DNA of 64,000 nucleotides from an uncultured Pseudomonadales bacterium (GCA_964583795.1 CAZOWX010000003.1:23978-87977); one strand, 5' to 3'. Positions 1 to 64,000 are shown, counted from the first letter of the stretch. The notes: generated from the sequence alone by a model not told the origin. Translations and numbers: made by a program.

Positions 1-52
1 ACTGAGCATTCTCGAACCATTTTCTCAATAAACTAGAGAAATAAAGGAAGAT

Positions 53-472
53 ATGTCTACTGGAGTAGAAACACTAAAGTATTTAGCAGCAATTACTGCT
101 GAAGATGAAGAAAACACTCAGATTAGAGAATGGACACGATTCGGGTTGCCTTTGGAGGGAGGCCAAAATATCGTTATTACTCCGATTACTTTAGACGATG
201 AAAAACTCATTCAAACGTTAAGTGATGTCATCCAAAAACTCTGGCAAGAACAACCAGATTTAATGTTGAGCCTTTTTTGTTTTGGTTTTGACTATGGAGT
301 TTTGAGAATGCTAAAAGCATTTGAAAAAGTAGGAGTGCAGGTAGATATGAAGCAATCTACGACTAGGGTTATTGATCCAAGCGAGCTTCAAAGACATCCT
401 CTCAAGGATTATACTCATTTCCCATTTGGTAAGTTATTACTGGTAACGCTAAAGCGCCAAAGAGTGCAATAA
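53..472 (+). CDS. hypothetical protein
   Basis: 139-aa ORF with no recognisable motifs. It sits upstream of the kbl-like gene. Confidence 0.35.
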   Translation: MSTGVETLKYLAAITAEDEENTQIREWTRFGLPLEGGQNIVITPITLDDEKLIQTLSDVIQKLWQEQPDLMLSLFCFGFDYGVLRMLKAFEKVGVQVDMKQSTTRVIDPSELQRHPLKDYTHFPFGKLLLVTLKRQRVQ

Positions 473-629
473 CGTTTGGTTTGTTAACATACGTTATCAA
501 CTTTAGTAATCTCAATTCACCATACACCCCCAAAACTCACAAATCGTAGTATAGTACTCTCAAAAGTTGCTGATTTGAAATGGGTCCCGCACTGCGGGAT
601 GATGTTTATTTGTAGCCGAAAGGAGCTCT

Positions 630-1868
630 ATGTCACGAGCCAATTTTGTCAAAGCCATGCAGAGTGAGGTGAGTCGGATTGACGGTACCAAAACACAAAA
701 GCGCCAAGAGAAAGTGATTGAAGGGTTCACCAAAGATGTGTCGCCTCGCGCGCTGATCGATGGTCGTGAAGTGCGAATTTTTAACTCCAATGATTATTTA
801 GGATTGCGCCATCACCCGAAAGTGAAAAAGGCAGAGCATGAAGCTAGTGAATTGTATGGGGCAGGTCCTGGGGCAGTGCGATTTATTTCTGGGAGTTTGA
901 AAGTGCATCGCGATCTTGAAAATGCGTTGGCAAAATTCCACGGACGTGAAGCAGGGATGATTTTTTCTAGTGCCTTTGCTACTAACATGGCTGTGCTGTT
1001 TTGTTTACTCAAAGGACAGAATAAAGACTCACTCATCACCGGCCGTGCATTAGTGATTAGCGACGCGCTCAACCACCGCAGTATTATTGATGGCATCCGA
1101 GTAGCTGGACTTGATGCTGACCAGAAAGAAATTTTTAACCACATGGATGCAGACAGTTTGCGTGAAGTGCTGGCAAAAAATACTGGCAAATTCGAGCGAG
1201 TCATTGTGGTGACTGATGGGGTGTTTAGTATGCTGGGTGAGTATCAGGATTTAAAGGCTCTTCGCAAAGTGGTGGATGAGTTTGATGGGAAGTTTGATCA
1301 TGGAGTCTGGTTAGTGATGGATGATGCGCACGGCGTTGGAATTGGCGGTGAGACTGGTCGAGGTACTGAAGAGGTAAGCGGTGCTCGGGTGGATATCTTG
1401 ATCGGGACAATGGGTAAAGCGTTTGGAACTGATGGGGGATATGTGGTTGCAGATCAAAGTGTGATTGATTTCTTGCGAGAATCAGCGGCAACGTATATTT
1501 ACTCGAATAATATTGCTCCGGGAACTGCGGGAGCGGCACTGGCATCAGTGCAGATTGTGGGAAGTGCGGAAGGGAAAGCCCTTTTGACCCAGTCACGCGC
1601 TAATGTCGATCGATTCAAACATTTGATGAAAGAAGCAGGGTTTACGTTTGCCGCCGACTCACATCATCCAATTCAGCCGATTTTAATTGCAGAACCGGTG
1701 AAAACCAAGGCACTCACTGATGCATTGTTCGAGGCTGGATTTTTAGTCACCAACATTAACTACCCAGTCGTACCCAAAGGCAAAGATGAGATCCGGGTAC
1801 AATTAAGCGCCACTCATACGCTTCAGGACATTGAAGCGTTTGTAAAGGCGGCGGAACGCCTTGCTTAG
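630..1868 (+). CDS. PLP-dependent alpha-oxoamine synthase (glycine C-acetyltransferase / 8-amino-7-oxononanoate synthase family)
   Basis: Class-II aminotransferase fold with the PLP lysine motif GTMGKAFG and a DDAHGVG region. Full length is 412 aa. Confidence 0.8.
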   Translation: MSRANFVKAMQSEVSRIDGTKTQKRQEKVIEGFTKDVSPRALIDGREVRIFNSNDYLGLRHHPKVKKAEHEASELYGAGPGAVRFISGSLKVHRDLENALAKFHGREAGMIFSSAFATNMAVLFCLLKGQNKDSLITGRALVISDALNHRSIIDGIRVAGLDADQKEIFNHMDADSLREVLAKNTGKFERVIVVTDGVFSMLGEYQDLKALRKVVDEFDGKFDHGVWLVMDDAHGVGIGGETGRGTEEVSGARVDILIGTMGKAFGTDGGYVVADQSVIDFLRESAATYIYSNNIAPGTAGAALASVQIVGSAEGKALLTQSRANVDRFKHLMKEAGFTFAADSHHPIQPILIAEPVKTKALTDALFEAGFLVTNINYPVVPKGKDEIRVQLSATHTLQDIEAFVKAAERLA

Positions 1869-2155
1869 GTACCAGAGCGTCGGGTTTCAGGTATAAGGGA
1901 CGATGTAAGTCTATACTGCCTCGTCTTTAGTCCGTTGATGAAGATGTAACTCTGAAAAACAGTTAAAAATAAAAAGTCGTCATCCCGAACAGATCTGGTG
2001 AGGAACGAACCAGACAGATTCGGGATCTAAAGTTTGAGCACTTTTTTGTCATAATAAATGAAATCGATAATTTCTGTTTAACTTCGAAGTATTTTGACTT
2101 TAGATCCCGATGTTCATCGGGATGACGACTTTATTATTTACCTTCATCCAAATCA

Positions 2156-2659
2156 TTAGCTCTTTTGTTGTTTGCAATACAGATCGGGCAAGATTGAACG
2201 ACTAGGTCTCTCTGGATCGACATAGATCACTACTTCACCACCCTCATTCATCTGTTTAGGAACCGGCAAGCAGTATTCAATTCCAGTGTACTGTTGCCCA
2301 TTAAACGAATAGTTATAAACGATGCCCCACCGATGAATTTGAGAAAAAATTGATATTGGTGTGACAATAAAACCCGATTGCGTGATCTTTCCCATGAGTT
2401 CTATATGGTGAGTGAAAAAATACTGTTTTTGCTTGATATTGCGATAAATAGGTAGTAAACCAAGAAGTGGAATAAACAAAAGTAAGAGGAGGGGACTGAA
2501 TGGATTTCCTTTATCTATCTCTGGAGAGGTTGTAAGCACATAGATATATGAAACCAAAAAGCTCAATGATTGAAAGGAAAAGATCGCCAAAAGACCAGCG
2601 ATCGTAGCAGTCACTAGATTTTTTGAAAAATAAAGCTCAATCGAAAATTTTCTTTCCAT
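2156..2659 (-). CDS. DUF3592-like two-TM membrane protein (paralog 1)
   Basis: N-terminal MERKFSIE, two TM helices, C-terminal beta region ending ...VVIYVDPERPSRSILPDLYC. It is the tandem paralog of the adjacent gene. Confidence 0.55.
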   Translation of the reverse strand: MERKFSIELYFSKNLVTATIAGLLAIFSFQSLSFLVSYIYVLTTSPEIDKGNPFSPLLLLLFIPLLGLLPIYRNIKQKQYFFTHHIELMGKITQSGFIVTPISIFSQIHRWGIVYNYSFNGQQYTGIEYCLPVPKQMNEGGEVVIYVDPERPSRSILPDLYCKQQKS

Positions 2660-2661
2660 AG

Positions 2662-3180
2662 CTATCCATTGCTCGAATTTTGGTTGTGATTGTTGGGTTT
2701 ACAATACAAATCAGGCAAGATTGATCGATCTGGTTTTTCTGGGTTGAGATAGACCGCCACTTCATCACCAACTTTAAGTTCCTTTGGTATTGGCGCTATG
2801 TATGTAACGCCCATATATTCTTGACCGTTGTACGAATAGGTATAACGAATTCCATGTGTGGGTGAATCTGAAAGGACATCAACCAGTGATCCGATGTATC
2901 CTGTTTGTGTTATTTTTCCAGTAACTTCAGCATGATGTTGAAAGAATTTTTTTGTGTTTCGAATACCTATCCAGACAACCAAGAGTAGAACATAGGGAAT
3001 CAAAATCCAAAGCATTTGGACACTCAAATGAAAGCTTCTTCGTTCAGAAATGAGGAACGTGATTCCGAAAATTAATCCTATTACAAAAAACTGTGCAGCA
3101 AATATGATCCCCAAAACAGCAAGAAATGCAGCAGGAAGGTTTGATTTAAAGTATTGTTCAATCGAGAATTGTCTTTCCAT
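2662..3180 (-). CDS. DUF3592-like two-TM membrane protein (paralog 2)
   Basis: MERQFSIE... and ...VAVYLNPEKPDRSILPDLYC. It shares conserved blocks with 2156-2659, including the N-terminal MER(K/Q)FSIE motif and the C-terminal RSILPDLYCK. Confidence 0.55.
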   Translation of the reverse strand: MERQFSIEQYFKSNLPAAFLAVLGIIFAAQFFVIGLIFGITFLISERRSFHLSVQMLWILIPYVLLLVVWIGIRNTKKFFQHHAEVTGKITQTGYIGSLVDVLSDSPTHGIRYTYSYNGQEYMGVTYIAPIPKELKVGDEVAVYLNPEKPDRSILPDLYCKPNNHNQNSSNG

Positions 3181-3385
3181 ATAAAGATATCATAGAAAAG
3201 AGAGTGGGGGATGTAAATGTGATAGGGAAATCTTTGTTTTTATTTCCCAATAGACATAGTTGCGGTAACAAAGTGCTGGTATAGAGGGGAAGAGCAAAGT
3301 TGTTCTGTTGTTGGGTGGTTGAGTTGTTATAATGCACGTAATCACTTAACAACCCAACAACTAACAACATAACAACCCAGTTTCA

Positions 3386-5128
3386 ATGTCTTGGTATCGT
3401 ACCTACCGGCCACAAACAGTCAGCGCACTTCATATTGATAGTGTCCGAGAGAGTTTGCAAAAAATGCTTCAGTCTGGGAACCTCCCTCAGGCGCTCCTAT
3501 TTTCTGGGCCAAAAGGAACAGGAAAAACCTCAAGCGCTCGGATCATTGCCAAAGTACTCAACTGTGAACACAATGCCAAGCACGAGGCTGGCAAACCGTG
3601 GAAAGAACCATGTAATACTTGTGAGTTGTGTGTACTGATTACCAAAGGTTCGGCACTGAATGTCGTGGAGATGGATGGCGCGAGCAATCGGCGCATCGAT
3701 GATATTCGTGCACTCAAAGAGCGTCTGTATCTTCCTCCGTCGCAGGGACAGAAAGTGGTGTACATCATCGATGAAGTGCACATGTTGACCAAAGAAGCCT
3801 TCAATGCGCTTTTGAAAATGTTGGAGGAGCCACCAGAACATGTGGTGTTCATTTTTGCTACGACCGACCCGCAAAAGATTCCAGAAACGGTCATTTCTCG
3901 TGCGACCAGAGTGCAGTTTACCAAAGCATCCGTGTCAGAATTGGCCAAATCACTGCAAGAAATATCAAAAAAAGAAAAAATTGAGGTTGACCAACAAAGC
4001 CTCGAACTTATCGCCCAGAGTGCCGATGGCAGTTTTCGCGACGCTGTGAAGCTATTCGAGCAGTTAGTGAGCAGAGCGAAAGCAGACAAGAGTGTCATAA
4101 ACACGCAATGGGTAGAGAATGTTCTTTCGACTGTTTCGAGCGATGGGGTAGTGAAATTATTGCAAAGCATTTTAGCCAAAGACGAAAAAGCAGTGGTAGC
4201 CTATTTTCAAACCATTCGCTCGCAAAACGTGGAAGCGACAGTGATTCACAAGCAGTTGCTCGCTTTTTTACACACAGAGCTGATCAAAGCGCTCACAAGC
4301 AGCGAGGAACCGTTTACCCGCAAAGAGGTGTTGCTGTATTTGCTCAAACAATTTAGCGGCGTGGATATCCCCCAGTTGCATCCGTTCCCATTGTTACCGC
4401 TAGAGCTATGCGCAATTGAAATGGTGCTCAAAAGCAAAGAAAAAGATCGAACTGGCGGAGCAAATAGCAATAGTGTAAAAAATACAAAACACGAAGAAAA
4501 TGCGAAACTTGATAAAGTTGAAAGTCCCCCTCCTTCGTCCCGCAGTGCGGGAAAATTACAACTTGATCATCAGTCAGGTTTCCATTCAAGTGACTTCGGC
4601 GGGCAAAGTAAGTTGCAAGTTGTAAGTAATAAACAGGATGAAAACAATGATACTGTTTCTGATGCTGTTACGACGTTCGATATTTCTGAAGATTTTGCAG
4701 CTGATGATTCTCTTGTCAGTACTGAGTCTGCTGCGATGAAACCAGAATTCAACGATGCGACGGTAGAAGTTATTGAGTCAACATCAAACCAAGCGGATGG
4801 TTCTTTAGTTGGTCAAAAATGGCAGGAGTTATTGAAAATGATTGGAAAACATAACTTGTCTCTTGAAGCTATTTTACGCAGTGCCCGGTTTGCCAAGGGT
4901 GAACTCGGTCGAGCAACGATCAACGTGTTTTACTCATTTCACAAAGAACAGTTGGAGTTGCAGCGTTACCGAAACATTGTTGAACAAGCCATTTTTGAGT
5001 TACTTGGTGGACGTGTGCAGTTTGAGTATATCCTATCCCAGCCTCAGTCATCACAAGCCTCCGATGATAACGTTCGGGGGAATGTTGATAAAGAGTTTGT
5101 GAGCACGATTGAGGATGCACTGCTTTAG
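3386..5128 (+). CDS. dnaX: DNA polymerase III subunit gamma/tau
   Basis: Walker A GPKGTGKTS, zinc module CNTCELC, DEVHML box. A low-complexity linker carries an in-frame repeat insertion. Confidence 0.9.
   Translation: MSWYRTYRPQTVSALHIDSVRESLQKMLQSGNLPQALLFSGPKGTGKTSSARIIAKVLNCEHNAKHEAGKPWKEPCNTCELCVLITKGSALNVVEMDGASNRRIDDIRALKERLYLPPSQGQKVVYIIDEVHMLTKEAFNALLKMLEEPPEHVVFIFATTDPQKIPETVISRATRVQFTKASVSELAKSLQEISKKEKIEVDQQSLELIAQSADGSFRDAVKLFEQLVSRAKADKSVINTQWVENVLSTVSSDGVVKLLQSILAKDEKAVVAYFQTIRSQNVEATVIHKQLLAFLHTELIKALTSSEEPFTRKEVLLYLLKQFSGVDIPQLHPFPLLPLELCAIEMVLKSKEKDRTGGANSNSVKNTKHEENAKLDKVESPPPSSRSAGKLQLDHQSGFHSSDFGGQSKLQVVSNKQDENNDTVSDAVTTFDISEDFAADDSLVSTESAAMKPEFNDATVEVIESTSNQADGSLVGQKWQELLKMIGKHNLSLEAILRSARFAKGELGRATINVFYSFHKEQLELQRYRNIVEQAIFELLGGRVQFEYILSQPQSSQASDDNVRGNVDKEFVSTIEDALL
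4523..4582 (+). repeat. Intergenic-type repeat (CCCCTCC...TCCCGCAGTGCGGGA...GTCAGGT) inserted in frame within dnaX
   Basis: Same motif architecture as the intergenic copy at 55005-55060 and the ychF insert at 43299-43355. It encodes ...PPPSSRSAGKLQLDHQSG... in the DnaX linker. Confidence 0.55.
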
Positions 5129-5139
5129 ATTGTTGATGG

Positions 5140-5180
5140 TGCCAGTCCTAGACAGGTCCGCCTTGGACGGAGAATGTGGG
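5140..5180 (+). repeat. Double-hairpin repeat, degenerate copy (TGCCAGYCCAAGGCTGG-TCCGCCTTGGGCGGAGAGTGTG family)
   Basis: Immediately 3' of the dnaX stop. Matches the copies at 13446 and 50387. Confidence 0.5.
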
Positions 5181-5242
5181 TGGTGTTTTGTTTATCTGAA
5201 AAAAAACAAATACTGCATCGAAAGTAAGAAATCTTAAATGTT

Positions 5243-5313
5243 GTCATCCTTGACCCGATGAATGAACCCGGCCAACGGCCGAGCAAAGCCATCGAGATCG
5301 AGGATCTGACTCT
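5243..5313 (+). repeat. Hairpin MITE-like repeat, long subfamily (GTCATCCTTGACCCGATGAATGAACCCGG...GAGGATC)
   Basis: Shares CGTCATCC / GGATC termini and the GACCCGATGAATGAACC core with copies at 60428, 56956 and 14305. Confidence 0.55.
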
Positions 5314-5372
5314 ACTATCTTTATAGTATTGATCTGTAAGTAGCCTTAAGAATTGATATACTTGTTTTAGAT

Positions 5373-5909
5373 ATGAAACACAAAACATCTCAAAAGTTCC
5401 CTACCTGGCTAATCATCCTTGGGGTGATTGGAGCATTTCTTTTTATTGTTGTCCCCCTAGTTGTTTTTTTTCTGATAAAACCCGTGCAAATTGTAGGAAA
5501 AGCGATGGAACCAGGTTATCGCTTAGGTGAGTACTACCTGACCGATCGACAGGCCTACCTGTTTGCCACGCCAAAGCGATCTGATGTGGTGGTTTATCGC
5601 TACAATTTTGATGGAAAAAATGTGTTGATTATTTCTCGAGTTATTGGACTACCCGGTGATCGTATTGAAACAAAAAATGGTGTTGTGTGGATCAACGGAC
5701 AAAAGTTTGATGAACCATATCTTGAAGCAAATACAAAAACGACCATTGCGGGTCAGGATTTTAATCGAATTTTGTCTGATCAGGAGTACTTTGTATTGGG
5801 AGATAATCGAGAGCACAGTATGGATTCCAGAAAAAATGGCCCGATTAAGCAAAGTGATATCAAAGGAAAAGTCACGACTCGATACTGGCCAATTGAGAGA
5901 GTTGAGTAG
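5373..5909 (+). CDS. lepB: Signal peptidase I (S26) homolog with substituted catalytic dyad
   Basis: N-terminal TM anchor. Box C RSDVVVYRY, box D RVIGLPGD and box E GDNREHSMDSR are conserved. Box B reads GKAMEPG (Ala where Ser is expected) and box D is preceded by Ser where Lys is expected. Confidence 0.75.
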   Translation: MKHKTSQKFPTWLIILGVIGAFLFIVVPLVVFFLIKPVQIVGKAMEPGYRLGEYYLTDRQAYLFATPKRSDVVVYRYNFDGKNVLIISRVIGLPGDRIETKNGVVWINGQKFDEPYLEANTKTTIAGQDFNRILSDQEYFVLGDNREHSMDSRKNGPIKQSDIKGKVTTRYWPIERVE

Positions 5910-6070
5910 TGTACTATGTTATCGTGCTGGTGTTGTAAATTGATTAGTGAGACTTGTATCGTCTGTCAACTTTTGCCTTTTTACCTTTGACTTTTAACCT
6001 TTCCAACTTAAGTGTGACAACCCGGTACAATTTGATATAATCGACAAAATAGCGAAAGCGAAAGGACCGT

Positions 6071-6358
6071 ATGGCAGGTAACCCATTTAAAGCACTTGGC
6101 GATCTGAATCAACTGCGCAAGCAAGCACAGCAGATGCAAAAAGATTTAGCTGCAGAAGAAATAACCGTACAACGTGGTGACATTGTGGTGGTCATTAGCG
6201 GTGATCAAAAAATTCGTCAATTTAGTGTCCAGGGAATTACTTCTCAAGATGCTATTGATGTACTCAACGAAGCAATCAAGAAATCACAAGAGTTAGCCGC
6301 AAAGAAACTTCAATCCATGACTGGTGGTCTTGGTGGACTAATGGGACAAGGGAAGTAA
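6071..6358 (+). CDS. ybaB: Nucleoid-associated protein YbaB/EbfC
   Basis: 95 aa, MAGNPFKALGDLNQLRKQAQQMQKDL... typical of the YbaB family. The dnaX-ybaB-recR neighbourhood is preserved but interrupted by other genes. Confidence 0.85.
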   Translation: MAGNPFKALGDLNQLRKQAQQMQKDLAAEEITVQRGDIVVVISGDQKIRQFSVQGITSQDAIDVLNEAIKKSQELAAKKLQSMTGGLGGLMGQGK

Positions 6359-6407
6359 TCTTTAGGTGTCAGAGCGTCGGGTTTCAGGAGTCAGTGGCTA
6401 CCACTTT

Positions 6408-6468
6408 CGTCATCCTGAACAGTCTAGTGAGCTTGCGAACGAGACGGATTCAGGATCTAATGTCAGAA
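6408..6468 (+). repeat. Hairpin MITE-like repeat (CGTCATCCTGAACAGTCTAGTGAGC...GATTCAGGATCTAATGTCAGAA)
   Basis: Stem ATCCTGAA / TTCAGGAT. Related to the copies at 24577 and 55436. Confidence 0.55.
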
Positions 6469-6663
6469 TTCATTTTGTGCAGTCTTTCTGGTGCTTTTGC
6501 CACATAACAAAATAGAGTTATTGTCCAAGATCCTGCAACAAGTATGAATCTTGTGAATCCTGGCTCCTCATATTCCGCTATGGATTCACGATCTGATTGA
6601 ATTGATTAAAAAGTGTATCAGTTTAGTTCAGTCGAGGATGACGTACTTTTCTCTTCAACCATA

Positions 6664-6712
6664 TAACCACGTAACACCATAACCACATAACCACATAACC
6701 ACATAACAACCC
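6664..6712 (+). repeat. Tandem repeat of AACCACAT-type units
   Basis: Direct reading: cataaccacataaccacataaccacataac. Confidence 0.6.
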
Positions 6713-6903
6713 AGTAACTCTTTTAGATAGGTTTTCTTAGTAACAAAGCAACTAAACAACTAAGCAACAAACCAACCAACCAACCCCCACAGCCCCTAGA
6801 CACCGTCATTTTTCTATAGTACTTTGAGTCATTGCGATGCAACGGTTCAACCAGTCATTGCATTCCCTATATACTATATACTAACCCCTACATACTTATT
6901 CCC

Positions 6904-7848
6904 ATGCGACTCATCCTCACTGGCTCCATCGCCATCGATAGAATTCTAAACTTTAGCGGCAAGTACGCTGATGTTATTGCCCCTGATAAACTGCATGTAT
7001 TATCTCTTTCCGTGTTGGTCGATAACTTAGTTGATACTCGTGGGGGAATTGCCGCCAATATTGCATATGGATTAGCGCTACTGGGGGAAAAACCAGTGTT
7101 ATTGGGCAGTGTCGGTCATGATGCGAAAGGGTATATGAATGATTTGGCAGCGCTTGGGATCGATACTTCACATGTTCATTTTTCAAAGAAACCAACCGCC
7201 AGTTTTACGGTGATGACCGATACCGCTGATTGCCAAGTCGGTGGCTTTTATTCTGGCGCGATGAGTGACTCAAGTAGTTTGACGCTCGACGCTTTTGATC
7301 CGGCACGTGATTTTATAGTCATTTCGCCACATGACCCCAAAGCCATGGCGTTGCAGGTCAAGCAAGCGACTGATCGAGGGTTCCATTACTTTTATGACGT
7401 TGGTCAGCAAGTGAGTAATGTGCCTGATGAAGATGTAGTCAATGGAATTGCTAAAGCATCACTACTCATTGTGAATGATTATGAAATGGGAGTAATTGAA
7501 AAGAAAACGAAATTAACTCAAGCCCAGATTGTGAAAAATGTCCCTGTGGTAGTTATTACCTTAGGAGAAAAAGGATCGTTGATTTTTGATCATGGAAAAA
7601 AGCATGAAGTGAGTGCCGTTCCAGTGAAAAAAGTGGTTGACCCAACCGGTGCAGGCGATGCGTTTCGATCAGGATTTTTATTTGGCTATGTTCGTGATTG
7701 GCCAATTGTACAGTGTGCAAAGCTCGGCTCAATTGTGGCTACATTTGCGATTGCACAGCATGGAACACAAGAGCATCACTTTTCCAAAGCTGATATTGAA
7801 AAGATTGCGAAAAAGCAATATAAATTGGTTCTAGGTTCTAGGTTCTAG
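6904..7848 (+). CDS. PfkB-family carbohydrate/nucleoside kinase (adenosine-kinase-like)
   Basis: Ribokinase-like fold with the GG dipeptide and a C-terminal DPTGAGDAF anion-hole motif. The likely start is MRLILTG at 6904 rather than the upstream ORF start at 6832. The last five codons (LGSRF) are encoded by the (GGTTCTA)n array. Confidence 0.75.
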   Translation: MRLILTGSIAIDRILNFSGKYADVIAPDKLHVLSLSVLVDNLVDTRGGIAANIAYGLALLGEKPVLLGSVGHDAKGYMNDLAALGIDTSHVHFSKKPTASFTVMTDTADCQVGGFYSGAMSDSSSLTLDAFDPARDFIVISPHDPKAMALQVKQATDRGFHYFYDVGQQVSNVPDEDVVNGIAKASLLIVNDYEMGVIEKKTKLTQAQIVKNVPVVVITLGEKGSLIFDHGKKHEVSAVPVKKVVDPTGAGDAFRSGFLFGYVRDWPIVQCAKLGSIVATFAIAQHGTQEHHFSKADIEKIAKKQYKLVLGSRF

Positions 7849-7880
7849 GTTCTAGGTTCTAGGTTCTAGGTTCTAGGTTT
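7827..7880 (+). repeat. (GGTTCTA)n heptamer tandem array, about 7.5 units
   Basis: Direct reading. The same array recurs at 47671 and 57984. Confidence 0.8.
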
Positions 7881-8035
7881 GGTTGTTGCTTTGTTATTAA
7901 GAACTACTTACAGACAGATAAAGCAAATCGAAAAGAAGTGGCACTTGTCGCTTGAGGCTTGAAGCATGAAACTTGAAGCCAAAATAAAAGCTTGTAGCTT
8001 TTTTATTAACAAAATTTCTATTAAAAAGGACATTT

Positions 8036-9436
8036 ATGCCAAAGCAAAACTACCAAGTCAAAGATATCAAGCTCGCTGACTGGGGCAGAAAAGAGATTGA
8101 TCTGGCAGAGCAAGAAATGCCAGGACTGATGAGCTTGCGTGAACAGTATGGTAAGAAAAAACCCCTCAAAGGTGCTCGAATTACTGGCTCACTGCACATG
8201 ACGATTCAAACTGCTGTGTTGATAGAGACACTGCAAGCACTCGGAGCACAAGTCCGTTGGGCTTCGTGTAATATTTTTTCCACGCAAGATCACGCTGCCG
8301 CAGCTATTGCTAAAGCTGGGACAACAGTATTTGCATACAAGGGTGAGTCACTCAAGGATTATTGGGAATATATTGACCAAACATTGGATTGGGGAAACGG
8401 CTTGGGACCAAATCTTATCTTAGACGACGGAGGAGATCCCACTCTTTTTGTGCATTTAGGATACAAGGCAGAGGAAGATCCGAAAGTATTGGATAAAAAG
8501 CCAGAGAGTGAAGACGAAGAGTTTTTACTGAAACAGTTAAAAATTTCTTTGAAAAAAGACCCAAAGCGCTTTCATCGCATTATCAAAGACATTCGAGGTG
8601 TGAGTGAAGAAACCACCTCGGGAGTGCATCGTCTATATCATATGCAAGATACCGGTGAGCTGCAATTTCCAGCATTCAACGTCAATGACTCAGTCACCAA
8701 ATCAAAATTTGATAACACCTATGGCTGTCGTCACTCATTGGTTGATGCTATCATGCGAGCAACTGACGTGATGTTGTCTGGGAAAGTAGCAGTCATTGCT
8801 GGCTACGGCGATGTTGGAAAAGGATGTGTGCAGTCACTCAAAGGTCAAGGAGCTCGAATTATTATTACCGAGATTGACCCCATTTGTGCGCTGCAGGCAG
8901 CGATGGAAGGGTATGAAGTGATGCAGATGAGTGATGCATGCAAAATTGGTGATATTTTTGTGACCGCAACAGGTTGTGAACATGTCATTACTCTAGAGCA
9001 CATGAAGCAGATGAAAGACAAGGCCATTGTGTGTAATATCGGTCACTTTGATGCGGAGATTGAAGTTGCCAAATTGCGTAAATTTAAATGGACCAATATC
9101 AAACCGCAAGTTGATTTGGTTCACTTGTCTAAGACAAAAAGTATTATTTTGCTTGCTGAAGGGCGATTAGTGAATCTCGGTTGTGCGATGGGTCACCCGA
9201 GTTTTGTGATGTCCAATAGCTTTACCAATCAAGTGTTGGCTCAAATGGAGCTTTTTGAAAAATTCGAGTCGTACGAGCCAAAGGTGTATCGACTGCCGAA
9301 AAAGTTGGATGAAGAAGTTGCCCGACTACATTTGGGTAAACTGGGAGTCAAACTCGATACATTAACGACTGCACAGGCAAAGTATCTCAATGTTCCAGTG
9401 GATGGACCATTTAAGCCAGAACACTACAGATACTAG
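8036..9436 (+). CDS. ahcY: Adenosylhomocysteinase
   Basis: Full-length 466-aa match to the SAH hydrolase architecture, including the NAD-binding GYGDVGKG motif. Confidence 0.95.
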
Positions 9437-9475
9437 ACTATAGACTTAAGACTATAGTCTATAGACTGGAATTGT

Positions 9476-17525: not shown

Positions 17526-19358
17526 ATGCAAAGCAGCGAACACAGCTCCCAGCATCACTCAGTAACCTCACAAGCCAGAACATTTTTTCATCACGTGTCT
17601 AAGCACCCCTCCCGATTTATGCCCATAGTGGTTATGGTGGCTTTGGTCAGCTCAGTGGTGATGGGAGTTCTGACCTTGGCTGGAACAAAAAATTACGATC
17701 TAAGAAGTCAAGCAGCATACCCATTGTATCAAGCCTGTGTTGTTAACAGTGACTGTCAAAGTAATGTCTGTCGCACTTGTCGTGCTGGTGAAGTGTGTCC
17801 TGATGTGATTGGAAAGTTTTGTTTCTCACCAGATCCCACCAAGATTGTTTCGACAGTCACCCCAACTTGTGTGAGGTCGGGAAACCAACAGGGAACTGGA
17901 CAGTGCTGTTCAGGTGTAAGTTCAGTAACTGATAAGGCAGGTGTTCGTTGGTGTGGGGCAGCCCCGCTACCGACAAAAGTACCTGATTCGAGAAAGCAAT
18001 TATTTGTTAACCAGGGTTGCACACCAGGTGATCCTGAAAATGTTTGTCCCCCTGGAACTTTGTGCATGAACGACCCTAACAGTACTGATGGAAACATGCA
18101 AACGAAATGCATCTCTTCTGAAGGAACAAGTTCTTTGTGTAGTTATACGAGTGTTCGCGGAGAAGTATTATCAATGCAAGTTGGTGCCTATGCCACTTCG
18201 AATGATGGGAAATGTTACCATTGTGGCTTGCGTGGAGCGCCTTCAATAGTGAGTGACACTGCTTGTGTACAACCGACAGATCCACGAACAAGTTGTTACG
18301 AGCAAGGTGACGTGAAGCAATTGAGTAGCGTTCCATGTTGTGCGGGATTGGGTGTGAAGAGGACTGCAAATGGTGAGGTGTGTGATGTGGTGGACACATC
18401 AGAAGAGTGTTATGCTGCTGGAGAAAGAATGGTTGATTTTTCGATCCCGTGTTGTAATCATGAAGCGCCGGATCATAACAGTGATGGTACTATAACAATT
18501 TGTGGTCCGACTGATATTCGGCGATGTCCCTTTGTGAGTACAGATGGAAAGCTTGAATATGTTCAAGTAGGTGTTTGTCGTGGGAGTCAACGTTGTCAAG
18601 AAAACGAGCGAATGGAGACGGATGTGACCTGCGGAACGTCACCAATTGCAAAGCCGTGTTACTCTGGTCTGTTGTGTGCTGACGTTACCTTTGTGAATCG
18701 AAGTGAAAGCTGTCCAGTAGGCACATTTGACTCATATGATGCGTGTAAAAGTGAAGGGGCAAAGACTGGAAGTCCAAAGGTGCAAAGTACTACCAGTAGT
18801 TTAAACACTGAAACGACCAAAGTCGCTGCAAATGTCAGTCAAAAGTACGGCATAACTGTGGACGTTTCTCAAAACAAGACGATGCTGCCAGATACCGTGA
18901 AGACCCTCGATACCACTTTAGATAAGTTACCGCAATCATTCGTTGTTCAGGCGAAAAATATTACTTTTGTCGATGGCCAACAGAAGAGTTCAAGCAATGA
19001 TTTAAAGGGAAATATTGTGGTGAGTTGTGATCCCACGAAGGCGATTGAATGTCAAGAAAATGTGGTGCACCTCATCGCCATAGGCTCAACGGAAAAACCA
19101 GTGGTAACTTCGACCTGTAAAGATGGGTGCAGTGCTCTGGATGCGTTTCACAAAGTGATAACTGCAAATAAACTGTTATCAGTGAACTCGCAAGGAGTGA
19201 TTGACCCTACGAGTTCAAAACTACAGTTGCCATCAAAGTTAGCGCCAACCGAAAAAGAAGCGTTTGCATATTATCAGGCAAAGGCGATTTTGGACCCCAA
19301 AGCACTGAGCAGTGAGTCCAGTGAGCTAGCCAAATTATTTGCAGAAATGGGAAAATAA
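17526..19358 (+). CDS. Cysteine-rich secreted or surface protein (N-terminal signal anchor)
   Basis: 610 aa. A TM helix near the N-terminus is followed by more than 45 Cys in repeated C-x-C / CC contexts, consistent with a disulfide-rich extracellular domain. Confidence 0.6.
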   Translation: MQSSEHSSQHHSVTSQARTFFHHVSKHPSRFMPIVVMVALVSSVVMGVLTLAGTKNYDLRSQAAYPLYQACVVNSDCQSNVCRTCRAGEVCPDVIGKFCFSPDPTKIVSTVTPTCVRSGNQQGTGQCCSGVSSVTDKAGVRWCGAAPLPTKVPDSRKQLFVNQGCTPGDPENVCPPGTLCMNDPNSTDGNMQTKCISSEGTSSLCSYTSVRGEVLSMQVGAYATSNDGKCYHCGLRGAPSIVSDTACVQPTDPRTSCYEQGDVKQLSSVPCCAGLGVKRTANGEVCDVVDTSEECYAAGERMVDFSIPCCNHEAPDHNSDGTITICGPTDIRRCPFVSTDGKLEYVQVGVCRGSQRCQENERMETDVTCGTSPIAKPCYSGLLCADVTFVNRSESCPVGTFDSYDACKSEGAKTGSPKVQSTTSSLNTETTKVAANVSQKYGITVDVSQNKTMLPDTVKTLDTTLDKLPQSFVVQAKNITFVDGQQKSSSNDLKGNIVVSCDPTKAIECQENVVHLIAIGSTEKPVVTSTCKDGCSALDAFHKVITANKLLSVNSQGVIDPTSSKLQLPSKLAPTEKEAFAYYQAKAILDPKALSSESSELAKLFAEMGK

Positions 19359-19367
19359 GGAAAAGCA

Positions 19368-20027
19368 ATGATTAGTGAACTCTTTGTACTACCATTACGA
19401 TCGAGTGTTGAACAAGTGCAAGCCCAGTTAGGTCTGCCGTTGCAAACCACTAGTGAAAATGGAGAAGATATCCTATGGTATGAGTCAGTTGTTCCAGACT
19501 ATGCCACGCACTACTTTATCCAGGCTGGGAGACTCGAGAGAATAGCGGTAAATACCAACAAGCGACAGCTGACGGTTGCAGACATTGAGGCAGAACTTGG
19601 AAAACCTGCTTGGGCAGTACGACGTTTTGCTGCAGTTGATGATTCTTTAGAACAAGTGATCATGGTATGGCCACAACAAGGGTACAGTGTTGTTGCGACT
19701 ACCATGGGCCAGCAGAGTGCAAAAGTGATTCGAGTTGAGCAGTTTAAGGCTAGGAGTCTAGCGGAATACAAGAGTAATTTGGGAATGCAGTACGCTGGTC
19801 ATGAAGAGATCGCAATGCTTAGCGAAGAACAGCAAGAGCCAAGTGCGAATGTGACAACTGCAATTATTGCGCCATCAGTCCCCAAACAAGCCAAGTCGAC
19901 TGTTGTAAGTTTTGATATTGCAATCTTGCTGATCATTTTAGTTGCGATTGTTGGGGCAGGTATGGCGATGTATCTGTCAACGAAGAAAAAGCCAGTTGAG
20001 AAGCAACAACCTCCTGAAGTAAGTTAA
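19368..20027 (+). CDS. hypothetical protein with a C-terminal TM anchor
   Basis: 219 aa with a hydrophobic helix near the C-terminus, followed by KKKPVEKQQPPEVS. Confidence 0.5.
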   Translation: MISELFVLPLRSSVEQVQAQLGLPLQTTSENGEDILWYESVVPDYATHYFIQAGRLERIAVNTNKRQLTVADIEAELGKPAWAVRRFAAVDDSLEQVIMVWPQQGYSVVATTMGQQSAKVIRVEQFKARSLAEYKSNLGMQYAGHEEIAMLSEEQQEPSANVTTAIIAPSVPKQAKSTVVSFDIAILLIILVAIVGAGMAMYLSTKKKPVEKQQPPEVS

Positions 20028-20170
20028 ACAAACTTCTTTCTTAGCGACTCCGTATCGCTACTCTCATCTTTTACTTGAAATTTCTTTTATACTTCTTCTG
20101 AGTCTTTTCCAAAAAGTGGAGCAAAAATTATTTGAAAAGCTGAACCTGAAATAAAGTTAGAGATTATTTT

Positions 20171-22717
20171 TTGGCCCTATATACCATATACGATATACCA
20201 ACTACAGTCTCTCAATGGTACGATAGACAGATTATGAACAGCGGTCTCAACTCCAAGCAAGTGCAAGAAAAACTTGAAAAATATGGGTACAACGTTTTAG
20301 CAAAAAAACGATCGTTTTCGGTTTTTTCACTGCTGATTTCTCAGTTTCGCTCACCACTAATTTACATTTTACTGATAGCTGCCAGTATTACCTTTTTCTT
20401 ACATGAGTATGTAGACATGTCGGTGATTATATTGGCGGTAGCAGTGAATGCCGCGCTTGGATTTATTCAAGAATATAAAGCTCAAAATGCGCTTGAAGCA
20501 TTATCAAAAGTGTTGCCTCGAACGGTGAGTGTGGTTCGTGATGGTCGGTTAACAATTATTCCCGTAGAGGAAGTTGTGCCGCTTGATATTATTCATGTTG
20601 AGACAGGAGAGCAAATTTCCGCAGATGGTGTGATACTCCACAGTAAATCTCTGAGTATTAACGAGGCAGTGCTCACCGGAGAAAGTATTGCGGTTGAAAA
20701 AAAAGCAATAGCACCAGACCACAGTGTTGAAGTGATCCCGACGACTGATGATGAAAAAGCGGTACATTTTGGATATATGGGAACGACTGTTCATTCAGGG
20801 CGGGCCGTAATCCAAATCATGGCGACAGGAGCAGACACAGCTTTGGGCAAAATCTCTACGAGTTTGCAATCAACTCCCGAAATTGAAACTCCGCTGCAAC
20901 AGAAATTGCGACTGTTTAGTCGCAAATTAACCATAGTGGTTCTCGTTGCCTCTGGGTTTATTTTTGTGTTTGGGATGCTTTATGGTAGAGCTTTATCCGA
21001 GATGTTTACCCTTTCTGTAGCGGTAGCAGTCTCATCAATTCCTGAAGGATTAGTCATTTCACTGACCGCAATTTTGGCTATCGGCATGCAACGAATTTTG
21101 AAACGCAAAGCATTAGTCAGAAAATTGGTGGCAGCAGAGACATTGGGAAGTGTCAGCGTGATTTGTACAGATAAAACGGGGACACTGACAAAAGGGGCGC
21201 TGAGTGTTTTTCATATTGAATCAGACGACAAGCCACTGATGCACTCCATCGCGCGCAGCGTAACCGATGGCAGCGATCCATTGGAAATTGCCATCCGTGA
21301 TTGGGCCAGTGAGCACGCGATGCACCTGAAAGAACCCTATTTGATCGATGAAGAGCCATTTAGTAGTGAGCGCAAATACTCGGTGCGTCTGACCGATCAG
21401 CGATTGATTGTCTTGGGTGCGCCAGAAGTGTTACTGTCCTTATGTAAAAAAGCAGATCACTCAGAAATTCATGAGGCAATAAAAGTATTTACTTCTCAAG
21501 GTTACCGTGTGGTTGGTGCAGCAACACGCCAAACAAAAAAAGACGAAACCGCAATTGTGCTCAATCAACTGTCCGATTTAGAGTGGGCGGGGTGTTTTGT
21601 GTTTCAAGACGAAGTGCGTGGCGGATTAACTGAAGTGTTTCATCTAGCTAGACAAGCAGGGATTGCTGTGAAAGTCATCACCGGTGATTATGCAGAAACA
21701 GCCAAGTCGGTGATGAAAGACTTGAAACTCGAAGTGAAACCCAGTGAAGTGATGCTTGGCAGTGATTTGAAGGTGATGTCACGAGCTCAACTGAAACAGC
21801 GTATCCCTGAGACAAAATTGTTTGCGCGAACGACACCCGACCAAAAGCTGGTGATTGTGGAAATATTGCAGGAGCTGGGGGAAGTTGTGGCTATGACTGG
21901 AGATGGAGTAAACGATTCGCCAGCCTTGAAACGAGCCGATATTGGTATTGTGGTGAGTAGCGCGTCTGATGTGAGTAAAGATACCGCTGATATAGTCTTG
22001 CTCGACGATAACTTTGGGACAATTGTAGCCGCCGTGGAAGAGGGACGGGGTATTTTTGAGAACTTACGCAAAGTGATTTTATACTTATTATCGGATTCAT
22101 TCACGGAAATCATCTTGGTGATGGGTGGAGTGATTTTGGGATTACCGCTGCCGATTAGTGCTGCCCAAATTTTGTGGGTGAACTTGATCGATGATGGTTT
22201 GCCAAATTTAGCGCTGACAATGGACCCCAATGGCAAAGAGCTGTTTTATGAAAAGCCAAGAAGACGTGGGGGATCATTGCTGGATGGAGAAATACTCACC
22301 TTGATTGCTTTGATTAGTGCCATTACTGGAGTGTTTGTGTTAGCGGCATTTTATTGGGTGTATCAGACTACAGGAAGTTTGAGTGAAGCACGAACGATTG
22401 CATTTACGCTGTTGGGTGTAGATTCGCTGCTGTACGTATTTTCCTCGAGAAGTTTACGTAACCCTATATGGCAAGAGGGTATTATGAAAAACTTGTGGCT
22501 TTTATGTGCTGTTGTCATTGGATTTATATTTCAATTGGTTGCATTGTATGTGCCGTTTTTTCAAAGATGGTTTCAAACACGACCGCTCTCAAGTTTGGAG
22601 TGGACTATTGTCTTCGCATCTTCTTTTGCACTCATTGGAGTTGTTGAGTTTGTGAAATGGTTATGGCAGCCAACACAACAGATTCGAATGCGAAAATTAC
22701 TTTCTTTATCGTCATAA
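20171..22717 (+). CDS. Cation-transporting P-type ATPase (P2-type, Ca2+/Mg2+-like)
   Basis: DKTGTLT phosphorylation motif, TGES, GDGVNDSPALKRADIGI, and 10 predicted TM helices. The true start may be MNSGLNS at 20234. Confidence 0.9.
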   Translation: MALYTIYDIPTTVSQWYDRQIMNSGLNSKQVQEKLEKYGYNVLAKKRSFSVFSLLISQFRSPLIYILLIAASITFFLHEYVDMSVIILAVAVNAALGFIQEYKAQNALEALSKVLPRTVSVVRDGRLTIIPVEEVVPLDIIHVETGEQISADGVILHSKSLSINEAVLTGESIAVEKKAIAPDHSVEVIPTTDDEKAVHFGYMGTTVHSGRAVIQIMATGADTALGKISTSLQSTPEIETPLQQKLRLFSRKLTIVVLVASGFIFVFGMLYGRALSEMFTLSVAVAVSSIPEGLVISLTAILAIGMQRILKRKALVRKLVAAETLGSVSVICTDKTGTLTKGALSVFHIESDDKPLMHSIARSVTDGSDPLEIAIRDWASEHAMHLKEPYLIDEEPFSSERKYSVRLTDQRLIVLGAPEVLLSLCKKADHSEIHEAIKVFTSQGYRVVGAATRQTKKDETAIVLNQLSDLEWAGCFVFQDEVRGGLTEVFHLARQAGIAVKVITGDYAETAKSVMKDLKLEVKPSEVMLGSDLKVMSRAQLKQRIPETKLFARTTPDQKLVIVEILQELGEVVAMTGDGVNDSPALKRADIGIVVSSASDVSKDTADIVLLDDNFGTIVAAVEEGRGIFENLRKVILYLLSDSFTEIILVMGGVILGLPLPISAAQILWVNLIDDGLPNLALTMDPNGKELFYEKPRRRGGSLLDGEILTLIALISAITGVFVLAAFYWVYQTTGSLSEARTIAFTLLGVDSLLYVFSSRSLRNPIWQEGIMKNLWLLCAVVIGFIFQLVALYVPFFQRWFQTRPLSSLEWTIVFASSFALIGVVEFVKWLWQPTQQIRMRKLLSLSS

Positions 22718-22736
22718 ATGGAGGTACAATTCGAGT

Positions 22737-23540
22737 ATGAGTAATCAGGTTTCAGGTTCCGGGTTTCAGGTTTCAGGGGATGCAATCCAAGCGCAACCTG
22801 TTGTGAATGGTGATGTAACAGTCAGTAGTCAGTTGTCAGTTGTTAGTGATCCCGCTACCGCTCAAGGTAACGGAGGAGCACAGCAGACGTCAGTCGTCAG
22901 TGGACAAGGGACAATTCAACAACCTAACACCCCAACCACTCTACAATCCATCCCTGATCCAGCTGTGGATGAAGCAGTAGCACAGGCGAAAAAAGTGCAG
23001 GATTTATTTGCGAGAAATGATGCGCTAGCGGCAACTGCGCAAACACCAGTTTCAAGTGTTCCAACATCAGTTTCGCCACTTCCTTCGAATCAAGACAATC
23101 AGATCCTGAAACAAGTTCAGGATGACGGGTCTTTTGCCTCACAATCAATGACAACTGATAACACACAACAATCAGCTAGCGATCAGCCAGCACTTCAGAA
23201 TCCAATAACCAATACCCAACAACCAATACCCAGCTCTGATGATCAAAAAAGCCCGCTTGATATTTTAGAAGAAATCCTGCGCAAAGAAGAAAAAAAACAA
23301 GCTGAAAAAGAAGCGGTTGTATCGCAAGAGGAAACTGAGAATCAAAAGCAACTTGAAGCACAGCAAGAAGCAGAAAATCAGGCATTGATTGAAGAAGCAC
23401 GAAAAAAAATGATTCAAGAAACCGCCACAGAAGAACAGAAACAACGAGACGCCATTCGTCAACAACAAATTGATGCGAATAAAGTACATAATCCGTACGA
23501 GATTCGGCAGTTGGAACATGTGAAGAGGGGGCAGGGGTAG
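22737..23540 (+). CDS. low-complexity Q/S/T-rich protein with a K/E-rich coiled-coil C-terminus
   Basis: The first codons are encoded by TCAGGT-type repeats, so the real start is uncertain. Confidence 0.35.
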   Translation: MSNQVSGSGFQVSGDAIQAQPVVNGDVTVSSQLSVVSDPATAQGNGGAQQTSVVSGQGTIQQPNTPTTLQSIPDPAVDEAVAQAKKVQDLFARNDALAATAQTPVSSVPTSVSPLPSNQDNQILKQVQDDGSFASQSMTTDNTQQSASDQPALQNPITNTQQPIPSSDDQKSPLDILEEILRKEEKKQAEKEAVVSQEETENQKQLEAQQEAENQALIEEARKKMIQETATEEQKQRDAIRQQQIDANKVHNPYEIRQLEHVKRGQG

Positions 23541-23791
23541 TGGATTATCGATGATAGATTATAGAGTGTTTACCCGGCCAACTTTTCTGGCCAACAGGCA
23601 AAAAAAGTTTGACAGGTGGAAAGTAGATTTAGTGATTGGCGACTAGCTATTAGTGGTTGACATGATGAAGATGAATTAAGTAGCAACTGGAAGAGGTTGT
23701 TGGGTGATTGGGTTGTTGTGTTGTTGGAAAACTTTTTATCTGGTCATAACAACACAACTACACAACAACCTAACAACATATCCATATCAAT

Positions 23792-24400
23792 ATGCAAAAA
23801 GCTCCCCCTGGCAGCATGCCCGGAATGGTCCCACCAGATGTCAAATCGATGATGGAGCAAGGTTTCGCGCAGCAAGCGGTCAAGCAAAAAACTAATATTA
23901 CTCAAGCCCCGTCATCAAGTGGACCTGGTGTTGCGGCCCAAGCTGGTTTAACTGCATCACAAGCCAATAAGCCTGGTGCTCCACAAGGGTTCCAACATCA
24001 GCACACTCCCAGAGGTATGGGGACGCCCACAGAAGAGGCCAAGATGGCCGTGAGTGATGTGGCTGAAGGATTACTTTCAATTCCGCAGAGCATCCTTGAC
24101 ATGTTAGGATTGGGACGTCCTGCGAAAGATCCTCAAGAGCAAGCTGAACTAAAGACATTTCACGAACGTCACAAGGCACTTGATGATCAGCAGAAGCGGG
24201 TGTTTGATCAGCGAATGGAGGCTGAAAAACAGAAAAAAGAGGCTGATGAAGAAATGAAAAAGCAAAAAGAGTTGCAAAAGAAAAAAATGGAAGAGCAACA
24301 AAATAGTCAAAACTTTATTCCTCACGGGAAAGTCAGTGGCCAGGCAGCACTACAAAAGATGCAACAGGATCGAAAAGGGATGGGTGGGGCATCAGGTTAG
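23792..24400 (+). CDS. low-complexity / coiled-coil hypothetical protein
   Basis: 202 aa with a G/P/Q-rich N-terminus and a KEQ-rich C-terminus resembling the preceding ORF. Confidence 0.4.
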   Translation: MQKAPPGSMPGMVPPDVKSMMEQGFAQQAVKQKTNITQAPSSSGPGVAAQAGLTASQANKPGAPQGFQHQHTPRGMGTPTEEAKMAVSDVAEGLLSIPQSILDMLGLGRPAKDPQEQAELKTFHERHKALDDQQKRVFDQRMEAEKQKKEADEEMKKQKELQKKKMEEQQNSQNFIPHGKVSGQAALQKMQQDRKGMGGASG

Positions 24401-24576
24401 GGTTCAGGCCATAGGGGTTAGGGCTTGGGTCTAGGAAGTCGTCAGGTGTCTGGCATCAGGCATATAGAAAGGTGAGTTGGTAGTTTATCGTTACTAGTTT
24501 GTAGTGATGATACTTTGTAATGTTGGAGAATTATTAAGGAAAGAAAACTGAATCGTAAGCAGAAAACATAAAAAGA

Positions 24577-24629
24577 CGTCATCCGCTGCAGTCTAGCGAG
24601 CCAGACAGATTCAGGATCTCAAGTCAGAG
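24577..24629 (+). repeat. Hairpin MITE-like repeat (CGTCATCCGCTGCAGTCTAGCGAGCCAGACAGATTCAGGATCTCAAGTCAGAG)
   Basis: Related to the copies at 6408 and 55436. Confidence 0.55.
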
Positions 24630-24693
24630 TTGTCTGTCAGTGTTTTTCAAAAGAGTGTGAACTACTTACACACTTCTACTTATCAGGAGCCGT

Positions 24694-25419
24694 ATGAAAA
24701 ATGTATTAATTACAGGTGCCATGAGAGGCATTGGCTTGTCGGTATTACAAACTTTACATGATGAAGGGTATGCGATTACAGCAATCTATAATGCGAGTGA
24801 AGAAAGCGCAACCTTGGTATTAAAACAGTTTCCAAACGTGGAAGGGTACAAAGTTGATTTGTCCAAAAGGAACGAGATTGAGTCTTTTGTAAAAAAACTG
24901 GCAGACAAGGCACTCTATGCCATTATCAATGTTGCAGGAGTGGCTATGGATGATTCTGTTGCGAATTTTGACATGGACAAATGGGATAAAACCATCGCAA
25001 TTAACTTAACTGCTCCGGTCCTTTTTTCTACGAAACTCAGATCAAATTTGGAAGAAGGCGGGGCAATTGTGAATGTTGCCAGCATTTTTGGAGCAGTGTA
25101 TGGCATGAATATGAGTCTTTCATATGGTGCTTCAAAGGCAGCCTTGATCAACTTAACAAAATCACTGTCATATCAACTCAGACAAAAAAAAGTTCGTGTC
25201 AATGCTATTGCTCCTAGTATTGTGGATACAGACATGACGTCCCTTGATACAAAAGAGATGTTGGATGAGGTTTCTAGAAGGTCAGGTATCGGTAGAATTG
25301 CTCAACCTGAAGAAATTGCTAGTATTGTCAGCTTTTTGATTTCAAAAAAAGCAAGTTACATTAATGGGCAGACGATTATCGCTGATGGTGGATACAGTGC
25401 GTGGGATGGGATTTATTAG
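24694..25419 (+). CDS. SDR-family oxidoreductase (FabG-like)
   Basis: TGAMRGIG nucleotide-binding motif, NVAG, catalytic YGASK. Confidence 0.85.
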   Translation: MKNVLITGAMRGIGLSVLQTLHDEGYAITAIYNASEESATLVLKQFPNVEGYKVDLSKRNEIESFVKKLADKALYAIINVAGVAMDDSVANFDMDKWDKTIAINLTAPVLFSTKLRSNLEEGGAIVNVASIFGAVYGMNMSLSYGASKAALINLTKSLSYQLRQKKVRVNAIAPSIVDTDMTSLDTKEMLDEVSRRSGIGRIAQPEEIASIVSFLISKKASYINGQTIIADGGYSAWDGIY

Positions 25420-25467
25420 CACGATAAGAACCATGAGTCTGAAAATTCAATTTGATAAAATATCTCC

Positions 25468-25956
25468 ATGAAAAAATCAAGCGCAACCGTTTATCTGATT
25501 TGCGGATTCATCGGTGCAGGAAAAACGACTTTTGCCAAAAAACTTGAGCAGAAGACAGGAGCAGTGCGAATAACCAAAGACGAGTGGTTAATTTCTTTGT
25601 TTGGTCATGATCCAACAATTGAGCATTTTGAAATGTATGATAATACTATTTGCAGATTGGCGAATGACATTGCTTTTGAATTTATAAAAAGGGGCGTTGA
25701 TGTCATTATCGATGATGGTTTTTGGATCCGAAAACAAAGAGATGAGATGCGAGAGAAGATCAAACATGTTGGTGGAAAGGTGATTTTGTATTATCTTCCA
25801 ACACCCATGGAAGCCATGAAAAAACGTGTCGTAAACAGAAATCAACGACTTTCTAAAGACTCTTTTGAAATAAGTGAAGTACTTTTTGAAAAATATCAAC
25901 AGTATTGGGAACCACCACAGGCTGATGAGGAGTTTATCTTGGCTGAGCTGGTGTAA
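25468..25956 (+). CDS. P-loop NTPase / predicted kinase (AAA_33-like)
   Basis: Walker A GFIGAGKTT. Small size, 162 aa. Confidence 0.65.
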   Translation: MKKSSATVYLICGFIGAGKTTFAKKLEQKTGAVRITKDEWLISLFGHDPTIEHFEMYDNTICRLANDIAFEFIKRGVDVIIDDGFWIRKQRDEMREKIKHVGGKVILYYLPTPMEAMKKRVVNRNQRLSKDSFEISEVLFEKYQQYWEPPQADEEFILAELV

Positions 25957-26073
25957 ACCTAAGATTCGATTTTGTTTTCATTTGACAATCACTTCCTACC
26001 TGCTATCATTCAACTCATGTTCTTAAATATAGTTTCCTGTTGTCACTTCAAGCGTTAATAAACCTCTTGGAGT

Positions 26074-26370
26074 TTGTGTGTTAATCCGTCCAAGAGACGG
26101 ATTTTTTTATTATTTAGATTAATGAGGGAGCTCGTTATGGAATTAGGAATTGCGACAGAAATAGCATTGCGCTATGCAAGTATGGTGCTTGGTATGAAGC
26201 AAAGTGAAGGTTCACCTTATACTGATCCCAACTTTTGGACATTCCATGATTTAGTTCAAGTAATACCGCAAGCACACCTAGAATTGATCTCACAAATACA
26301 TAGACATGTGCCCCATGCAATAGCATCGGGAGAGATTCTTGCATCTCGGATGGCAAGACTGGAAACCTAA
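26074..26370 (+). CDS. hypothetical small protein
   Basis: 98-aa ORF. The start may be downstream at MRELV or MELGI. Confidence 0.3.
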   Translation: MCVNPSKRRIFLLFRLMRELVMELGIATEIALRYASMVLGMKQSEGSPYTDPNFWTFHDLVQVIPQAHLELISQIHRHVPHAIASGEILASRMARLET

Positions 26371-26413
26371 TCTGTTACAATTACTGGTAATCCAGTAATA
26401 GCGATGAATTCTT

Positions 26414-27847
26414 ATGCGCCTGTTTAACACCCTCACCCGAAGCGTCGAAGAAATAGCTCCCATTGCGCCACCAGCATTGGGACTGTATGCGTGTGGTTTT
26501 ACTGTGTACGACTACACCCATCTAGGACATTTACGTAAATACACCATGGATGATGTGTTGATTCGTTCCCTTCGTCATGCTGGATTTCAACTCAAGTTTG
26601 TCCAAAATATTACTGATGTGGGGCATCTCGCATCGGATGCTGATACTGGTGAAGATAAACTGGAAAAAGGGGCCAAAAAATACAATAAAAGCGTGTGGGA
26701 TATTGCCAAAGAGTTTGAACGGTACTTTTTTTATTCGATGGATACCATGGGAAATGTGCGACCGGACGTCAGCTGCAGGGCGACCGAACATATTCCAGAG
26801 CAGATCGCTATGGTGCAAGCACTTGAGCAAAAGGGATTTACCTATGTTATTCCTGGTGATGGCGTCTACTTTGATACGTCGAAAATTGATGATTACGGTA
26901 AGCTCGCTGGTTTCGATCCCAAGATGTTACAAGAAGGGGCGAGAGTGGAAACTGTAGCCGGAAAGAAAAATCCAACCGATTTTGCCCTATGGAAGTTTGA
27001 GCGAGAAGGAGAAAACAGGGCGATGGTATGGGAAAGTCCATGGGGGAAGCGCACTTTTCCTGGTTGGCACATTGAGTGCAGTGCGATGGCAATGGAGTAT
27101 TTAGGGCAGCAGTTTGATATTCACACTGGTGGTATCGACCATATTCCAGTGCACCACACCAATGAGATTGCTCAAGCCGAAGCGGCGACAGGGAAGCAGC
27201 CTTTTGTGCGCTACTGGGTACATCACAATCATTTGATGGTTGAAGGCACCAAGATGAGTAAGAGTTTGGGCAACTTTTTTACAGTTGATGATGTGATCAA
27301 GCGAGGCTTTGATCCGATGGCCTTGCGACTGCTATTTCTTTCCACACATTATCGTTCCCAGATGAACTTCACTTGGGAAAACTTGGCTGGATCCCAGACT
27401 GCATGGAAGACTTTGAGTACAAAAATTACTCAATTTAAACACGAAACAGAGCGCTTGACGCTATCCGAAGAAAAGCTGAAGCAAATTGCTGATTATCGAG
27501 CACGATTCTTTGCCTACATTGAGGATGATTTGCGCACGCCTGAAGCGGTGGCGCTGATGTGGGAAGTGTTTAAATCAAATATTCCGAGCATTGATAAGTA
27601 TGATTTGATTGTGGAATTTGATGAAGTATTGGGGCTGGGTCTGAAAAAACTGGCTGAGACTGCTTCTCAGAGCGTCGAAGTGAATGTCAAAGATCTACCG
27701 GAGGAAGTGCAAAAGCTCTTAGAGCAACGTGAACAAGTGAGAGCTCAGAAGAATTGGAATGAGTCCGATCGCTTGCGTGATGAACTGACAAAATTGGGGT
27801 ATAAGGTGTTGGACACGGGGAGTGGGTTGAAGGTGATGAGAAATTAG
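26414..27847 (+). CDS. cysS: Cysteine--tRNA ligase
   Basis: HIGH-type motif YTHLGH and KMSKS. 477 aa. Confidence 0.95.
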   Translation: MRLFNTLTRSVEEIAPIAPPALGLYACGFTVYDYTHLGHLRKYTMDDVLIRSLRHAGFQLKFVQNITDVGHLASDADTGEDKLEKGAKKYNKSVWDIAKEFERYFFYSMDTMGNVRPDVSCRATEHIPEQIAMVQALEQKGFTYVIPGDGVYFDTSKIDDYGKLAGFDPKMLQEGARVETVAGKKNPTDFALWKFEREGENRAMVWESPWGKRTFPGWHIECSAMAMEYLGQQFDIHTGGIDHIPVHHTNEIAQAEAATGKQPFVRYWVHHNHLMVEGTKMSKSLGNFFTVDDVIKRGFDPMALRLLFLSTHYRSQMNFTWENLAGSQTAWKTLSTKITQFKHETERLTLSEEKLKQIADYRARFFAYIEDDLRTPEAVALMWEVFKSNIPSIDKYDLIVEFDEVLGLGLKKLAETASQSVEVNVKDLPEEVQKLLEQREQVRAQKNWNESDRLRDELTKLGYKVLDTGSGLKVMRN

Positions 27848-27900
27848 TCGTCAGAGGTTGGTTGTGTGCTGTCTGAGTAACAAGTTTCTGCCCCAACGCT

Positions 27901-28331
27901 CGTCATCCCGGCGAAGGCCGGGATCCATTTTTTTGTGTGACTCACTGAGTTGTTTTGCTCTTGCAGATGTCATTTTCATGTCACAATTTTGTAGTTTAAT
28001 CGCAATATGGACAAGAAAGGATATGTCTATATCTTGGCGTCAAAACCGTATGGAACCTTGTACATTGGGGTTACTTCGGATTTGATAGGGCGAGTGTGGG
28101 ATCATAAGCACAATATCATAAAGGGGTTTACACAAAAATATAACGTCCATATGCTTGTGTGGTATCAAGAGTCTGAACTAATAACTGATGCGATTTACAA
28201 GGAAAAGCAACTAAAAGAATGGCATAGAAATTGGAAAATACGACTCATTAAAGAAACAAATCCTTGTTGGAAAGATTTGTATGAAAAAATTATTGAATAG
28301 TACGTGGATCCCGGCCTTCGCCGGGATGACG
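27901..28331 (+). mobile_element. Candidate small mobile element: GIY-YIG nuclease gene flanked by perfect 27-bp terminal inverted repeats that are themselves hairpins
   Basis: Left TIR CGTCATCCCGGCGAAGGCCGGGATCCA (27901-27927) is the exact reverse complement of TGGATCCCGGCCTTCGCCGGGATGACG (28305-28331). The TIRs belong to the hairpin repeat family scattered through the window. Confidence 0.55.
28007..28300 (+). CDS. GIY-YIG nuclease-superfamily protein (YhbQ/UPF0213-like)
   Basis: GYVYIL...GTLYIGVTSDLIGRVWDHKHN...KYN...KEKQLKEW matches the standalone GIY-YIG (YhbQ) pattern. Confidence 0.85.
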   Translation: MDKKGYVYILASKPYGTLYIGVTSDLIGRVWDHKHNIIKGFTQKYNVHMLVWYQESELITDAIYKEKQLKEWHRNWKIRLIKETNPCWKDLYEKIIE

Positions 28332-28443
28332 AAGGTCACTGTGTCAAAAGAATTTATAGATCGCAATGTGATTTTCTTGTCCAAAGCGCAATCAAATTTC
28401 TACGCAACTAGTCAACCCCCCAACGAACTCCTATACTGAAACC

Positions 28444-29103
28444 ATGTCGCATTTTTCTCTGAATTTGCTGAAGTTTGCGGTGTTCTTTCTCCTACTCAAT
28501 GGTGGAGGAATGTGGTTTGTGTTGTATCGTGATCACCAGACAATACAGCGGTTGCAACAGCTCGATAATGCTCCTGCAGTCAAAGTAGAGCCAACTCCAA
28601 CGCCGCGTTCATTCCCGAGCATCGAGTCGCGACTCGATGTGCTGGAAAGTTCTCAAGAAGCGATACAGTCAAGAGTGAATGATCTTGAAGATTCGCAATC
28701 GAAAAGCAAATCAACAAAAACATATACTCAAAGCACGAGCTCAAAAAGCCCCAAAGAGTACACCCTGTATCTCGGTGAAGGCTCTACAGTGAGTCGCGAG
28801 TGGACTACGGTGCAGTCAACCACAATCTCAATTGATACCAGTAAGTACAAGGGCATTACTGCAGTGTACTTCGAGTCAGGTTTGTCGATTATTGGCGGAG
28901 AGGCATATGCACAACTGATTGACGCAGAGTCAGGAGCAATACTCACCAGTCGTGCTTTAGTGAGTAACACACCAAATCCGGTTTGGAAATCGATTCAGAT
29001 TAATTTGGAGTCAGGGAATCACATGTATGTGGTGCAGTTACGTTCATCGAGTGGGGAGCTAGCAACGCTCAGTGGGGCGAGGATACGGATTATGGCTGAG
29101 TGA
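28444..29103 (+). CDS. hypothetical membrane-anchored protein
   Basis: 219 aa with an N-terminal TM helix. Confidence 0.5.
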   Translation: MSHFSLNLLKFAVFFLLLNGGGMWFVLYRDHQTIQRLQQLDNAPAVKVEPTPTPRSFPSIESRLDVLESSQEAIQSRVNDLEDSQSKSKSTKTYTQSTSSKSPKEYTLYLGEGSTVSREWTTVQSTTISIDTSKYKGITAVYFESGLSIIGGEAYAQLIDAESGAILTSRALVSNTPNPVWKSIQINLESGNHMYVVQLRSSSGELATLSGARIRIMAE

Positions 29104-29119
29104 TTCTAGGGGTTAGGAA

Positions 29120-29182
29120 GTTAACAGTGGACAGTGGAACAGTTAATAGTTAGGTTGCAAGATGCAAGCTTCAAGTTGCAAG
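29120..29182 (+). repeat. GTTAAYAGTGGACAGT...TGCAAG-rich repeat family
   Basis: Related copies at 15949, 40519 and 55088 (+) and at 16313 and 58055 (-). Confidence 0.5.
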
Positions 29183-29316
29183 TAAACACCCTTCATACCC
29201 AGGAGTAATTCTGGGGATCAAAAGTACTTGTATTGTATCAAAAGCGAGAAAAATCGCCACCCTTGACTGAACTGATACACTCTTCAAATCAGCTCAGTCA
29301 GATCGTGAATTCCTGG

Positions 29317-29331
29317 TCCCGCACTGCGGGA
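29317..29331. repeat. 15-bp palindrome TCCCGCACTGCGGGA
   Basis: One of six copies. The others are at 585, 4538, 12664, 29539 and 47881. This copy lies in a ~75-bp unit duplicated at 29490-29560. Confidence 0.6.
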
Positions 29332-29398
29332 TGAGGAGCATGGCGATACGGGATAAGTCTTCAGTAGTCAGAAAACTTTCTTTATCCCAACCCCGTTT

Positions 29399-29434
29399 GT
29401 CATCCCGAATTCGATTCGGGATCTAAAGTCAGAG
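29399..29434 (+). repeat. Hairpin MITE-like repeat, core copy (GTCATCCCGAATTCGATTCGGGATCTAAAGTCAGAG)
   Basis: Near-identical to 13524 and 55257. Forms an inverted pair with 29667-29704. Confidence 0.65.
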
Positions 29435-29666
29435 CTCTTCATCGAAGCGGGGAAAAACGATCCTTCTAGATATTGAAAAGGTTTTTCAAAAGTGAGAAAA
29501 ATCGCCACCCTTGACTGAACTGATACACTAATTTCTGGTCCCGCACTGCGGGATGAGGAGCCAGAATTCGCAAGATCAATACTGTTGTTTCAGGATCTGG
29601 CATGGGAAGCCCTTGTCGGAAGCCAAAAAAGAAACCTCTCTGCTTCAGTTCTCAATAAGAGTAGAT

Positions 29667-29704
29667 CTCTGACTTTAGATCCCGATTTTCATCGGGATGA
29701 CGAC
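29667..29704 (-). repeat. Hairpin MITE-like repeat, inverted orientation (CTCTGACTTTAGATCCCGATTTTCATCGGGATGACGAC)
   Basis: Shares the extended flank CTCAATAAGAGTA with the copy at 55436. Confidence 0.55.
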
Positions 29705-29792
29705 TTTTTATTTTTCTTGCTTTCGAGTAAGGATTTTTTATTCAACAACACACCAATCCAACCACATAACAACTTTTCGAAAGCAAAAAAAA

Positions 29793-29839
29793 CGTCATCC
29801 TTGATTTTGCATGTTGAACTTTAAATCAAGGATGACGAG
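29793..29839. repeat. Palindromic hairpin repeat (CGTCATCCTTGATTT - 14 nt - AAATCAAGGATGACG)
   Basis: 15-bp inverted arms carrying the family termini. A related fragment AATCAAGGATGGCGA lies at 29943. Confidence 0.55.
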
Positions 29840-29998
29840 TCTAACTATCAACAACTCAACTACCCAACTACCCAACTACTTAACAACGTTTCTATAGCGA
29901 AAAAATCGCCACCCCTGATAACGAAAGTGTCAATTCAAATCAAGGATGGCGAATGTAACTATCCAACTAAGCAACCAAGCAACTGACTAACTACTGAA

Positions 29999-30667
29999 TT
30001 ATTGCCCCGCTGACTTTTTCATCATCTCTTCAAATTGCTGTTTTTCTTCTGCACTCATTCCCTCTTGTGCACTTTCTGCTGCATTTTTCATCATGACACT
30101 AAAATCAGCAAACTTGACGTTAGCTGGTGGTACAAACTCACTGTCACTAACGATTGTCGGATTACAATCTAGTTTCATGCCTTCATTTTCCAGTTTTTCG
30201 ATTTCTTCTTCACTGGAGAAATCAGGAGTCTGAGGGGCATTTTTGATCGCGTCCTTTGCTTGATCTGCAGATTTCTTCTGCTCTTCTTCAGATGGGATGG
30301 CCATTTTGAAGCCTTCATTTTTGGTAGAGTCCCAAGTGTACAGGAAAGACTCGTCTACGATCATCTCACCGGTGGTCGCTTTCTGATCATTACTTGTAAC
30401 GATCCCTGACATGTGCATTTTTTTACCTTTGGCAACATACTGCGAGGTAGTGTTGGTTTTAGTGTCGGTCATAGTGCATTTCAGTCCACCACCAACTTTC
30501 AGTGCATCAGTCCAACTTTTGAACTTATTTGTGTCTGAATTTTGTGCTGCAGTAGTTGGTGTTTGATCTTGAGTGGGAGTCGTGGTGGTAGTAGTTGATT
30601 TGGAAGTACAGCCAGCTAACACTACTGAGCCGACAAAAACGCTGGTAATGAGCGCGTATTTTTTCAT
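29999..30667 (-). CDS. Lipoprotein (hypothetical)
   Basis: Lipobox LAGC after the signal peptide MKKYALITSVFVGSVVLAGC. T/Q-rich linker. The ORF start was trimmed to MKKYA. Confidence 0.6.
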   Translation of the reverse strand: MKKYALITSVFVGSVVLAGCTSKSTTTTTTPTQDQTPTTAAQNSDTNKFKSWTDALKVGGGLKCTMTDTKTNTTSQYVAKGKKMHMSGIVTSNDQKATTGEMIVDESFLYTWDSTKNEGFKMAIPSEEEQKKSADQAKDAIKNAPQTPDFSSEEEIEKLENEGMKLDCNPTIVSDSEFVPPANVKFADFSVMMKNAAESAQEGMSAEEKQQFEEMMKKSAGQ

Positions 30668-30726
30668 AAATGACCCTTCAAAAATAATTGTTATTATTAG
30701 ACTTGTCAAATTATAGCAGATCAAAG

Positions 30727-30897
30727 TTAAGGCCTCTTCCTGTAATTAAGTGATCAAAATCCCTCTGGATTTTTAGATGAAATTCTAGGCATTAAGCAAC
30801 ATTAGTACTAGATGTACTTGGGTTGATTAAAACGCACGAATTTCACTAAAAAGACAGGTCAGTTGGCGTCAGCTAATTACAGGAAGAGGCCTAAGTG
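30727..30897. repeat. 22-bp imperfect inverted repeat pair (TTAAGGCCTCTTCCTGTAATTA / CTAATTACAGGAAGAGGCCTAA) about 120 bp apart
   Basis: Direct reading. One mismatch. MITE-like or a long bidirectional stem. Confidence 0.4.
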
Positions 30898-30914
30898 AAA
30901 GTGTTGGAAGAATT

Positions 30915-31655
30915 TTACAACACAAACTTCTCAATGACATCCGCTAAACCATCTTCTTCAACGCTTGGAGCGATGTAGTCGGCAATCGCTTTGAGCTCGT
31001 CAACAGCGTTGCCCATAGCAACTTTTAATCCACAAGCCATAAGTAGGGGAATATCATTATGACCATCACCGACTCCAATAATCTCTGAAGGATGAATGTG
31101 AAGCAGTTTAGCAATTTGAAGCACCCCGTGCTCTTTGGTAGCTTGGTTATGAATAGCCCCGACATCAACTTTCCCCAATGAATGAGATTGTAACTTATGA
31201 ATGATGACTTGTGGGATATGTGCAATTTGTTTTATTAGAATATCTGCAAGCATCTCGTCAATTCCTTTTACAACAATTCCAAGTGGGTTCTGAGGAACGT
31301 ATTGGTTACCTAATATCCCATCTTGGTTTCCTTCATTGATAATTACTTGAAAAGAGTGTGGTTTAAGAATACTGATGATCTGGTCGTACTGTTCAAGTTC
31401 AAGTGGCTTTTCCCACAGCACTTTTTTTGATTTTGCATTATAAATTTGCGCCCCACCAGAAACGATGGAGAGACCAGAAAACTCAATGTCGTCAAAGATA
31501 TGCTGGACAAAATGAGGTGGACGGGAGGTGGCAATACCAATATGAATTTTATCCTGTGCCGCCATAATCGCTTTGCGCACCCGAGAAGAAGGAAGACCAT
31601 GTGGAGTACTCACGATCAGGGTTCCATCAACATCAGCTAACAAGGCTTTGTACAT
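30915..31655 (-). CDS. Cof-type HAD-IIB hydrolase (sugar phosphatase-like)
   Basis: Motif I DVDGTL, GVGDGHNDIPLL, 246 aa. Confidence 0.85.
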   Translation of the reverse strand: MYKALLADVDGTLIVSTPHGLPSSRVRKAIMAAQDKIHIGIATSRPPHFVQHIFDDIEFSGLSIVSGGAQIYNAKSKKVLWEKPLELEQYDQIISILKPHSFQVIINEGNQDGILGNQYVPQNPLGIVVKGIDEMLADILIKQIAHIPQVIIHKLQSHSLGKVDVGAIHNQATKEHGVLQIAKLLHIHPSEIIGVGDGHNDIPLLMACGLKVAMGNAVDELKAIADYIAPSVEEDGLADVIEKFVL

Positions 31656-31770
31656 AGGTACTTATTGTAACTTCAATAGATGCGAGTAGAAAGAGATATT
31701 TCCTTGTTGATTCGATAATTTCCTATAGACGAGTGGTGTGTTTTCAAGTTAAAGTAGACCAGTTGGTTTT

Positions 31771-32835
31771 ATGATAAAAAGATTTTTCTTCAGATCAATA
31801 TTACTCACTTTATTGCTTGTTGCAGGGGCTATATTTGTTGCAAAGCATTCTGTGGTGGCTGCTCAAGCGAATACCTGCGCTGAAGACATTAACGTTGATT
31901 TCAAAGTCGATTTGCTGGATTACTCGGTCTTAGTGCGCAATTTTCTCAAAATTCATCCCGATAATCCTCGAGCTGATATTGATCAAGATGGCAACGTGGG
32001 TTTGATGGATTATTCACGTTTGGTGGGTGCCTTTTTGCAACCCTGCATTGCCCCATCAAGCACTCCCACGCAAGTACCCAGTGCAACACCAACAACCACG
32101 CAAGCTCCTGTCCCCACCGCAACTCCAAATCGAGTAATTTTGCTTCAAACAGGATTTGAAGACAACAGTTTGGCAATGTTTTCAAAAGAAATTTGCTGCT
32201 CATACTCGGCGCTCATTATTAACTCAATTCCTGCTCACCAAGGGAGTCGGCTGCTACAATTTGATTTGCGCAAAACTGACCCAGTGGTCAACCTTGGTAT
32301 TCGCTCGGAAATGGCTACCAACAAACTACAGTACAACACCGATTATTGGTATCGATTTAGTATGTTTATCCCTGCCAATTGGCAGTACGACAAAAGTAAA
32401 GAAATCGTGGCACAATGGCACAGTGAGCCGGATTTTAACTTGGGTGAAACTTGGCGCAATCCACCGTTTTCACTACGCATTTTTGGCGACAACCTGGAAG
32501 TTCGTACTATCTGGGATAGCCATCCACTAACGCAACCAAATGTCTACCAGGGTGATCAGTACATCAATCTCGGCCCGTATGCAAAAGGAGTGTGGACCGA
32601 GTATTTACTACATTCGCGCTGGTCGTACACGAATGACCAGTCTGGGTATTTGGAGTTATTCAAAAATGGTCAATCCATCTATACCAAGGTAGGTCCCAAC
32701 GCGTTTAACGATGTCAAGGGACCGTACTTCAAGTTTGGAATCTATAAATTTGACTGGAAAGACAACCAGCAAAATAGCTCTACATCACAGCGAACACTAT
32801 ATTTTGATGATATCTCGATTGAGCAGGGACCATAA
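31771..32835 (+). CDS. Secreted protein with an N-terminal dockerin-like repeat pair and a C-terminal PL7/alginate-lyase-2-like beta-jelly-roll domain
   Basis: Signal peptide. Two Ca-binding-type repeats, DINVDFKVDLLDYSVLV and DIDQDGNVGLMDYSRLV. T/P-rich linker. C-terminal YFKFGIYKFDW resembles the conserved YFKAGVY of PL7 lyases. Confidence 0.5.
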   Translation: MIKRFFFRSILLTLLLVAGAIFVAKHSVVAAQANTCAEDINVDFKVDLLDYSVLVRNFLKIHPDNPRADIDQDGNVGLMDYSRLVGAFLQPCIAPSSTPTQVPSATPTTTQAPVPTATPNRVILLQTGFEDNSLAMFSKEICCSYSALIINSIPAHQGSRLLQFDLRKTDPVVNLGIRSEMATNKLQYNTDYWYRFSMFIPANWQYDKSKEIVAQWHSEPDFNLGETWRNPPFSLRIFGDNLEVRTIWDSHPLTQPNVYQGDQYINLGPYAKGVWTEYLLHSRWSYTNDQSGYLELFKNGQSIYTKVGPNAFNDVKGPYFKFGIYKFDWKDNQQNSSTSQRTLYFDDISIEQGP

Positions 32836-33024
32836 CAGTGTGACAAATGTGTGGCTTGGTTCTGCCTAGTCGAGCTGCGCTCATCTGGAAGACGGTGGTG
32901 GATAGTATTAAAAGTCAAACTGTGCTACAATATTGTTCTTCGGTTTGAAGTCCTGCATAGCACGACAATGTCATTCTCTCCGTGAGTTGTTAATTTTTGA
33001 CCTTTTTTAGGTCTAGGAAGTCAT

Positions 33025-34215
33025 ATGTCATACCCTAATAGAGGGCGATCTGGTTCATTTCAGTCTCGGCGTCGTCCCCCCATGCAGCGATCTCGGTTTC
33101 CAATTGTGTCTCAGGTCCGTCCAGAGCAGTACGTGAACAAACGAGTCGTTGAAGAAGTTATTACTGAGTATCAACCGCAGCATCGGTTTACTGATTTTGG
33201 TTTAGCTGCTGAAATTATCAGAAACGTCACTGAGCATGGATACACACAGCCTACCGCCATTCAGGATCAAGCTATTTTGCCACTAATGGCTGGGCGCGAT
33301 GTTGTCGGAATTGCCAACACTGGAACCGGTAAAACAGCCGCATTTTTACTGCCACTGATTCATAAAATCATGAACAACTCGCATCAAGGAGTGTTAATTT
33401 TGGCCCCAACGCGTGAGTTAGCACTGCAAATTCATGATGAGTTCTTGGCCTTCAGTAAAGGGCTTCGGATGGGTGTTTGTCTGTGTATTGGGGGTGCTAA
33501 CTTGGAAAAACAGGTGACGCGGCTTCGGTCAAATCCTCATTTTGTGATTGGGACGCCAGGGCGAATTACTGATTTGATCAATCGTGGAGCATTTGATACC
33601 AGAATGTTTACCAACATTGTTTTGGATGAGGTTGACCGGATGTTGGATATTGGTTTTGTTAAAGACATTCAGTTTTTGATTTCCAAATTGCCAAATGAGC
33701 GACAAAGTGCTTTTTTTAGTGCCACGATGAATAAAACTGCCCAGTCGATCATGGAGGCATTACTGCGTGATCCTGTTCAGGTGACAGTCAAGAGTCAGCA
33801 GACGAGTCACGCCATCCATCAAGATGTGATCAGAATTGCTCCCGGTGGGAGTAAGATCGAGGTGCTGCATCAGCTGCTCAAGAAACCGGAATTTTCCAGA
33901 GTGATTGTGTTTGGCCGGACCAAGCATGGTATTAATAAGCTGGAGTCGGTATTGATTGCCCGGGGTATCAAAGTATCAGCAATTCATGGGAATAAAACTC
34001 AAGGCGCGCGTCAGCGATCACTGCTGCAAATTAAACAAGGGCAGGTACAAGTGTTACTCGCTACAGACGTGGCAGCCCGTGGTATTGATATCGATGATGT
34101 GTCGCATGTGATTAACTTTGATGAACCGCTAACCTTTGAGGACTATACTCACCGCATTGGTCGTACTGGTCGAGCAGGGAAGCGAGGCAAAGCGATTACC
34201 TTTTTAGCACGATAA
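33025..34215 (+). CDS. DEAD-box ATP-dependent RNA helicase
   Basis: Q motif, GTGKTAAF, DEVD, SAT and HRIGRTGRAG, with an R-rich N-terminal extension. Confidence 0.9.
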   Translation: MSYPNRGRSGSFQSRRRPPMQRSRFPIVSQVRPEQYVNKRVVEEVITEYQPQHRFTDFGLAAEIIRNVTEHGYTQPTAIQDQAILPLMAGRDVVGIANTGTGKTAAFLLPLIHKIMNNSHQGVLILAPTRELALQIHDEFLAFSKGLRMGVCLCIGGANLEKQVTRLRSNPHFVIGTPGRITDLINRGAFDTRMFTNIVLDEVDRMLDIGFVKDIQFLISKLPNERQSAFFSATMNKTAQSIMEALLRDPVQVTVKSQQTSHAIHQDVIRIAPGGSKIEVLHQLLKKPEFSRVIVFGRTKHGINKLESVLIARGIKVSAIHGNKTQGARQRSLLQIKQGQVQVLLATDVAARGIDIDDVSHVINFDEPLTFEDYTHRIGRTGRAGKRGKAITFLAR

Positions 34216-34272
34216 ATCAAACAGAAAAAATTACCCATTTTCTAACTTTCATCTCGATGAAATGAACGTATA

Positions 34273-35469
34273 ATGGTGAGTCTTATGTTGAAAAAAAATA
34301 AGAACTTATTGATTATTGCCCTCATCGCCATGGTCAACATGTTGGGGTATGGCATTATTATTCCCATTTTGTATGCCTATTCAAAAAAGTTTGGTTTAAG
34401 TGATTTTCAAAACGGACTGCTGTTTGCTGCGTACAGTGTGTGTCAATTTATCTCAACACCAATCATTGGTCGATTGTCTGACAAGTATGGTCGCCGGCCA
34501 ATGTTACTAATCTCCATTATTGGTACAGCAGCCTCTTTTTTCATCATGGCTTTTGCGCCAAGCGCTCTGTTTTTGTTTTTAGCAAGGATGTTGGATGGGA
34601 TTACTGCTGGAAATATCCCGGTCGCGTTTGCTGTGCTTTCTGACACCACCAAGCCAGAAGATCGTCCCAAGGCGTTTGGGTTAATTGGCGCTGCCTTTAA
34701 TTTTGGCTTTGTGTTTGGTCCTGCTGTGAGTGCGTTTACGGTGGGATTTGGTACAGCCGTGCCTTTTTTAATTGCTGGAGTGGTTACGATGGTGGCGGTC
34801 GTATTAACCGCATTATTTTTGCCAGAAACAAATACGCATATGGGAGAGGTACAGAAAGGGAAATTATTTGATCTGCCACTTTTGTTCAAAACTTTGTTTG
34901 ATCCCAATGTGGGTGCGACCTTTTTGATCTCGCTGGTGTTCTTTTTGGCTTTTGCGTGTTCACTGATTTACGGCTTCCAACCGTTTACGATGAATATTTT
35001 ACATGTGAATGAGTCTCTCAACGCGGTCTTGTTTACCATTTTCGGGGTTATTGGTTTGATTTCACAGACTTTCTTAGTGAGTAAAATTACGAAAGTGCTG
35101 GGGATGAGAAAAGCCTTTCAGGTCTCAATTTTGTTTACAGCGATCTCATTTGTGATGATGTATTTTTCTGTTTCGCTCCCGTTGTTTATTGCAGCAATGT
35201 TGGTGTTGGGGGTGTTCAATAGTGTTGCTCAAACACTGATTCCAACCATACTGTCACAAGAGGCGGATGCTAAATCTCAGGGATCGATACAGGGACTCAA
35301 TGCTTCATATCAAAGTATTGGGATGATTTTTGGTCCGATTTTGGGTGGAGTAGTGGCCACGGTTTCCATTGCGTTTCCGTTTTTGGTTGGCGCGGTTTTG
35401 ATCCTGGTTTGTTTTGGGTTGTCGTTCAAAGTGTTGCGACCGGGCGTACATAAAGAGAGTGCGTTCTAG
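34273..35469 (+). CDS. MFS transporter
   Basis: 12 TM helices. The GRLSDKYGRRP motif lies between TM2 and TM3. Confidence 0.85.
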   Translation: MVSLMLKKNKNLLIIALIAMVNMLGYGIIIPILYAYSKKFGLSDFQNGLLFAAYSVCQFISTPIIGRLSDKYGRRPMLLISIIGTAASFFIMAFAPSALFLFLARMLDGITAGNIPVAFAVLSDTTKPEDRPKAFGLIGAAFNFGFVFGPAVSAFTVGFGTAVPFLIAGVVTMVAVVLTALFLPETNTHMGEVQKGKLFDLPLLFKTLFDPNVGATFLISLVFFLAFACSLIYGFQPFTMNILHVNESLNAVLFTIFGVIGLISQTFLVSKITKVLGMRKAFQVSILFTAISFVMMYFSVSLPLFIAAMLVLGVFNSVAQTLIPTILSQEADAKSQGSIQGLNASYQSIGMIFGPILGGVVATVSIAFPFLVGAVLILVCFGLSFKVLRPGVHKESAF

Positions 35470-35471
35470 CT

Positions 35472-36008
35472 CTAGAATGTGACCCTAACTATCCCAAGTA
35501 ATGCTGCACGTCTATTTTGTGGATTATTGAAGGTATATGTACAGTTTTCACTGAGTGACAATTGGTTGAGATCATATACGGCAAATACTCCGTGGTTTGC
35601 TTTAACATCGAGGTTTTGCATATGAGAAATGATAGGTTGCATCTTGTGATCAAGGGGAAATTGTTCCTGATCGCTTCGAGGGAAGTCTCGTAGTGTACAA
35701 CATCGAATTGAGTTTTTGCGTCCACTTGAAGAGACGCACCCAAATTGTTTTACTTCTTCCATTTGTTTATCATGAGCGACAAATGCACAATACCCACATT
35801 GAGGTCCCCAGAGATTGACTTTCTGTAACCCAGCTCTAATAGCTCTGCGCTCTGCAGTGGGATCACCTTTTAACTTTCTTAAGTCAATTTGTATTTTTTG
35901 AATGGCAGGAACGACTACTTCTGGTGTGGGTTTGGTAGTAGTAGCTGTTTTTCCTTGCTCTTTGAGCCAAGCACTAAAATTAAAATGCTTTGGTGGTGGT
36001 TCAATCAT
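35472..36008 (-). CDS. hypothetical Cys-containing protein (WGPQCGYC motif)
   Basis: The ORF reaches 36176, but the plausible start is MIEPPP at 36008. It overlaps and abuts a plus-strand ORF. Confidence 0.35.
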   Translation of the reverse strand: MIEPPPKHFNFSAWLKEQGKTATTTKPTPEVVVPAIQKIQIDLRKLKGDPTAERRAIRAGLQKVNLWGPQCGYCAFVAHDKQMEEVKQFGCVSSSGRKNSIRCCTLRDFPRSDQEQFPLDHKMQPIISHMQNLDVKANHGVFAVYDLNQLSLSENCTYTFNNPQNRRAALLGIVRVTF

Positions 36009-36479
36009 ATGCGTACACACTCGTATCGAGAATTTTTTTGGGAACTTGTAGTTCTCAGTGTTGCTCAAGGTGTGACGCTTTTGAGAGCTGTCGATCGATT
36101 TTTTTATAAGATAAACTATCGCTTTTTGCTGAATAACACCCAATTGAAAGTTGAGTATGGTGGAGTTCATAAGCACTCACTGCAAGTTCCACTCCAACTG
36201 ATTTCATATGTTTATGTTGAATATACTGAAAGAGGGCGAAGAAGCTACCGAATTTTTCCTTCGGTGGTGGTTGAGTTTGTACCGAAACATACGATGATGA
36301 AAGCGGAAAGTATTTCTACTGAAAAATTACGACCAGATAGAAATAGAGTAGAGCTGAAAGGTTTTTCAACTGAGCAAGCGAAACAGATAAAACAAGCGAT
36401 TGTTGATCGAATAGAACGCTACCATAAACATAATACGGTCTATAATCATCGCTTAGATGAGTTGTTGAGTGAGTACTGA
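36009..36479 (+). CDS. hypothetical protein (possible bacterial PH-like)
   Basis: 157 aa from MRTHSYREFFWELVV. It is back-to-back with the minus-strand gene start, so one of the two start assignments is probably wrong. Confidence 0.3.
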   Translation: MRTHSYREFFWELVVLSVAQGVTLLRAVDRFFYKINYRFLLNNTQLKVEYGGVHKHSLQVPLQLISYVYVEYTERGRRSYRIFPSVVVEFVPKHTMMKAESISTEKLRPDRNRVELKGFSTEQAKQIKQAIVDRIERYHKHNTVYNHRLDELLSEY

Positions 36480-36549
36480 AGAAAAAGTAATTTCTAACTC
36501 TGTGAGGATCTATTTGCTTGTTTTGCTAAGTAAATAGTACTGGTGTTAC

Positions 36550-37917
36550 TTACAGTTTTTTATTAAAGCGATCTTGAATAAGTTCAAATGTAGACTGGTT
36601 CTCTCCCTGTGGAACGACTTGTAAGTCGTGTCCAATAAAGTATGGTTCGCCATTCCATGAGAAAAAGACCCCTGTTGAATTTTGTTTTCTTCCTAGAGCT
36701 GTAACGACTTTATCAATAAGGGAAGTAAGATTTTTTTCCTCGCCTGTTTCTATAGGGTAGTTTCTCGATCCGATGGAGTTGTCCTCTTGTTCATAACGTA
36801 AAATTTCAGAAATTGGGGCTAAATCGATTTCTGAAGTTTGAGTCAGAGTTAGAACCTTTTGCCTCATCAAATTTATTAGTTGAGAAATTTCTGCTCTTCG
36901 AGTCGAAGCAATGTTTTTTAATACTGAAAGGTCAAGTACTCTTAATCCCTTGGTATCAACTTTTCTGATTGGTGAAGAAACTGACAACATAATTCTTATT
37001 ATTTGCTCTCTTAGTTTTGCAAGACCAATTTTTACTGACTGAGTTGTTGTTTCATCCACTTCAAATAGTTCTGGGAAGTAATGTTGGATCATTACTACAC
37101 CTTCTGCAACCAATGGAGTAGCAAAAGAATTGCCGGAAAATGAGCCAAGACCTCTTTGTTTCCAACTACTTATAAATCGTACATCTGTGGAGTCTGGTCT
37201 ACAGTTTTTTTCTCTAAAGACATCACTAATTGCTTGTGCATTTGGGACTGCTGGGTGCACTATAGTTATTCCTGCCACTGAAATTGATTGATTTAAAAAA
37301 GCTGTATTCTCATTTAGCTCGTCTGGGCTTGTCTGATTCGTTGTAGACACTACGAAAATAAATCCGAACTCTCGTAATTTAGTAATAGCTTGTGTGTATT
37401 GCTTGATATAGTGATCATACATTTGTAAAAATCCGGCAAGGTCAACGCTCTCTCCCCATACTTTTATTGTACCTTGAGAGTCTTCGTGTCTATCCAAATA
37501 ACGATTAAACTCGGTTTCAAGTTGTGTCCTGGTAAAACGAAGGGGGTGAGTTGAAATAGAAATTACTCTCCCTAACTCGTGGCGATATTCAACCATTTGT
37601 TCAAATAAATTATTGAAGAGTCTAAATCCGTATAAAACGCCCTCGAGCGCATTTTTAGGAGTAACACCATCTGCTAGTTCTAAAAATCGAACATTGTTAG
37701 GATAAATACTCGTTGTACTCACTAAACTTTCAATTTCTGTGCCATGTGGATCAGAAGTCAAATTTACGCCAAAAAGGCCGTTACTCCAAATTAATGAATA
37801 TTTGTCGATTATAATAAGTTGGTGATCCCCAAAGTCTGTTTCTCGAAGAGAGTCTATTCCTGAAATTTGTCTAAGATATCCCAAAGCTTCAGTGATAAAA
37901 CGATCTTTTTCATTCAT
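36550..37917 (-). CDS. S8 (subtilisin)-like serine peptidase, cytoplasmic, with a ~200-aa C-terminal extension
   Basis: Asp, His and Ser triad candidates in S8 order: IIIDK, HGTEIESL and GNSFATPLVAEG (GTSxAxP-like). No signal peptide. Confidence 0.45.
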   Translation of the reverse strand: MNEKDRFITEALGYLRQISGIDSLRETDFGDHQLIIIDKYSLIWSNGLFGVNLTSDPHGTEIESLVSTTSIYPNNVRFLELADGVTPKNALEGVLYGFRLFNNLFEQMVEYRHELGRVISISTHPLRFTRTQLETEFNRYLDRHEDSQGTIKVWGESVDLAGFLQMYDHYIKQYTQAITKLREFGFIFVVSTTNQTSPDELNENTAFLNQSISVAGITIVHPAVPNAQAISDVFREKNCRPDSTDVRFISSWKQRGLGSFSGNSFATPLVAEGVVMIQHYFPELFEVDETTTQSVKIGLAKLREQIIRIMLSVSSPIRKVDTKGLRVLDLSVLKNIASTRRAEISQLINLMRQKVLTLTQTSEIDLAPISEILRYEQEDNSIGSRNYPIETGEEKNLTSLIDKVVTALGRKQNSTGVFFSWNGEPYFIGHDLQVVPQGENQSTFELIQDRFNKKL

Positions 37918-38019
37918 AGTATTATTATATAATTTATAACTAAAAAAACTGTGTCAACTTCTGGGTGAAAAATATAAAAAAATGTATCCTTTGGGTAATA
38001 ATAATTATTTTTTTGTTTC

Positions 38020-38751
38020 ATGAAAATTTTACTCAGCAGCATAATAACAACTACTGACGATGGCGTAGTTGGTAGTAAAGCAACTAATTTAGCCCAATTG
38101 AATGATTTTGGTTTTATTGTCCCGTCATTTTTCGTTATTGAATTAGATTTAGGTGAAAAAGTTTCTCAATATAAAGATGAAATTCTTAAGCAGTTTGACA
38201 CGCTTCGCAGTGATGAAGTATCGGTGCGTAGTAGCTCTAGCGTTGAGGACTCAAAAAATTATAGCTTTGCCGGATTGTTTGATACTTACCTACATGTAAC
38301 AAGAGACCAAGTAATAGAAAAAATCGAAGCCTGTTTTGCTGCGGTTCGCAATCAACGGGTGGAGGAGTACTGCAAAGTAAATGGTATTGATGCTGACCTA
38401 GTCAAGATGGCAGTTATTGTGCAGACCATGATAAGTGCAGAGTATAGCGGTGTGTGTTTTACCAAAAATCCAGTGACCAATAACGAGAGTGAAATTATGA
38501 TAGAGGTAGCACAGGGGGATGGAGAGAACGTGGTAGCAGGAATTGTGACTCCGGATAATTTTGTGATTCAAAAAAATGACCTCACTTTCACCAATGAAAG
38601 TGCCAACTTGCCAGAATCAAAAACAGTTGCACAGCAAGTTGCATCAATCGCGAAAGAAATCGAGCACAAGTTTGGCTATTTTGCCGATATCGAGTGGTGT
38701 TTTAAGGATGGAGTGGTGTTTGTCTTGCAGGTGCGGCCGATTACGAGTTAG
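38020..38751 (+). CDS. PEP-utilizing enzyme N-terminal ATP-grasp (PPDK_N) domain protein, stand-alone
   Basis: GSKATNLAQL, VRSSSSVEDSKNYSFAGLFDTYL and DIEWCFKDGVVFVLQVRPIT match the nucleotide-binding domain of PEP synthase and rifampin phosphotransferase. Confidence 0.8.
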   Translation: MKILLSSIITTTDDGVVGSKATNLAQLNDFGFIVPSFFVIELDLGEKVSQYKDEILKQFDTLRSDEVSVRSSSSVEDSKNYSFAGLFDTYLHVTRDQVIEKIEACFAAVRNQRVEEYCKVNGIDADLVKMAVIVQTMISAEYSGVCFTKNPVTNNESEIMIEVAQGDGENVVAGIVTPDNFVIQKNDLTFTNESANLPESKTVAQQVASIAKEIEHKFGYFADIEWCFKDGVVFVLQVRPITS

Positions 38752-39427
38752 TCGATTTGTTTGCTGGGTTGATGTACCATACTTCTCCATAAGTAGGATC
38801 ATCCCAAGCAAACTCAAGAATTTCAGCAATGGCTCCCAAAACTTCTTCATGACAAACCATTAAGAAAGGGAATGTGTCAGCCAACTGAAAAACAGTGAAA
38901 AGTGCTTGTCTGACTCTTTCTCGCACCATATCAGGACTTTCCTCGCCCTCGTAGAACTGCATTCCGGCCTTCGCTTTGCGTTTCCAAGCTCGAAACCAAT
39001 TCTCACCTTCTAACATGTTTGCTTCCCAGCGAGCGTATGAGTTTGGCATTGTATCCGTGGGACCAATGACTTTGACATCGCGCAAGTCGGGTACTACTTG
39101 TTGCTTGCAGTTGATACCTGCTTTTGTCAGAGTATCAATAACAATCTCAGTCGTTTGCAGACAACGGCGTTTTGGACTGGTAAAAACAGTAAAGGAAGTA
39201 ATGTTGTGCTCCCGAAGGTACTGCACAATTTCATCAGCTGCAGCGACAACGATTTGTTTGCCTTTTTCTGTTAGTGTCCCTTCAACATTGTCGCCGCCGC
39301 GATCTTCTTCCGGTGTATATGCTGCTTGGCCATGACGCATAGCAATGAATGGATTTGAGAGTTCTGCACGAGTACTTTGAAATATCCGGGAACTCATTGG
39401 TTTACCGATACGTTCTGCAAGTGACAT
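38741..39427 (-). CDS. Histidine phosphatase superfamily protein (phosphoglycerate-mutase-like)
   Basis: RHG catalytic motif (RHGQAAY) near the N-terminus. 228 aa. Confidence 0.7.
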   Translation of the reverse strand: MSLAERIGKPMSSRIFQSTRAELSNPFIAMRHGQAAYTPEEDRGGDNVEGTLTEKGKQIVVAAADEIVQYLREHNITSFTVFTSPKRRCLQTTEIVIDTLTKAGINCKQQVVPDLRDVKVIGPTDTMPNSYARWEANMLEGENWFRAWKRKAKAGMQFYEGEESPDMVRERVRQALFTVFQLADTFPFLMVCHEEVLGAIAEILEFAWDDPTYGEVWYINPANKSTNS

Positions 39428-39436
39428 AGGTTCCTT

Positions 39437-40471
39437 TTAAATGATTGTAACAGTGCCTTTTTCTCCGTCAATTTCCACTTCCTGACCATTTTTCAGGATT
39501 TCTGTGGCGCTGTGGGTGCCAACAACACAAGGAATTTTCATTTCACGCGCGATAATGGCAGCATGACTCAGGATCCCACCTTCGTCAGTAATAATACCTG
39601 AGGCTTTATGACACGCGATGGCAAGTTTGGGTTGGGTGCTTTCGCTGACTAATATGGCACCATGGGGCATTTTGGCCATGCACTCTTCTACATTTTGATT
39701 AGCAAGTGAGACGACATAGACTTTACCGCGAATGATGCCTTTACTGGCACCGAGTCCAGCTAATTGACTTACTATCTTTGAAGAGTTTGGCATGAGTTTC
39801 TGGAAGTTTTTTCGAGCTGTTTCACCATAAACGTACTGAAGTGAGCCGTCTGGATTTTTGGTGATTAGAAAATGGGATTTGCGCTCTACTAGTTGTGCTG
39901 AAGTGATTGGGGCAAGTGATAAGTGCAGGATTTCGTCAAAGTTTAAAAACTGGACATCACTTTTGGTGAGCTGATGTTGTTTGCCAATGAGTGTGGCAAC
40001 TTCATACAAATCTTCTGTTGCCAACACACACGTTTCAATAAATTGCAGGCGAAACTCTCCCACGATTTTGATGATTTTTTCATCTTTCATAGGGTGAAGT
40101 AGCGTCGTGTGAAACTCTTCAGTGGTAAAATACAGTCGGTAACTTTCAGCAAGGACAGTGCTTAGTCTGTCAAATAATGTGGATAATTGCCGCTCATTTT
40201 CATCCACTTTCTTCACTGATGCATGTAATTGTCGACCTTGCCCGGTGAGTTTTTTAGCACTCAAGAAAAGTTCAGCAATTTTTTCTTGATTCCTCAAATG
40301 GTGGAGACCTTTTTTGGCCAAGACTGGTAGCTCTTTTTGGGCGACAAACCCTTTGACTTTATGGTTTGTGTAGTAGACAAAAGATCGTGAACCACCCCAG
40401 TACGGTAGCCAAGTGCTGATCGAAAGGACTTTATCGAGTCCATCGGTGAAGATGTGTTGGTAGGAGGACAT
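39437..40471 (-). CDS. PEP-utilizing enzyme phosphohistidine (swivel) domain protein
   Basis: C-terminal GGILSHAAIIAREMKIPCVVG...EIDGEKGTVTI is the mobile His domain. The N-terminal ~230 aa resemble the central domain of the RPH/PpsA family. Confidence 0.75.
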   Translation of the reverse strand: MSSYQHIFTDGLDKVLSISTWLPYWGGSRSFVYYTNHKVKGFVAQKELPVLAKKGLHHLRNQEKIAELFLSAKKLTGQGRQLHASVKKVDENERQLSTLFDRLSTVLAESYRLYFTTEEFHTTLLHPMKDEKIIKIVGEFRLQFIETCVLATEDLYEVATLIGKQHQLTKSDVQFLNFDEILHLSLAPITSAQLVERKSHFLITKNPDGSLQYVYGETARKNFQKLMPNSSKIVSQLAGLGASKGIIRGKVYVVSLANQNVEECMAKMPHGAILVSESTQPKLAIACHKASGIITDEGGILSHAAIIAREMKIPCVVGTHSATEILKNGQEVEIDGEKGTVTII

Positions 40472-40518
40472 GATTGATAGTATATCGTATGTGGTATGGA
40501 GTATGTAGGGAGGAGAGA

Positions 40519-40578
40519 GTTAATAGTGGATAGTTGAACAGTTAATAGTTAGTTACAAGTTTAGAGTACAAGTTTTAG
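40519..40578 (+). repeat. GTTAATAGTGGAYAGT...TACAAG repeat family copy
   Basis: Upstream of the peroxiredoxin gene. Related to the copies at 15949 and 29120. Confidence 0.45.
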
Positions 40579-40688
40579 TTGGACTACGAATAATAAACTA
40601 TGGATAAGGTGATTGAATTGAGGAAGAGATGACCTGAGATTGATTCTGATAGCTTGTTGTTTATCCTGGTGTTAAAATTGGAATCACT

Positions 40689-41255
40689 ATGATCAAAATC
40701 AACGACACGCTTCCAGAAATTACGCTCGAAGCTTTTTACCAAGACAAATTTGAGAAAATTAATTTCGCTGACTATCGGGGTAAATGGTTAATTGTGTTAT
40801 TTTATCCGGCTGACTTTACTTTCATTTGCCCAACAGAGTTGGAAGAAGCAGCCAAAATGGAGAGCAAATTTAAAAATGAGGGAGCGCAACTGGTAAGTGT
40901 TAGTACTGATAGCGCGTATGTGCACAAGGCTTGGCATGATGAGTCGGCAGCAATTGGCAAAGTGAAATTTCCGATGTTGGCTGATCCTACGGGGAAAGTG
41001 AGCAGGATGTTTGGCTCATACATTGAGGACGAAGGGGTATCGCTTCGAACCACATTGATCATTAATCCCGATCAGAAACTCATTGCAATTGATATGCATG
41101 ATAACAGCATTGGTCGCTGTATTGATGAGATTTACCGCAAGTTCCAAGCGGCGAAGTTTGTCCATGACAATCACGGAGCGATAGTCTGTCCTGCAAGCTG
41201 GCGTCCAGGGGAGAAAACACTAAAACCTGGAATTGACCTAGTCGGAAAGATTTAA
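40689..41255 (+). CDS. 2-Cys peroxiredoxin (AhpC/Prx1 family)
   Basis: FYPADFTFICPTEL peroxidatic Cys motif and a resolving-Cys region. Confidence 0.9.
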   Translation: MIKINDTLPEITLEAFYQDKFEKINFADYRGKWLIVLFYPADFTFICPTELEEAAKMESKFKNEGAQLVSVSTDSAYVHKAWHDESAAIGKVKFPMLADPTGKVSRMFGSYIEDEGVSLRTTLIINPDQKLIAIDMHDNSIGRCIDEIYRKFQAAKFVHDNHGAIVCPASWRPGEKTLKPGIDLVGKI

Positions 41256-41280
41256 AATACTCCGATTTTGCTTGAGAGTT

Positions 41281-42033
41281 TTACTTCAAACTAAACTTCA
41301 TCATACTACCTCGATCAGTAACCAAGTAGATATATTGATTGTGGTCTTCGATGAATCCAACCAAGCAAGTTTCCATGGTAAGAGTGAACAATTTCCCTGA
41401 ATTATCTCGAGGATATGCGGTGAGGGTGGTGCGTTCTCTGTCTTCTCCCGAATCACACTCGCGATATGGTACAGGATTTGTCGCTTCCACCTTTTTTTGT
41501 TTTTTACTGTCAGTAAAAAAACGAGTTTGGATGACAAAAAGATGATCTGCTGAATTAATGACCTCTTCACCTTCAAGTGGGTGATAGTTTTCAAAATCCG
41601 TATTCACAGGAATTTCCCAATTGGTGCCGAAAGCATGCTTTTTTGAGGGGTTTGCTTTGTCAATAATCCAGTCAGTAGCTCCATCTTGTGTCCGTAAGGT
41701 TCCTGTTGCAGGGTCAATATAAACTCTTTTAGGTTTGTAGTAAGTAGAGAATTCTCCCCTGCCGCTATGTTCTTGGAGTTCAAAAACAATTTCGTTGTTT
41801 ATCACATCAAGATTGTTTACATCGACTTCCTTACCTCTGCGAATCTTTGGAGTATAGTATCCAATCAATTTTGGAGTAATCGCTCCTGGAGTGGTTGTGA
41901 GCTTGGGTTGTTGTGGAGTGTAGTATGTCCACGGGAGATACTCTTCACTTAAACCCCAAACAAAATAAGCAACCACAAGTGCGACACACGCTAAAGCAAG
42001 GTACTTAAAAAGTTTCTCAAAAAGTGGTTGCAT
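41281..42033 (-). CDS. hypothetical protein, N-terminal TM anchor
   Basis: 250 aa with no recognised motifs. Confidence 0.45.
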   Translation of the reverse strand: MQPLFEKLFKYLALACVALVVAYFVWGLSEEYLPWTYYTPQQPKLTTTPGAITPKLIGYYTPKIRRGKEVDVNNLDVINNEIVFELQEHSGRGEFSTYYKPKRVYIDPATGTLRTQDGATDWIIDKANPSKKHAFGTNWEIPVNTDFENYHPLEGEEVINSADHLFVIQTRFFTDSKKQKKVEATNPVPYRECDSGEDRERTTLTAYPRDNSGKLFTLTMETCLVGFIEDHNQYIYLVTDRGSMMKFSLK

Positions 42034-42171
42034 ACTGTCATTAAGTAAATCAGAAAGGGAGATAGTGTCAACAGGGGTCGAAGGGGGCGTTTAGCTGTAG
42101 TGACGCAATATGGATTGTTAGTGTATAGGTACATCTGATTGTAATTTTTTCTTGTAGTACAATAGCATGCA

Positions 42172-42633
42172 ATGATTGATATCAAGACAACGACCAGAAA
42201 ACAGGTTTTTCAAAAAATCGATGTAAATGGCGAAGAGGTAATGTCTTTTGACGATTTACCAGAAGATATTAAGCAAAAGCTGGATAAAAATGGGGATAAA
42301 CAAATCGATGTATTGCAACAGCTGGAAAATAACGAGTGGATACAACAGTTAGTATCAAGCAGTCTGGAAGTGAATGGAAAAAAGGTAGCAATCTGGGAAC
42401 ATGTGCCAAAAGCACTGCAACCATTAAAACAATTGACTGATCAGCTGCATGCAAATGACAATGAGCAGAGTGTAGAAATGAAGTTTGAACCGCTTGAGTC
42501 CACAAATTCTGAGAACAAGCCGATTCAAGTTTCTCATCCACTTGAAAGTCTTTGGACAAAGTTGATCGTGGCTTTCATTATTTTGGGAGTGTTCTTTTTT
42601 CTTTTTGCTAAAGACCTTCATGGGTGGAAGTAA
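42172..42633 (+). CDS. hypothetical protein, C-terminal TM anchor
   Basis: 153 aa. Confidence 0.4.
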   Translation: MIDIKTTTRKQVFQKIDVNGEEVMSFDDLPEDIKQKLDKNGDKQIDVLQQLENNEWIQQLVSSSLEVNGKKVAIWEHVPKALQPLKQLTDQLHANDNEQSVEMKFEPLESTNSENKPIQVSHPLESLWTKLIVAFIILGVFFFLFAKDLHGWK

Positions 42634-42656
42634 GAAATTCTGCTATAATCCACCTC

Positions 42657-43787
42657 ATGTCACTTTCTGTTGGTATTGTTGGTCTACCCAATGTTGGCAA
42701 GTCCACACTCTTTAACGCATTATTAAAGCGCCAGGTTGCGCTGGCGGCGAACTACCCGTTTGCCACCATTGATCCAAACACTGGTATTGTGCCGGTGCCA
42801 GATGATCGATTAGCAGTACTTGCCAAGATTGTTCAGACTTCAGTTTTGAAACCCGCAACAGTAGAGTTTGTGGATATTGCAGGTCTTGTCAAAGGGGCAA
42901 GTGAAGGAGCAGGACTGGGTAATCAATTTTTATCTCATATTCGTGAGACTGATTTGATTTGTCATGTCGTGCGAGGTTTTAGTGATAACGATGTCATCCG
43001 CGAGGGAAGTGTTGACCCAAAAACCGACAGAGAGACGATCGAAACTGAGTTATTACTTGCTGACTTATCCACTTTAGAAAAACAAAAAGCACCTAAAAGT
43101 GCAGTGACACCGGCTGAAAAAGAGCGTTGGAATATTATTTCTGAACTAAAAGCTGCCGCTGATACTGGATTGCGAAGTGAGGTGTTTAAGGTGAGTATAA
43201 AAAGTGAAGAACATGCCAAAGTCGCCAAAGAACTATCACTTTTATCAACAAAAGTGATGTTGTATGTGGTGAATGTGGATGAAGGGGAGGTAGGTGAAAG
43301 GTGTTCCCCCTCCGCTGAAAGCTCCGGAGGGACGCAGCAGTTGTCAGGTGTCAGGGAGATTGCCAATGAGTTGGGAGTAACTGAAAACCAAGTTGTAGTG
43401 ATTAGTGCGAAGATTGAGTCAGAGCTGTCTTCACTGTCTGAGGAAGACCAAAAGATGTACTTGAAAGATTTAGGATTAGAACAAAGCGGATTAGAACGAT
43501 TGATTCAGAAAGCGTATCAACTGTTAGGACTGCAAAGTTTCTTGACAGCCGGAGAGCTGGAAGTGCGGGCTTGGACCATCAAACATGGCACCAAAGCTCC
43601 TCAAGCAGCGGCTGTGATTCACACTGATTTTGAAAAACACTTTATCAAAGCCAATGTCGCTTCATACGATGATTTTGTGGAACTCAACGGGTGGAAAGGT
43701 GTCAGAGACGCTGGCAAGATGCGAATGGAAGGAAAAGAGTACGTCATGCAGGAAGGGGACGTGGTGGAGTTTATGATAGGGAAGTAG
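42657..43787 (+). CDS. ychF: Ribosome-binding ATPase YchF
   Basis: GIVGLPNVGKSTLFNAL and ANYPFATIDPN, plus a C-terminal TGS domain. Carries a ~20-aa in-frame insert encoded by a repeat. Start assigned at MSLSVGIVG. Confidence 0.9.
   Translation: MSLSVGIVGLPNVGKSTLFNALLKRQVALAANYPFATIDPNTGIVPVPDDRLAVLAKIVQTSVLKPATVEFVDIAGLVKGASEGAGLGNQFLSHIRETDLICHVVRGFSDNDVIREGSVDPKTDRETIETELLLADLSTLEKQKAPKSAVTPAEKERWNIISELKAAADTGLRSEVFKVSIKSEEHAKVAKELSLLSTKVMLYVVNVDEGEVGERCSPSAESSGGTQQLSGVREIANELGVTENQVVVISAKIESELSSLSEEDQKMYLKDLGLEQSGLERLIQKAYQLLGLQSFLTAGELEVRAWTIKHGTKAPQAAAVIHTDFEKHFIKANVASYDDFVELNGWKGVRDAGKMRMEGKEYVMQEGDVVEFMIGK
43299..43355 (+). repeat. Intergenic-type repeat inserted in frame in ychF (GTTCCCCCTCCGCTGAAAGCTCCGGAGGG...GTCAGGTGTCAGGG)
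   Basis: Matches the intergenic copy at 55005-55060 and the dnaX insert. Encodes ...GERCSPSAESSGGTQQLSGV... Confidence 0.55.
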
Positions 43788-43790
43788 ATA

Positions 43791-43831
43791 CAACGAATAG
43801 AAACGAATGAGAACGAATGGAAGCGAATGAT
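43791..43831 (+). repeat. ACGAATNGAA-type tandem repeat (4 units) directly after the ychF stop
   Basis: Direct reading. Related arrays at 44473 and 47299. Confidence 0.55.
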
Positions 43832-43885
43832 TGCGAGACTGTAAAGTGTGGGGTGTTAGATCAAACCGGAACAAGAAAAAAGGTG

Positions 43886-44155
43886 TTAGTATACTTGGTT
43901 ATGGGAACCTACGTCATAAAAACGGATGGTGTCATGCTCAATTCGATATATTACCCTGATGTCTCCCGTAACTGAAAACGAACGAAATGTTTTGAGTGAA
44001 CCAGTGAGTGGGTGATCTCTCAGTAGAGGATTAGGGTTATGTGGATTTTTCAAAAACGCTTGCAGCCTTTGTTCAAATTTTGCTTTCAAGTTCTTATAAG
44101 GGAAAACTCTTTGTTCTAAATGCTTCTGGAAATTTTTCTGATATTTAATCGTCAT
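43886..44155 (-). CDS. Type II toxin, RelE/YafQ family mRNA interferase
   Basis: ...RDHPLTGSLKTFRSFSVTGDIRVIYRIEHDTIRFYDVGSHNQVY matches the YafQ/RelE C-terminal fold motif. Confidence 0.75.
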   Translation of the reverse strand: MTIKYQKNFQKHLEQRVFPYKNLKAKFEQRLQAFLKNPHNPNPLLRDHPLTGSLKTFRSFSVTGDIRVIYRIEHDTIRFYDVGSHNQVY

Positions 44156-44429
44156 GAAGCCCTAACTGCTCAAAAAATTCTTGGGCAGAAGAAGCTGTGA
44201 AGACATTTTTATTATTATCAAAATCTTTATCCATCGCATTATATCTACGATCATTTTTTTCTGACAACTTGATCGTTTTTGACCAACCGATGGAAATGCG
44301 CTTGCTGGAGAGTTGAGTCAAAAAAACACGGACCGCTTCCTGAAGAGAAGAGAATCCCTGAGCCATAGCTGCCTGGGTCGCGGCTTGCTTTAAGTCACTA
44401 GTAATGGGTACCTGGAGTGTTGTTTTCAT
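44145..44429 (-). CDS. Antitoxin (DinJ/RelB-like) upstream of and overlapping the toxin gene
   Basis: 94 aa with a ribbon-helix-helix-like N-terminus. Overlaps the toxin gene by 11 nt. Confidence 0.55.
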   Translation of the reverse strand: MKTTLQVPITSDLKQAATQAAMAQGFSSLQEAVRVFLTQLSSKRISIGWSKTIKLSEKNDRRYNAMDKDFDNNKNVFTASSAQEFFEQLGLHDD

Positions 44430-44472
44430 AATATTATTATATTGTTTTGATATTATTTTGTCAAGGAGTTAG

Positions 44473-44516
44473 AGAGCGAATGGAAACGAATGAGAACGAA
44501 AAAGAACGAATGGAAG
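44473..44516 (+). repeat. ACGAATNGAA-type tandem repeat
   Basis: gagcgaatggaaacgaatgagaacgaaaaagaacgaatggaagg. Confidence 0.5.
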
Positions 44517-44520
44517 GTTT

Positions 44521-45423
44521 TTACAAGGCTAGTAACACAATCCCAATCACCACCAATCCAATTGGTACCATCCTTTCCCGAATTTTTTCCCGAAAAAACA
44601 ATTTTCCAAACACTGCGCTAAAGACGATGCTGCTGCGTTTGAGCGAGATAGTGATGACTGAAGAAGCGATGAGCCCCTGAGACAGATACTGGAAAAGAGA
44701 AGAGGTTCCCTCCAGAATTCCAACCGGTGCTAAAATTTTAATGTCACTCCCATTTTTGAGAATTCTCAGTTGGCTTTTGTTTTCCCTGATTAATAAAACA
44801 AAATAGAGAAGTGTTAGTAATGCATAGCTTATGCCGGTGTAAAACAGTGGATTGCTATCAGTGATCCCGATTTTATGGAGTGAGCCAGCAAAACCCCAGA
44901 GAATGGAAGTCATCAGCATGTAGCGAACTCCGATGTTTTGGTAAATTTGTTTGATCGGAGCCAAGAGTTCAACTTTTCCTTTTTGAATATTGAGCCAGTA
45001 GGCGCCGGTAATGATCAGCATAATTCCTAGCAGCGCCAACGATGAAACAGTTTGATGAAAAAACAGAAATGAGATGATCAGGACAAATACTGGGGTAAAT
45101 GCCAGCATTGGCAGTGATAGTGATAAATCAGTGAACTTGAGGGATTTGAGATAAAAAATATAGCCGTAGAAATCGAGAGCCGTGACAGCGGCGAAAATGA
45201 CGATCAATTCCAGAGAAATAAAATTAGGGATTGAGAATAAAGCCAGGGGAACCGTTACGACCGAGGCAAACAACATCCAGGTAAAAGTGATCAGGGTCTC
45301 TGAGTACGAAGAAGTATCTTTTTTAGCCAGCACATTTTTGATCGAGTCAAAAAAACCAGCGAGAAGACCAAAGAGAATGCCAATGGACCAATTATACTTG
45401 TCGTCAAAAGCATTGACGGACAT
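44521..45423 (-). CDS. EamA/DMT-superfamily transporter
   Basis: 10 TM helices with an internally duplicated EamA-like architecture. Confidence 0.75.
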   Translation of the reverse strand: MSVNAFDDKYNWSIGILFGLLAGFFDSIKNVLAKKDTSSYSETLITFTWMLFASVVTVPLALFSIPNFISLELIVIFAAVTALDFYGYIFYLKSLKFTDLSLSLPMLAFTPVFVLIISFLFFHQTVSSLALLGIMLIITGAYWLNIQKGKVELLAPIKQIYQNIGVRYMLMTSILWGFAGSLHKIGITDSNPLFYTGISYALLTLLYFVLLIRENKSQLRILKNGSDIKILAPVGILEGTSSLFQYLSQGLIASSVITISLKRSSIVFSAVFGKLFFREKIRERMVPIGLVVIGIVLLAL

Positions 45424-45464
45424 GTTTTTCTGTTATAACATAACGTTATAACGAAAGGTGTATC

Positions 45465-45776
45465 ATGTCAGGAAAACTCAAATACCAAAAAATCATCAAA
45501 GTTGGCAACAGTTTAGCCGTGACGCTGGACCGTGACTTTGTGACGCAAACTGGTGTGAAGCATGGCGATGAAGTAGCCGTGAACTATCAGGCTGACCAGA
45601 AGGTGGTCAGTTATGCTCCAGTAGAGCCGTCTGGTGCAATGGAAGTAGCTGAGTCGATGGAGAAGTACAACGCGAAGGCGAAAGTGGCTGCGGTAGTGAC
45701 GCCTGAGCTGGAAGAGTGGACAGAGAACTTTATCGAGGAAAATAAGCAAGCACTCAAAAAGTTGGCAAACCTATGA
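45465..45776 (+). CDS. AbrB/MazE-family antitoxin
   Basis: KVGNSLAVTLDRDFV swapped-hairpin motif. Overlaps the Doc gene by 4 nt. Confidence 0.65.
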   Translation: MSGKLKYQKIIKVGNSLAVTLDRDFVTQTGVKHGDEVAVNYQADQKVVSYAPVEPSGAMEVAESMEKYNAKAKVAAVVTPELEEWTENFIEENKQALKKLANL

Positions 45777-46171
45777 CGAATTTTCAAGCGCTTACCATTG
45801 AAGTTGTTCTTTTTATCCATGAGCATATTATTGCTAAGGCTGGAGGAAAACAAGGAATCAGAGATTTTGCCTTGCTTCATAGTGCTCTTGAACGATGCAA
45901 AGTCACTTTCGGTGGAGAGGATTTGTACCCCACACTACTTCAGAAAACTGCGGCGTTGTGGCACTCGATGACGATGAACCACCCTTTTTTGGATGGAAAC
46001 AAGCGGACGGCTTTTGCAACAGTTTCACGGTTTTTATATCTCAATGGTTATCAGATTACTGCCTCTCAAGACGAAATAGTGCGGATTTGTATCAGCGTCG
46101 ACAATGACGGGCTGAAGTTGAGTGAAATTGTGAGTTGGTTGGAAAAGAACACTAAAGACTATAGACTATAG
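45773..46171 (+). CDS. Fic/Doc-family toxin (Doc)
   Basis: HPFLDGNKRT matches the Doc signature Hx(F)x(D/N)GNKR. Confidence 0.85.
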   Translation: MTNFQALTIEVVLFIHEHIIAKAGGKQGIRDFALLHSALERCKVTFGGEDLYPTLLQKTAALWHSMTMNHPFLDGNKRTAFATVSRFLYLNGYQITASQDEIVRICISVDNDGLKLSEIVSWLEKNTKDYRL

Positions 46172-46321
46172 ACTAAGTACTTGTTGTTGGCCAATTCCTC
46201 TGGTACAATACCCATCACAACTTTAACACTTGCCGTTGCCATCCCAAACCTTCCAGGTGAAGGAGTCCATTAAGCCTAGCAACAGCACAGTTATCCCGCA
46301 ACGCGGGAAAGAAGGGCCCTT

Positions 46322-46666
46322 ATGATCAAAACATACGAATTTGTTGTCTTGTTTTCTCCAGAACTTAGCGAGAGTGAGTTACAAACCACTCAAGAGTCAC
46401 TGATTTCATTGGTAAAAAAACACAAAGGGAAAGTTGGGTCTGTAGAGACTTGGGGAAAGCGACCATTAGCCTACGCGATCAACAAATTTACCGAAGCAAA
46501 TTACCTCTTCTTTGTTCTTGAGCTCGATACTTCAGCAGTTGAACCTTTCACAAAAGACGTCAAGCTTAACACAAGTGCTATCCGTTCTTTGCTTGTGATT
46601 CAAGAACCCCACTATAAAAAGGGTACGGCAACTGAAGAGCACGTTCAATCGGAAAAATCCGAGTAG
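46322..46666 (+). CDS. rpsF: 30S ribosomal protein S6
   Basis: MIKTYEFVVLFSPEL... Confidence 0.9.
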   Translation: MIKTYEFVVLFSPELSESELQTTQESLISLVKKHKGKVGSVETWGKRPLAYAINKFTEANYLFFVLELDTSAVEPFTKDVKLNTSAIRSLLVIQEPHYKKGTATEEHVQSEKSE

Positions 46667-46790
46667 CCGATGTCAGATTCTTGTCATAATCGGGAGTATA
46701 CTAATAGTTACACATACCAATAAACCAGAGATGAAGAGTCGAGCGGTTATTATCTGATTCGAAATGCTCTCTGAGAAAAAAGGAGTACAC

Positions 46791-47294
46791 ATGTCAGTTC
46801 GATCACTCAATAAAGTGATGATAATAGGCAATCTCACTCGAGATCCACAGATGCGATTCACCCCGACAGGGACCGCTGTGTCAACCTTTGGCATTGCCAC
46901 AAATCGCAGCTGGGTACCTGGAGATGGCGGTGAGCGACAAGAAGAGACTGAGTTTCACAATATTGTGGCTTGGTCAAAGTTAGCGGAAATTTGTGGGCAG
47001 CTGCTACACAAAGGTGACAAAGTCTACGTTGAAGGAAGAATCCGTACTCGAGATTGGAAAACTCAGGAAGGTGATGATCGTCGAACCACAGAGATCATTA
47101 TTGATAACATGATGTTGTTGAGTTCTCGTGGTGGATCAGCGGGCGGATATGCGTCGAGTGATATGGGGTCAGGAACGTCTGATGCTGGGACTCGTGGAGC
47201 TTCACAGCAGTCTGGAAAATCGAGTTCGACAGTCGCACCTGAGCCAGCTGAAGAAGTAGCGGTTGAAGACGTCAGTGACGACATCCCATTTTAA
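46791..47294 (+). CDS. ssb: Single-stranded DNA-binding protein
   Basis: OB fold, G/S-rich tail ending in the acidic DDIPF tip. Confidence 0.9.
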   Translation: MSVRSLNKVMIIGNLTRDPQMRFTPTGTAVSTFGIATNRSWVPGDGGERQEETEFHNIVAWSKLAEICGQLLHKGDKVYVEGRIRTRDWKTQEGDDRRTTEIIIDNMMLLSSRGGSAGGYASSDMGSGTSDAGTRGASQQSGKSSSTVAPEPAEEVAVEDVSDDIPF

Positions 47295-47298
47295 AAAT

Positions 47299-47340
47299 AA
47301 CGAATAGAAGCGAATAAAAACGAATGTAAGCGAATTGTAG
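47299..47340 (+). repeat. ACGAATNNAA-type tandem repeat after the ssb stop
   Basis: aacgaatagaagcgaataaaaacgaatgtaagcgaattgtag. Confidence 0.5.
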
Positions 47341-47426
47341 AATTATGAGATTAGGCCTATTTATTAACAAGTAATTCATAATAAACGAATTTATATATTT
47401 GTTTAAATTCGAAAAGGTAAAAATTT

Positions 47427-47663
47427 ATGTCAAAGCTTTTTCAAAAGAAACGTCGAAAAAACTTGCCTCAGGTTAAAAAAGCACCCGCAAGTTTGAGTTT
47501 CGACTACAAAGATGCTCGCACTTTGCAGCGCTACCTAAGTGAACATGGTGCTATTGAGGGGCGCGATCGGACAGGGTTATCAAATAAACAACAACGTCAG
47601 CTATCTCGAGAGATTAAACGTGCTCGACACCTGGGGATGATGCAGTTTACGCAGACACTGTGA
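47427..47663 (+). CDS. rpsR: 30S ribosomal protein S18
   Basis: ...FDYKDARTLQRYLSEHGAIEGRDRTGLSNKQQRQLSREIKRARHLGMM... Confidence 0.9.
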   Translation: MSKLFQKKRRKNLPQVKKAPASLSFDYKDARTLQRYLSEHGAIEGRDRTGLSNKQQRQLSREIKRARHLGMMQFTQTL

Positions 47664-47670
47664 TAGATTA

Positions 47671-47724
47671 GGTTCTAGGTTCTAGGTTCTAGGTTCTAGG
47701 TTCTAGGTTCTAGGTTCTAGGTTT
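47671..47724 (+). repeat. (GGTTCTA)n heptamer tandem array, about 7.5 units, directly after the rpsR stop
   Basis: Direct reading. Followed by GTTTTGGGCGGAGAGTGTAGAGTG, which resembles the tail of the double-hairpin repeat. Confidence 0.8.
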
Positions 47725-47880
47725 TGGGCGGAGAGTGTAGAGTGCGAAATGTGGATTATAGATTGTGGATGATGGATTTTTTGTACTTGGCTTGAGAGAA
47801 TAGACTTGTAGCTTGTCATTTTGACAGGCTCAATGTAAAAGCTTGCTTGCCCGCCGTAGCTTTACTGTGTCCTCTCGTAG

Positions 47881-47895
47881 TCCCGCAGTGCGGGA
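47881..47895. repeat. 15-bp palindrome TCCCGCAGTGCGGGA
   Basis: Direct reading. Confidence 0.6.
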
Positions 47896-47966
47896 CGAAG
47901 TGGGAGCGGAGGAGGGTAGCTTGTATCTCGTCAACTTCCCCTTATTATCAAAAAGAAGAGAAGCTT

Positions 47967-50276
47967 CTAGCGCTTTTTCTCGTTTGGTTTCGCACTGAGC
48001 GTTGCTATGGCATCTAGCCTTGCCTTTACAGGAGCATTGTCCGGAGAGATTTTCTCAAGGATGTACTGATACTGAGTTGTTGCGCCACTGTAATCGTGTT
48101 CATTTTCTAACAGTTGTCCCAGAAGGTATCGAGCTGAATCATAGTTTGCTTTCATCTCAATCGCTTTGTATAGGCTTGTCTTTGCAGCTGCCAAATCACC
48201 TTTGGCATTTTCTACTAGACCTTCGTAGTACACCAGCTTGGCATCAGTCGGAGAGAGTTTTTGTGCAACTTGGAGTGTTACCAAGGCATCATCGTACAGT
48301 GAAGCACGCGCTTGGGCGAGGGTAACGAGTACTTGGTTTCTGGATTTGTAAAAATTTAAGTGCACAGGATTGAGGCTAATACTTGCATCACTTGCTTCAA
48401 TTGCTGACTTTGCGAACTGTGAGCCGGATGAGTTGTCACCGCTTTCAAGCAACGCAATGGCATACTGACTAGAAATTTTGCTATACAGTTCGTAGTAGAG
48501 AGCTTCTTTGGGTGAAAGTTCAATTGCTAACTTCATTTTTTTCAAAGCAGTCTCGAAGTCATTGGCAATGTATGCCTGTTTGGCCTGTGAGAAGTAGTGG
48601 TCGGCAAACCAGATAGTAGCGACTTGTATCAGTAAAAAAATTGAGATCATTGTAACGAGACTTATGAGCATCCATTGACCTACTGAGATATTTGGGGAAG
48701 AAAGTGGTGTGTGTTTTGTTTTTTCAGGATTAAAGTATTGACTGATCCATGAGAAAAGTTTTGAGAACTTTGTTTTGGGAGTAATTCCAGTTGCACTGTG
48801 AAATGAAAATATTGACCAATGGATTTCTTTCTCACGTGGGATAAATGCAAGTGCTAGTGCCGGGAGGGTGTACATGAGCAGGCTGACCATAACAGTTGAG
48901 AAGCCAAAAAAGTTGGAAATATGAAGCGAAATGAGACCACCGAAAATTGCTGCACTGAACAGTCTTTGATTGAACTCTTTGGCAAACACTGCCTCTTTGA
49001 ATAAAAACCATCCGATTACTACTTGTAAAGCAAGATATGCCCCAAGTCCAAAAATTCCAGTGGTAGCCAGAAAGTTTAACTCTTCGTTATGGGCTTTGTT
49101 GTATAAAAAATCCCACTCGGAAACGAGGTTGTGCTCCATCGGACGATCTTTATAGTAACTGTAGGCGAAGGTCTCTACCCCTGAGCCAAACAGTGGGTAG
49201 CGCTGCCAAACTGCCAAAGCACCCTTCCAAACGATGCGGCGAATATCTCCAGAGTCAGTTCCACCAATCTCAAGCCGATTAACAACTTGTGTAGGGTTTG
49301 CTTGAGTTGCGAAGTCAGGTGATGATGGGGGTTGGTGTTGCAAAGAGAGTGCTTTAGTAAAGGGAGTTCCAAAGACGACACCGGTGATGATGAGTACTGC
49401 AGTGACAAGTATTGCCCATACTGGACGACTCGATCGAAGTTGGCGCTCTTTGAGATATGACACTCCCGCGAGCAATGCGAAAACGATCCAGCCAAGAGAA
49501 AACCCCAAAAAACCAGAGCGCGATTTCGTAAAAAGTAGAGTGGCGAAGACAACAAAACAAAGAGCTACTCCAACGAGCTTAGCTACAGTCGGTGAGGATT
49601 TGGATGGTTTTTCCCAATGTTGTGTCTGAAATAATGCTAAAGCACTCGTCAGTGGTAACAAGAGGGCAAGATATGCTGCCAACCAATTGGGTTGACCAAA
49701 TGTCCCAAACACCCGAGTTTGGACATCCTGAATCCAACAGTTCGCGTCAAACTCGTGTGTGAGCAGTAAACAGCTTGGAGAATGGCCAAAATGCTCTGGA
49801 AAGGCGTACATGGTACTCAGTGTCACACCGACAAAAACAAAGAAAAGCGAAGAGCGCACGTGTTTGCGTTGAACAAACGTTGCCGTTGCGTAAAACAAGA
49901 TGATGTAGGAAATGGTTGACATCAGTCCACCATGAAACCGGGTATAGTAACCAAATATGGAGGTTCGAGGATGGATAGAGAGCGCGGTTGAAATAAGCTG
50001 AGACAAGAAAAACAGTAGCACGTACCGATCAAATGGAGTTTTTCTCCAGTAGATTTTTTTGTCAACAATGGTTTTAGTAAACCATGCGGCAGTGATGACA
50101 ATCACGCCAAAGTACGTCACGATCATTTTGTTAAACTCAAAAATTTCTTCATTTTTCACTAAAAAAACCAATGGTAAAAAAGCAAACAAGCCAAACAGGG
50201 TGAAGCGAATGAGAGCAGAACATGCTAAAGAGAGTAAGTAGCGATTTTCATGTTGTGACTGCATTCGATACGACAT
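47967..50276 (-). CDS. Large polytopic membrane protein: O-antigen-ligase/Wzy-like domain with C-terminal TPR repeats
   Basis: More than 10 TM helices, a Wzy_C-like central region, and a C-terminal ~250 aa of TPR-like repeats. Start chosen at MSYRMQSQ; the ORF extends to 50387. Confidence 0.65.
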   Translation of the reverse strand: MSYRMQSQHENRYLLSLACSALIRFTLFGLFAFLPLVFLVKNEEIFEFNKMIVTYFGVIVITAAWFTKTIVDKKIYWRKTPFDRYVLLFFLSQLISTALSIHPRTSIFGYYTRFHGGLMSTISYIILFYATATFVQRKHVRSSLFFVFVGVTLSTMYAFPEHFGHSPSCLLLTHEFDANCWIQDVQTRVFGTFGQPNWLAAYLALLLPLTSALALFQTQHWEKPSKSSPTVAKLVGVALCFVVFATLLFTKSRSGFLGFSLGWIVFALLAGVSYLKERQLRSSRPVWAILVTAVLIITGVVFGTPFTKALSLQHQPPSSPDFATQANPTQVVNRLEIGGTDSGDIRRIVWKGALAVWQRYPLFGSGVETFAYSYYKDRPMEHNLVSEWDFLYNKAHNEELNFLATTGIFGLGAYLALQVVIGWFLFKEAVFAKEFNQRLFSAAIFGGLISLHISNFFGFSTVMVSLLMYTLPALALAFIPREKEIHWSIFSFHSATGITPKTKFSKLFSWISQYFNPEKTKHTPLSSPNISVGQWMLISLVTMISIFLLIQVATIWFADHYFSQAKQAYIANDFETALKKMKLAIELSPKEALYYELYSKISSQYAIALLESGDNSSGSQFAKSAIEASDASISLNPVHLNFYKSRNQVLVTLAQARASLYDDALVTLQVAQKLSPTDAKLVYYEGLVENAKGDLAAAKTSLYKAIEMKANYDSARYLLGQLLENEHDYSGATTQYQYILEKISPDNAPVKARLDAIATLSAKPNEKKR

Positions 50277-50386
50277 GGCGGTTAGTATATAGTATTTTGT
50301 ATATGGTATGTAGAGGGAAGGGATTGGGGAGTGGGGATTATAGATTATGGATATATGGATGGTGGATTGTGGAATGTGCCAGTCCA

Positions 50387-50425
50387 AGGCTGGTCCGCCT
50401 TGGGCGGAGAGTGTGGATTTAGCGA
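50387..50425 (+). repeat. Double-hairpin repeat (TGCCAGTCCAAGGCTGGTCCGCCTTGGGCGGAGAGTGTG)
   Basis: Identical to the copy at 13446. Confidence 0.6.
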
Positions 50426-50474
50426 CTAGGGATTAGTGCTTGACTTGATGAGTGTGGGTTGTTGCAATTGATTC

Positions 50475-50541
50475 TTGCGGCTTGCGGCTTGCGGCTTGCG
50501 GCTTGCGGCTTGCGGCTTGCGGCTTGCGGCTTGCGGCTTGT
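50475..50541 (+). repeat. (GCGGCTT)n tandem array, about 9 units
   Basis: Direct reading, immediately upstream of mreB. Confidence 0.8.
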
Positions 50542-50552
50542 AGAATGGGGCT

Positions 50553-51638
50553 ATGTTTCGAGATTTTCTGAAGATAAATCATGGGTTAAGCAATGCATTT
50601 TCAAATACAGTTGCTATTGACTTGGGGAGTTATCAAACTCGGTTGATGCTTTCAACGCAAACCCAACCGGTGGTTGTGCCATCGTACTTGGTGCAAAATA
50701 AAGAAGCAGATCGTTTACTGTCGATTGGGCAAACTGCTCTTGAGATAGTTGGTCGCAGTGGAGCAAAGCTTGAAATTATTCGACCAATCAGGGAGGGAAA
50801 CTTTACCGACTATCAGTATGCGAAAGTGTTTCTCGAGCACTGTTTTTCTCTTCTCAAATCGAAAGGACAAAAAAGGGGAGTTTCTTTACCCCAAACGGTC
50901 TATTTTTTTGTTTCATCGCAAATGAATGAGGTTCAGCATCGGGCTTTACTTCGGATTGCTCAAGAAATTGGAATTGCGCATACCCATTTATTAGTGCGAC
51001 CGTTGATTGCAGCCTTGACGAAGCATGCACAGCCCTCTTTACAAGCAATTCAGCCGTTGCAACTGCTTATTGATTGTGGCTATGAATCAACAATTTTTTC
51101 AGTACTTCAGTTTGGAAAAGTATTGCGACATCACCAAGCATGGTATGGAGGAAAGGATTTGACAAAAGCGATGATTCGCTTTTTGAGAACCGCTCATCAT
51201 CTAGAGATTGGTTCACAAGCAGCTGAACGCTTAAAGCAAGAGTGCGCAGCTGTGTTGATAACGACCGATGCACTCAAGCGCAAAGAGTACTTTGTGGTTG
51301 TGCGAGGGCGTGATGTGATGAGTGGGTTACCCAAAACGCATCGACTCAGTGCATTTGAGTTTGAATCGCTATTTGTGCAATTTGTTCAGACGGTGATGGA
51401 TCAACTTGCTTGGGTGATTGATGAATTGGGACCTGAGTTAATGGAAGAACTTATTTTGAAGGGGTTTATGGTGTTTGGAGGAATGGCAATTATTGATCAA
51501 CTAATCAGTACGATTGAGTCTCAGTATGGTACTGTCGTTTTTCGTCCTGCTCAGCCAGATGTGTTATATCATCAGGGTTTTTTGCTGTTTCAACAATTAT
51601 CACACAGCGAGCAGCGTGAGTTTTATTTTTCTTTATGA
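50553..51638 (+). CDS. mreB: Rod-shape-determining protein MreB (divergent actin-like ATPase)
   Basis: VAIDLGSYQTRL phosphate-1, IIRPIREGNF, LLIDCGYESTI phosphate-2, and GGKDLTKAM...ERLKQE align to MreB blocks. Confidence 0.75.
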   Translation: MFRDFLKINHGLSNAFSNTVAIDLGSYQTRLMLSTQTQPVVVPSYLVQNKEADRLLSIGQTALEIVGRSGAKLEIIRPIREGNFTDYQYAKVFLEHCFSLLKSKGQKRGVSLPQTVYFFVSSQMNEVQHRALLRIAQEIGIAHTHLLVRPLIAALTKHAQPSLQAIQPLQLLIDCGYESTIFSVLQFGKVLRHHQAWYGGKDLTKAMIRFLRTAHHLEIGSQAAERLKQECAAVLITTDALKRKEYFVVVRGRDVMSGLPKTHRLSAFEFESLFVQFVQTVMDQLAWVIDELGPELMEELILKGFMVFGGMAIIDQLISTIESQYGTVVFRPAQPDVLYHQGFLLFQQLSHSEQREFYFSL

Positions 51639-52438
51639 TAAAAAAAATGAGTGTACAGCAACGATGGGCGGTGGGGGGCATCTACTGCACCATGTTGGTG
51701 CTTGCGTGTGTCGATACATATTCTCACTTACTGTTCATACGCCAGCCATTTTCTTGGGTGCTGCGCCCGATGCTTCGTGCTGAGCGCTTTTTTGAAACCA
51801 GTGTTAGGTTTCCTGTCCATTTTCTTGCGAATGTCATGCGCTCAGAACAAATGATTGCAGATTTGCAGAGTAAAAACATTCAGCTGCAAGTACAGATTGC
51901 TCAAGCAGAGTTTACGAAGCAAGAGAATCTTCGGTTGCTTCAAGAATTGGAAAAAACGACGAAGTTACCCAACACAGATGTGTTTAAAGTGAGTGTGATC
52001 TCACATTTAGTCCATGTTGATGCAATTAGCGTGCTTGATAAAGGAACTGATGACTTAGTGAAACCTGGTGGGTTGGTATTTATTCAAGGAGTTTTATTTG
52101 GCAAAATTAAAGAAGTAGACCAATTTTTTTCACGGGCTATTTTCTTTAACCAAGGGAGTTGGAGTACGGTCGCCCAGACGCAATCGGGGGTTAAAGGAGT
52201 GATTGTTGGGAAAAAAAATCAAGTCCTTTTTACTCAAGTAGCAGCAGGTGAGCACATTGAGGCTGGGGATCAGCTATTTACTGTCGGGTCCTACGTTGAC
52301 TCAGTACCACCTGGATTATTTTTAGGGCAGATTGGTCAGGTGCAAGAACATATTGGAGCACCAGTACAAACAGCTGTTGTTTCCCAACTGGTTGATATTC
52401 AAGCAACCAAACTTGTGACGATTAAAATGCGGGAATAA
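51635..52438 (+). CDS. mreC: Rod-shape-determining protein MreC
   Basis: N-terminal TM and coiled coil, then a beta domain, with conserved glycines in the C-terminal beta domain (e.g. GGLVFIQGVLFGKIKEV). Overlaps the mreB stop. Confidence 0.7.
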   Translation: MIKKMSVQQRWAVGGIYCTMLVLACVDTYSHLLFIRQPFSWVLRPMLRAERFFETSVRFPVHFLANVMRSEQMIADLQSKNIQLQVQIAQAEFTKQENLRLLQELEKTTKLPNTDVFKVSVISHLVHVDAISVLDKGTDDLVKPGGLVFIQGVLFGKIKEVDQFFSRAIFFNQGSWSTVAQTQSGVKGVIVGKKNQVLFTQVAAGEHIEAGDQLFTVGSYVDSVPPGLFLGQIGQVQEHIGAPVQTAVVSQLVDIQATKLVTIKMRE

Positions 52439-52673
52439 AGCCAAATACGAGCCAGATAATGATTCCGGCTAAGATTAAAAAGAGCAAAAAGAGGCCTAAA
52501 TTGGATTTAAGATTTTTGTTGCGCTGGTCCGAGCGAACGGTATCGACACTAATAATAATAGTAAAGGCAATGATTCCCCAAATAACGAAACGAACAATGA
52601 CTGACCAGACGCTATCGACAGCAAACAAAGTTTGAAAAAGGGATTTTGCTTGATCAAAAAGTGTTGAGTTCAC
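52422..52673 (-). CDS. hypothetical small two-TM protein
   Basis: 83-aa ORF on the opposite strand between mreC and mreD. Could be spurious. Confidence 0.25.
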   Translation of the reverse strand: MNSTLFDQAKSLFQTLFAVDSVWSVIVRFVIWGIIAFTIIISVDTVRSDQRNKNLKSNLGLFLLFLILAGIIIWLVFGFIPAF

Positions 52674-52767
52674 ACATCAAGCATACGAAAGTTTTGTGTG
52701 TTTGACAACTACAGACGAAAAAGAATTAATCGCTTTAAGGCTATTAACCTTGAGCTGAGGTAACACG

Positions 52768-53241
52768 ATGTTGCATACCAATATTTTCAAACTGCTCTCG
52801 CTTATTGTAAGTTACTTCTTATTGATGATTCTGGACGCAAGTTTGGGTGTACACACCATGAGTACGGGATTTTTACTGGCACTGTTGTTATTTACCCCTA
52901 TATCAAGGACTCTATTGTTACTGCTTTTTTTGACTTTGACTCACGACGTACGCTTTGCACTACCTTTGGGGGGAAGTTTTGTGGGTATTGTCCCGTTTTA
53001 CTTTGTGTTGCCATACTTGATCAAAGTTTTGCGCTCACGTTTTGTCGTGTTGCTGTGTTACCTGATCATTGTTTCCCTGATATTTTCATTGACTGAGCTT
53101 GGGGAGTTGATGAGCTTTTCAACTCTGCTTAAAACAGGCCTGAGTGCTTTTGGTTGGGTATTTGTGGTTTATTTGTATGCCCTGCGACGCTATCAGGACT
53201 TTTCATTTAGTACCAAACAAAAACACATCCGTTTTGATTAA
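52768..53241 (+). CDS. MreD-like membrane protein
   Basis: 157 aa, about 5 TM helices, in the mreBCD position upstream of PBP2. Confidence 0.45.
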   Translation: MLHTNIFKLLSLIVSYFLLMILDASLGVHTMSTGFLLALLLFTPISRTLLLLLFLTLTHDVRFALPLGGSFVGIVPFYFVLPYLIKVLRSRFVVLLCYLIIVSLIFSLTELGELMSFSTLLKTGLSAFGWVFVVYLYALRRYQDFSFSTKQKHIRFD

Positions 53242-53246
53242 TCCTT

Positions 53247-54998
53247 ATGAACCTTCATTCACTTGAACAACCAAAGAAGACTCGAGCTTGGTTGATGCCG
53301 TCAGTCAGTGTGGCACTATTTATGTTGTTGGTGGTGCGAGTGGTTGATTTACAAGTTGTCCAGGCTGCCAAACTTCGCTCTGTCGCCGAAAGCAATCGTT
53401 TTTTTCATAAAGTTCTTGGATCTGATCGTGGATTGATCGTGGATCGGTTTGGAATGCCGTTGGTATTCAATAAACCGGTGTATTACCGCTTAAGTTCACC
53501 AAGTCGGTTGTATAGCCAGAGGACTTTAGTTGATGAAAGTGATGCGCTGCAGCTCATTGCCACCGCCAGCAGTAGTGTGTTTATGCAACAGTTTCGAGAA
53601 TATAAGTATCCAGAAAGCTTATCCCAAATTACCGGATATGTGGGATCTGTGACCCGAGAAGATCTCGATAGAGATCCCGATTTGTTGCTCACTCACCAAA
53701 TTGGAAAGGTGGGGTTAGAGAGTACCTATCAATCAATACTACAAGGTGAGGATGGTGAGATGGTGTATGAAACAGATGCGAAAGGAGAAATTATTCGCAC
53801 TGTGAGTGAAAAAGACCCGGTTGCGGGAAAACATATTCAAACAGCTGTAGATGCTGAGTTATCGGAGTATGCGTTTGGACTGCTCAAAGGGAAAAAGGCA
53901 GCGATTTTAGTGGGTAATCCCAACACAGGTGAGTTGTTAACGCTCGTTAGTAGTCCCACGTTTAATGCGAACCAATTTACCATCCCAAGTATGAGCGAAA
54001 CACAGGAGTTAGAAAAACGGACCCTGCTCGCGTCCTATTTTCAAAATCCTGATAAGTTGTTCTTTAATCGAGCGTTGGCTGGTGGTTATCCCCCTGGAAG
54101 TGTGTTTAAAACGGTGACGGCATTGGGTGCTTTGGAAGATGGCGTGATTGATGAGGAGACGAGTGTGGATGATCAGGGAGTGCTAAAAGTAGGTGATTTT
54201 CAGTATGGAAATTGGTATTACCGGCAGTATGGACGGGTAGAAGGTTCAATCCAACTTGTTCGTGCGATTGCCCGAAGCAATGATATTTATTTTTATAAAG
54301 CTGCAGAGTGGTTGGGGCCCGATCGACTGGCGCAAATGGCGAGACTGGTGGGGTTTGGTGCCAAAACAGGCATTGAGCTACCTGCTGAAGCGTTGGGAAT
54401 TGTTCCAGACCCAGAGTGGAAAGAAAAGGCTGTTGGGACAAAGTGGTATTTGGGGGACACGTATCATGTGGGAATTGGTCAGGGAGACTTATTGGTGACG
54501 CCAGCACAGGTTTTTCAAGCGATGACTGTGTTTGCGAATAAAGGAAAACTGTGCGCTCCGACGTTGATCAAAGGAAAGAGTGGCAACTGCAAAGATATTT
54601 CTGTGGACAGTGCACATCTTGATACCATAAATAAAGGTTTGGAGGGGGTTTGTTCAGCTGGCGGGACGGCGTTCTCATTTTTTCCTTGGAATGCTAAAGA
54701 GACACAGAAGGTTTTTTGTAAAACGGGTACCGCTGAGTTTGGGGCAGCTGATGCGAAAGGTCATCGCAAAACGCATGGGTGGTTTATCGGGTTCACTCAT
54801 CTCAATACGCACAGTAGTGACGTGCGATTGGTAGAAAATGGCAGAGTGACAGAGCAAACTGTTTCAGAGCAGTATCCTCAGGATATTTTGATGGTGGTAC
54901 TGGTTGAAAGTGACGAGGACAAGCCATTTAAGGAAGGCTCAGCTGATGCAGCGCCGATTGCGCTGGAGATTTTGAAATGGATTGATGGGCATCGGTAG
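53247..54998 (+). CDS. mrdA: Penicillin-binding protein 2 (class B transpeptidase)
   Basis: N-terminal TM, GSVFKTVTAL (SxxK), SND-like, KTGTAE (KTG). Confidence 0.9.
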   Translation: MNLHSLEQPKKTRAWLMPSVSVALFMLLVVRVVDLQVVQAAKLRSVAESNRFFHKVLGSDRGLIVDRFGMPLVFNKPVYYRLSSPSRLYSQRTLVDESDALQLIATASSSVFMQQFREYKYPESLSQITGYVGSVTREDLDRDPDLLLTHQIGKVGLESTYQSILQGEDGEMVYETDAKGEIIRTVSEKDPVAGKHIQTAVDAELSEYAFGLLKGKKAAILVGNPNTGELLTLVSSPTFNANQFTIPSMSETQELEKRTLLASYFQNPDKLFFNRALAGGYPPGSVFKTVTALGALEDGVIDEETSVDDQGVLKVGDFQYGNWYYRQYGRVEGSIQLVRAIARSNDIYFYKAAEWLGPDRLAQMARLVGFGAKTGIELPAEALGIVPDPEWKEKAVGTKWYLGDTYHVGIGQGDLLVTPAQVFQAMTVFANKGKLCAPTLIKGKSGNCKDISVDSAHLDTINKGLEGVCSAGGTAFSFFPWNAKETQKVFCKTGTAEFGAADAKGHRKTHGWFIGFTHLNTHSSDVRLVENGRVTEQTVSEQYPQDILMVVLVESDEDKPFKEGSADAAPIALEILKWIDGHR

Positions 54999-55167
54999 GA
55001 TATTTTAGGTGTCAGGTGTCCCTCCTTCGCTGAAGCTGCGGCGGGCGCGGCAGGTGTCAGCAGTTAGCGACTAGCGACTAGGGGTTAGTGGAACAGTGGA
55101 CAGTTAATAGTAGACAGTGATCAGTAGTCAGGATTCAGGGTTTAGGCCTTAGGGAATAGAAATACTT

Positions 55168-55228
55168 GTCATCCCCCGTCTCTTTGGTGGTCAGGCCTGA
55201 TGTCCATCGGGGGATCTAAAGTCAGAGC
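55168..55228 (+). repeat. Hairpin MITE-like repeat (GTCATCCCCCGTCTC...CCATCGGGGGATCTAAAGTCAGAGC)
   Basis: Stem ATCCCCCG / CGGGGGAT. Confidence 0.5.
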
Positions 55229-55256
55229 ACTTACTCTAAAGCAAGAAAACTAAAAA

Positions 55257-55295
55257 GTCGTCATCCCGAATTCGATTCGGGATCTAAAGTCAGAG
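55257..55295 (+). repeat. Hairpin MITE-like repeat, core copy (GTCGTCATCCCGAATTCGATTCGGGATCTAAAGTCAGAG)
   Basis: Near-identical to 13524 and 29399. Confidence 0.65.
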
Positions 55296-55435
55296 TTCCC
55301 GATCGAAAGTGCAATACCCATTGTTATCCGGCGAACTCGTGCCCTAAGGGTAAAACAGGATCTATCTCATCGAACAGAAAATGCAACTCAAAAGCAAAAA
55401 AAAAGATCTGTTTCAATTCTCAATAAAAGTACCTA

Positions 55436-55498
55436 TCTGACTTTAGATCCTGAATCCGTCTTGCTCATATCTTCGCTAGACTGTTCAGGATGACGACT
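55436..55498 (-). repeat. Hairpin MITE-like repeat, inverted orientation (TCTGACTTTAGATCCTGAATCCGTC...CTGTTCAGGATGACGAC)
   Basis: Inverted relative to 55257. Related to 6408 and 24577. Confidence 0.55.
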
Positions 55499-55792
55499 TT
55501 TTATTTTCTCTGCTTTCGAGTTAAATTTTCTTACTTTAACGGTTTAGATGTGGTCATTTTTTCAACCTTGATACTTACAATTTAAAAACATGCAATTTTT
55601 ACTGACCAGTAATATCAATTGAAGTGGTAACGTTTGTGTCACTTGCAACCTGCAACTTGCATCTTGTAACCACTACAGAGCTTGCAACTTGTAGCTATTA
55701 AAATCCCTAATCTTGGAATTTTTGACTTGGAATTTGGAATTTGCTTTGAGCAATGTCACTTTCTTGTCAGAATTGATGTGTATGATCAACTC

Positions 55793-64000: not shown

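Follow-up and report, generated by a model that had tools for sequence, protein, structure and literature searches.

The window analysed here, a stretch of 64,000 nucleotides, contains four open reading frames between positions 36550 and 40471, and their coordinates and strands are all as given in a preliminary description of this DNA. The plus strand encodes G (38020-38751), a stand-alone, minimal ATP-grasp (PPDK_N) nucleotide-binding subunit of 243 aa. Convergent to it on the minus strand lies the gene for S (39437-40471), a protein of 344 aa comprising an acceptor-side helical domain and a C-terminal phosphohistidine swivel domain, and between the two, also on the minus strand, is the gene for H (38741-39427), a capped His_Phos_1 protein (dPGM/PhoE-like) of 228 aa. 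H follows S on the minus strand, with 9 nt between the stop codon of S and the start of H, while the convergent 3′ ends of G and H overlap by 11 nt (38741-38751); direct reading of the sequence places the end of the TAG stop codon of G at 38751 and the TAA stop codon of H at the reverse complement of 38741-38743. A membrane-protein gene is present upstream of G and is separated from G by the fourth reading frame, an inserted gene for an S8-like peptidase (36550-37917, minus strand). No convincing intrinsic terminator was found between G and H, and promoter and terminator scans yielded no signal above shuffled expectation.

The preliminary description had proposed a split PEP-utilizing enzyme with a histidine-phosphatase-fold gene between its two halves, and profile searches bear this out at scores far beyond chance: PF01326 (PPDK_N) matches G with 182 bits (E 1.9e-53), PF00391 (PEP-utilizers) matches aa 269-339 of S with 88.7 bits (E 1.8e-25), and PF00300 (His_Phos_1) matches H with 48.4 bits (E 1.1e-12, cut-off 21.7). 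Both halves belong to the RPH/PpsA-like dikinase family without the PEP/pyruvate barrel: Pfam gives just PF00391 for S and PF01326 for G, and the PEP/pyruvate-binding TIM-barrel (PF02896) is absent from S, G and their neighbours. The split organisation had also been thought undescribed, which does not hold, since PpsAB, CreHI and HpeHI have already been characterised and separate S and G genes are common in CPR/DPANN loci.

The peptidase is the weakest of the domain calls. With PF00082 it reaches 25.1 bits (cut-off 21.8), the match being confined to profile positions 114-260 of 288, corresponding to peptidase aa 154-285, in which the serine motif GNSFATP is found at aa 262. Candidate Asp (IIIDK, motif from aa 35) and His (HGTE, aa 58) residues lie outside the matched region, the N-terminal Asp/His half has no match to the S8 profile, and the reading frame gave no PDB sequence match and none in PADLOC, PHROGs or a phage tblastn search. 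The gene has an atypically low GC content, and neither the close relative L008 nor any of the 97 related loci carries it. An adjacent S8-like reading frame exists as had been reported, but its membership in the unit does not stand: the peptidase was ruled out as a system component for want of conservation, and is an unrelated, low-GC, strain-specific insertion.

Conservation and selection at the locus

In L008, a relative at ~89-92% nucleotide identity, S and G are likewise convergent, and the arrangement is therefore not an assembly artefact. At the L008 locus a toxin-antitoxin pair occupies the place of H, which shows that S and G can be retained without H. Comparison with the L008 counterparts established that S and G are under purifying selection, with dN/dS values of 0.12 and 0.22, respectively. 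The locus is situated in a variable region that is rich in toxin-antitoxin genes and rearranged between strains.

It is extremely unlikely that G and S are what remains of a full-length RPH/PpsA-like gene, decaying after a local rearrangement split it, and that their neighbourhood is a coincidence. Such a history would fit the opposite strands of G and S, the rearranged region, and the shortness of G (243 aa versus ~317-330 aa for typical stand-alone G proteins), yet both reading frames are intact with all catalytic motifs present, and stand-alone short-G and S families occur in many lineages, where S is found upstream of G on the same strand. Together with the dN/dS values and the invariable adjacency of S to a very rare H family described below, these selection and conservation data effectively refute it.

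Across related genomes, the only genes that the loci compared have in common with one another are S, H and G, not all three of them at every locus (L007, whose DNA did not translate to its query and which gave no HMM matches, was left out, and an 18-bit His_Phos_1 match at L050 was discarded as it had no Pfam support). Of the neighbourhood that had been described, the S-H link is conserved and includes a natural fusion, whereas the placement of G on the strand opposite S is limited to the window's own lineage, and the peptidase is absent elsewhere. In CPR and DPANN genomes, S and G are usually encoded by separate genes. The homologs bear the names WWE3 or Patescibacteria, and it is from those names that we infer a CPR host.

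Only the window's lineage and L012 have G encoded near S, while in six other lineages no G is present inside the 3-16 kb of readable sequence, and in those six ATP-dependence through G is consequently an assumption. G would act in trans, with no need for linkage to S. In a survey, swivel-protein arrays with one ATP-grasp gene to serve them proved widespread across CPR and DPANN genomes; the enzyme families concerned are large and uncharacterised, and no description of them was found in the searchable literature.

The ATP-grasp and swivel subunits

Alignment of G with rifampin phosphotransferase (RPH) places R70 and T89 of G at the positions of R117 and T136, the alpha-phosphate ligands of RPH (PMC4844700). 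The conserved C-terminal DIEWCF...LQVRPIT is present in G, and two RPH segments of ~45 aa and ~25 aa are missing. In S, the swivel domain (approximately aa 232-344; 39440-39778, minus strand) carries the catalytic His303 (codon 39563-39565) within T295-x-x-G-G-x-x-x-H303, which reads T295-DE-GG-ILS-H303 in the window and conforms to the T/SxxGGxxxH motif defined for swivel subunits (PMC12167813); G298, G299 and H303 are invariant across 30 S sequences. A PDB profile search aligned aa 212-328 of S to the swivel domain of PEP synthase (E 7e-32). At the N-terminus, the signature H6-I-F-T-D-G-x-D-K14 (40430-40456, minus strand) contains H6, F8, T9, D10, G11, D13 and K14 as invariant residues of a 15-member subfamily alignment (A1), which suggests that this H/D/D/K motif may form a catalytic or ligand site of S's own. 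The signature is only partly kept in the distant S protein of L012 and is not conserved among the broader S paralogs.

The ATP-grasp and swivel-His domains are homologous to those of PEP synthase (PpsA) and PPDK, in which the swivel domain is central, whereas in S it is C-terminal and PF02896 is lacking here. NCBIfam models for PEP synthase and PPDK score 46-159 bits on G and S as compared to cut-offs of 598-883, and a PEP synthase or PPDK function was rejected owing to the missing PEP/pyruvate domain. RPH itself is the closest solved structure to S, and the fold matches of S also include the N-terminal domain of Enzyme I. As regards RPH-Lm (PDB 5FBS/5FBT/5FBU, 5HV1), G aligns with its ATP-grasp domain, the alpha-phosphate ligands are kept and the swivel domain is C-terminal in both; however, RPH-Lm is one chain of ~867 aa that includes a large RIF-binding domain, while the present system is spread over two genes and has a much smaller helical domain as its putative acceptor domain. 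This domain reaches about half the RIF-binding domain in size and, beyond the ~70 residues adjoining the swivel domain, is a generic helical bundle. The RPH equivalog model NF041857 scores 129 bits on G and 66 bits on S against a cut-off of 999, and rifampin resistance was rejected because of these scores and the reduced acceptor domain.

The resemblance of S to RPH, combined with the variable, toxin-antitoxin-rich surroundings, might be taken to indicate an antibiotic-resistance or defence island in which an RPH-like drug kinase, a phosphatase and a peptidase act together. We consider this very unlikely given the low equivalog scores, the halved acceptor domain, the absence of the peptidase from L008 and every related locus, and the finding that S-H pairs elsewhere lie among housekeeping genes. 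The defence-system link raised in the preliminary description likewise failed to materialise: PADLOC-DB v2 gave no match for six locus proteins at E<=0.1, no component matched PADLOC or PHROGs, and the flanking hypothetical proteins were without a match in PADLOC, PHROGs or phage tblastn searches.

A closer parallel is provided by the two-component dikinases HpeHI of Rhodococcus, CreHI of Corynebacterium and the phenylphosphate synthase PpsAB of Thauera/Aromatoleum (PMC12167813). In these systems HpeI, CreI and PpsB represent a separate ATP-grasp subunit like G, and HpeH, CreH and PpsA a separate subunit with an acceptor domain and the swivel histidine, comparable to S with its putative acceptor domain, and the T/SxxGGxxxH motif and the lack of a PEP/pyruvate barrel are common to all. 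The differences are those of size (344 aa for S versus 71 kDa for HpeH, and 243 aa for G versus 40.6 kDa for HpeI), of gene order, as G is convergent to S in the window while the subunits are co-transcribed in the known systems, and of setting, as the window has no aromatic-catabolism context and belongs, by homolog names, to a CPR bacterium. The phosphatase differs as well, being here a rare His_Phos_1 protein encoded right after S or fused to it, whereas in the Hpe pathway a NagD-like HAD enzyme takes this role once a carboxylation has intervened (PMC9618137).

The S-H pairing and the nature of H

H retains the RHG motif (codons 39329-39337), the second catalytic His, the phosphate-binding Arg and the fold that define branch 1 of His_Phos_1; residues invariant in its family include R31, H32, G33, R88, D117, E142, H193, E194 and E195, and a cap insertion at aa ~117-165 is conserved. 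Judged by the residues kept, H is predicted to be a catalytically intact, capped His_Phos_1 enzyme. An AF2 model of H alone (pLDDT 91.1) has as its fold neighbours capped small-molecule enzymes, namely dPGMs, PhoE, CobC and PspA. The modelled likeness to dPGM is at the fold level only (TM ~0.5), and correspondingly TIGR01258 (dPGM) scores 17.4 bits versus 81.7 and other dPGM models less than 22 bits.

The H subfamily is rare: a search of 1.84 billion representatives gives it just 6 clusters at E<=1e-30, one of which is an essentially linker-less S-H fusion (P0003) found in one lineage; a profile scan of metagenome contigs with the H alignment retrieved a single locus, the known ACD_40C contig. 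Seen from H, and based on look-ups of contigs encoding H homologs, all 8 readable contexts (the window, L090, L011, L003-5, L006, L001/2, L096 and L097) have H either immediately after S or fused to it, and S, in turn, almost always has H behind it or within the same protein. In L012 the three genes form an S-H-G operon in which stop and start codons overlap, and since its proteins share just 29% (S) and 25% (H) identity with those of the window, the S-H pair has co-diverged. The genes around the pairs are unrelated housekeeping genes. The pairing of a phosphohistidine carrier with a histidine-phosphatase-fold protein, as had been pointed out, is therefore real, and it is a conserved feature of the locus. 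It also appears to be new, no description having been found in the literature; the split is not, and the S-H partnership is the distinctive part.

That H is a SixA-like phosphohistidine protein phosphatase acting on S-His303~P, and thus a brake or reset in a self-regulating module and not half of a two-step metabolic unit, is conceivable but unlikely. The physical closeness of the pair and the fusion would hold H beside the swivel domain, and the persistence of S and G without H in L008 is as expected of a regulator. To our knowledge SixA is not encoded beside or fused to its targets. His_Phos_1 enzymes can act on phosphohistidine carriers, as SixA dephosphorylates NPr, which receives its phosphoryl group through an enzyme carrying the same swivel domain, and the phosphohistidine intermediate of Ndk (PMC7948535, PMC12934123), the likeness being that of a His_Phos_1-fold enzyme tied functionally to a phosphohistidine-carrier system (PMC7948535). 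The weak NCBIfam matches of H do include SixA (TIGR00249, E 1.3e-6), but at 28.4 bits against a cut-off of 74.5. SixA is, moreover, a small uncapped core of ~160 aa, whereas H with its cap insertion is larger and structurally closer to dPGM/PhoE/CobC, the top 50 fold matches being capped small-molecule enzymes without SixA among them, and a fused phosphatase constitutively active on its own carrier would render P0003 a futile ATPase.

Catalysis in His_Phos_1 enzymes runs via a phospho-His intermediate on the RHG histidine (1c7z is a phosphoenzyme structure). This is in keeping with a His-to-His phosphorelay, a decidedly improbable reading, in which S-His303 charged by G would pass its phosphate to the catalytic His32 of H, making H a phosphomutase or phosphotransferase primed by ATP and independent of a bisphosphate cofactor, and the helical domain of S would dock H and not a small molecule. 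Cofactor-dependent phosphoglycerate mutases as the nearest folds, the obligate adjacency or fusion of S and H, and the docking of a protein acceptor by the helical subdomain of Enzyme I, a swivel-domain relative found among the fold matches of S, are consistent with it; they must be weighed against selection on S and G in L008 without H at the locus, RPH and not Enzyme I as the best structural match, and an N-terminal motif suggestive of a site in S itself. It is likewise doubtful, if marginally less so, that S-H represents an unrecognised phosphorelay class, ATP-primed from a dikinase swivel His to a phosphoglycerate-mutase-fold catalytic His with no bisphosphate cofactor, and, more broadly, that one shared ATP-grasp 'charger' serves many swivel modules with different acceptor domains in CPR/DPANN.

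A proposed small-molecule dikinase with a product-acting partner

G and S probably constitute a two-component, RPH-type small-molecule dikinase, with H acting on the phosphorylated product. G would bind ATP and the swivel domain of S would dock on G, where His303 would take the beta-phosphate, yielding AMP, Pi and S-His303~P; the swivel domain would then swing back to the N-terminal helical domain and phosphorylate a small-molecule acceptor bound there. H may subsequently act on this product or a derivative of it, removing or relocating the phosphate, such that S-H would be a coupled phosphorylate-then-dephosphorylate (or mutase) unit. The match of the G and S domains and motifs to RPH and HpeHI-type enzymes and the lack of a PEP/pyruvate-binding domain in S argue for the dikinase, and the kept His_Phos_1 catalytic residues and the resemblance of H to capped small-molecule enzymes, not SixA, argue for its action on a product. 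The recurrent S-H adjacency, the co-diverged pair in the L012 operon, the sharing of S, H and G alone between loci and the purifying selection on S and G add to the case. PpsAB, CreHI and HpeHI work in this way, with the histidine being essential and a stable complex not needed (PMC12167813), and the Hpe pathway proceeds by phosphorylation, transformation and then dephosphorylation, the phosphatase there being a HAD enzyme (PMC9618137). Against the reading as a whole, the housekeeping neighbours of S-H point to no substrate, a phosphatase beside or fused to a kinase would seem to serve no purpose without a chemical step in between or a mutase activity of H, G is near S only in the window's lineage and L012, the L008 locus is without H, and the acceptor domain of S is reduced.

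The locus can be placed next to the two-component small-molecule dikinases, a class defined only recently, as a member-like relative, and would extend this class, in a minimal form of 243 + 344 aa, to ultra-small CPR bacteria, while a rare His_Phos_1 subfamily emerges as a specific, testable partner of a swivel protein. A phosphorelay, if true, would be a new way to activate His_Phos_1 enzymes with no bisphosphate cofactor involved. Should the phosphohistidine be the target of H, the pair would embody a new regulatory or relay mechanism, and should H act on the product, S and H would provide organisms of very limited metabolism with a compact kinase/phosphatase (or mutase) unit.

Two halves of a probable dikinase in the window

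The four genes named in the preliminary description were reproduced exactly in our ORF list, namely an S8-like, weakly peptidase-like ORF (36550..37917, - strand, 455 aa), a stand-alone ATP-grasp gene, G (38020..38751, + strand, 243 aa; Pfam PPDK_N, 182 bits, E 1.9e-53), a histidine-phosphatase-fold gene, H (38741..39427, - strand, 228 aa; Pfam His_Phos_1, 48.4 bits), and a gene for an acceptor-side helical region followed by a phosphohistidine swivel domain, S (39437..40471, - strand, 344 aa; Pfam PEP-utilizers at aa 269-339, 88.7 bits). G, S and H each occur once in the window; the sequence itself shows an 11-nt overlap of the convergent G and H, and the S stop lies 9 nt from the H start on the same strand. 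Homologs carry the names candidate division WWE3, ACD_40C 'uncultured bacterium' and Patescibacteria group, which suggests a CPR/Patescibacteria host close to WWE3. The search of defence-system catalogues that had been proposed, conducted with PADLOC models against the proteins of the locus, returned no match, and Rfam at the gathering threshold gave none across the whole 64 kb, tRNA included. Most long ORFs of the window are carried on the + strand, and GC skew is positive over nearly all of it, one 2-kb bin being slightly negative.

The proposal that the two halves belong together was borne out by Pfam, by motifs and by the fold of S, which mark G and S as the halves of a probable dikinase of the rifampin phosphotransferase (RPH) type. 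R70 and T89 of G are the counterparts of Arg117 and Thr136 of RPH, which are essential and touch the ATP alpha-phosphate (PMC4844700); G also keeps the DIEW...Q.RPIT segment at its C-terminus and represents a minimal version of the ATP-grasp domain, without ~45 residues (RPH ~50-97) and ~25 residues (RPH ~237-277). The C-terminus of S is the swivel domain, with His303 located within T295-x-x-G-G-x-x-x-H, matching T/SxxGGxxxH, the signature of HpeH and its relatives (PMC12167813). The AF2 model of S is confident (pLDDT 92.5, pTM 0.84) and has RPH-Lm as its top Foldseek match (E 5e-12 to 1e-10, 267-364 columns), with fold comparison of the remaining N-terminal region revealing a long helical bundle with no specific match, and the acceptor domain of S, roughly half as large as the RIF-binding domain, is therefore RPH-like in part only. 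As Pfam detects no PEP/pyruvate barrel in S, the defining feature on which a PEP synthase or PPDK identity was rejected, S is neither of these enzymes; RPH proper was also rejected on a defining test.

Judged from its sequence, the G-S unit probably belongs with, and would work like, the two-component small-molecule dikinases, its acceptor domain resembling theirs only in part. The split layout had been put forward as undescribed, but HpeHI, CreHI and PpsAB have already been characterised experimentally as two-component dikinases, in which the RPH ATP-grasp domain has its counterpart in one subunit and the RIF-binding and swivel domains in the other (PMC12167813). HpeHI depends on its His but its subunits do not associate stably, and HpeH without its partner can shuttle phosphate from substrate to substrate (PMC12167813).

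The S-H pair and its conservation

The specific feature of the window locus is the S-H pair. A pairing of the swivel protein with a histidine-phosphatase-fold protein had been noticed in the window, and it proved to recur, as S is found immediately upstream of H on the same strand, or fused to it, in all eight readable H-family contexts (the window, L090 (ACD_40C), L011, L003-5, L006, L001/2, L096 and L097). Counted from S, H comes next in six of eight lineages, the exceptions being L008, a close relative of the window locus, and the WWE3 representative L010. The H subfamily is very small, with 6 clusters only at E<=1e-30 among 1.84 billion representatives; the next scores, down from 112 to 71 bits, already belong to generic His_Phos_1. 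One of these clusters is P0003, a natural and essentially linker-less S-H fusion of 567 aa, the phosphatase half of which (FMAMRHGQAIYS...) is plainly orthologous to the window H (FIAMRHGQAAYT...). The S subfamily of the window is marked by an invariant N-terminal signature, H6-I-F-T-D-G-x-D-K14. In the distant lineage L012, S, H and G are consecutive with overlapping stops and starts, and although identity to the window proteins is just 29% (S) and 25% (H), its H retains the family motifs RHGxxxYTxEE, D[VI][KR]xIG and HEE, which argues that the S-H pair has co-diverged over a long time.

When the flanks of 11 S-H-type loci were compared all-against-all, only S, H and G were found in common; the surrounding genes have housekeeping roles (for example DNA ligase, GatCA and an rRNA-methyltransferase-like gene), and G is close to S in the lineage of the window and in L012 only. 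NUDIX hydrolase genes directly follow S-H in L011 (1006-1446) and G-S in L009 (2231-3108), and these neighbours, two cases only, may hint at nucleotide-linked substrates. We found no paper on a dikinase of this type with a histidine-phosphatase-fold partner in a literature search of incomplete coverage, which is absence of evidence only.

L008 shares 89% (S) and 92% (G) nucleotide identity with the window and retains the convergent S...G layout, with H cleanly swapped, from S stop to G stop, for a Gp49/HTH toxin-antitoxin pair (window 38756-39447 versus L008 1299-2106). Comparison of the two strains shows purifying selection on S and G (dN/dS 0.12 and 0.22, respectively), and the dikinase is thus retained even where H is gone from the locus. 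There is toxin-antitoxin turnover around the locus: L008 has a PIN/PhdYeFM pair inserted (3440-4061) near the MFS gene, and position 43886-44155 (-) of the window carries a toxin gene of YafQ/ParE-like type. In L008 the stretch lying upstream of S (1-254) matches window 47805-47911 and 50335-50484, 7-10 kb off, and not the peroxiredoxin gene flanking S in the window, which indicates that the strains differ by a rearrangement or a deletion in the ~40.5-47.8 kb segment.

The peptidase that had been placed beside the module is a strain-specific insertion and no component of the unit. The gene is missing from L008, has no homolog in 97 loci, phages, PHROGs or PDB sequences, and has a GC content of 36.7% versus 42.5% for the window; its Peptidase_S8 match is marginal and partial (25.1 bits versus a cut-off of 21.8) and covers profile positions 114-260 of 288 only, the half with the Ser motif. 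The ORF separates G from the + strand gene at 35889-36479, and in L008 these adjoin each other, G following the homolog directly on the same strand with an 11-bp gap. The latter gene (L008 2854-3426) encodes a small predicted membrane protein with no family match and a highly conserved C-terminal ~140 aa; it was found beside G or S in no locus other than the window and L008, and may be co-transcribed with G.

Proposed phosphoryl transfer and role of H

Domain identities, catalytic motifs, folds, linkage and selection are the observed basis of the mechanism proposed here. G would bind ATP, His303 of S would be charged as ATP is converted to AMP and Pi, and the swivel domain would return to the S helical domain, where a bound acceptor would be phosphorylated; considered apart from any role of H, these three steps are a very likely route of phosphoryl flow.

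The uncertainty lies in what H does. Residues R31, H32, G33, R88, D117, E142, H193, E194 and E195 are invariant in the family, and H therefore looks catalytically competent. Its model is confident (pLDDT 91.1), and the nearest folds, at a TM of about 0.5, are cofactor-dependent phosphoglycerate mutases (dPGM), PhoE, CobC and PspA, capped enzymes which act on small molecules. H falls below the curated cut-offs for SixA, dPGM, CobC and GpmB, and the SixA and dPGM identities were rejected accordingly. H might dephosphorylate S~P in a reset like that of the phosphohistidine phosphatase SixA, for which precedents exist (PMC7948535, PMC12934123); SixA is absent from the top 50 fold neighbours of the H model. 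Phosphoryl from S might alternatively prime H through a His-to-His relay, and L008, which has lost H, is mild evidence against an obligate relay of this kind. We favour a role for H as a putative phosphatase or mutase of the phosphorylated small-molecule product, because of its capped active site and the precedent of the Hpe pathway, where a phosphorylate-then-dephosphorylate logic is documented (PMC9618137); dephosphorylation there is performed by a NagD-like HAD enzyme, whereas the partner in the window is a His_Phos_1 protein.

Probable split dikinases in CPR and DPANN genomes

The S alignment was run against species-representative genomes, followed by local HMMs on the loci found, and 80 loci were counted. 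In CPR and DPANN genomes, S and G are normally separate genes: G stands alone in 26 of the 80 loci and fused G-S proteins occur in 11, while at least three tandem S paralogs are present in 36 and at least five in 20, with a maximum of 10. The typical order is S(n) then one G on the same strand, an order also seen for other short G proteins. Such arrays were seen in L015, L023, L026, L030, L032, L067, L071, L087 and others (loci L010-L089; CPR, DPANN) as same-strand tandem paralogs with a swivel domain (PF00391), each about 360-630 aa long and up to 10 in number, often closed by one PPDK_N ATP-grasp gene that stands alone and encodes about 317-330 aa. No description of these arrays was found in the literature searched, coverage of which was incomplete, so that this is absence of evidence only. 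By the called-gene table only, L007 (JGI Ga0366841_1000750) has putative PPDK_N (stand-alone) and PEP-utilizers genes in a histidine-utilisation-like cluster with an aromatic ammonia-lyase, a PALP enzyme and urocanase.

Array paralogs share 22-25% identity in their N-terminal parts and 47-56% in their swivel parts. In very large fused proteins of 1048-1508 aa (L016 2334-5477, L027 3897-8420, L041, and L070 3300-7508) one ATP-grasp domain is joined to two or three successive acceptor-plus-swivel units; these proteins look like the covalently linked counterpart of the arrays, the composition of which suggests that one shared ATP 'charger' may serve many acceptor-specific modules.
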